DNA of 64,000 nucleotides from the human T2T-CHM13v2.0 reference genome, Homo sapiens, in assembly GCF_009914755.1 (NCBI RefSeq), contig NC_060938.1; one strand, given 5' to 3'. Positions 1 through 64,000 of the stretch are shown here, piece by piece (the stretch's first letter is position 1; every line of letters starts with the position of its first letter). The notes under the pieces are model-generated. The model saw nothing but the letters and a program-made list of their open reading frames with translations. It did not search any database and was not told the origin of the DNA. The translations under genes and the position numbers were made by a program.

Positions 1-1262
1 ACACACTTCATATATAAAGACACATATAGATTGAAAATAAAAGGATGAAAAAAGATATTCCATTCAAATGGAAGCCAAAAAGAGCAGGAGTCACTATACT
101 TACACCAAACAAAACAGACTTCGAGACAGAAACTGTAACAAGAGACAAGGAAGGTCATTATATAATGGTAACGGGGTGAATTCAGCAAGAGGATGTAACA
201 ATCCCAACACTGGAACACCCAGATGCATAAAGTAAATATTATTAGAGCTAAAGAAAGAGGTAGACCTCAATACAATAATAGGTGGATACTTCAGCACCTT
301 GCTTTCAGCATTGGACAGGTTATCCAGACAGAAAGATCAACAAAGAACATTGGACCTAATCTGCAATATTGACCAAATGCATCTAGTAGATATTTACAGA
401 ACATTTCATCCAATGGCTGCAGAACACAGATTCTTCTACTTAACACATGAATCATTCTCAAGGATAGAGCATGTGTTAGGCCACAAAACAAGTCTTATAA
501 CATTTTTTAAAAATTGAAAATATCAATAATATAGTTTAGATATTTGTCATTGCCCAAATCTCATGTTGAATTGTAATTCCTAATGTTGGAGGTGGGGCCT
601 GATGGGAGGTGTTTGGATCATGGGGGCAGATCCCTCATGAATGGCTTGGGCCACCCCCTTGGTGATAAGTGAACTCTTATTCTAAGTTCACATGAGATCT
701 GGTTGTTTTAAAATGTATGGCACTTTCCCACCCACTCTCTCTCTCTCTTGCTTCCGCTTTTGCCATATGATGGACCTGCTCCCCCTCTGCCTTCTGCCAT
801 GATTATAAGCATCCTAAGGTCCCCACCAGAAACTGAGCAGATGCTGGTGCCATGCTTCCTGTATAGCCTGCAGAATCATGGGCTAATTAAACCTCTTTTC
901 TTATAAATTACCCAGTCTTGGGTATTTCTTTATAGCAATGCAAGAATGGCCTAATACAATCAAGTATATTTTCTGACCGCAATAGAACAAAAGTAGAAAT
1001 CAGTAACAAAAGGAACTTTGGAAACAATATGAACACATGGAAATAAAACAATATACTCCAGAATGACCAGTGAGTCAATGAAGAAATTAAGAGGGAAATT
1101 TAAAAATTACTTGAAACAAATAAAAATAGAAACACAACATACCAAAACTCATGGAATACAGTAAAAGTAGTACTAAGAGGAAAGTTTGTAGCAATAAGTG
1201 CCTCCATCAAGAAAGCAATAAAAATTCAAATAAACAACTTAACAATCATGTTAAATAACTTT
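1..1262 (+). mobile_element. Old L1 (L1MA-type) ORF2 endonuclease-region fragment, interrupted by an MST LTR at 527-958
   Basis: ORF 299-517 resembles L1 ORF2 EN (LSALDRLSRQK…DIYRTFHP…FSRIEHVLGHKTSL). L1 sequence resumes after the LTR. Confidence 0.9.
527..958 (+). mobile_element. MaLR solo LTR (MSTB-like)
   Basis: Starts taatatagtttag…cccaaatctcatgttgaattgtaa and ends ctaataca. 5-bp TSD atcaa at 522-526 and 959-963. Confidence 0.9.
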
Positions 1263-1271
1263 AAGTAAAGA

Positions 1272-1625
1272 TTCAGAGCCAAGATGGCTGACTAGACACA
1301 GCCAGAAAGAATATCTCCCACTGAGAGACCAGGACATTGGGAAGATTGACATATTCTAAACATATTTTTGGAGGGAAGGCATAGAGAGTGGACAGAGAGA
1401 GGACACAGACCCTAGACTGAAGGGGGGAGGAAGCTGGAAACCCTGCACCCAGCTGCCAAGCACTGAGATTTATTCCTGGTTCCCAACAGCTCCTGGGTGA
1501 AGGGGTGAGTTAAGCAGGTAAGAAGTGGCCCACTTATGTCACAGTCCTCCAGAATCCTAGCTACAGGAAACCCCTCACCCCTCACGGACACTTGAGCTGG
1601 CAAGCAGAGCTGCTTGAAGAGGGCA
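1272..1625 (+). mobile_element. L1 5' UTR fragment (old L1P4/L1PA17-like lineage)
   Basis: Begins gagccaagatggctgactagacacagccag, the CCAAGATGGC start typical of L1 5' ends. More GC-rich than its flanks. Subfamily is from memory. Confidence 0.7.
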
Positions 1626-6610
<4,985 letters not shown>

Positions 6611-6749
6611 ACAGCACAAGGACTATGAGATATATTCAGAAATTTGTCAGAGTGGCCCCTACCTCTCTATCCATAGGCTAGATCCACCTAAAATGAGCAC
6701 TAAAATTAGGATTGGCTGATGGTCTATGTGAGCTTGGACTGACTGGATG

Positions 6750-6825
6750 ACTAGCTGTGTAACCCGGGGCAATTTATATAACCTCTCTGGAATTCAGTTT
6801 TCTCATCTATATAAGCTAGGAATTA
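6750..6825 (+). mobile_element. MIR core fragment
   Basis: actagctgtgtaacccggggcaa…aacctctctg…cagttttctcatct matches the MIR core. Confidence 0.65.
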
Positions 6826-7072
6826 CACTGCTTGATCAGAGATGTTGCTTCCCATTCAGAAAACAATTCTGAATTGACTTTCAGCAAGAACTGGAAGAGT
6901 AACCATTGGAGGAAAGACCATGAAGTAACCAACAGGGGCAAATCTCAGTGAAAAAGTCCAACTGCTGCAAAGGTAGACAATTTCAGGACAAAAACTTCTG
7001 TGCCACATGGTAGTCCTTTGCAAAAGTTACTTGTTGAATTTCAGAAATTCAGTTCAAAAACTATTATGAGAT

Positions 7073-7618
7073 TATATTAGTCAGGGCTCTCTAAAGGGAT
7101 AGAACTAACAGGATATATGTATATATGAAGGGGAGTTTATTAGGAGAACTGACTCACATATCACAAGGTGAAGTCCCACAATAGGCCATCTGCAAGCTGA
7201 GGAGCAAGGAAGCCAGTCCGAGTCCCAGAACCTCACAAGTAGGGAAGCCAACAGTGCAGCCTTCAGTCCGTGGCCAAAGGCCTGAGATCCCCTAGCAAAC
7301 CACTGGTGTAAGTCCAAGAGTCCAAAAGCTGAAGAACTTGTAGTCTGATGTTTGAGGGCAGGAAGCATCCAGCATGGGAGAAAGATGAAGTCTGGAAGAC
7401 TCAGCAAGTCTCTCTTTCCAACTTCCCCTGCCTGCTTTATTCTAGCCACACTGGCAGCTGAATAGATGGTACCCACCCAGATTGAGGTTGGGTCTGCCTT
7501 GCCCAGTCCACTGACTGAAATGTTAATCTCCTTTGGCAACACTCTCACAGACACACCCAGGAACAATACTTTGCATCCTTCAATCCAATCAAGTTGACAC
7601 TCAATATTAACCATCACT
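7073..7618 (-). mobile_element. MLT2A (HERV-L) solo LTR
   Basis: tatattagtcagggctctc…caagttgacactcaatattaaccatcac. TSD gagat at 7068-7072 and 7619-7623. Confidence 0.92.
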
Positions 7619-7848
7619 GAGATGATGAATATCACAGTCATAGTTTTGAGTACCTGTGAATTTTATGTGTTTATCAGTTTTAAGAATTACCCCCCAAGCC
7701 CTAGGATAGTCTTCCCTTAGCCTTAGGTTACCATGATGATATAGCAGCTTGAGCCACCAGTTCTTCTCACAGCAATAACAAGATCTATCCGAGCTTTAAC
7801 TGTTTTCACACACACCACTGTTTTGGCCTTGAGGTTTACATGTGCACA

Positions 7849-8277
7849 TTATATAGTTTGGATATTTGTCCCCCCAAATCTCATGCTGAAATTTGATCCC
7901 CATTGTTGGAGGTGGGGCCTAAAGGGAAGTATTTGGGTCATGAGGGTGAATCCCTCATGAATACCCTGGAGCCATCCTCATTGTAATGAGTGAGCTCTCA
8001 CTCCATGAGTTCCTGCAAGAGTTTCCCCCTACCTTTCCAGAGAGCTGGTTGCTGAAAAGAGCCTGGCACCTCCGCCTGCTCTCTCTTGCCATGTGATCTC
8101 TGCATAGTGTGGCTCCCCTTCTCCTTCTGCAATGAGTGGATGCAGCCTGAAGCCCTCGCAACAAGTGGATGCTGGTGCCGTGCTTCTTGTACAGTCCAAA
8201 GAACCAAATAAACTTTCTTTCTTTATAAATCACCTAGCCTCAGGTATTCCATTATGCAACACAAAGAGACTAAGATA
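7849..8277 (+). mobile_element. MaLR solo LTR (MST family)
   Basis: atatagtttggatatttgtcccccc-aaatctcatg…aataaactttctttctttataaatcacc…ctaagata. Confidence 0.85.
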
Positions 8278-9109
8278 CATGAGATAGGGTCTATCAGCTC
8301 CAATCAACTAGATGGCTGAAGAGCAGCTCTAACAAGGAGAATGCTTCCCTGGATAGGTATTGTTTCTGTTTGCCCAACATCCTTTCATTACAGCATCATT
8401 TATCTCTAATGGCATGAGGTTGTGAAGTGGCTTCAATGGCAGAACGCTGCTCCCTTAACTTCAGAGTTCATTATTTTTTTTTCTTCTGGGAATTTGAATC
8501 TTTATCGCAAACATGCAGTTGCACAAGGCAGTTAAAAGAAGTCCTTCAATTGAGTGCCCTGGAAGGAAATACACAAACTTTCTCTTTGGTTTTCCAGCTC
8601 TCCCTTGACTCTATGAGCTACTTTGTGCCTAAGCTAAACAGGGTCAGTTTCACTTGCTTCCAGACAAAGAATCCTGATGCCAAAATGCAAAAGTGGTGGT
8701 CTTTCCAATCAAGTTTTGTGAAGGGAAATGTCAAGATTGTGTTGCATTCCCCAGTCATTTGCTAAGGGGGAGAAAAGAGTGACTCAGAACTAGAACAGAA
8801 ACCATCTGGCTTAACAAATTTTCCTAATGAGAAAACAATTCCAAAAAGAAGAGACTGACTGGAGATCACACAATTAGTAATTGATAGACCCAGATTCAAA
8901 ACACCTGATGCTTAAGTCTAGTGCTTTTCTCCAACTATCAACATTTTTAATGGATAATCCACAAAAATGAGTAATTATCTAGTAGTTGAATGCAGACTCT
9001 ATTTCTAATATTTTAATATATATATATATAAAACAGTGGTTGCTTTGTTTTTCAATGTTTTAACACATTCGTGCAGTTTAAAAATGTATTTTTTTAAATG
9101 CAGTGTAGA

Positions 9110-9880
9110 TCTTTCTCCCACACCTGCCCCACCTGTCCTGTCCCTTTCTATCCTAAGGTAACAACATTTATTCATTTCTTGTGTATGCTTCCAGGGTTTT
9201 ATTATGCAAGTACAAATATATATGTTTCCTTCTTTTTTTTTTTTTTCTTCCAAGTCAGGGTCTCATTCTGTTGCCCTGGCTAGAATGCAGTGGTGCAAAC
9301 ATGGCTCACAGCCGCCTCAACCTCCCAGGCTCAAGCAATCCTCCTGCCTCAGCCTTTTGAGTAGCTGGGACCACAGGTATGTGCCACCACACCTGGCTAC
9401 TCTCACTTTGGCCTTCTAAAGTGCTGGGATTACAGGCCTGAGCTACCATGCCTGACCTGTTTCCTCCTTCCTTACACCAAAAGGAGTATACCCTACATAC
9501 CTTTATGCACCTTACTTTTTTAACAAGAATTTTTATAAATTTTCCACATCATTACATGAAGAACAATCTTACTTTTACAGGTGCATTATATCCCACTATA
9601 TGGACATATATTAATTTAAGCCCTCCCGAGTTGATGGATATTTAGGTTATTTTCAGACTTTTGCTGTTCAAACAATACCCTTGTAAATAACATCAGTTCA
9701 TAGCTAAGCAGTATTTCTGTGGAACAAATTTCCAGAAGTGTATTTGCTGAGTCAAAGCAGATGTATGAATTTAAAATTTTGATAGATACTAACTAAATGC
9801 CTGCATAAGGGTTCATGTAGGTTTGTATGCTACACCCATGAATCATCAGACCTGTTTCCCCACAGTTTTGCTAACAGTAT
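9110..9880 (-). mobile_element. Ancient L1 (L1ME-like) 3' fragment, split by an Alu
   Basis: gttgatggatatttaggttattttcagacttttgctg…tccagaagtg…ttttgatagatact is typical of an antisense L1M 3' end. Confidence 0.65.
9231..9457 (-). mobile_element. AluJ with internal deletion
   Basis: Poly-T, right arm, then a jump to the distal left arm. TSD tgtttcct on both sides. Confidence 0.88.
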
Positions 9881-10082
9881 GTTAAAAAAAAAAAAACAGT
9901 AATAGTTCAGTTCAGCTATTTAAGGAAAAGTAATTCAGAAGAGTTAATTTTTTTTAAGTAGTAAAAAAAAAATTCTTTAAAGCAGCTTACCTGTAGATTT
10001 TCTACCTTGACCATATAACAAAGAGAGTGTAATAAAAAGCTATCCTCTGAAATCACTCGTTGCAGTTAAGAGATGTGCTCTC

Positions 10083-10438
<356 letters not shown>

Positions 10439-11076
10439 TTAGGTTAGCTGCAGAAAGCGTTCACCAAACAATAATCTCATTTATGTTTAAGCTGACCAAG
10501 TTGAAACTGCTCAATAAACTGGACTATTCAAATATTGGCTCTTCCACTTCCAACTGTTGACCTCAGGCAAGTCATTTAAACTCCTTTTGCCCTATCTTCA
10601 AAATGAAGATTCTTGAGATAAAACATACAAATCACATAAAACAATGTCTGAACACATAAGTGTTCAGTTCATACAGCTATTGTCATATAACTTGCATATC
10701 TCTCAGTCATCTTTAATGTGCCTGGGGATATGTGGTAATGAGATTGCCAGGGAGCATAATCTCAAATGCATTTGACGGTATGGAGGATGAAAAACGAGAA
10801 GTAGATAACGTAAGGAACAGGAGGATGTATGATCTGTCCACTGCATTCAAATTCAAATTTAAAAAAAACTATCTTGGCCAAACAAAATAATTCTGCATGC
10901 TAATTCTGCCTTGGAGATTGCAATATCAAAAATAATTTCAAGATCCCATTTAACTTTATCATTCCATGGTTACTGAAATAGTCATTTTAGCCAGTAATGT
11001 CAGCATTCAACCTGGGCTTCACCAGTTAGTCAGCTTTGACTCCCTTCTCCCTTGCTGCCTGTTTATGTGATTGTTC

Positions 11077-11381
11077 TTTTTTTTTTTTTTTTTTTTTTTT
11101 TGAGACAGAGTCTCACTCTGTCACCATGCTGGAGTGCAGCGGCACAATCTCGGCTCACTGCCAAGTTCCGCCTCCCAGGTTCACGTCATTCTCCTGCCTC
11201 AGCCTCCGGAGTAGCTGGGACTACAGGCACCCGCCACCATGCCCGGCTAATTTTTTGTATTTTTAGGAGAGATGGGGTTTCACCATGTTAGCCAGGATGG
11301 TCTTGATCTCCTGACCTTGTGATCTGCCCACCTCGACCTCCCAAAGGGCTGGGATTACAGGCGTGAGCCACTGCGCCCGGC
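11077..11381 (-). mobile_element. AluY
   Basis: Antisense full-length Alu. TSD ttatgtgat(t/c)gttctt at 11063-11078 and 11382-11397. Confidence 0.95.
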
Positions 11382-11487
11382 TTATGTGATCGTTCTTATA
11401 TTCTGTTCATGCCTCCATTCAATGAGTCCTTAGCCCTCTTTCCAACATAACTTTTGAATGTTCCATGTCTCTGTCCACTTCCACATC

Positions 11488-14300
11488 TGTATTAGTCAAA
11501 TATTGCTGCAAACCTAGAGTTTTACAACAGTAAAGCTATAATTTTCTTGCTCCCTAGTTTGGGGGTCAGCCAGGGAAGGATCTGCTTCAGTTTGTAGTTG
11601 GCTGGGCTTCGGGCTTTGAATCACAGTGCAATTTACATTACATGTCTGTCGTTCTCCCTGTACCAGCAAAAGACAGGAGCACAAGAGGGTGGACAGAAAA
11701 ATACAGTCTCTTGGGGTCTGATATCATTTGGATTTGCATCCCTGCCGAAATATCATGTCAAATTGTAATTCTCATTGTTGGAGAAGGGGACTGGTGGGAG
11801 GTAATTAAATCCTAGGGGCAGATTGCCCCCTTGCTGTTCCCATGATAGTGAGTTCTCATGAGATCTGATGGTTTAAAAGTGTGTGGCACTTCCACCTTTA
11901 CTCTTTCTCCTGCTGCCATTTGAAGAAGGCTTCTGCTTCCCCCTCACCTTTGGCCATGATTGTAAGTTTAATGAGGCCTCCCAGTCAAGCTTCCTGTTAA
12001 GCATGCAGAACTGTGAGTCAATTAAACCTGTTTTCTCCATAAACTACACAGTTTCAGGTAGTTCTTTACAGCACTGTGAGAACTGATACAGAAAATTGGT
12101 ACCAGAAGAGTGGGGCATTGCTATAAATATACTTGAAAATGTGGAAGTGACTTTGGAACTGGGTAACAAGCAGAGGGGAACACTTTTGAGGGCTCAGAAG
12201 AAGAAAGGAGAATGTGGGAAAGTTTGAAACTTCCTAGGGACCTATTGCATGGTTTTGACCAAAATGCTGACAGTGATATGGACAATGAAGTCCAGGCCGT
12301 GGTGGTCTCAGATGGAGATGAGGAACTCACTGGGAACTGGAGTAAAGGTGACCCTTGCTATGTTTTAGCAAAGAGACTGGTCACATTTTGCCCCTGCCCT
12401 AGAGATCTGTGGAACTTTGAACTTGAGAGAGATGATTTAGTATACCCAGCAGCAGAAATTTCTAAGCAGCGAAGCATTCAAGAAGTAACCTGGCTGTTTC
12501 TAAAATTGTATGCCTTGTATGCCCATATGTGTGAACAAAGAGATGATCTGAAACTGGAACTTATATTTAAAGGGAAGCAGAGCATAAAATTGCGGAAAGT
12601 TTGCAGCCCAGCCAAGAGGTAGAAAAGAATAACACATTTCCTTGGAAGAAATTCAAGCCTGCTGCAGAAATTTGCATAAACAATGAGGAGCCGAATGTTA
12701 ATACCCAAGACAATGGGGAAAATGTCTCCAGGGCATGTCAGAGATCCTCACAACAGACCTTTCCATCACAGCCCCAGGGCTTAGTAGGAAAAAAATGTTT
12801 TTGAGGGCCAGGCCTAGGGCACAGCTCTTCTGTGCAGCTTTGGGATATGGTGCCCTGGGTCCTAACCTCTCCAGCCCCAGCCATGGCTAAAAGGGGCCAA
12901 GGTACAGCTTCAGAGGGTGCAAGCCCCAAGTCTTGGCAGCTCCCACATGGTGTTGGGCCTGCAGGTGGACATAAAACAAGAGTTGATGTTTAGAAATCTC
13001 TGCCTAGATTTTGGAGGATGTATGGAAACACCTGGATGTCAAGGCAGAAGTTTGCTGCAGTGGTGGAGTCCTCATGGAGAACCCCTACTAGGGCAGTGTG
13101 GATGGGAAATGTGGGGTTGGAGCCCCCACACGGAGTCCCCACTGGGACACTGCCTAGTGGAGCTGTGAGAAGAGGGCCACAGTCCTTCAGACCCTAGAAT
13201 GGTAGGTCTGACACCGTGGACCTGGAAAAGCCACAGGCACTCAACACTAGCCCATGAAAGCAGCCAAAGGGGCTGTAGAGCCACAGGGTTGGAGCTGCCC
13301 AAGGCCTTGGGAGCTCACCTCTGGCATCAGCGTGCCCTGGATGTGAGACATAGAGTCAAAGGAGAATATTTTGGAGCTTTAAGATTTAATAACTTCCCTG
13401 ATGGGTTTTGAACTTTCATGGTGCCTATGGGTCCTTCATTTTCGCCAATTTCTCCTATTTAGAATGTAAGCATCTGCCCAAATGCCTATACCCCCATTAT
13501 ATCTTGGAAGTAACTAACTTGTTTTTGATTTTATAGTCTCATAGGTGGAAGGAACTTACCTTGTTTCAGATGAGACTTTGCATTATGGACTTTTGAATTA
13601 ATGCTGAAATGAGTTAAGACTGGGGAACTGTTGATAAAAGATAACTGTATTTTGCAATGTGAGAAGGACATAAGACTTGGGACGGGCCAGGTGTAGAATG
13701 ATATGGTTAAGATTTTTGTCCCCACCCAAAATCTCATGTCAAATTGTAATTCCAAATGTTGGAGGAGGGGCCTGGTGGAAGGTGATTGCATCATGGGGGA
13801 AGATTTTCCCACTTGCTGTTTTCATAATAGTCAGTGAGTTCTCATGAAATCTAATGGTTTAAAAGTGTGTGGCACTTCCTCCTTTGCTCGCTCTTTCTCT
13901 CTGTCCTGTTGCCATGGGAGGAAGGTGTTTGCCTCCCCTTCTGCCATGATTGTAAGTTTCCTGAGGCCTCCCTGTCATGCTTCCTGTTAAGCCTGTGGAA
14001 CTGGGAGTCAATTAAACCTCTTTTCTTCATAAATTACCCAGTCTCAGGTAGTTCTTTATATCAATGTGAGAACAAACTAATACAAGGTGTTAGCCTGAAA
14101 CTGGAACATTGTGACTTCTACCTCTATTTCACTGGTCAAATCAAATCACAGGGCCAATTCCAACATCAGTGGGGCTAGGAAACATACTCTATTTATTTTA
14201 GAGAAAGGTATTACAAAACCATATGGCAAAAGTTGCAAATATATAATTTGAATGAAAGGGGGACATGAATAATTGTGAACAATGAATGAATCAATATGCC
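11488..14300 (-). mobile_element. Old MLT1 (MLT1J-like) LTR split by the MST element (parts 11488-11718 and 14085-~14300)
   Basis: Left part starts tgtattagtca. Right part has gaaactggaacattgtgacttc…ggtcaaatcaaatcacagggccaa…, typical of MLT1. Confidence 0.6.
11719..14084 (+). mobile_element. Full-length MaLR element (MSTA-like): LTR 11719-12090, internal 12091-13698, LTR 13699-14084
   Basis: Two homologous TG…CA LTRs. The internal ORF 12212-12622 (MWESLKLPRDLL…DGDEELTGNWSKGDPCY…CPCPRDLWNFELE) is the MaLR internal ORF remnant. Confidence 0.93.
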
Positions 14301-14384
14301 ACAGCATATTCTCTTGATCACAATTGTTCCTGTACTTCCCACATCCAAAATACACTTATCCCCTCCCCAAGACATCAACCACAA

Positions 14385-14566
14385 GGATGGAGAGATGTGG
14401 AGTAGACCTAAACCCAAACATAACCCAGAGTCAACCCTAACTCTCAGGTGACCTGCAGCCCGAAATAGTCACTTGGCTAAGCCAGCCTAAATCAGCAGAT
14501 CTACAAGTGTGAAATAAGTGTTTGTTGTTATAAGACACTGAGTTTGTTACATTACCTAACTAATAA
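14385..14566 (+). mobile_element. MLT1 LTR 3' fragment
   Basis: …aataagtgtttgttgttataagacactgagtttg…ctaata is an MLT1 3'-end motif. Confidence 0.55.
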
Positions 14567-15012
14567 AATGCATTTTCTCATATTTGTTTCTATATTCTTG
14601 ACATGACTTTATCACTTCCTTAATTTTCTCAAATCCTTCCTATGTCTCAGATTGATCCAAATCTTCTTTCAGTGCCTGTTTCTTCATCTCATCTTCATTA
14701 ATATACATAGAGGCTATGTCACTCATTTTGTGCTTTCAACATTGATCCTCTATATGTTTTTTTTGAAAACTTACTATTCAATCATCTTTTAACAAAGACT
14801 TTTGAACACCTACTGCGTGCCAGAAGCAATAACAAGAACTTTAAAAACAATAATGAAAAGATAATCCATCCTCAAGGATTCTAGAGTTTAATAGGTATAA
14901 ACAAGGAACAATTAAGAAGCGACATAAATGCTCTAATTTCCAAATTATTACTCTTAGCTCCTTAATTAAATTTGAAGCTAGGGTAAAGAGTTACAGGCAA
15001 AGATTATTTTAT

Positions 15013-15345
15013 TCTTTTTTAAAAATTTATTTTTTAATTTATGCATTATAGATGCATATAATTTCAGAGGACATGTGATAATTTAATACATTCATATAAT
15101 CTGTAAAAATCAAATTAATGTACCTGTGTTATCTATCACATTAAATATTTGTCTTTCTTTATGCTAAAAACATTTGAATTATTCTCTTCTAGCTATTTTT
15201 AAATGTACAATAGATTATTGAAAACTATGGTCACCCTACTGATCTATCTAACATTTAGGTCTTATTTCTTCTATCAAACTGTGTATTTGTATCCATTAAT
15301 AAACTTCTCTTCATACACTCCTCCCCACTACCCTTCCCAGTCTCC
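15013..15345 (-). mobile_element. L1MA4/5-like 3' end fragment
   Basis: T-rich tail, then ttctcttctagctatttt…tacaatagattattg…ggtcaccctactg…ctacccttcccag. Confidence 0.82.
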
Positions 15346-15489
15346 CATTCTTTCTTGATCCTTTCATAGTACCAAGCACAATGACTTGTCTAGAGTAAGT
15401 GTTTAATAAAGAGTTGACTTGTTTTGTTGTTAAATGGCATCACAACCCAATGCATGGCCTTTGTGCTATGCCTAGCAACTATTTAGTCT

Positions 15490-16270
15490 ATTGTTCCCAA
15501 TAAACATTTGCATAGTGTGCCAAGCATTGTGCAAGGCCAAGGTGTTCCTGGTTGTCAGGCAGAGCATAGTCTGGGTAAGACAGGCGTGTAATTATGATAG
15601 CACTTACTGCACTATATTAAGATTCACGAGAGTACACTATGGGAACAAAGAAGGGTGGCCAACTTCATTTGGGGAAGCAACTTTACAACTTCATAATTAT
15701 AATTGCAGCTTTAAAACACATAGATATTTTCCAGGCAGAAAAAAGTGGGAAAGACTACTCTAGGTCACAAGAACATCATGTACAAAAGTACAGAGTCATG
15801 AAAAAGCCTATGGGTTTGAAGATTAGCAAAGCATTAAGTATGGATAGAATTTAGGTTGGTTAGGAGTTGGGTGATAAGAAATGAAGCTGCAGCTGAATTG
15901 AGAGGATCCTTGTATGAAGCCTAGAGGAGCCGATGAACTGAGATATTATTCTGAGGAGATCAAGAAACGAGTGGGAGCTTTTAAGCCTGGGCGAATTGTA
16001 ATTGGATATTTTATTTGAGGGTGGCCATCTCATGACAGTGAGGAGATTAGAATAAGGAAAAATAATTTGATTATAGAAAGACCACTTAGGAAACAGTTGA
16101 AATGATTCAAGTCCAAAATGATAAAGTCCTGGCTATGATGGGCCTGGCTATGATGGGCCTGGCTATGATGAGGGCTGGACTGGAAAGACATTTTTGCAAT
16201 AGAGTTCACAGGACCTGCTAAGTCAGTGGATGGAAAATGTAGAGGGGATGAAGATAAAGCAAGTCTGTGC
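15490..16270 (-). mobile_element. Degraded L2 fragments
   Basis: caataaacatttg…tgtgccaagcattgtgc and downstream purine-rich blocks resemble antisense L2. Confidence 0.55.
16128..16172. repeat. 15-bp tandem repeat (cctggctatgatggg) x~3
   Basis: Directly visible in the sequence. Confidence 0.9.
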
Positions 16271-16339
16271 TTTGCCTAAGTTGGGAGCCCAATGGGAGTG
16301 GTGACCTAAAATAGGAGAAAAGGCAGGTTCCATCTGCAA

Positions 16340-16790
16340 AGGACAGGGCTCTGAACTTGAGCCTTGCCTGTTCCACCCATTGCTCTGCAATCCTGAGTGA
16401 GATATTTCACCTTTCTGAAACACAGTTACACCATCCATAAAATGGAAAAATACTATCTACTTCATGGGATTGTTTTGAGGTTAAACAGAAGTAAAAGATA
16501 AAAATGTCTAGCTTACTGCCTGGTCCATAGAAGCTGTTTGATAAATATATTTTGAATAAAGCAAACAGAGAAATAGAATGAATAGCAGAGACTGCGGTTT
16601 AAATCTAGCTGGTTATATAATGTTGAGTGTGTTACCTAAACTCCTTGACATTCTGTTTCTTCATTTGTAAAATAGTGAAAACTTGAGCTGCCTCATTGGG
16701 TTGTTGGGAAGATTAAACCTGAACCCATATGCAGAGCCTGATGTACACTGACAGATCGTAGCCACTCAATCAATTTGTGTTGAATAGAAG
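16340..16790 (+). mobile_element. Two adjacent MIR fragments
   Basis: Core motifs catccataaaatgg…ttcatgggattgttttgaggttaaa and tttcttcatttgtaaaatag…ctcattgggttgttgggaagattaaa. Confidence 0.7.
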
Positions 16791-17309
16791 TATGAATTAA
16801 TTCATATGAGCTTAGTAATCTTGTTTAAAGAAGCAGAAAAATATACACCCCCTTTAGTAAATATTACATACACATGCATACACCTACTCATAAAAGAGGA
16901 TGTTAAATCTCTTTAAGTGGTAAGTTTCCATTATTTGTAAAGTCAAGTTACTTAGAAAAGGTTATTCTTCAATAATGTAAAAAAAAAAAAAAATGGCATG
17001 CTTCGCTAATCTAATTGTATTGCAAGAAAAACAAAGTCAAGTACACAACGAAATCTTCCTGCAGAGTATAGGTGATCTGCATAACTTTTACCACAAAGAA
17101 GTGGTACACAGACTGAAAAAACTTGAGAACCATGATTTTTAAAGAACCCAAGTGCTACCAGCATTGATTGTCTGATTGTGTCTTTAATTTGTTGCTGATA
17201 CTATTCCTGCTTGAATAAATGCATTTTATTTTGTATAATGTGGCTACTGTAGATACTGCTAGCTGCACCACACTCCTGTCTATTCTACTCTCTTTTAGTA
17301 ATTGAGTCA

Positions 17310-17690
17310 ATTTGTATCCACTCTCCATCATTTCCCCCACCTCCCCACTTTTAGGAACATGGCCTCCCAGCTACAGACTACATTTACCAGCATCCCTTGA
17401 AGCTAAGTATGTTCATGTGATGAGATTCTGGGCAACGGAGGAGGAGTGGAATTTATATGTCACTTCCTTGAAGACACCTGCCATGAACTCTTTCTCCAGC
17501 AGCGCTGAGGAGTGCGACATTCAGGAAATGGCAATGCGGCAGTAAGGAAGGAATCTGTGCCCTTTAATGACCTAGAGGAGTAGATCCACTTCGCCACCTG
17601 GACCGGCCAGACTAATGTGAGAAATACACTTCTATCTATGTAAGCCAGTACATTTGGGGGTTTCTTTGTAATAGCATCTCAACCTCTATC
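17310..17690 (+). mobile_element. ERVL LTR (LTR33/LTR16-like)
   Basis: cccagctacagactacatttaccagcatcccttgaagctaag…catgtgatgagattctgggcaa matches the recalled LTR33 motif. Confidence 0.7.
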
Positions 17691-18854
17691 CATGGAATGC
17701 AAGGTTTTGTCTTATTTTTCAAGAAAAACAAGTTGTTTCAATGGTAAACTTTGCCTTTAGGACTTCTAGGACAGATGGATTTTTAAATGACACAGTCTGA
17801 TGTGTCAGGCTAAACTTCCCAAATACCCATTATCATACCAAGGTTATTACCAAGGACCTTTCTATCATCTTTTATTTGATAATGGTATTTTGATTTTGAA
17901 TGGCAAGTTCTTATGTGCCAACTGGGTTGATTTTCATTATGATTGTTTTTTGTAATGAAGTAGCAGTTTTTCAATTTCTTTTACTAACCTTGCCAGTGAA
18001 TGCTTGTCAAATAATACAAAGACTGTTCAAGTTGCCTTATCTCTGTTATTGGACTTCACCATAAATTAGATTTTAAAAAATGGAGGGTCTCAGAAGAGAA
18101 TGTCTAAATAAATAAGAAATGGTTCATCAATTTTTAACTTTGAAATAACAGTATCCATTTTGTATACCATAATTACCAAATTCCATCTGAAAATTTGTTT
18201 TGACTAACAGGCAGAACTGGAAATAGAATTTTATTATATTGTTTTGCCACTCTTGGCAATTGGGAAAAAATAGGATTCAAGATTCTAGTTCCACATACCT
18301 TTTGTAATAGGGTACCCTGCATCAGAACTTTTATTGTTGGTGTAATGAGGAGCTATGAGATTGTTTAGATGTCAAAAATAAAGTCAATAAAAAGACATGT
18401 AACATAAAAGAATGAGAACACCAGACGATGGTGGAATATAACATAATATAGACAGAACATTTCAAAGTTATCATACATGACCACTTACACAACTTATCTA
18501 ACCATAGATAGAACTGTCCTGGATCAACTGGCCTGGAAAATAACTACACTGCTAATATTTCAGTCACTACAATTCTCAAATTCAGAGAAGCCAAATCAGT
18601 TTCTTCCCCTGGCTTTCCCAGTAACCACTGACAGCTGTTGTGGTGGAAAGAACTCCTGGCTATGACTCAGGAAACTTTATTGCTAGTCCTGGCTTTACCA
18701 TTTACTAAGCATGAATTTAGACAGGTCAAGTAACCTCTGTGCAGAGTGATTATGAACCTCAGAATAAGATAATCTATGGGAAGTATTTCGGAAAATAAGA
18801 ATAAGATAATACATGGGAAGTATTCAGGAACTAAAAAGTTTTATGCAAATATAC

Positions 18855-19018
18855 GTGTGTGTGTGTGTGTGTGCGCACGTGCAAAATAACTCACACTGTA
18901 AATTCAAAGCCAAGTATATATTTGCTTATATATGAAAATATATACATATGATATATATACATATGAACACAAATATACATATATATACATGACCACATGT
19001 GTGGGGGTGTGTGTGTGT
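18855..19018. repeat. (GT)n / (TA)-rich compound microsatellite
   Basis: Directly visible in the sequence. Confidence 0.85.
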
Positions 19019-20705
19019 AAAAACATATTACCCAAATTAAAAACTTTTACTCCTCAGGATTTATGCCCTGGCTGCTTCTAAAATGACTCGAGGCAGCAGT
19101 TATAGATTAACATGCAATGCAAAAGTGCAATGAGAAGCTCTAAAACAAAACAGAGTCTACGTAGATGACATTTAAGGAGTAAGTACTTTTTAGTGGAGCC
19201 CTCCTGCTCTTTTTTGACGGCTAAAAGCCAAGCATAAAGGGACTTCTACAGTGATAAAATAACCGTTAACTAATAACATATTTGTCACCTGTTAACTCTC
19301 ACCTTCCCCTTCCCAAATAAAAACTAGAATCATGACAATGACCTATATCTCAGCCTATGGTTTCACCCATATCCCATTCCTCTTGTCTCTTGTTCCCTGT
19401 GTAATAAAGTTAATAATCCAGTTCCACTAGAGTATTCAGGAAGTACGATCTGGGTGGTAAGTCCCCGTAGTGGAATAAAAGGCACACATGATGCTTGCAC
19501 CCTAAAGTCAGTAGGATTGTTACAAGCAACATTTTATTGACTTTTTTTTCTCAGTGATCATTAATCAAGAGATTAAGGAACAAGATGACAGTAATGAGAA
19601 TAATCTGTCTTTCCTTTACTGAGGTCCCAATAATTTTCCCTCCTAAAATAATTTTAAGCAAGCTACGTTTTTAAAATACACGTAAGTAAATTAGGAATTA
19701 ACGTCTTGGTGGGTTGGAGAGTAATACATATACCTTTGATTCATTAGCTCAGATAATAGCATTCTATTCTGAAAACATCTCTCAATTTCCTTTGATCTTT
19801 ATTTTAAAACAAATAAATGGAAAGCATTGCATTTTATGGCCTTAGTTCTCAACTTGAACACCAAATATATTAGACTATATTTTTACTGGACAGTTTAGTA
19901 TTGACAAAGCATATTAATACTAAGATAACTCTATTTCAAATTAAAACTTGCAATCACTAGATTTACATTTGCACTAGCAAATAATGGCATTTAAGAGATT
20001 TGCCTCTCCCCTATCTCTTTCTAAAGTGATAATATAAAATGTGTTAACAATCTCTGCACAGATAGCTTGGAAATAAAGAACAAGAGCTGATCACTGAATA
20101 CCATTTCCATACATTGTTCTAATGCTGTTGTTGTCCTCATCACTTAACCACAGCATCACTCCAGGAGCCCATACATCTCCAGGCATTAGAAAATGCTCAC
20201 AACTGAGACATAGGTCTTTCAGAAGCTGAAATGTATTCTCCAGACTAACATTTCTGTTTTCTAAACTTTACAAGAAAATGGTTTCTAGAGAAGACTGTAT
20301 TTAATGTTTGCCACCTTAGAACCGTAACGTGCCTTTCTTCCAAGGGAAACCTCCAAAAGCAGTCTCTCATTTAGTATTAGATAGTATACTTGCCAAATAG
20401 GCTACAAAGAATGCCAGCCCTGTTTTACAAATGGAGGCCTAAGTGTCATGAGTCCCAGACTCTCCCCATGCAGAGAGAGCAAGAGGAAGCAGTGGACGCG
20501 CACTGAAAGCCACACATTCCACCCGTTTCTTAAATGTGCATTTGTGAGCTCACATGTCAATAGCAGACTCCTTAAACACGTGGGAACAAATAGAATACAT
20601 TGGGAACACTGGCCATTGTGATAAGAATTTAACCTGTTTCTCAGAGCAACTGCAACGGGACAAATTGTATGCAAGTAAAAACCATCTCATTGACCCCAGA
20701 CTCAC

Positions 20706-20856
20706 CTGACCCCTCTTGTCCTCTTGAAGTTCTAAATACCTGCCCAGATTGACGGAAGTCTGCTAGAACAGACTGTGGAGACAGAAGCCCCAAACCCTTA
20801 GTCTTTATATGCCCCTCTTCATCTGTTCAGACATCTCTTTTCACTCTGATTGGCTT
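20706..20856 (-). promoter_or_regulatory. Candidate Pol II promoter and short non-coding first exon
   Basis: On the minus strand: AGCCAATCAG (CCAAT 20849-20853), CATATAAAG (20803-20811), Inr-like CCACAGT near 20775, and consensus donor CAG|GTGAGT at 20706/20705. An ETS motif CGGAAGT lies at 20753-20759 (+). Confidence 0.55.
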
Positions 20857-22608
20857 GTGGTTCTCTCTCACTGCTCCTTGCCTTTGAAATCTTCTCTGGT
20901 CAGCAGTTCTTAGGGTTAATCTCTGCAACTTCCCCAGAGCTTCTACGCACATCCTGGGCATGTATGTGTATTTCCAGTGGCCTAAAGTGACAGTCTGTGG
21001 TAGATAGCTTCTTCCAACTCCTTTTCCTGGAGACTTGCTTCTCCCTTGTGTGGCTTGTCTTGGCTCTTCTAACAGGCTAAGGGTGGTGATCTATTCTCTT
21101 TACCTGCAACTTATAAATCATAATGTGGTTCTGCTTTAGAGGGGTGGTCTACATGATTGGCATATTAACTGCCAGAAAGAAATCTCAGGTTCCATATTTG
21201 AACCTCTACCTCATCTTCTAAGTGAAGTACTACCAAAAAAAATATGATTTATATTATTGCCTTTTCTCTTTGTCACCTTCCTACCCAGATTAGCAATATT
21301 TTCCTTTATGAATCTGACTTTTTTCCTTTTTTCTTTTGTGTCTTGTATAGTTTCCTTTAACACAGTTCACACTATGGGTTGTTTTTCTGAAAAAAAAATT
21401 ATTTTATTCTTCGTTTCCCACACCATATAGGTTCATATTACAGAATGAGCTTACATGATTTCCAAGGAGTAATAACTAGAATAATTTTGTCATTTCTGCT
21501 TCACTTCTTGAGTTCACAAATGAATGCTTAGGTCAGATTCTGTCATAAAAGGCGAAAGGAGTTTCCAAGTTCCTTTGTTTGTGTGAAATTTTATCTATCC
21601 ATTATTTGGTAAAAGCAAGAGAAGAGGTTAGGAAATCTTCAGCTATGCAAAGAGTTTGCTGTTACAGGATTGTTGAAGTGGCAGATATCCAATATGCCAT
21701 TTTTGAATGTCACCATGACCATTTCTGATCACCAGAATGTGATAGCATTACTACTTAACATGTAATTGAGTTTTACAGCCTTGGTCTATACACAGAGATG
21801 GCAAGAACATCTTTTTGAAACCATGTTTCATTGAACTTAACAGATTTCTGCCTAACAGATAAATATCAGTTTCCCTGAAGTTCTTCATTTTTGTGAAATT
21901 CAATTAGTGATGAGATTTAACATTTTCAGCAATAAATTCCTAACATCCTAGGTTTAATCTGTTGAAATCTTGAAACGACGAATTCATCCCTCCTTCCCAA
22001 TTTCTCTGGATGGAGGTGTAGTGAATGTCCTCTCAGAATTCTCAAACACTGAGTTATTTTTGAGGCAGAACATTTCCACTGGTTGCCCTTGGGTAGATAT
22101 GCAGTATTATCACATTACCTTTGAAATCTCTCTAGACTGCGACCCACATTCTCAGCAAGGCAACTGTATATGAACACCTTGTTCTCCATCAACTTTTTTA
22201 TTTTATTTTTAATGACATCTCCCTTGAGTATCTGGTCACTTTGTAAGGTCTCCATCCATTGAGTTGAGTACATGTGATACATATGTCTGTAAATTGGATG
22301 GATATTTTCTTTGCTCAATTTAGAAGTACCAAGAACTTTATTAATATATCCCCAAATATTTCAGTTGTAAAGTTCACAATATTGTCCTAGAGAATTACAT
22401 CAGTATTTCTTGTATTTTTTTCTTCTTACTCTGTACCCCAGTTATACATATGTATATGTGTTTATACATTTATAGTTAAAAATATATTTTCTATCTATCT
22501 CTCTAACTCACAATTCAGGCTTTGATAAAAGAAATGCTTCACTTAAATACAAGATCTTGATATTCACCATTGCTCTCTGTGGACACAGATCTTGGTGTGC
22601 TATCTTTC

Positions 22609-22911
22609 TTTGTTTTTTTTTCTTTTTTGAGATGGAATTTCACTCTTGTTGCCCAGGCTGGACTGCAAGGTGCTGTCTCGGCTCACTGCAGCCTCAGCCT
22701 CCCGGATTCAAGTGATTCTCCTGCCTTGGCCTCCCAAGTAGCTGGGATTACAGGCATGTGTCACCACGTCCAGCGAATTTTTTGTATTTTAAGTAGAGTC
22801 AGGGTTTCACCATGTTAGGCATGATGGTCTCGATCTTCCGACCTCAGATGATATGCCCACCTCAGCCTCCCAAAGTGCTGGCATTACAGGCGTGAGCCAC
22901 CATGCCCGGCC
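22609..22911 (-). mobile_element. AluS (Sq/Sp-like)
   Basis: Antisense Alu containing tttcactcttgttgcccagg. TSD atctttc. Confidence 0.93.
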
Positions 22912-23885
22912 CAATCTTTCATAATAATATTTTTCACATGGGCTGTCTGAAAAAAATCTTAAGAAGTCATTGTCTCACTGTCTTGTCCTACCATCTCCAG
23001 ATGCCCAAACCAGTCTTCAGAAGTGAGCTTAGCTAATAAAGGCTTCAAATGTTTTGTCTACCCCAAGATACCTTCATTTTAATCAAGAATAAAACTTAAT
23101 ACATTTCTAAATGGCAGGTTTCCAGATACCCTTGATGGGGGTAGGGATACCCTTGATGGGGGTGGGGAAATTGAGGTAGAAATATTGCCAGTGCTTTGAA
23201 AGGGACACAATGAAAGAGGCAAAATACTTGCAACTTTAATGACTGAAATTATTCCAATTAATAATTGTACTTTCATATATTTTTTCTAATATTTACCCTA
23301 CAAGGTGGGTATTGTTCACAAATAAGGAAGATGAAGCTCCCAGTTATTATGTGACTTGCTCAGGGTGACAGGGCACAGAAGTGGCCGAGCCAGGTCTGTC
23401 AATGCCCATGCCTGACCACCTGTTCCTGCACAAAGACCCTGTTGGAAGGTGTTGAGGAAAGGATAAGTGAGAGCTAAAAATTTCCAAGTATCAGCTACAA
23501 GTAATTTGAGATTTTTATAGGAAAAGAAGTTTGGACCAGAAAATATATCTGGAGAACCTAAAATCTCCCCTCTCAACACTTTCCTAAAATCTGAAAAAAG
23601 TGAAAGAGTAAAACAGAAAGAACAGGGGCTTAAAGTCAGAAAGCACCGGGTCAAAGTCTGCTACTGCCTCTTACACTGCCTCATACCTTGAGTAAAAATA
23701 CATAGTTTTGTATCCATGTTCTCCCATTGAGTAAAAGAATATAATGTCAACTCCATAGGGCTACTATGAGGATTAAATGATGTAATTTATATGAAAGTCT
23801 CAGGATAAGTGTTCTGTTTATAGTGTAAACTCAATAAATGGTCTTTACTTCTCCTTTCATCCATTGTTATAATTTATTTACAACA

Positions 23886-24494
<609 letters not shown>

Positions 24495-24569
24495 TGCAAC
24501 CTTTAAATAGCTGCAAAGGAAGAGGCTTTTCAAGTCTGTAACTACATATACCTAAATGAGTGCTAGACA

Positions 24570-24825
24570 ACAGCTGTACTACCTTGGTTAAGAGCATCGG
24601 TTCTAAATTGTAACTGCTAGTTCAGATCCTGGTTCTTCTCTTTACGAATTTTGTGATCTTGGCCCATTGGCTCAACACTACTGTGTGTCAATATCCTTAG
24701 GGAAAATACTGGCACTTACTTTGTGAGATTTTCTGAGATTCAATCAAATTCATTAATGAAAGTTAAGTGCTTACTATAGTAGCCAGAACTCAGTAAGTGC
24801 TCCATAAATGCTAGCTGTTATTACT
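24570..24825 (+). mobile_element. MIR
   Basis: ggttaagagcat…tgtgatcttgg…cagtaagtgctccataaatgctagctg. Confidence 0.7.
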
Positions 24826-24850
24826 AACCAAGCACATAATAGATTTAGAA

Positions 24851-25066
24851 GAATCATTCTCAACAGGGTTCATCTTGCTCCCAGAGGACATCGAACAATA
24901 TCTAGAGACATTTCTGGTTGTTACAACTCGGTAGGAAGCTGCTCCTGGAATCTAGATCATAGAGGTCAGGGACGCTGCTAAACATCCTAAAATATAAAAG
25001 ACAGCCTACCCCACAAGGAACTATTCAGTCCAAAATGTCAATAAAGCTGAGGCAGAGAAATAATGA
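24851..25066. mobile_element. MER20 (hAT-Charlie) DNA transposon
   Basis: ttctcaacaggg…tctagagacatttctggttgttacaact…agaggtcagggacgctgctaaacatccta…caaaatgtcaata…gctgaggcagagaaa. Confidence 0.85.
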
Positions 25067-26614
25067 GCTAGAAAAATCACCTTTAGTCAACAAAGATCCT
25101 GAGATGTTTTCTCCATAGGGCATTAGATACCACTAACCAAATATTGCTGGCAAACAAAATAACCCTATGAAACTGCACCCCATCCAATACCAAGTAAGCT
25201 AATGCTGGAAAAAGTCAAAATGATAATTGGATATATGGAAGTATAACACTCTAGTATGTCTTAGAGTTATTTAAAAATACTCCTTTGAAAGAGTAATCTT
25301 TATTTCTAATTAGAATCACTTTTCTAAAATTTATTGAATAGAATTCTGAGAGTGATGAGCAAGGATATAAAAAAGCTTTAGAGACTACAGGTCCCATCAA
25401 AATTAATGCCTGCAAATTATCTAGAGTTCTTCTCCCACAGGACCCAGCAAGAAAAAATGGTGTACTTACAATGGATACTGGGTAGGAGAGAAAGTGGCCA
25501 TGAATTTTCATGCTTCTTTATATTTTCATCCTCCTCAACCTAGCCTAGATAATTTTTGGATGGTGGGATTATTTAAAGAAAGCTAAATGAGAAGGGCTCA
25601 AAGTATCTTTTTCCTTGCAGTCCTGATCTCTTAAATTTAGCCAGAGCTCTAGCTGAGAGGATTTCTTAACCATCCTTCCTATGAGCTTCGCTGTATCTCC
25701 TCCAGCTTGTGTTGAAGAGAGTATATTGTCCACTTGAAACAAAACCTAATAAGACTAACAGAAACACTTTCTTCATAAAAAAATAGCCTCTTAAGTCTGA
25801 AGAGCCTCTGAAGTCTGAAGTTCCTTAAGGAACACACCATTGACCCTGAACTTCATTACTTGGGAACTGATGGTTGGTTCTCAGGGAACTGCTAAGTAAC
25901 AGTGAGATCCCTTTCCTTCTTCAGTCCTTGGTATGGAGGTACTGCTCAAACACAGAACAGGGTTCCAGTGATGATACATGAAAAGGTATGACTCCTTTCT
26001 TATGCTTGCAGGTGAGACTCACAACAGAGGCTTATATATATACACAGAATGTGCACACTGTTGTCTGCCATAATGTTAAAGGAGGACTCTGTAATATTCC
26101 AATTATAGTGGGCTTAATAACAGTGCCTAAAGAAATCATTCCTGTATTAGTCCATTCTCACACTTCTACAAAGATACTACCCAAGATGGGATAATTTATA
26201 AACGAAAGAGGTTTAATTGACTCACAGTCCCACATAGCTAGGGAGACCTCAGGAAACTTACAATCATGGTGGAAGGAAAAGTAGGCACTTTCTTCTCAAG
26301 GCAGCAGGAAAGAGTATGCGTGTGTGAGCACAGGAAAAACTATCATTTATAAAACCATCAGATCTCGTGAAAATTCACTCACTATTACGAGAACAGCATG
26401 GGGAAACCACCCCCATAATCCAATCACTTCCCTTCCCTGACACTTGGGGATTATAGGTCCCTCCCTCTACATGTGGGGATTACAATTTGAGTTGAGATTT
26501 GGGTGTGGACACTGCTAAACCATATCATTCTGCCCCCGGCCCCTCCAAATCTCATGTCCCTTACACATTTCAAAACCAATCATGCCTTCTCAACAGTCCC
26601 CCAATGTCTTAGCT

Positions 26615-27095
26615 TGTGGGAGTTCAGTCAGGCTGGTGGGAAAAATTTTAAAGATAGTTATAAGAAAAAGACACAAACCTTGGAAGGCCAGGGGGGTTTG
26701 CATAAGCTCCAGTAATAGATCAGGCTGAAGGCAGCGTAATCCTTACCTTGAGTTAATTGCTTAGGGCGTAGAGTAGTTTATCTAAATAGCTTCTTTACTC
26801 CTGTGGTCCTAAAACCATCCTTTGATAACTGCTGCTGCATAATTGCTCTCTGCTTGGGAGGTCAGCAATGTCAATTACCCTCTAGTGGTGTTTACTCAAG
26901 ACCTTTGTCATTTATGCTGAATAAAGGCGAGGTTTGCTGGCTGATTGGCTGGTCTGCGGCTGCAACTGTTTACAGCACTCTCCTTGGTGTCTGTAGGTGG
27001 CCCGGACTCTCAGCTGGACGACAGGCAAAATATCTGTGTCCGTGTACGTTATTCATCTGTCACTGGGTCAAGGTCTCCGGGACAGACCCCCTACA
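26615..27095 (+). mobile_element. 5' LTR (LTR22-type)
   Basis: TG…CA ends, AATAAA near 26920, homologous to 34210-35280. Confidence 0.92.
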
Positions 27096-27097
27096 GC

Positions 27098-27115
27098 TGG
27101 CGCTCCGTGTGAGGA
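27098..27115 (+). other. Primer-binding site complementary to the elongator tRNA-Met 3' end
   Basis: tggcgctccgtgtgagga versus recalled TGGTGCCCCGTGTGAGGA (16/18), 2 nt after the LTR. Confidence 0.85.
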
Positions 27116-27252
27116 ATGCTGCGAAGGATCACGACGGACCCCCCAAAATGAAGGTGAAAAGGACCGCAGAGTCAGTGAGTCAGTAAGTCAGTGGTGCCTG
27201 CTTGGAATTTCCTAGTCCAGGGGTGGGGGATTGTTCAGGCTGAGGTTTCATC

Positions 27253-28720
27253 ATGGGACAACAGTTATCAGTGCAACAGAAATAGTATATAAAAGTATTG
27301 AAACCGCTGCTTAAGGCTAGTGGAGCCAGGGTTTCGCAGGCTCAATTAAGGGATCTAATGAAAACTGTTGTAACCCATAATACATGGTTCCCAAAAGAAG
27401 GCACACTAGATGTAGAGCTCTGGGAACAAGTGGGAACAAATCTTAAACAACATCAGGTGTAAGGTCTATGGGTCCCAGTATCATCTTTAACGTAGGGGCC
27501 TTAGTAAGGGCGGCTTTGGTCCCACTATACACAGAAGAGCCTAAAAAGGTGAAGGAGGAGGAACTGTCACATACTTTACCACCCCTGAGTCCCTCAGACC
27601 TGCTATCACTGGGGAAAAATAACAAAGAGGAAACAGAGGTCTTGCCTGAACCTCCTCCTCCAATAAATAGGAAAAAAGACAAGAGACACACTCCAGCTAT
27701 GGGACCTTGCCTTAAGCAAGCGGCATTAGAAGGGGAGCTTTCAGCCTGCCTGGTAGTGCAAGACTGACAAGGCAATCAGCAACATGAACCCATTTCTTTT
27801 AACGCTTATAAAGAGCTAAGAAAAAGCATTAAAGAAAATGGAGCCACTAGCCCATTTACAAAAGGAATAATTAAGGACTTGGCAGACAACTTCCGTATGA
27901 CCCCATGGGACTGGTCAATGCTAGCTAAAACAACTTTGGACCCTAGCCAATACCTCCTTTGGAAGGCAGAATATGATGAGTTGTGTGAACAACAAGCCAA
28001 CCAGAATCAGGCAGACAGGCAAGACATAACAGCTGCTATGCTCCAGGGGAGGGGTCCCCATGCTGATGTACAACAACAACTAGATTTTGATCCCCAGGCC
28101 TATGCTCAAGTGTCTTTGTGTGCTCTCAGGGCTTGGGACTGAATTCCCAAAAGCGGAGTTCAACAGGGATCTTTTATAAATGTTCGACAGGGGCCTCAGG
28201 AGCCATGTGTTGAGTTTATCAATCGGTAAACCAAAGCAAATAAGAGACAAATTAGTCACGCCCAGGCCACTGATATCTTATTGGTGCAACTGGCTTTTGA
28301 AAATGCTAATGTGGATCGCCAGCAAGCAATGCAGGCAATCAGAGGAAAGGCAGCCACAGTCAGGGAACTTATACAACCATGTCAGCTGGTGGGAACTGAG
28401 ACACACAAAGCCAAAATATTGGCTATGGCATTAAGGGCTCCTAAAGTAAAAAGGGAGAGAAGCCAAAATTATTTCCTATGCGGAAAGCCAGGTCATATGA
28501 ACAAGGAATGCCCCCATAGTAGAGACCAAAGTAACTCAGGAAAGAACCCCCTTCTATATGCCCCCAATGTAAAAAGGGGAAACATTAGGCAAATCAATGC
28601 AGGTCAAAATTTGAAAAAAACGGAAACCCCATAAGTAACCAGGTAGGAAACTTCATGAGGCCCCGCTACAAATGGGCAACGCCAGCAGCTTTCCTTGGTC
28701 AGATGGAAAGTCCACAGTCC
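27253..28720 (+). pseudogene. gag: Retroviral gag, disrupted
   Basis: Myristoylation-type start MGQQLS, CA motifs (MTPWDWSMLAKTTL, QLAFENANVD) and zinc knuckle FLCGKPGHMNKEC. Multiple stops and frameshifts. Confidence 0.88.
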
Positions 28721-29410
28721 TCTCTCTCAGAGCAGGCACCACTGGGAATGCAGGACTGGACTTACTCTGCCCCAGTGAATTAGTGCTTAAAGAAGAAGAC
28801 CCTAAAAGGGTTACAACTGGGATCTGGGGCCCACTGCCTCTGGGAACAGTGGGATTAGTCCTAGGGTGGTCTAGCTTATCTGGTAAAGGAATTAATGTGC
28901 TCACTGGGGTAATTGATAGTGATTACCAAGGTGAGATATAGGTTAAGATGGAATGTAAAGGTCTGCATATTCTTCCCCCTTGATCAAAGACAGCTCAGTT
29001 ACTGATTTTACCATACTAGGTCCCCAAAGCCCACAGAAAGGAAAGGGGAAGGGAAGTTTGGGAAGCACAGGAGACACAGGAGTATATTGGAATCAATTAA
29101 TCACTGACCAGAGACCCATGATTACCTTAGAAATTAGAAATAAGAATTTTACTGGCTTATTGGACACAAGGGCAGACATTTCAATTATTAGTGATCAAAA
29201 CTGGCCAGAAACTTGGGCTTGGGTCACTCAGAAACAAAAAATTGTCGGCATTGGGGAAGTGCACACAGCCAAGCAGAGAACGTGCCCCCTAACATGTTGC
29301 AATTCAGAAGGAAGAAAGGCAATTATGCAACCTCTAATCATGCCCATCCCTGTTAATCTTTGGGGATGGGACCCATTAGCCCAATGGGGGTCACTCTGCA
29401 GACCCCTTTC
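28650..29410 (+). pseudogene. pro: dUTPase-protease (pro), disrupted
   Basis: dUTPase motifs AGLDL, GWSSL and GVIDSDYQGEI. Protease active site [14 protein letters not shown] (DTG changed to DTR) and [10 protein letters not shown]. Confidence 0.88.
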
Positions 29411-29751
29411 TAACAAGGGCCACTGTTATTATTCTTCCCCTACCCCGATGTGGCTCTCTCAAGATCCTATTTGGGTAGAACAGTGGCCTCTGAAGGGAGA
29501 GAAATTACAGAGGGTCCATGAATTAGTTGAAGAGCAATTAAAAGCTGGACATGTGGAACCATCTAATAGTCCTTGGAATTCGCCCATTTTCCTCATTCCC
29601 AAAAAGTCTGGGAAATGGAGACTTTTGCATGACTTACGTGCTGTTAATGTCAATTTGCAACATATGGGACCCCTTCAGCAGGGGCTCCTTTCCCCCATGG
29701 TGATTACTCAAGATTGGCCTACAATCATTATTGACTTAAAGGACTGTTTTA

Positions 29752-29800
<49 letters not shown>

Positions 29801-32300
29801 GTTATACTTTAAGTTCTAGGGTACATGTGCACAACATGGTTTGACACATAGGTATACATGTGCCACGTTGGTTTACTGCACCCATCAACTCGTCATTTAC
29901 ATTAGGTATTTCTTCTAATGCTATCCCTCCCCCAGCCCTCCATAACCCAAGAGGCCCTGGTGTGTGATGTTCCCCGCCCTGTGTCCAAGTGATCTCATTG
30001 TTCAACTCCCACTTGTGAGTGAGAACATACAGTGTTTGGTTTTCTGTCCTTGAAGGACTGTTTTTATATGATTCCCTTAGCAGAACAGGACAGAGAAAAA
30101 TTTGCGTTTACAATACCAGCTATCAATAATGAAAGGCCAGCTTGTCAATTTCATTGGAAAGTGCTTCCTCAAGGAATGCTAAATAGTCCTACCATGTGTC
30201 AGTATCATGTAAATCAAGCTTTGCTACCCAGTAGAAAAGAATTTCCTGATTGCAAGGTTATTCATTTATGGATGATATTCTACTAGCAGCCCCAATGGAG
30301 CCAATGCTTTTAAATGTATTTACCTCTGTCATAAAGAATACATAGCTAAAAGGTTTAATCATTGCACCCGAGAAAGTATAGATGTCTTCTCCTTGGAAAT
30401 ATCGTGGGTACATACTAACTTCCCAGTCAGTAAGATCTCAAAATGTTAAATTAAATATTAGAAACTTACACACCTTAAATGATGATCAGAAATTACTAGG
30501 TGATATCAACTAGCTCTGCCCTACTCTGGGTATATCTACGGATAAGCTGCAAAACCTGTTTTCTATCTTAAAGGGCAATACAGCCCTAGATTCTCCCAGA
30601 TATTTAACCCCTGCAGCAAAAGGGAAATTGAGGAAATAGAATAAACCATCTCTCAGAGGCACCTAGATAGCATAGATCCAGGCTACTCAATTCAAATGTT
30701 TATCTTTCCCACCAAACACTCCCCTACAGGGTTAACCACAGACCCCAGGACTGCACTTTCTAGAATGGTTTTTTTGTTTTTGCTCACATACCAGGACTAA
30801 AACACTAGTTCCCTATATCCAGTTACTTAGTAAAGTCATCTATTCAGGCTGCAAATGATGCAGTCAGTTGCTAGGTTATGATCCTAATATCATCAGGATT
30901 CCTTTAAGTAAAAAGCAGTTAGAAGCAGTATTGCCCTTATCGATGGACTTGCAAATAGCACTCTCTGATTACACAGAACAAATAGAGCATGTCCTTCCCG
31001 CTGACAAACTCCTTCATTTCTTATCTTGTACTCCTGTGATCTTGCCTACACAAACAGTTCACTCCCCCATACCTAATGCTTTAACACTGTTTACTGATGG
31101 ATCTGGTAAACATGGAAAGGCGGCAGTCTTTTGGAGACTACATAATTCACTCACTTGATCTGGATTTACTAGCACTCAAAGAGCTGAGACTGGGGCCCTG
31201 ATATTGGCCTTGGAAACTTTTTCGGCTCAGCCCATCAATATTGTTAGCGACTATGCCTACTCTATTTATTGCAGAACCTTGCAACAGCCCTAATTAAGTC
31301 CACTCTGGAGCCCACCCTGTGTGCTCTTTTTCTTAGACTTCAGCAATTGCTAGATCAGTGTATACATCCTATTTTTATCACACATTTTTGAGCCCAGAGT
31401 TCACTGCCTGGCCTATTGGCTTACGGCAATGATCAAGCAGACCTTCAGGTTATGACATCACTGCTTGACCAAGCCACCCAATCACATCAATTTTTACACC
31501 AAAATTAGAGAAACTTATCTAAACAATTTCAACTCACCCAGAGACTAGCTAAACAAATTATCCTGCAATGCCCAGATTGCCAGCTCACAGGCGCATCCCC
31601 ACCTTCAACACGTGTTAACCCTAGAGGACTAGAACCTAATCAGTTACGGTAAACAGATGTTACACACATCCCCGAATTTGGAAAACTTAGATACGTACGT
31701 GTATCCATTGATACCAATTCTCAATTAGTGCCCATGCTTTGCCTGGAGATTCCACCCAATATGTCATTAAACATCTTTTAACTTTTGCATTTATGGGATG
31801 GCCCACAAAAATTAAAACTGATAACGGTCCAGTTTATGTCAGCTCACAATTTCAACAATTTTGTCACACATGGGATATCCAACATTCCACAGGCATCCCA
31901 TATGACCCCCAAGGACAGGCCATAGTAGAACGTGCCCACTCCACCCTTAAAAATATGCTCAAAAAACAGAAGAGGGGGAGTATGGGTAAAGACCCTGCAA
32001 CGCTACTAGCACAAGCCTTATTTACCCTTAATTTTTAAAATTTAGATGACAAATTTCAATCAGCTGTAGAAAAGCACTTTGCTAAAACCTCTCAAGACAT
32101 AAAACCTGCAGTTTTATGGAAAGATGTAAACAGTAATATATGGTGTGGTCCAAATGAATTACTAACTTGGGGAAGAGGGTACACTTCTGTCCACACCCCC
32201 TCAGGTCCTCTTTAGATTCCAGCATGATGCATCAAACCATACCATGGCATGGCTAGGACCCAACCCGGTACCAGAAATGAAGGAACTGACCTTACAGGAC
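29400..32300 (+). pseudogene. pol: pol (RT-RNase H-integrase), disrupted and split by an L1 insertion
   Basis: [45 protein letters not shown], frameshifted xMDD near 30270, RNase H FTDGS, integrase KTDNGP and PQGQAIVERAH. Confidence 0.92.
29751..30052 (-). mobile_element. L1PA (about PA6/7) 3' end, ~300 bp, with a (TA)n tail
   Basis: ttatactttaagttctagggtacatgtgcac… TSD aaggactgtttt at 29739-29750 and 30053-30064. Confidence 0.93.
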
Positions 32301-34200
32301 CCACAGCCCTGGACGATGTGGCTTCTGTGGACGACAAAAGCCCCGGACATTACCTGGGGTATGCTGAAGAGGACAACTCAGGAGGCTGAATGAATCCCGC
32401 TCCAGACACAGACACCATTCACTTCAGATAATTTGTTCCTTGCTATGCTGTCTGTTGTACATTGCAATTCACATAGGGTATTGCTCCTTTTTAGGCCCTT
32501 GCTTTGTCTGCAACCTGTACCTGCTACACTCTATTGGGCTCATATCTTAGATCCGCCTTTCTTTAGTCCTGTCACCTAGGCAGACACCCCCTTCCCAGGC
32601 TTTAATAACGTGACAGCTTGGCTAGGAGGGATAGATTTACCCCCAGTGGGGTCCCTCATTAATGGCACACATTGGACTAAGATGCCAGATAACAATAAGT
32701 ATCACTCCAATATCCTCCCACTATGTGTTAAGTTATAAAGGTTCTAACCCTTACTGTGTACCTGCTCAAACACAATTATGGCTACATCATGGCAAAAGAA
32801 ATGCCTTAACAGTCTTAGCTGCAGGTAGCCTCAAACCGGGTAATTCAATCAGTGTTGCTTTCCCAAACATTCCTTCCTGTGCTAAAGAACAAAGCCAGGA
32901 AAGTAATGAATTCCACTTTAGCTGGGAGGTCTGTCACAGGGGACAAGCCTGTAGCCTCCAGTTAGGCAATTATAACACCTTAGACTGGAACCCTCATGGC
33001 CATTTGCAGGACAGCCTTACTGATGTCCACATCCATCATGGCATCAATCACAGTTTCATAGCCTTGTTCCATCCCCCTGTGATTTGGGCCAATGGGGGGA
33101 TGGGATATCCCAGACCCCAAGTAAAGTCCATCCCACTTCAAGACACTTTATGGTGACTGGGACATCTTAGTACTTCCTTTGACACCTGGCATGGGACATA
33201 TCATAATTCCAGTAACAACTATACTATAACCTTTATTCATAATCACACTGATCAGTGCCTAATTTGCACTACCCATCCATATGTTTTCCTTATGGGAACT
33301 AATATTTCCATTACACCCAAAACTCTGCATTTGTGACCCAGGTGCAGGAACAGGCTTGGTTTGTCTCATGTATCACTAATTATAATATATCTAATTTAAA
33401 TATTACTAGTGCCATGGTATTAAGGAGACAATCTGAGGCATTCCTATCAGTCAATTTGACACACGACTGGCAAGGTTCCTCTGCCCTTGCCACCTTAGAA
33501 TGTACCCTATCCCAGGTCAGACCCAAAAGATTCATAGGCACACTTACAGCCTTTATAGTCTCAGCCATAGTTATCCTAGCAACTGCTAGTGTGGCTGTAG
33601 CATCTATTACTGAAACAGTACAAATGCTGTTTTTGTAGATAATTTGGCCAAAAATGTGTCTAATGAACTTCTCTTACAGCAGGGTACAGATCAAAAGATT
33701 CCTGCAAGTCTGCAAGCCCTTGAGGCTGTCTTGGAATATGTGGGGGAGTGACAAGATGCACTGGCATTCTGTCAACAATTAAACTGCGACTGGGAGCATA
33801 AACATATCTATGTCAGTTCTCTACCATGGAATCGATCAATGCATAGTTGGGATGAGGTGAAACAATACCCCTGGGGAACCTTTCATTACAACTTAACAGC
33901 AGACGTAAAGCAACTTACAACTGAAATTTTAGAATCCCTTCACACGATACATCTACACACCCAACAAACAGCCATATGGAAGAGCAGGCAAGATCATCTC
34001 TCCTGGTTAGACCCCTGCTCCTGGGGGTCACTCTTTGACTGGAAAAGAATGTTGCTAATTATACTCATGATTGTCTTATGTTATTTGCTAATTCTAGGAT
34101 ACAAAGCTGGAATAAGAGGAATGACCACTTCGTCTGACAGACCTGTTGCTGCACACATCTGTACCCTTCGGTCAACAGAACCCGATGCAAAGAACAGAAA
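32245..34200 (+). pseudogene. env: env, disrupted
   Basis: Betaretroviral signal-peptide-like ITWGMLKRTTQEA…PFTSDNLFLAMLSVV, furin site RPKR|FIGTLTAFIVSAIVILATASVA, and TM anchor RMLLIILMIVLCYLLILG. Confidence 0.85.
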
Positions 34201-34209
34201 AGGGAGAGA

Positions 34210-35280
34210 TGTGGGAGTTCAGACAGGCTGGTGGCGTGTCCAGAATTTATTCCTTCCGGTGGGTTCTTGGTCTCGCTGACTTCAAGAATGAAGCCGCAAA
34301 CCTTTGCTGTGAGTGTTACAGCTCTTAAAGGTGGTGTGGACCCAAAGAGTGAGCAGCAGCAAGATTTATTGTGAAGAGCAAAAGAACAAAGCTTCCACAG
34401 CATGGAAGGGGACCTGAGTGGGCTGCCGCTGCAGGCTGGGATAGCCAGTTTTTATTCCCTTATTTGTCCCCACCCACATCCCGCTGATTGGTCCATTTTA
34501 TAGAGTGCTGATTGGTGCGTTTACAATCCTTTAGCTAGACACAGAGCGCTGATTGGTGACTTTTTACAGAGTGCCGATTGGTGCATTTACAATCCTTTAG
34601 CTAGACACAGAGCGCTGATTGGTGCGTTTTTACAGAGTGCTGATTGGTGCGTTTACAATCCTTTAGCTAGACACAGAGTGCTGATTGGTGCATTTTTACA
34701 GGGTGCTGATTGGTGCATTTACAATCCTTTAGCTAGATAGAAAAGTTCTCCAAGTCCGTACCCTACCCAGGAAGTCCAGCTGGCTTCACCTCTCAGTGGG
34801 AAAAATTTTAAAGATAGTTATAAGAAAAAGACACAAACCTTCTTGGAAGGCTGGTTGGGGGTTGGTTTGCATAAGCTCCAGTAATAGATCAGGCTGAAGG
34901 CAGCCTAATCCTTACCTTGAGTTAATAGTTTAGGGCACAGATACAAAGGAATGTAGAGCAATTTATCTAAATAGCTTCTTTACTCATGTGGTCCTAAAAC
35001 CAACCTTTGATCAACCACAGGTGCATAATTGCTTCTACTCTGGAGGTGGGCAGTGTCAATTACCCTCTAGTGGTGTTTACTCAAGACCTTTGTCATTTAA
35101 TCTATACTGAATAAATGTGAGCTTTGCTGGCTGATTGGGGCCACAGCTGCAACTCTACAGCACCCTCCTTGGTGTCTGTAGGTGGCCTGGACCCTCAGCT
35201 GGACTGACAGGCAAAATATCTGTCTCAGTGTATGTTATTCATCCATCATTGGGTCAGGGTCTGCAGGACAGACCCCCACA
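34210..35280 (+). mobile_element. 3' LTR (LTR22-type) preceded by PPT aaaagggagaga (34198-34209), split by LTR12F
   Basis: 34210-34234 joined to 34796-35280 reconstitutes a copy of the 5' LTR. Confidence 0.92.
34235..34795 (-). mobile_element. ERV9-family solo LTR (LTR12F-like)
   Basis: Minus strand starts TGAGAGGTGAAGCCAGCTGGACTTCC. Eight tandem GATTGG (CCAAT) motifs at ~34482-34715. 4-bp TSD gtgg. Confidence 0.92.
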
Positions 35281-38200
35281 TTAACTCATTCAGCATTAAC
35301 TCAAAAGTCCAAGTCCAAAGTCTCATCTGAGACAAGGCAAGTCCCTTTAACCTATGAGTCTGTAAAATCAAATACAAGTTAGTTACTTCCAAGATACAGT
35401 GGAGGTACAAGCGTTGGAAAAATGCTTCCATTCCAAATGGGAAAAATTAGCCAAAACAAAGGAGCTACAGGCCCCACGCAAGTCTGAAATCCAGCGGGGG
35501 GGCAGTCATTACAACTTAAAGCTCCTAAAAAATCTCTGTTGACTTCATGTCTCACATCCAGGGCATGCTGATGCAAGTGGTAGGCTCCCACAGTCTTGGG
35601 CAGCTCCACCCCTGTGGAATATACAGCCCCCCTCCCAGTTACTTTGATGGGCTGGCATTGAGTGTCTGTGGCTTATCCAGGTGCACAGTGCAAGCTGTCA
35701 GTGAATCTACCATTCTGGGGCCTGAGGGACTGTGGCCCTCTTCTCACAGCTCCACTAAGCAGTGCCCCAGTGGGGACACTGTGTGGGTGCTCCGACCCCA
35801 CGTTTCCCTTTCCACACTGCCCTAGCAGAGGTTTACCATGAGGGCTCAACCCCTGCAGCAAACTTCTGCCTGGACTTCTGTAGCAGGTGTTTTCATACAT
35901 CCTCTGAAATCTAGGCAGAAGTTCCAAAACTTCAATTCCTGACTTCTGTGCACCTGCAGGCCCAACACCATGTGGAAGCTGCCAAGTCTTGGGGGTTGCA
36001 CTCTCTGAAGCAACAGCCTGAGGTGTACATTGTCCCCTTCTAGCCACGGCTGGGATGCAGGGCACCAAGTCCCAAGACTGTACAAAGTAGCAAGGTGCTG
36101 GGCCCAGCCCATGAAATCATTTTTCCCACTAGGACTCCAGGCCTGTGATGGGAGGGGCTGCTGTGAAGGTCTCTGACATGCCCTGGAGACATTTTTTCCC
36201 CATTGTCTTGGCAATTCACATTTGGCTCCTAGTTACTTATGCAAATTACTACAGCAGGCTTGAATTTCTCCCCAGAAAATGGGTTTTTCTTTTCTATCTC
36301 ATTGTCAGGTTGCAAATTTTCCAAACTGTTATGCTCTGCTTCCATTTTAAACATAAGTTCCAATTTCAGATCATCTCTCTCAAGTTCAAAGTTCCACAGA
36401 TCTCTAGGGCAGGGGCGAAACGCTGCCAATCTCTTTGCTAAAGCATAGCAAGGGTCACCTTTGCTCCAGTTCCCAATAAGTTCCTCATCTCCATCTGAGA
36501 CCACCTCAGCCTGGACTTCATTGTCCATATTACTATCAGTATTTTGTCAAAATCATTCAACAAGTCTCTAGGAAGTTCCAAACTTTCCCACATCTTCCTG
36601 TCTTCTTCTGAGCCCTCCAAACTGTTCCAACCTCTGTCTGCTACCCAATTCCAAAGTCGCTTCCACATTTTCCAGTATCTTTATAGCAGTGCCCCATTCG
36701 TAGTACCAACTTACTGTATTAGTCCATTCTCACACTTCTATAAAGATACTATCCAAGACTAGGTAATTTATAAAGAAAAGAGGTTTAATTGACTCACAGT
36801 TCCACATGGCTGGGCAGGCCTCAGGAAACTTACAATCATGGCAGAAGGAGAAGCAAACACCTTCTTCACAAGGCAGCAGGAGAGAGTGTGCATGTGTAAG
36901 CACAAAAAAACCTGCCATTTATAAAACCATCAGATCTTGTGAGAATTCACTCACTATCATGAGAACAACATGGGGGATGTTGCTTCCATAATCCAATCAC
37001 TTCCCTTTCCCTTCCTTGAAACGTGGGAATTACAGGTTCCCCACTTGACATGTGTGGATTACAATTTGAGATGAAATTTGGGTGGGGACATAGAGCCATA
37101 CCATATCAATTCTCTAATCCCTGGAACCTGTAAATGTTAACTTATTTGAAAAAAAGGATCTTTGTAGGTATGATTAAGTTAAGGATCTTGAGATTCAGGG
37201 CATTATCTTGGATTATCTGTCTGGACCCTAAATAGCATCATAAATGTCCTTGTAAGAGGGGGATCTGACACACAGAGAAGAGTAGAAGGCCATGTGACCA
37301 CAGAGGCAGAGATTGGAGTAACGCAGCCATAAACCGAAGCTGGCAGCCACCAGAACTTGGAAGAGGCAAGAGATCGATTCTTCTGTGGAGGTGATACCTT
37401 CATTTCTGTTTGGTGAAACTGATTTTGGACTTCTGGCCTCCAGAACTGTGACAGAATACATTTCTGTGTTTTAACTCATCTAGTTTGTAATTTGTTTCAG
37501 AGGCCACAGGATGACTAATACAGTACATTGTTTATGACTGTGGATTCTCTTCTCACAGGCCTATATCACCCAAACCTGAAAAGGGAAAGAAGGATGTGAA
37601 GAAAATAATATAGGAGGAAGAAGAATGAAGAAACAGCGGGCAAGAAAAAGAAGAAGACTAGAAAGAGAAGATGAAGCAGGATAAAGTGGAGGAGAAATCG
37701 CTTTACTGAATGGTAGGTCATATACAAATTATACTGGGGAAAAGTGAAATTTGGCCCCTAAATTCCACATCTACCTACACGGTGAACATTGAGGGTATGC
37801 CTAGGTCCTAAGAGGAATTTGTCTTCAATAATCTTCATGAATCATTTAAGAGTTTTAATGGTAACTAATGAGAAAAATTTCAGTAAGCTATATTAAAACT
37901 GTTAAATGATTTATTTAACAGTTTTGGTCAAAACAGTGACCCCCTTATTCATCAAGCACTTAGGGTTGATTTGGCAACACTAAACATCCTTTAAGATTCT
38001 GTTCATAACCTACTTCCTCTATAAAATCTTCTTTGACCTCTGCTCTTTCCATTTTCTGAATTTGTGTTCCACGTACAGGAAGTATGTCTGTTACTTCTGC
38101 TCTTCCAACAACAACAACAACAACAAAAAGCCCAAGGATGCTGCTAAATATCTTAAAAGGTACAAGCAAATAGTTATGATAGTTTTATATCTCCTCCAGC

Positions 38201-38886
38201 AGTCTGCACGGCGAAGGACTATAATAGAGTCCTTGTGGTGACTGACGGATTAACCACTATTCTGAGGCCAATAATACAGATGGCCTCATCTGTTTCATCT
38301 TCTATCTTCTACCTGTGTATCATATTGTGCAATGGTGATTGATATTGAGAATTATATCCCTGAGGCTTGCCAGGTCTAAATCAGAAAAAATAGACTGATA
38401 AAATTCATTGTCTTGCTAGTTGAGAAAATCTACTCATACATTTTAGGAAGATTTCCAACTGGAAGAATTGAAGCCAGAATGCATTTCTCATCATCCTAAT
38501 TTAATGCAATTAACTGCAACCCTCAAGTCCCAAGTATTCAAAGCATCAGAAGAATTGCTTTATTAACCAAAGATTCATAGGTTTAGCCTATAAATATACC
38601 TGAAGGTACCTACTTTCTGTTATTTATTTCCCACTGTGTGGTAAGTCTTAGCATAAATGTGGTATAAAACAAGCTTATTTTTCAGTTGATTATACATTAC
38701 TGGCTTAAAATTGCCCAGAGGAAAGTCTTCATTCATGGGCTTGTTTATATTTTTTATATTGCTCATTTATATCCAGTGTAACTGAAATTGAAGTTCAGTT
38801 CTGTAAACTATCCCACAGTAAGTACTCAGATAACTGCCCACATGCAAAACATTAGGTACACACAGGGCTAAAGAATTTAGTCAAGA

Positions 38887-39185
<299 letters not shown>

Positions 39186-40759
39186 TCAAGGACATACAAC
39201 TGTTCGTAAGAATCCTTCATGATTTTACATTTAATGTTTATTTATTTTTTTATTTTTTAAGCATAAAAAAACCAAAGGCACATTGTTGGCATTCCTATCA
39301 CGTCAAAACAATGAATATAAACCACATCATACAATTAAGAATCAGAAATATAGAGAATGGGAATAAATTAACCAAGGAACTCATTAATACACCTCCAAAC
39401 AGAAAACTAGGACCTAAAATAATGTAAACCTTAGTGAAACAACAGCTGCTCTTATGAAAATCCATATATTCTAATAGTACAGTATTACTGCCTTTCCTAC
39501 CTTGGAAAAATTACATTATAGTTATGTGGCCCATATTAAGGTTTCTTTGGGCTTTTATAAGTATAAAAGCATTTCAAAAGGATAAGCTTTTGAAACTGGA
39601 CATTTAGCTATCCACTAAGTCAAGTCCCTTGAGAAAAAGTTCCATTTTTTTCCTCTGGCTCTTTTAGAATGTTCCAAAAGAATGATTCAGAGAAACCATA
39701 AATAAAAGAATTATGAACAAAGTCTTAAAATGTAAAGCACCTCCCCGTGTTATCTATACATCTAAACCACGATGCAGTCATGTCAGTCACCTGTCCCATG
39801 CATTTCTATTTTGATGACCTGAATTAGGCCTGAATAATGAGTGGAACTAAAAGGCCCACACACCATGGAAAGCTTAGCGAGTTCTAAGGAGGGGGAAAGG
39901 TCCTTGCTTTGGCTGATTTTACCAGATTCCTTTTTTCTACTTTCCAAAATGAATCCAGTAGGTTGTAGTCTGTTTTTCTGTCTGTTAATGATAGCGTGCT
40001 TAAAGTTCTACTAGCATTTTCTGGAACTCTTTAACCTCACTGTCGTCCTGAGAGAACTCTGCCCCTGAAGGGGAAAATAATTTTTCTTCACCCAGGGCCT
40101 TTTTCCTTGTATTAATATTAACATCCCATGAGAATATTAGCTCTGGAGGAAAGAATTTGGTGGCAAAATTCCATATTTACTCATGAAATCCACCCCCAAC
40201 TTCCACTCACACATTTTAATAGGACACTCAAAAGAAAAGCTCCCCATTCCTCCCTCTCTTCCTGGATACTTCCCTTCAGCTTTATCTGACACCCACAGTT
40301 TTTTCCCCCCTTTTTTCTGCTTGAATCAATAAACACTTTTTACTAGCAGAGCGTTCTTTCAGTAGTGTATACCCTGTATTTGATAGGGCAGAAAAGTATT
40401 TAAATTTTTAAAAAATCACTTGGCACTGGCTGGAGTGTAGAAACAGAAAATGGAGTCAGTTATTGCTTAAGCCCCCAGCATCTAATCCCACCTGGCTGCT
40501 CTTTGTTCCCTCTCTTGGGTTGCAGAGAAGATAGGCATAGCAAAAACCTGATGCACCATCATGGCTCCACGAGATTTAAGCAGTGTAGTGTGGTTGACAG
40601 CAGCCTTCCAGCCTTCCTTTCCTGGAAATGCTATTTAAAACACCCTCTATGAGAGACAGAAAAAAACTCATTGGTGTCATTGATTCTTTAAAATAATTTT
40701 TAAATGACACTTTGCATATGTAGCTGAGTGACAAAACATACGGATTCTGAAGCAACATA

Positions 40760-41445
40760 TACTGTCTGCATTCAAATTTGGGCCCCATGCTTACCAGTAT
40801 GTGATCTTGGGTAAGTTACTCAATCCCACTGTCCTGCAATTTCCTCATATAAGATACATTCTTGAATGAAAATGATAATAATACTAACCTCATAGGGTTG
40901 TTGTGAGGATTGAGTTAAAATATTTAAAGCTCTTCCGAATACTGTTTGCATATAGCAGATGATACACGTTAGGTACAGAGTATCAACATCCCCTTCTCTG
41001 ATACATAGGTAGATTTGAAGATATGCTTATAACAATATATCTCTTTCTATGTATCTGAACTGGCATTCAGTAAATATTTGTTAAATTAATGCAATCTAAC
41101 AGAATAAATATGCTAATTCCAGAGTCCAGTTAGCTTTGTCACTCATTGTTCAACAGCTTCTGTGATTTGTTGCTGATTAATAAATAGAGATAGAACCTCA
41201 GAGTTTATGGATGAAGTGGATCAGGCCTAGATAGTAAGAAACATTTATGATGAGCCTGTGTGTGCCAGGTTCTGAGGTTGACACTTTTCATGAGCCATTA
41301 CATGTAAGTCTCCTAACAGCTCTTTTAAGGCAGATGCAATTCATTCCTTTATAGAAATAAGAAAAATGAAGCTCAGAAATGTTAAGTAAATTACCCCAAA
41401 TCGCACAATTAGTAAGTTGTGCAAGAGGTAGGATTCTAATCTTAT
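40760..41445. mobile_element. MIR fragments (~40760-40960 + and ~41230-41445 -)
   Basis: tgtgatcttgggtaagttact…cctcatagggttgttgtgaggatt, and gaagctcagaaatgttaagtaaattacccca. Confidence 0.65.
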
Positions 41446-41554
41446 GCTATTTTTAAGCAAAATATAACATGTAAAAAGGAGGTGGAGGGTGGATTATGCA
41501 AGTAAAATGATTTTACAGACAGTTCATTATTGAATAAAACATTGAAAAACAAGG

Positions 41555-43717
41555 GTATTTTCAAACTGCTGATGAAGACACACCTGAAACTGGGAACAAA
41601 AAGAGGTTTAATTGGACTCGTAGTTCCACATGGCTGGAGAGGCCTCAGAATCATGGTGGGAGGTGAAAGGCACTTCTTACATGGTAGCAGCAAGAGAAAA
41701 ATAAGAAGAAGCAAAAGCGGAAACCCCTGATAAACCCATTCCAATCTCATGAGACTTATTCACTATCATGAGAATATCACGGGAAAGATAGGCCCCCATG
41801 ATTGAATTACCTTCCACTGGGTCCCTCCCACAACATGTGGGAATTCTGGGAGGTAGAATACAAGTTGAGATTTTGGTGGGGACACAGCCAAACCGTATCA
41901 TTCTGCCCCTGGTCCCTCCAAACCTAACACCCTCACATTTCAAAACCAATCATGCTTTCCCAACAGTCCCTGAAAGTCTTAACTCATTTCAGCATTAACC
42001 CAAAAGTCCACAGTCCAAAGTCTCATCTGACATAAGGTAAGCCCCTTACACGTATGAGCCTGTAAAATTAAAAGGAAGCTAGTTACTTCCTAGATACAAT
42101 AGGAGTTCAGGTATTGGGTAAATACAGCCATTGCAAGTCTTAAATCCAGTGGGGCAGTCAAATGTTAAAGCTCCAAAATGATCTCCTTTGACTCCAGGTC
42201 TCACATCCAGGTCATGCTGATGCAAGAGGTGTGTTGCCATGGTCTTGGGCAGCTCCACTCTGTGGCTTTGCAGGGTACAGCCTCCCTCCTGGCTGCTTTC
42301 ATGGGCTGGTGTTGAGTGTCTGTGGCTTTTCCAGGCACACGGTGCAAGCTGTTGGTGAAATCTATTATTCTGGATTCTGGAGGATGGTGGCCCTCTTCTC
42401 ACAGCTCCACTGGACAGTGCCCCAGTAAGGACTCTGTGTGGGGGCTCTGACCCCACATTTCTCTTCTGCACTGCCCTAGCAGAGGTTCTCCATGAGAACC
42501 TTGCCCCTGCAGCAAACTTTTGCCTGGGCATCCAGGTGTTTCCATACATCTTCTGAAATCTAGGCAGAGGTTCTCAAACCTCAATTCCTGACTTCTATGT
42601 ACCCGCAGGCTCAACACCACGTGGAAGCTGCCAAGGCTTGGGGCTTCCACCCTCTGAAGCCATAGCCCAACCCGTACACTGGCCCCTTTCAGCCATGGCT
42701 GGAGTGGCTGAGACCCAGGGCATCAAGTCCCTAGGCTGCATACAACAAAGGGACCCTGGACCTGGCCCAGGAAACCATATTTTCCTCCTGGGCCTGCAGG
42801 CCTGTGATGGGAGGGGCTGCCGAGAAGGTCTCTGACATGGCCTGGAGATATTTTCCCCAGAAAATAGGTTTTTCTTTTCTATTGCATAGTAAGGCTGCAA
42901 ATTTTCCAAACTTCATGCTCTGCTTCCCTTATAAAACTGCATGACTTTAACAGTACCCAAGTCACCTCTTGAATGCTTTGCTGCTTAGAAATTTCTTCTG
43001 CCAGATATCCTAAATCATCCTTCTCAAGTTCAAAGTTCCACAGATCTCTAGGACAGGGGCAAAATGCAGCCAGTCTCTTTGCTGAAACATAACAAGCGTC
43101 ACCTTTACTCCAGTTCCCAAAAAGTTCCTCATCTTCACCTGAGACCACCTCAGCCTGGACCTTTATTGTTCAAATTGCTATCATCATTTTGGGCAAAGCC
43201 ATTCAACATGTCTCTAGGAAGTTCTAAACTTTCCCACATTTTCCTGTTTCCTTCTGAGCCCTCCAAACTGTTCCAACCTCTGCCTGTTACCCAGTTCCAA
43301 AGTCGCTTCCACATTTTCGGGTATGTTTTCAGCAACTCCCCACTCTGCTGGTAACAATTTACTGTATTAGCCCATTTTCATGCTGCTGCTAAAGACATAC
43401 CCGAGACAGGGAAGAAAAAGAGGTTTAACTGGACTTACAGTTCTGCATGGCTGGGGAGGCCTCAGAATCATGGCAGGAGGCAAAAGGCACTTCTTACATG
43501 GCAGCAGCAAGAGAAAAATGAGAAAGAAGCAAAAGCAGAAACCTCTGATAAACCCATTAGCTCTCGTAAGGCTTATTCGCTATCAGAAGAACAGCATGGG
43601 AAAGACCGGCCCCCATGGTTGAATTACCTCTCCCTGGGTCCCTCCTACAACATGTGGCAGTTCTCAGAGATACAATTCAAGTTAAGATTTCAGTGGGGAC
43701 ACAGCCAAACCATGTCA
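41555..43717 (-). mobile_element. Full-length THE1 (THE1A-like): LTR 41555-41900, internal, LTR 43363-43717
   Basis: Paired LTRs. TSD caagg at 41550-41554 and 43718-43722. MaLR internal ORF remnants at 42879-43335. Small internal deletions. Confidence 0.92.
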
Positions 43718-46214
43718 CAAGGCTTATAATTCAAAGATGGTTTGGTCTCTCTTAGCATTAGCTTTGCAGTAGAGATTCAGACTATATATTGTCCACTTTA
43801 ATCCAGTGCAGAATGTTATTGTATACTTCAACAGTATATTCATAAACTCTAGAAATGGAAAGTGACCCAGTTATTCAACTTCCTCAGTTAACAGCAAAGA
43901 GGCATGAGAGGTGAATGGCAGGCTCAATGTCACATGGCAAACAGTGACAGACACAGCCAGGATTTCTCTGGACCTAACACTAATCCCCTTACAGTAGTCA
44001 GGATAGCCAACCAGACACTGTGGTTTTAAATCCATCCATTTAGATGTATGTGATCCTAGTTCACCTTAAATAGCCCAATTCCTACTTTAGTATCTAAACC
44101 TAAAAAGAGTATTAGACTAATTCTTAATATTATCTGGGATGACAAAATAAATAAGATTATTCTCTAGCAGTAAAATAGGTAGACTTAATACCTAGGAACT
44201 TCTATTTTTAAAACCTGACCAAAATTCTGGTACAGCTGTACCTTGTCAAGGGACAAAGAGAGTTAAATATAGTTTGGGTGGGAGAATAGCTTTTTAAAGA
44301 AAAAGTGCTGCTCCTTTTTTTATGAAGACAGGAGTTAAGAGAATCTTATTTTTTTTTTCTGTTAGATTGCATTCATTCACTAAATATTGACATTTACCCA
44401 AACAACTATAACAGCAGAAATGCTACTTCCTTTGCATATTTCTGAGTATTTATTACAGAGCTGGGCTTTTAGTAGTCACTGATTGGTGGTGTCTTTTCCT
44501 ATGTTTAGTACGTTGGATAACTTCAAAACAAAAGTCACTGATGTTATATCAGCTACTACTGATGTACTGCTATAGAGACAAAGAAGCATACGGTTCTTGA
44601 CTATTCCAATGCTTGTGTTGTCCAGAACCATGCAGTGTAGTATGCACTTTCTTAGTTATAATGTCATCAGTAACATGAAGTCCAAAGGCATACAGTTTCT
44701 TTCATTGTGCATGCACCAGAAGCTTAGAATCAATAGCACTCTTATCAGGCTGACAAGCATCAAGTTGCATTATGGTATCTATACTAAAAAACTGGCACCA
44801 TCTAACTATAGCATAGGGCCTAGGAAGCTTTGTTAATATGAGCGACAAGACACATGAAAAGCACATTATCCACTGCTTCAGCAACACTGCATCACCAGAC
44901 ATATCAGCTGAAAAAGCCGAACCTTGGGAAGCTCAAACTTTATGACCTAAACTTCAAAATGTGCCAAACATCACTTTAGTAGAAAGGGTTGTGAATTGCA
45001 AAGGCAATGTGGAGAGAGAGGAAATAGTAAAGGTAAAGAAACAAAGAGGGACAGAAGTACACAATTCTAAGTGATTTTTATAGCAGACACTTAGCCCAAG
45101 TAAGAAAATAAATCGCTAAATGACAAGAAATTGGCCTGTGAGCTAAGCAAGTTTCTCAAGCCAAATATCTTAAAATAAAGGATCACTGGTGGGATGAATA
45201 GGCAACCAAACCACAATCGGCTTGTACATTAGCCAAATATTGGCAGGTCGAGAAAGCTCAGCAAAGATTGACCTGCCATATCCTATAGGGGGTGAAGCAC
45301 AACTTACTGAGGATGACATTGAAAAGTCAACAATCAGGGAACAACTGATGTTATTTATCATTATGAGTCTCTCCACCTTCCCTAAAAACCCACATTGCAA
45401 AGCCAACTTAGAATTTAAGGGAGCAACATTACAATCTCAAGGATTTTGTTCCACATTAACCATCCAGTGGATAGTCCTGGGGAAGCATGTGATGATGACA
45501 GATACAATCCACAAATATGACGGCCAACACACACTCAGGCCTTCAGCTGTAGACTTGCACAAACACAAAAGAAATAATGGATGCAATGACAGCACAGATA
45601 TTCTACTAATATCTTTTAAGGCAAAATCAGCATATTTCATGCTCAGTAAATTAGTTGCTAATAGTGGTGACACAGGGATGCTATCTGATTGGTGTGGTTT
45701 TCATGCCATTCATGGCACTGAAGGCATGATTTAAACTATCAGGCAGAAGTTCCAAGAACAACACGGCGATGTGAATTTAAATGAATACAGTCAAGCTAGT
45801 GGTTCTGTGAAGTGCTGAAAGACTGCAAATTTGGCTACCAAAACCAGTTAATAAACATTCTTTGCTCACTGTGGTAAGGAAAGATGGTTGAGAGTATAGA
45901 TGGAGTTAGCTCAGTTAGTAAATGTATTTTGAACACTTATTGTATGTCAGCCACAGTACTAGGCAAAAGACAATGCCTTTCTTCAAAGAGGTTACTGTCT
46001 AGTGAAACATTTTATAATTTAGAAATACAGTAATCATGTTTGTAGAAGCTATACATAATTTAACAAATAAGCTGCTTTCTAGGTACCATTAGTTATGTCT
46101 GGCGATTTTCTATGTAGCTTTTAAAGCTTCTGATTCTGGATAAAATACTGATTGAAAGTTAAGATGTTTAACAGGTGATGGTATCAAAATGATAAAACCC
46201 CTCATCTTGATTCC

Positions 46215-46516
46215 TTTTTCTTTTTTTTTCTCTGAGACAGGGTCCCACTCTGTTGCCTAGGCTAGAGTGCAGTGGCACAATCACAGCTCACTGCAGCCTT
46301 GACCTCCAGGGCTCAAGCGATCCTCTCACCTCAGCTTCTCAAGCAGATGGGACTACAGGCGTGCACCACCATGCCCAACTAATTTTTGTATTTTTTATAG
46401 AGATGGAGTTTTTACCAAGTTTCCTGGGCTGGTCTCAAACTCCTGAGCTCAAGCAATCTGCCTGCCTCGGCCTCCCAAAATGCTGGAATTATAGGCGTGA
46501 GCCACCGCACTCAGCC
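46215..46516 (-). mobile_element. AluJ
   Basis: Antisense Alu with J features. TSD atcttg(a/g)ttc. Confidence 0.93.
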
Positions 46517-48401
46517 AATCTTGGTTCTTATTTATACAAATTTTTCTATATGCTAGACCTCTGGCTACTAATTATAAAATGCATGGCAAATATCAAAGTG
46601 GTGATGATTTACCTTGGTCAGACCTCACCAAGACCTACTTGGGTTATCAATGTTACCACATGGGTCCTCACACAAATTATAGGTAACTTGGGAATTAGCT
46701 CCCATGATGCTATCAACCGACAGTAATTATTCTGTTGGTAAAAGGCAGTATTGCTTTTGTTAAATTGATCAAACATTTAGGTAAAGTCATGGTATTGAGA
46801 TCAGTATCAGAATGAACAGGGATCTCACTCTGGTGATTGCCACTTTGATAGGCATCAGTTATCACCTTAGGAAAGCAGGTAATTTCATACACATTTGAAA
46901 GGACAAAAGAAGATACCACTCACATCCATGCTTTCAACACTAGGGTTACAGACCACAGGGAGATTTTAACTTATTCTCCTTTAGATTCCTTCTTTTTTTC
47001 CAGTTCACTTGTAATGACTCTCCAAGAAGAGAAATAGACACTGGAAAGGTATTGAACATTTAGCCTGAACATCTACTGGCATGAATATTGCACGGGAAAA
47101 TTTTTCTATATCTGCTCTGTGGTACCAGTGTCTACAACTGCACATTCCTCTAAGAAATACAGTCCCAAAAGGGAAAGGGTAGAGAAATCTGACCTCAATT
47201 GTGGGCATTGGTGTGAGAAATAACACATTGTCTACAGCTCAAAAGCAGTGGAATCAAGGTAGCATCAGACAGAAGACGGCAGCCATTGTGGACAGCTGTC
47301 TCTCAGTGGCTCCAGAACTGCATTGTTCTCACATGAGATTTGTCTATGAGAAGTTCAGCCCATATCCAGTAATGGTTCTGAGAATCTGAATATCATCTTC
47401 ATTTAATACCCAACAAATGATACATTTTCACATACATACACACAAGATCCTTGCTTCTGGAAAGTAAAGGTTGCCCAAAAACAAAACAAGAAGAATCATT
47501 TTGCGGTTGTATGGCTTCACCTTTAGTATTTATCTCAAAAGGGGTCAAGGAAAATGGGAGGGTCTTGGCTCTCTTATTTGATATTATCTCAATATATACA
47601 ACTTTTAGATCCTCTTCCTTTCCAAAAGTCCAATTTCATTCCTTTTTCTGAGAAGAGCAATAAACAGTGAAATATGAATGAGTAATGAAAGTTTAGCATG
47701 GTCAAGTCTAGTCATACCAACCTCAAATTGTGTATAACTATTATCATTGCTAATTAGGAATTATGAAGTATATGCATACTGAAACATATAGGTCTAGCTA
47801 ACCAACTTTATCAGCGTACCAAGTAAAGAAATTATACTGAAATTCTTAAAAATCACAAGGTTAAGACTGGTAACATATAATAGAGACTTTTTTAGCCAAT
47901 TAAATAAGATTTGGCACATAATAGGTCCACAAGAATTTAGCAATGAATGAATAAATGGATAGATGATTGAATTAAGGGAAATAATGTTTTCTCGAGTGGA
48001 AGGCCACTAGTGCTGAGGAAACGTAGGAATTGAAGTATGTAATTGTTGGCGTATGTGCCTGTCCAATGATGGGAAGTTTTTCCAAAGTAGATAACAGCAG
48101 GTGGAATAAAATGCATGTGTATATTCATGTAGGCTGTTTTTAAAAGACATTATCTACATTACCACTTGGTACAAATTCCAAACCATAAAATCACTGAAGA
48201 CACTGTAAACACAGTTTGAGGAGCTATGCTGTTTGCTCCATTTACTTGGTTTTGTTATTTATGCAAGAGCTGTACATTTTAGTACTTTAACTGTTGCAAT
48301 TAGCTAGAAGGGTGGGGAATCCTTAGCAAAGCTTCTAAATGGGACCTATTGCATTGTAGTTACTCAATAAATAAGTACTCTTTCAAAGAAACACCTTCTC
48401 T

Positions 48402-49175
48402 GAAGTCCTTAAAGGAGCTAATGGAGCTGAAAGCCAAGGCTCAAGAACTAGGCGAAGAATGCAGAAGCCTCAGGAGCCGATGTGATCAACTGGAAGAAAG
48501 GGTATCAGTGATGGAAGATGAAATGAACGAAATGAAGCGAGAAGGGAAGTTTAGAGAAAAAAAAATAAAAAGAAACAAACAAAGCCTCCAAGAAATATGG
48601 GACTATGTGAAAAGACCAAATCTACGTCTGATTGGTGTACCTGAAAGTGACAGGGAGAATGGAACCAAGTTGGAAAACACTCTGCAGGATATTATCCAGG
48701 AGAACTTCCCCAATCTAGCAAGGCAGGCCAACATTCAGATTCAGGAAATACAGAGAACGCCACAAAGATACTTCTCGAGAAGAGCAACTCCAAGACACAT
48801 AATTGTCAGATTCACCAAAGTTGAAATGAAGGAAAAAATGTTAAGGGCAGCCAGAGAGAAACGTTGGGTTACCCACAAAGGGAAGCCCATCAGACTAACA
48901 GCGGATCTCTCAGCAGAAACTCTACAAGCCAGAAGAGAGTGGGGGCCAATATTCAACATTCTTAAAGAAAAGAATTTTCAATCCAGAATTTCATATCCAG
49001 CCAAACTAAGCTTCATAAGTGAAGGAGAAATAAAATACTTTACAGAGTAAAGTAAAGCAAATGCTGAGAGATTTTGTCACCACCAGGCCTGCCCTAAATA
49101 GCTCCTGAAGGAAGCACTAAACATGGAAAGGAACAACCGGTACCGGCCACTGCAAACACATGCAAAAATGTAAAG
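48402..49175 (+). pseudogene. L1 ORF1p, N-terminally truncated with a premature stop
   Basis: QSLQEIWDYVKRPNLRLIGVPE…YPAKLSF. A small insertion (gagtaaagtaaag) gives a stop at 49050. Confidence 0.9.
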
Positions 49176-49236
49176 ACCATCAAGGCTAGGAAGAAACTGC
49201 ATCAACTAACGAGCAAAATAACCAGCTAACATCATA

Positions 49237-53059
<3,823 letters not shown>

Positions 53060-53276
53060 ACAATGAGAACACATGGACACAGGAAGGGGAACATCACACT
53101 CCAGGGACTGTTGTGGGTTGGGGGGAGGGGGGAGGGAAAGCATTAGGAGATATACCTAATGCTAAATGACGAGTTAATGGGTGCAGCACACCAACCTGGC
53201 ACATGTATACATATGTAACAAACCTGCACATTGTGCACATGTACCCTAAAACTTAAAGTATAATAATAAAAAAAAA

Positions 53277-54053
53277 GAGAGAGAGAAGATGCAAATAAAA
53301 CACCAAGCAAAACAAGAGGGAAAGAATATTTTCCCCTAGTAAAAGTAAACTTTCAAACCTAGCTGAAATAAACATATGGTTAAATATTGTAAAAGCTAAA
53401 AAAAAAAAAAAAAAAAAAGTCACACACCAAGTGTCTGTGGTCTAATAGTGTAAGACATTATTGATAATTGCAAGAATTGCATTACGAAAAGGATAATAAC
53501 ACAGAGCCCCTTCTAACTGGCACACACCCTTCTGAACACTCTCTATGGGTTAACTCTAATGAGCACTCTGAGGTAGGTAATATTATAATTTCTTTTTTCC
53601 TGATGAGGAGATTAAGCAGCAAGGTAAAAAAGTCTCTAAAGGTAGAAGCTGGACTCAACCCCAGCAGACTCCCCCAGAGTCTGGGATCTTCATACCCTAT
53701 TGCCTCAGTATCATGATTTGGCTCAATTTGCTGCTCTAAAGGAATTGGTGCTAGCTTTCATTAAAATTCAAGAATACCACCCACATGTGGCCTCTTCGAA
53801 TGTGACTGAGGAGAAAGTGAATCAGCCAGATAAGAAGCTGCTCTCTCGTCTCCTTAAAGCATCAGAGTAGGATGTGACCAACAATCAGAGCGGGGTGTGA
53901 CATCTCCAGTGGAAGTGGAAAAAGACAATTGTTTAGGAGCATTTACCACACTTATCACCTCCTGACCAGGGTATCTTGTAGGGATTCAGTATGTATTTCT
54001 TTGTATCTGACATTTGACATAAAAGGTTTTATCACCAAAAAAAAAAAAAAAAA
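53277..54053 (+). other. L1-mediated 3' transduction: two unique segments, each followed by poly(A)
   Basis: aaagaaacaccttctctga occurs at 48385-48403 and 54051-54069, bracketing the L1 plus 53277-54053. A21 at 53398-53418 follows AATAAA (53367-53372). A17 at 54037-54053 follows CATAAA (54018-54023). Confidence 0.88.
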
Positions 54054-54989
54054 GAAACACCTTCTCTGAGTATGACGGAGTGAATTATTTAGATTGTCAG
54101 ATATCAAGAGGAGTTCTTGAAAATATTTAGACATTTTAGAATAGGAAAATTCTGGGTAGGTTTTCATTTAGTCCATTCCTAAACAATAAGGGGGAGGGGC
54201 ATCAACTTGATTTCAAACAAATATTTCTTATTATCAATTATATTTAAGGGGGGTACCACTGTAAGATAAAAGGCCAAGATGAATCATATGTGGCTATCAG
54301 TTATCAGTCTTTCAGGGACAACAAGATGGAAAGGTAGAAAAAATCCCTGATCTCGATGTCGACATTGAGGTAAAGCTGGAAGAGATTGAAATGTCAAGGA
54401 ATCATCAAATTAAAATCTCCCTTCATATGACAATGTCAAAATATGGAAATGTTACTCTGAAACACAGTGGTTGACTGTGAGCCACTGGTATAGAGAAGAA
54501 AAAATGAAATTGCATGTGAAATGTTAATGTGGAATCAATGCCCCAAATCAGGTTGCTCTGAAGTTCCTGGGAGTGAGAGAAAACAGAATTACAACTTGAC
54601 TCTAAAGACATTTGCAACTTTTATAATCAAATACTACTTCTGTCCTTCAAGCCAAACAGAAGAACTATACTATAGGCCCTGATTTAATTGGATGTCTTGA
54701 TGATGATCCTGATGAATGGGCAGAGTCCTGGCATAGTCTGTTAGAAGGAGGAGGTGGGAAGTAACCTTTAGTAGTTAATCAAGCATCTTTGGAAATGGCT
54801 TTAAGACCTCCACTTGGGTGAGCCTCAGGACTGAATCACAGCTCGGATACCTGGGAGAACACATGATATTGGAAACCAAGTTAAAAAAAAATACTCTAGT
54901 ACTTCACCTGGAAAATAGCCACTTTCATATTTTTGTTTTGGGATAGGCACTAAAACTCAGAGAAGGCTATTATAAAATGAATGTCAAGG

Positions 54990-55175
54990 CAGGGTTCTTG
55001 AATTTGACCATTGATCACAATCATCTGGAGGACTTGTTGTAACACAGATCGTTGGCGCCATCACCAAAGTTTCTGAATCGATAGGTCTGGGGATAGCTAG
55101 AGAATATGTAATTCTAACAAGCACCCAGATAATGCTGCTGCTGCAGGTTTTGAGATCACCCTTTGTGAACCATTG
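54990..55175. mobile_element. MER5A DNA transposon
   Basis: cagggttctt…aatcatctggaggacttgtt…tttctgaatc…taggtctgggg…ttctaacaag…gatcaccctttgtgaaccattg. Confidence 0.85.
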
Positions 55176-58100
55176 CTTTCAGGAATCGTTGAACAAAAGG
55201 ATACGTATCTTCCTCACAAAACTATGATTTACCCTCAGTGGAATCTAATCCATGAGTTTACATGCATTTAAAATTAAGAAATGAGCAATGACCACCACTG
55301 TTAATTTGGAACAGTCAAACTAACCTCACAAAAGACTTCTCCAATGGAAAAAAATGGGAAACTCTTTCCACGGTACACACTGGCTTTATTGGCTGTGGTC
55401 TTGGTCAAAGCACAGAATGAACCTTGGCCAGCAGCATGAGGTCTCTCAAGCTGCAGCTGTTGGGCGGAGGCTGCTCTGCCAGTGACTCTGGGCAGGAAGT
55501 GCCTCGTTAGAACTGTTGCATCTATTTTACTCAGGCCAGAGGGGGGGAAAAAGAAAGAAAGAAAAAGTCCCTAGGTTTCTCCAAACCTCTTTTAATGCCA
55601 CCGTGTTAGATGGCTTTGCTACCCATCACTGTTTCACTTCTGGTAACTAACAGCTTGGGGTTCATTATGATGGGAAGTTTCAAATATGCTAAGTATTATA
55701 AATCAAGTCTGTATCTTCACTCACAGTGGAATTAATGACAGCATAAATAAAATGAAAATCCAAAATGACAGACAAGCACAGGGCACCCCGGCTGAAAAAC
55801 ATCAGAAAGCCGATCACTCTGCACCCAGACCCAAACTGCTAGCCAGCAGTCTATAAAGAACATGAAGGATTACTGCAACTTTCATCAGAAATGTGACTTT
55901 ATAGTGAACATCAAGTTCAACAGGACTTCTCACAATGCTTCTTTCCAGGACCCTGCATCACATAAAGGATGAAGTGCTACCACAGTTTTTTCCTTCCAGT
56001 AAACAGTTTAAAATGTGTGTTATTAAAGGCAACCCAGCTTCCTCTGTGTTCATATCATTTTACAGAACTCCTGCCATCCTTCATTCCCTTATCCAGCTAA
56101 GTGCTGAGCAACAATGGACAAACAAAATCTAAACTAGCATAACCACTACCCTAGGGATAACACTGAATAAGAGTTATGCAGTATGATCTGATAATAGCTG
56201 GCTTCAAGAGCTAAGAAGAAAAGGGGGAAAAAAGCTTGTAAAGGGGATATATTTGAAATTGAAATTTTAAAACAGATGTGCAACTGGACACACATTTTGG
56301 GAACTGCTCTTTTGGCTATAAGGTGATGAAGGTGATATGAATAGGTTCTCTGATATATGAAGTACATATAAATACTGTATTAAAAATAGCTGTGTATTAT
56401 CACACAAGGATGAAGAATAATGATCTCATTTTACCAAGAGAAGCCTTTCACACCTGGTTAATAGACCAGGTCACACCTTAAGAAAAATAACAAAAGTGTT
56501 TCATGTATTAATCTCACTAACTCCGCTTGCAACTATCCTGTTATCTTAAAATACATGCACAGGACAAGTGAGCACGACTCTAGCCCACAGGCTGGCCCTA
56601 ATAAAGGACAGAAAGTTGCTTCTAAAGATCACTGAGGAGAGGACTGGATACCAGAGAAGGATATCAAAGAGAGAGAGACTGGGAGAGATGAAATATTTCC
56701 AATAGAAATATAGTATCTCAAGGACAAAGAGATGTACTGTTTCGAAGTACAAATTTTCACATTATTGGTGAAGTGTCTTGTACTTTTGAAAGCCATTTGA
56801 ATGCTTGGTGGCTTCAAATGATTCACAAGTACACCAGACTCTCAATTTAAAAATTTATAAGAAAAAAACAAAAGGAAACTGTGTAATTTAATGGAAAACC
56901 TCATATTATCAAAATTAAAGTTGGCATTTTTTTAAGCAAGTATGATTTTAAGAAAATATTAAATCATTATATAAAGAAGATTGTAAGCTAGTGACTAAGG
57001 AACATTTATCCTACTTTCCCTCAGAATATTTTTTTACTTTTAGATTGTAACATCTGAATTGTTGGTAGTTTAGTATCCATTAGTTTTCTTTTAAAAATAT
57101 ATATATATTGCTTCAAGCCAGTATTCTGATCTTTATTTCCAATTAAGTATACAGCTAAGATGACACAGAGCTCCAATATCTAAGGATAAATTGTAACTTT
57201 AATTTTATTTAAGTAATGCCAGTCAAACTGCTTCACTAGAAGAATAAAAAATGAGAGGGCGACAAGTTGTGGGGTCCTATGGGGCTACAAAAGATAGACT
57301 TTGCAGGACAGTCTAGCATATGCCTGTTTGAGAAAAAGAGAGCATTCGTCCAGAGAATGGCAATTGGCAATTGTGTAACTTCAGTTTCCTGAAACATTGC
57401 AAGTTATCCTTGTAAGTACAGGTGATAAATATTGCAAGGCTCTGTTTTGACTACAGTAGCATTTCCCACCCCCAACATTCTCATTTATGTGCTCAAAGAC
57501 ATTAGGTTCTACATTGTAAAAGCTGGAGGCCATCAGATGATATATTGTTTCAAACATCTTCCTGAAAGGAAGCTAACATGTAGCTATGTTTAGAAATCCA
57601 CTATATTCCTGTAGAGAGCAAGGTCAAGTTCACATCCACAATCATCACAGGGCTTTGCACCCACGTTAGAATACAGCTATGTTAGAGAAGAAAAGATGCC
57701 CAACCACAGAAGTATCCCTAGGGTTTTAGCCATAAGAATGGCCAAAGACATATGCAATATAAATCATTTCCTAATTGGCTGCCCCTGAAAAGAAATGCAG
57801 GGGCTACAAACCCTAGACTCGGCCCTTACAGTGTGGGTCGAACACTTACTAGACTTCAGCGGTCAACAATAGGGGCTATCCTGGTAAAACACTAAGGGTG
57901 ACTTGTGCTGGGCTTGAATTTAGGTAGGATATGGTCATAGGCATAGCTATAGCAGGAGAAGCCAATAGGGGCAGATGAGGGCCAGATGAGGTTAGAACTA
58001 GAAGGTGCGGCTGGTTTCACCAAAGAGCAGATTGGTTTACTTTGTTACTAATCAAAAGCTACGGTGACTTTTCTGAAATTTGCTTGGGGGCTTGGAATCT

Positions 58101-60609
58101 AAAGTTCTGCTTTTCCATGTAAGCATTTCTTCCAGCCTTAAATTAGATGTGTCGTGTTTTGTAAGGAAATGAAACTAAATGGAATCTTTCGTGGTTTAAA
58201 TTTCTTTTGTCAAATAGGGATAAGTTGATATGTTTCTATTGCTAAACATTTGAGAACTTAAAAGCTGAAAGATGGAACTATTTTCATATCAAATTTTGGT
58301 GCATGAAATGCCTTTATATACAAACTTTCCAAAATTTCCTTTCCAGCTAAGGTTCATAATTTAGTTTTGATCCAAGAAAACCAGATGCTTTCGTGAGAAC
58401 AGCTTCCTCATTTGAAGGCCATGAAAATCACAAATTTTCTGTTTTGTTTTAAATTGAGAGAAAACACTGGAACAGTTTGTCTGGGGAGGGGGTGTAAGAC
58501 TCTTGGAAAATTACTCAAAGATCATTCACATTCTTGGCTACCATAGGATGTGTAGTTGCATTTAGAGTAAGAACAAATCCTGAGTAAAACAATTTGAGGT
58601 ATTTATCTCTTCCTAAAAAAAGAGTTTGCTAAGTAAATGTGCCATCTCCTTATATGTAAGAATTTGGTCCCATTTTAAACACAATGTGTTATCTAACTAC
58701 AAAATTCAATACAGATTAGAGAAAATGTTAACAACTACTAAATGGCTCTACATGTACTTTGCATATCACTGAACTGAGACTCAAAATGAAAAATGCATTT
58801 GCCATACTTGAAAGGAGAAAAATGAAGAAAAGTAGGTTCATTTTCTTAGTTAAGTAGGTAGGCATTTTTTATACATGTAAACTTTAAATGCTGTATGCAT
58901 ACTGTTTTATTAAGCTATAGATTTTAGCTCTTTATTAGTAAAAATAGGTAGGTAAACTATAACAATAAGAAAAGTTAGTGGTTCTGGGAAACTGGGTGCA
59001 TAAAACGTTACATAACCAACTGGTTTTCAACCTTCCAGTCAGACACTAGTCAAAGAAATAATATGACCTTAGCCAATGGGAAAAACATTGAGCCAGATTT
59101 CTCCCAGCTGTGTTTCTCCCCCTGTAGCCTTCAGCAACTTCAACGGAAGTTTAGTGTGTTTAGGGAGAAAGATGGCCAGAAGAATCAAAATTATTAAACC
59201 AAAAAGGTCAACCTTCAAATTAAGTATTGGACCAGGCTTACTGCAGAATAAAGTTTATCCTTCCCAATGTCCCAGTGCTACAAGCAATATGGTGGACCAG
59301 CTACTATTCAAACAGGGCTGATATCACATGTAATTGAGGCTACCCTGCCAAAGGGGTGAGTAAAGGAAAGAAGTTGTTGGCTTTAAAATGCACAAATCAA
59401 GCTATTAATGTTTCCTTAGCATTCTTTTTGATTTCCAACTTAAGGGTAGGGTAACTGCAAGATAGGAAAAATCCTCAGAGGAGACAGGTCCCTGGATTTA
59501 ATTCTATATAAACAGGAGGCCAAGGAATTTTGACAAAATTGTTGTTCACAAAAAGTTGACTTTGCCTTTGAAGTTCTAGTGTGTTCCATATTTAAGTCAG
59601 ACACCTTCATTCATCCAACAGTAGCACAGAGCATTCAATAACATGATATAATGGCTTTTTTTTTTAGATTTAAAAAGTTACTTCATAAGATTCCTCTCCA
59701 GTCTGTTATAAAATCACTGGCTACTATGTTTTCAAGCATTTCTCAAGTAAATAATTTGAGTTACTTTACATTTTCAGGTCTAATTGGTTTGGTGCAATTT
59801 TTTTTAAATGACCATAGATGCACTAATAATGGCTTAGATCAGTTCTTATTGAAGAGAATGGATGCATGAAGGCCCTACTAATACATAAAAGAAAAAGTTA
59901 TTTAACTAACATTTATCCATAGGATTTAAATAAAACCTGTTGATTTTCCCTCATATTTTCTTCTCTGCTGGTTATTTAGGACGAAGGAGATAAAATACTT
60001 TGATGTTGGTCAAACCATCAATGGAAATACATTCTCAATACTTTAAATATTACCATAGAGTGATATAGTTTATATGGATCACCAGGACTGTGAGTCACAC
60101 CACACGGGATACTCCCAATATATCCTCATAATGCTCATTAGTACATTACATTGCTCTGAGAATTCCTGAAGTTAGACAGAAGAAAACCAAATCTGTTGTC
60201 TAACCCCAAATTTCTCCAGCTAGCCTGAACAAATCACTCCTGTTTTCATGTAATTCCTGATGCCAAACAAACTTTGCGACATGCATACCTGTTTTTGTAT
60301 CTCATTTTTTCCTCCTAGCACAATGACTGGCATATAGTAAGCACTCGATAAAAGATTTTTGAAATGCATACATGATAAAAATGCATAGCTATACTCTCAG
60401 GTTACATAGCTTGTGTTACGCAATTTTTGGATATCTTCATGTTCTAAAGGAAGAGTTGCATTCAGGTTCATGGAAAGAGGCTGCCATTTTTTTCTTCAGT
60501 ACCATCAAATATGGTAAGTTAGGACAACATACCTTGAGCGGAAGCATCTTTATGAAATGTGAGAACTCTTAATGAGCAAGTGTACTTTAACAAACACAAA
60601 ATGTAATGC

Positions 60610-61608
60610 ATATTACAAAGGTATTGCTTTATTGCCCTTGTCTATGCAGAATCCATGACCCAATAGGATTCAGTTCCTGAAAGTTTACTATTACTTAGCA
60701 TTTAATATAAATCCTTCTCCACTAGGAGATCAGCGTGTAAAGGGAATACGTTCTTAGACACTTTGATGAAAAAAGTTGGGATGGTAGAAGCAGATAGGAC
60801 CAAATTATACAAGATTATATATAAATCTCATGGACAAAGGAGTTTGGTGCTATGATTTTAGTCACAGTAAACCAAAGACGGTCCAGGATATGACTGAAGT
60901 GATCACAGTAGGATATTTGGCCACAAAAAGACAAATAAATAAATTGTGCTATGAATTCTTTACAGTGCTCTACAGTTCAGATATCATTTATGAATTCTTT
61001 ATTGCTATTAAAAATGGATGATTGGAAATAATTTTCAGCTACGGTATGCAGTTGTGGACTGTTAAGATGATAGATATAAAAGTCCTGAGCATTTATAAAG
61101 TGGACTGTCTAATGTTATATATGCACATCTCCACATGTTATAACACATGATAATTTATTAGGGAGAAAGCATTTTTCAAAAAATCAGTTGTATATAAATG
61201 CTCCCTGAATCTAAAGTGCTGGCAACTTTTGCCTCAAGGGAAACTCATTTTCCTTCTTTTTAGCCAGTAATTTTTAAAAGGCCTCAATTAGAAATCCAAA
61301 TTTTGGTTGGGAAAATGTGACTGACCACACTTGAAAAAGGAAAATACAAAGTGAAAAAATATCATTCTTTCTGTGCTAGTATAAGTTGCAAATAAATTAG
61401 CTGCACATCATTCATGATCTGATATTATTTGGATTGGTTTACCATTCACAAGGACCAACAGTATTGTCACTTTTGTCAATGTTTGGCAATACCAAAGAGC
61501 CAAAGCTGCAGGTATGTCTGTTAGATAATCTGGGCCAAATTGCTGTAAGAATAGAGATGTTATTATTTGTAACATACTCATGTAAAATAACAAATTACAT
61601 TTGCTTTT
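60610..61608 (-). other. CEP128: 3' UTR of the terminal exon, with poly(A) signals
   Basis: Unique AT-rich sequence after the TAA. Minus-strand AATAAA at 60628-60633 and 60998-61003. The 3' end is inferred. Confidence 0.6.
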
Positions 61609-61712
61609 TTAGCTCCCATATTCCTCTTTTTTGGGTTGTGAACTTGTTCCATTCATTGTGGCATCTTCCTTGTTTGAAGCTGAATCTGGAGCAACAGTTC
61701 TTTTGGTAAATG
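61609..61712 (-). CDS. CEP128: Last coding exon (phase-1 entry) of centrosomal protein 128
   Basis: Strong acceptor tttttctttttcttcttaccttgccAG, then (x)FTKRTVAPDSASNKEDATMNGTSSQPKKEEYGS-TAA (2+102 nt). The peptide is recognised from memory as the CEP128 C-terminus. It is too short for the ORF track. Confidence 0.8.
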
Positions 61713-62149
61713 CTGGCAAGGTAAGAAGAAAAAGAAAAATAAACCTAGGTGAATATAAAACTGGCCTAAAAAATTAATTTTGCAGAAGGTAGTTAATGTA
61801 TCATGGTATTTGATCGAGTTTTCTATAATTAAACTTCACATGGACTAACAGACCTCCAAGCTAAGAATAAATACACTCAATTTATGACATTTAAAAAAAA
61901 CACGAGAATTAAACTTTTTATTTTATTTGAAGAATACCTGAGAGTAAAAAGTGTGTGCTTCGTCAGGATACAATGATATAAACCACACCGGCGTGCACAT
62001 GCACACGCACACACACTTGCACACTCGCAAAGAATTTTAGAGGCAGAAATCTTAAGGGCTCCTTTTTATGGAATCCTCTTTATTACAACTTCTAGTCTAT
62101 TGAAAGTAGACCTGGAGTTTGTGTTTACTGTTCTTTTACTATCTCCTAC

Positions 62150-62996
62150 TCCTCGTCTGAGCTATAGATGCCTATATCCAACTGTCTGTGTGAAATCTTC
62201 TCTCCTTATCTCTACTCTCTGATGCCTGCTCATTCCTTACTCTTCTCCAACTTGAAAAATGATATACCCGTCTGCCCAGTTTCTCAAACCGTGGTTCCTC
62301 TCTTCCTTTGTCCTGTCTGATCCATCCATTCAGTTTAAGAGCGAGCTCTAATGACTCTCCCTATCAATTTCACCTGAGTCCTGATTCACACCATCCCCAT
62401 TACTCTCATCAGCCCCCAAGTCACCATTGTCTCCCTTTCTGTTTTCTTCTTGCTCCCTTACGATCCTTTCTCCACACCACAACCACAGTTACCTTTCGGA
62501 AAAGTCAATCAAATTACGTCATTCTCCTGCATGACTCCCTCATCCTGCCCTTAATGGTCGCCCAGTGAACTCAGAATAAAATCCACACATCTGACTGTGG
62601 CTGCACCCTCTCACTCACTCGCTCAGTAGCCCGTATCTCTAGGAGACCATGGCCCTTTCTTCTCTGGAGCTTTTGTACTTTTTGCCCCTACTATCAGGAA
62701 GATGCTTCCCATCCAATTTCAACTCAGCTGCTGCTTCTTGCCATTCAGGTTTCAGCTGTAACCTCCTCAGGGAGGCAGATCCTGATCACCAATCTAAAGG
62801 AGTGCTCCTGTTCCTGGTACCTTCTATCATTTCACCTTTATAGCACCAATCACCATTTTAAATGATTTGTTTACTTGCTCGCTACTTGTTTCTCCATGAC
62901 ATCACCTTGCCTGTCCTGTTCACTGCTGTATACTCCAGAACTGAACACTGGACATGGTACACAGCCTCCTAGTAAATACTGGTTGAACAACTGAAT
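62150..62996 (+). mobile_element. L2 3' region, degraded (intronic)
   Basis: cctatatccaactg…ctcagaataaaatcca…tgttcactgctgtatactccag…agtaaatactggttgaa. Confidence 0.75.
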
Positions 62997-64000
62997 ATAG
63001 GTGAGGGATTTTAAGATGACAGCCAACTGGGGATTTTCTAGCTGGTTTCTGGAGCGCCTCTAGAGAGTACCTTGTCAACTTGCAAAAATCAGAATTCAAT
63101 TATTTAAAAATATCCGGCGTTTAACCGATCAGTAAAAAATACCTGAACCACTGTCACATAAAATAAATCTGTAATCACATAAAATAAACCTGTAAAATGA
63201 GAGAGACAGAGAGACTGCACTTTCATAGAATTAAATCCTTTAATGGACAAGAAACAATTTTATTGCCTTTATCAGTGTCCTAGTGTTTTCATTGCCATTA
63301 ATCTTTGGCATTTTACTCTATAAGGCTGAGGACAGGTTACATATGAAGCATCTTTTCACAGTTAGCCGGGTAGACCTTGAAGTATAACACAGAAGTGAAA
63401 ATAGTGTGCTATTCTTGCTGTGGATAAATTATTTTTCACCCCACGGACTTAAACTACCATTAGAGGCACCTCAAAACACAAAGTGAGAATACTAACTTTT
63501 CTTTTTATAGCAATGTAAACTGAGGTAAGAAAGTGAAATAGTATTTTTAAGCATCTTTCATTAATCTGCTTTTCTAAGAATATCAAATTATCTGTAAGAT
63601 TCACTTTCAACTCCTATACTAATCCTTAGATAACATATTTTCCCCATGAAGAATAACAATTCCTTCCTTTTGGGCTTATTTATTTTAACAAACATTATGT
63701 TTTCAAACAGTTTTAGATTTACAGGAAATTTACAATCTGCATTTATTTTTAAAATCTGGTTTGGAGACACCAACTCCACAAAGATGAAACATTTTAGTCT
63801 TAAAAAACTAGAGATTTCTAGAAGTCATCAGATTACTATGGACCTCAGTGAAATCTGGTCTGGTCCCAGTCCTGGGATGTGATGGCTGTATCCTGGAGTT
63901 GTGTTCCTTTAGTCTAAAAGGAGCTATACATAGTGACTAGTGGTCAGTTGCCACTTTTGAAAAGCAAAAATGACAGTTTCAAAAGCTGACATTATGAGTC

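What the first reader, a model, noticed from the sequence alone, without database searches (positions are those of the whole stretch)
48385..54069. Serial (two-step) L1 3' transduction: ~740 bp of non-L1 DNA with nested poly(A) tails inside the TSD
Seen: the 19-mer aaagaaacaccttctctga just 5' of the L1 does not recur after the L1's own A-tail (53276). It recurs exactly ~780 bp later, right after a third poly(A). Between lie segment 1 (121 bp, AATAAA 25 nt before A21) and segment 2 (618 bp, CATAAA 13 nt before A17). Known: L1 read-through past its weak poly(A) signal carries 3' flank into new sites. Inference: two successive source loci each contributed flank, so this insertion records a three-generation L1 pedigree, and sequence that looks unique here is copied from two other genomic sites.
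Basis: partly seen in the sequence, partly recalled or inferred. Interest (0 to 1): 0.85.

Follow-up and report, generated by a model that had tools for sequence, protein, structure and literature searches.

The report
Serial L1 3' transduction, pedigree traced
An old, truncated L1 jumping gene in the CEP128 region carries two pieces of foreign DNA picked up at two earlier stops, on chromosome 1 and then chromosome 6; this is a clean but ordinary example of a known process.

Summary

- **The insert.** An exact 19-mer (48385-48403 and 54051-54069) brackets one retrotransposition insert. It holds a 5'-truncated L1 (48404-53276), segment 1 (121 bp) plus A21, and segment 2 (618 bp) plus a terminal A-run.
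- **Parent on chr6.** A search of the same genome found a full-length 6.16-kb L1 on chr6. It is followed by the same segment 1 and an A41 run, all inside its own target-site duplication. Segment 2 is simply its native downstream flank. That flank runs on with no poly(A) exactly where the chr14 copy is polyadenylated.
- **Source of segment 1 on chr1.** Segment 1 is native, single-copy DNA on chr1. No L1 stands there now. Homology starts at a T/AAAA endonuclease-like site and ends after an AATAAA signal, with no poly(A) tail and no target-site duplication.
- **Pedigree.** The order is chr1 (L1 allele lost), then chr6, then chr14.
- **Age.** The chr14 and chr6 copies differ by about 3.6-4.7%, so the events are old, from the L1PA3-L1PA5 era.
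- **Siblings.** No other copies of either segment exist in this genome.

Serial 3' transduction is already described in the literature, so this is a neat new instance rather than a new kind. Outgroup empty sites could not be tested.

The parts
48385..48403 (+). 5' copy of the target-site duplication. The core is 14 nt. The first AAA and last GA are ambiguous.
   Evidence: Exact 19-mer repeated at 54051-54069, with 0 of 100 shuffles giving a pair. The GA is shared with the parent L1 at the truncation point.
48404..53267 (+). 5'-truncated L1 body. It starts within ORF1 and runs through ORF2 to the 3' UTR. ORF2 is broken into several frames.
   Evidence: Pfam matches: Transposase_22 1.2e-60, Tnp_22_trimer, Tnp_22_dsRBD, Exo_endo_phos 6.1e-19, RVT_1 2.4e-33. 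ORF fragments are listed. One collinear blastn alignment to the chr6 L1, 94.58% over 5664 columns.
53268..53276 (+). The L1's own short A-tail (A9). It overlaps the L1 AATAAA at 53265-53270, which was read through.
53277..53397 (+). Segment 1: 121 bp first transduced from chr1. It starts with (GA)5. The AATAAA at 53367-53372 was used. The AATAAA at 53294-53299 was bypassed.
   Evidence: 98% identical to C1:67236234-67236353 and 96% to C6:19098748-19098865. Three-way alignments.
53398..53418 (+). A21 run. It is a copy of the poly(A) tail laid down when the L1 plus segment 1 inserted on chr6.
   Evidence: The chr6 parent has A41 at the same place. The chr1 site has only a genomic A6.
53419..54036 (+). 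Segment 2: 618 bp of native chr6 flank. Its first 9 nt are the chr6 parent's 3' target-site duplication. CATAAA at 54018-54023 was used. ATTAAA at 53760-53765 was bypassed.
   Evidence: 96% identical to C6:19098903-19099520, 22 mismatches in 618. The chr6 sequence runs on without poly(A). The chr6 duplication TCACGCACC is at L006 2980 and 9304.
54037..54050 (+). Terminal poly(A) (A14) of the chr14 insertion.
   Evidence: It is absent at the matching point on chr6.
54051..54069 (+). 3' copy of the target-site duplication.

Best explanation
This is one L1 retrotransposition insert (48404-54050) that records two successive 3' transductions.

**Step 1 (inferred).** An L1 sat on chr1 at ..GGAT/AAAAGAGAG.. 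Transcription ran through the L1's own poly(A) signal and ended about 25 nt after an AATAAA 121 bp downstream. That RNA inserted on chr6 as a full-length L1 plus segment 1 plus poly(A), with a target-site duplication of at least 9-10 nt. The chr1 L1 allele was never fixed or was later lost.

**Step 2 (shown).** The chr6 L1 was transcribed through its own signal, through segment 1 and its A-run, and through 618 bp of native chr6 flank. The RNA was cut 13 nt after a CATAAA. It was copied into chr14 by target-primed reverse transcription at a ..TTTC/AAAG.. site. The copy was truncated in ORF1, with 2 nt of microhomology at the 5' junction, and gained a 14-19 nt target-site duplication.

The insert lies antisense within the CEP128 span and has no detected function.
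For: **Shown**
1. An exact 19-nt repeat brackets the whole unit.
2. Segment 2 has only one other copy in the genome. It lies directly 3' of a 6156-bp full-length L1 on chr6 and continues with no A-run into unique DNA exactly where chr14 has poly(A).
3. On chr6, TCACGCACC lies immediately 5' of the L1 start and immediately 3' of the A41 run. So the L1, segment 1 and the A-run arrived there as one insert, and segment 2 begins with that site's own duplication. The chr14 copy keeps a G before this motif, as in the chr6 5' copy (AAG-TCAC), so the duplication was at least 10 nt.
4. The chr14 and chr6 elements are collinear in one alignment from the truncation point to the end of segment 2.
5. Segment 1 on chr1 has no L1 within the 9-kb stretch compared, no poly(A) beyond a genomic A6, and no flanking repeat.
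6. At 4 substitution sites and at the GCT before the A-run, chr14 agrees with chr1 against chr6. At 2 sites chr14 and chr6 agree against chr1. This fits the order chr1, chr6, chr14 with later decay on chr6.

**Inferred**
- The chr1 homology begins at T/AAAA, which resembles the L1 endonuclease target. The consensus is recalled, not taken from a call.
- Read-through of the weak L1 signal is the published mechanism (PMC6425141, passage seen).
Against: - No L1 stands at the chr1 site in this assembly, so step 1 rests on the flank alone.
- With no L1 there, the chr1 target-site duplication cannot be checked.
- No outgroup genome was available, so no empty site was seen for chr14 or chr6, and the timing is only a divergence estimate.
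- The chr6 copy of segment 1 lacks the GCT kept by chr14 and chr1. This needs a later change on chr6, plausibly during growth of its A-run to 41.
- The genome DNA search scores only the best candidates. Very diverged or very short extra copies could have been missed.
Confidence: 0.87

Rival explanations
1. Segment 1 joined the L1 without an L1 ever sitting on chr1. Two routes are possible. A short polyadenylated chr1 transcript could have been fused 3' of L1 RNA by template switching or RNA ligation during the chr6 insertion. Or it could have retrotransposed separately into the A-tail of the chr6 L1. Step 2 (chr6 to chr14) stays a normal transduction.
For: - No L1 is found at chr1.
- L1 is known to form chimeric insertions with other RNAs by ligation or template switching (bioRxiv 10.1101/2025.02.02.635956, passages seen).
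- The AAAA at the start of segment 1 could serve as microhomology to a poly(A) tail.
Against: - In the passages read, the described chimeras carry the foreign RNA at the 5' end of the L1, not 3' of its A-tail.
- The chr1 homology starts exactly at a T/AAAA site, as expected for an L1 insertion point.
- A separate nested insert should bring its own target-site duplication. Only one duplication is seen around the L1, segment 1 and the A-run on chr6, although an A-only duplication would be invisible.
Confidence: 0.07
2. It is a single transduction. Segment 1, the middle A-run and segment 2 are all native chr6 flank, and the chr1 copy of segment 1 derives from chr6.
For: On chr6 the three parts are contiguous.
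Against: - The chr6 target-site duplication TCACGCACC lies after the A41 run, not after the L1's own A7 tail. Segment 1 and its A-run therefore came in with the L1.
- The chr1 copy has no poly(A) tail and no flanking duplication. Its homology ends precisely at the L1 junction on one side and at the cleavage site on the other.
- The A-run follows an AATAAA by 25 nt, as a poly(A) tail would.
Confidence: 0.03
3. It is not one insertion. The chr6/chr14 similarity would come from DNA-level duplication or gene conversion, and the 19-mer repeat would be coincidental.
For: None specific.
Against: - The similarity stops exactly at the 19-mer on both sides.
- The chr14 copy ends in poly(A) 13 nt after a CATAAA, where chr6 has none.
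- The 19-mer pair is not expected by chance.
- The chr14 flanks are unique in the genome.
Confidence: 0.01

Closest known systems
L1 3' transduction: read-through of the L1 poly(A) signal into downstream flank
   Same: - The L1's own short A-tail is followed by non-L1 DNA, a second poly(A) and one target-site duplication around everything.
- The donor flank was found directly 3' of a full-length L1.
- The transduced piece starts with the donor's 3' target-site duplication. This is the layout described in PMC4859970 (passage) and PMC6425141 (passage).
   Different: Nothing in kind. The last cleavage used a CATAAA variant signal rather than AATAAA.
Serial 3' transductions and L1 transduction families used to trace lineages (Szak et al. 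2003, as cited in PMC4859970; the progenitor, donor and de novo pedigree in PMC6425141)
   Same: Two nested transduced segments, each ending in its own A-run, give a three-generation pedigree of grandparent site, parent and offspring.
   Different: - This lineage is old and extinct. The copies differ by about 3.6-4.7% and ORF2 is broken in both, whereas the published families seen here concern young L1-Ta elements.
- The founder L1 is absent from the assembly.
- Szak et al. 2003 could not be read, so it is unknown whether this very family is listed there.
Chimeric L1 insertions with other RNAs, such as U6/L1 and mRNA/L1 (bioRxiv 10.1101/2025.02.02.635956)
   Same: Non-L1 and L1 sequence lie in the same orientation inside one target-site duplication.
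   Different: In the passages read, those chimeras carry the foreign part 5' of the L1. Here both foreign parts lie 3' of the L1's A-tail, and one is demonstrably the donor's genomic flank.
Orphan 3' transduction: an insert so truncated that only transduced DNA remains (recalled, not from a call)
   Same: The chr1 copy of segment 1 stands without any L1.
   Different: The chr1 copy has no poly(A) tail beyond A6 and no flanking duplication. It is read as the native source, not as an insert.

Membership tests
L1 3' transduction (serial) | The element is an L1 with ORF1p, endonuclease and reverse transcriptase homology. | tested here: met
   Pfam matches to Transposase_22, Tnp_22_trimer, Tnp_22_dsRBD, Exo_endo_phos and RVT_1 in 3 of 4 translated pieces.
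L1 3' transduction (serial) | Non-L1 DNA lies between the L1's own A-tail and a terminal poly(A), all within one target-site duplication. | tested here: met
   The order is A9, 121 bp, A21, 618 bp, A14. An exact 19-mer flanks the whole unit.
L1 3' transduction (serial) | The outer transduced segment is native flank directly 3' of a source L1 and has no poly(A) there. | tested here: met
   On chr6 the order is a full-length L1, segment 1, A41 and segment 2. The sequence then runs on into unique flank.
L1 3' transduction (serial) | The transduced segment begins with the donor's 3' target-site duplication. | tested here: met
   TCACGCACC lies at the chr6 L1's 5' edge and at the start of segment 2. 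The chr14 copy reads TCACACACC, 1 mismatch.
L1 3' transduction (serial) | The inner segment lies inside the parent's own target-site duplication and is native at a third locus, 3' of a source L1. | tested here: inconclusive
   It is inside the chr6 duplication and native on chr1. No L1 stands at the chr1 site in this assembly. The boundary is a T/AAAA site, which fits an empty or lost allele.
L1 3' transduction (serial) | A poly(A) signal lies 10-30 nt upstream of each cleavage point in the donor DNA. | tested here: met
   AATAAA lies 25 nt before the end of segment 1 on chr1, chr6 and chr14. CATAAA lies 13 nt before the end of segment 2 on chr6 and chr14.
L1 3' transduction (serial) | An orthologous empty site exists in species that diverged before the insertion. 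| not testable with these tools
   No primate genome other than the window's own is held. The chr14 flanks have no paralogue that could stand in.
Chimeric L1 retrocopy (template switch or RNA ligation) | The foreign RNA is joined at the 5' side of a 5'-truncated L1. | tested here: not met
   Both foreign parts lie 3' of the L1 A-tail. The family's layout was taken from the passages.

The most novel reading that the evidence does not exclude
The first capture may not have been a read-through from a resident L1. On this reading, L1 RNA acquired a short polyadenylated chr1 transcript at its 3' end, by template switching from that transcript onto the L1 poly(A) tail or by RNA ligation. That would make the chr6 element a '3'-side' L1 chimera that stayed mobile and passed the captured piece on. 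This class was not described in the chimera passages I could read.
Probability: 0.06. Interest if true: 0.5.

Novelty: new member of a known kind. Interest (0 to 1): 0.18.

Why it matters
- **Main value is as a worked example.** Parent and grandparent sites of an old, fixed L1 can be named from a single genome, and the pedigree chr1, chr6, chr14 is internally consistent.
- **Annotation point.** About 740 bp that repeat masking leaves unmasked (from 53303 on) is not unique DNA. It is a 3-copy piece (121 bp) and a 2-copy piece (618 bp) moved by L1. This matters for paralogy calls, read mapping and any claim of conserved non-coding sequence here.
- **Lost source element.** A source L1 that left descendants is itself gone from the genome.
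- **What it does not change.** It does not alter the current understanding of L1 biology, and no effect on CEP128 is indicated.

Tried and rejected
- **Longer read-through siblings.** The 880 bp beyond segment 2 on chr6 has no other full copy. The 10 other matches are 54-169 nt at 69-83% identity within query positions 388-618, which looks like an old dispersed repeat.
- **chr1 flanks.** The flanks around segment 1 match elsewhere only through their Alu ends. The segment-1 part (query 128-261) hits only chr14 and chr6 (46 matches listed, 40 of 270 candidates scored).
- **A stand-in empty site for chr14.** Both flanks are unique, with only the self match in each search.
- **Structured RNA in the transduced DNA.** Rfam gave one match at E = 0.82, 19.3 bits against a gathering score of 78, to an archaeal sRNA. 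This is chance.
- **Subfamily typing with published primers.** I used the subfamily-selective PCR primers from PMC12432230, Table 1.
  - Both copies miss the same 2 bases of the L1PA4-intended forward primer.
  - The chr6 copy matches the L1PA3-intended reverse primer at 20 of 20 bases, and the chr14 copy at 18 of 20.
  - The authors themselves say no primer is specific to one subfamily, so this is only a weak lean toward L1PA3-like.
- **Szak et al. 2003.** Not held, by DOI or by PMC id.
- **Phrase searches.** Searches for 'serial', 'nested' or 'sequential transduction' were swamped by viral-vector papers.
- **This locus in print.** A search for CEP128 together with '3 transduction' and 'LINE-1' found 0 papers.
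- **Orphan transduction at chr1.** Considered and rejected: no poly(A) tail, no target-site duplication, and an edge that coincides with the L1 junction.
Full report

Yes. The 19-mer AAAGAAACACCTTCTCTGA occurs exactly twice in the 64-kb window, at 48385-48403 and 54051-54069. This holds even with two mismatches allowed. None of 100 dinucleotide-preserving shuffles gave a pair, and the repeat finder reports the same pair (family D7).

Between the two copies lie, in order:

| Part | Coordinates | Note |
|---|---|---|
| L1 | 48404-53276 | begins inside ORF1; own tail is A9 at 53268-53276 |
| Segment 1 | 53277-53397 | 121 bp; AATAAA at 53367-53372, 25 nt before the next A-run |
| A21 | 53398-53418 | |
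| Segment 2 | 53419-54036 | 618 bp; CATAAA at 54018-54023, 13 nt before the last A-run |
| Last A-run | from 54037 | 14 A's, then the AAA that opens the 3' copy of the 19-mer |

- The 19-mer does not recur after the L1's own tail.
- Translated pieces of 48406-51527 match the three Pfam domains of L1 ORF1p, the endonuclease domain and the reverse transcriptase domain (3 of 4 pieces matched).
- ORF2 is broken into several frames.

**2. Where do the two segments come from?**

The window's own genome could be searched.

- Segment 1 has three copies, all three candidates scored: itself, C1:67236234-67236353 (98%) and C6:19098748-19098865 (96%).
- Segment 2 has two copies, both scored: itself and C6:19098903-19099520 (96% over 2-618).
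- The tool warns that only the best candidates are scored, so these counts are lower bounds.

**3. The chr6 locus is the parent.**

- *Collinear match.* One collinear blastn alignment joins the chr14 unit to chr6, from the truncation point to the end of segment 2. It is 94.58% identical over 5664 columns, with 252 mismatches and 24 gap openings.
- *Full-length L1.* On chr6 the L1 is full length. It occupies L006 2989-9144 (6156 bp) and starts GGAGATAGGGTGGAGCCAAGATGG. Its reading frames are also broken.
- *Same layout.* It is followed by an A7 tail, segment 1, an A41 run and segment 2.
- *No poly(A) on chr6.* At the exact base where chr14 has its terminal poly(A) (after ..CATAAAAGGTTTTATCACCA), chr6 simply continues into further DNA. 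That DNA has no other full copy in the genome.
- *chr6 target-site duplication.* The 9-mer TCACGCACC stands immediately before the first base of the chr6 L1 and immediately after the A41 run. So the chr6 duplication encloses the L1, segment 1 and the A-run, and segment 2 begins with that duplication.
- *Longer original duplication.* The chr14 copy keeps a G in front of this motif, as the 5' copy on chr6 does (..AAG-TCACGCACC). The original duplication was therefore at least 10 nt. It could be up to 16 nt if the A-rich part is counted.

**4. The chr1 locus is where segment 1 is native.**

- In a 9-kb stretch of chr1 around the match, the only similarity to the whole chr14 unit is a 135-column alignment over segment 1. 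No L1 stands there.
- The chr1 sequence reads ..GTAAGGAT-AAAAGAGAGAG.. at the left edge and ..GTAAAAGCT-AAAAAA-TTGGCAC.. at the right edge.
- Homology to the L1-borne copies begins at a T/AAAA step. This resembles the L1 endonuclease target; the consensus is recalled, not taken from a call.
- Homology ends after the AATAAA signal at a genomic A6. There is no long A-run and no flanking direct repeat.
- The piece sits between two Alu elements. The non-Alu part outside segment 1 is found nowhere else.
- I read this as the empty or lost allele of the grandparent insertion site. Reading it as an 'orphan' insert is rejected, because it has no tail, no duplication, and an edge that coincides exactly with the L1 junction.

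**5. Order of events.**

In segment 1:

- chr14 agrees with chr1 against chr6 at four substitutions and at the GCT in front of the A-run.
- chr14 and chr6 agree against chr1 at one substitution and one 1-nt indel.
- chr14 has one private substitution, and (GA)5 where chr1 and chr6 have (GA)7.

This fits the order chr1, chr6, chr14, with later decay on chr6. That decay includes growth of the chr6 A-run to 41 at the cost of GCT.

At the chr14 5' junction the parent L1 reads ..GA|AGTCC and the target reads ..CTGA|. That gives 2 nt of microhomology, and the target-site duplication is 14-19 nt depending on how the ambiguous ends are counted.

**6. Age.**

| Comparison, chr14 vs chr6 | Differences |
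|---|---|
| Segment 2 | 22 of 618 (3.56%) |
| L1 body, all sites | 227 of 4837 (4.69%) |
| L1 body, outside CpG contexts | 180 of 4837 (3.72%) |

- From recalled species divergences (not from a call), this is a little above human-orangutan and well below human-macaque. That places the last jump after the ape/Old World monkey split.
- It also fits the published era of the L1PA3-L1PA5 families. L1Pa7-L1Pa3 emerged 30-10 MYA (PMC7449397, passages). L1PA5 is dated at 20.4 Myr (PMC5237266, passages).
- Published subfamily-selective primers gave only a weak lean toward L1PA3-like.
- An absolute date depends strongly on the rate chosen, and I do not give one.

**7. Mechanism.**

*Shown:* the chr6 L1 was transcribed past three features:

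1. its own AATAAA, which is followed by (GA)n;
2. segment 1 and its A-run;
3. an ATTAAA within segment 2.

The RNA was cleaved after a CATAAA. It was inserted at chr14 by target-primed reverse transcription, with 5' truncation.

*Inferred:* the same happened one generation earlier from an L1 on chr1 whose allele no longer exists.

Read-through to a downstream signal is the accepted cause of 3' transduction. It accompanies about 20% of new germline L1 insertions (PMC6425141, passage).

**8. Rivals.**

- *3'-side chimera, or a separate retrocopy nested in the chr6 A-tail (about 7%).* The missing chr1 L1 is the only point in its favour. The chimeras described in the passages I read carry the foreign RNA 5' of the L1. 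The T/AAAA boundary is better explained by an L1 insertion site.
- *DNA-level duplication (about 1%).* It fails on the poly(A) tail and the target-site duplication.

**9. Known or new?**

[quoted passage not shown] 2003; passages).
- A pedigree of progenitor, donor and de novo insertion is documented for a young family (PMC6425141).
- This is therefore a further instance of a known kind.
- I could not read Szak et al. 2003. A search for CEP128 with '3 transduction' and 'LINE-1' found no paper. Whether this exact family is already listed stays open.

**10. Context.**

- The insert lies on the + strand inside the span of CEP128 (- strand). It sits between the 3' exons of other transcripts (39220-40646) and the last exon of the selected transcript (60607-61712), according to the annotation supplied with the finding. 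It is therefore antisense to the gene.
- No Rfam family was found in the transduced DNA.
- No RefSeq functional element is listed there, per the annotation supplied with the finding.
- NCBI's repeat mask stops at 53302, so most of the transduced DNA looks unique in masked files.

**Verdict.**

- The second step is shown. The first is inferred with good support.
- The finding is ordinary in kind and of low interest beyond being a tidy example.

Noticed in passing
L006 9263-9303 (chr6) versus window 53398-53418: The internal A-run is 41 in the parent but 21 in the offspring. The parent has also lost the GCT that chr14 and chr1 keep just before the run. The parent's tail seems to have grown and swallowed neighbouring bases after the chr14 copy was made.
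   Followed up: partly
window 53277-53288; L006 about 9145-9160; L007 about 4731-4746: Segment 1 starts with a GA microsatellite. It is (GA)7 on chr1 and chr6 but (GA)5 on chr14.
   Followed up: partly
window 53294-53299 and 53760-53765: Two further poly(A) signals inside the transduced DNA were read through: an AATAAA in segment 1 and an ATTAAA in segment 2. The last cleavage used the rarer CATAAA.
   Followed up: no
window 53277-54050: NCBI's repeat mask ends at 53302. About 750 bp of L1-borne DNA is therefore left unmasked and would pass as unique sequence, although it has one or two paralogues.
   Followed up: yes
L002 about 1200-1410 and about 1683-1975 (chr1): The chr1 source piece is a short non-repeat island of roughly 250 bp between two Alu elements in the same orientation. 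Whether either Alu arrived before or after the L1 events was not examined.
   Followed up: no
L005 about 2510-2740 (chr6, downstream of segment 2): A stretch of the chr6 flank gives 10 weak matches (69-83% identity, 54-169 nt) on other chromosomes. It is probably an old dispersed repeat and was not identified.
   Followed up: no
window 48402-48405: There are 2 nt of microhomology (GA) between the target and the L1 at the 5' truncation junction.
   Followed up: yes
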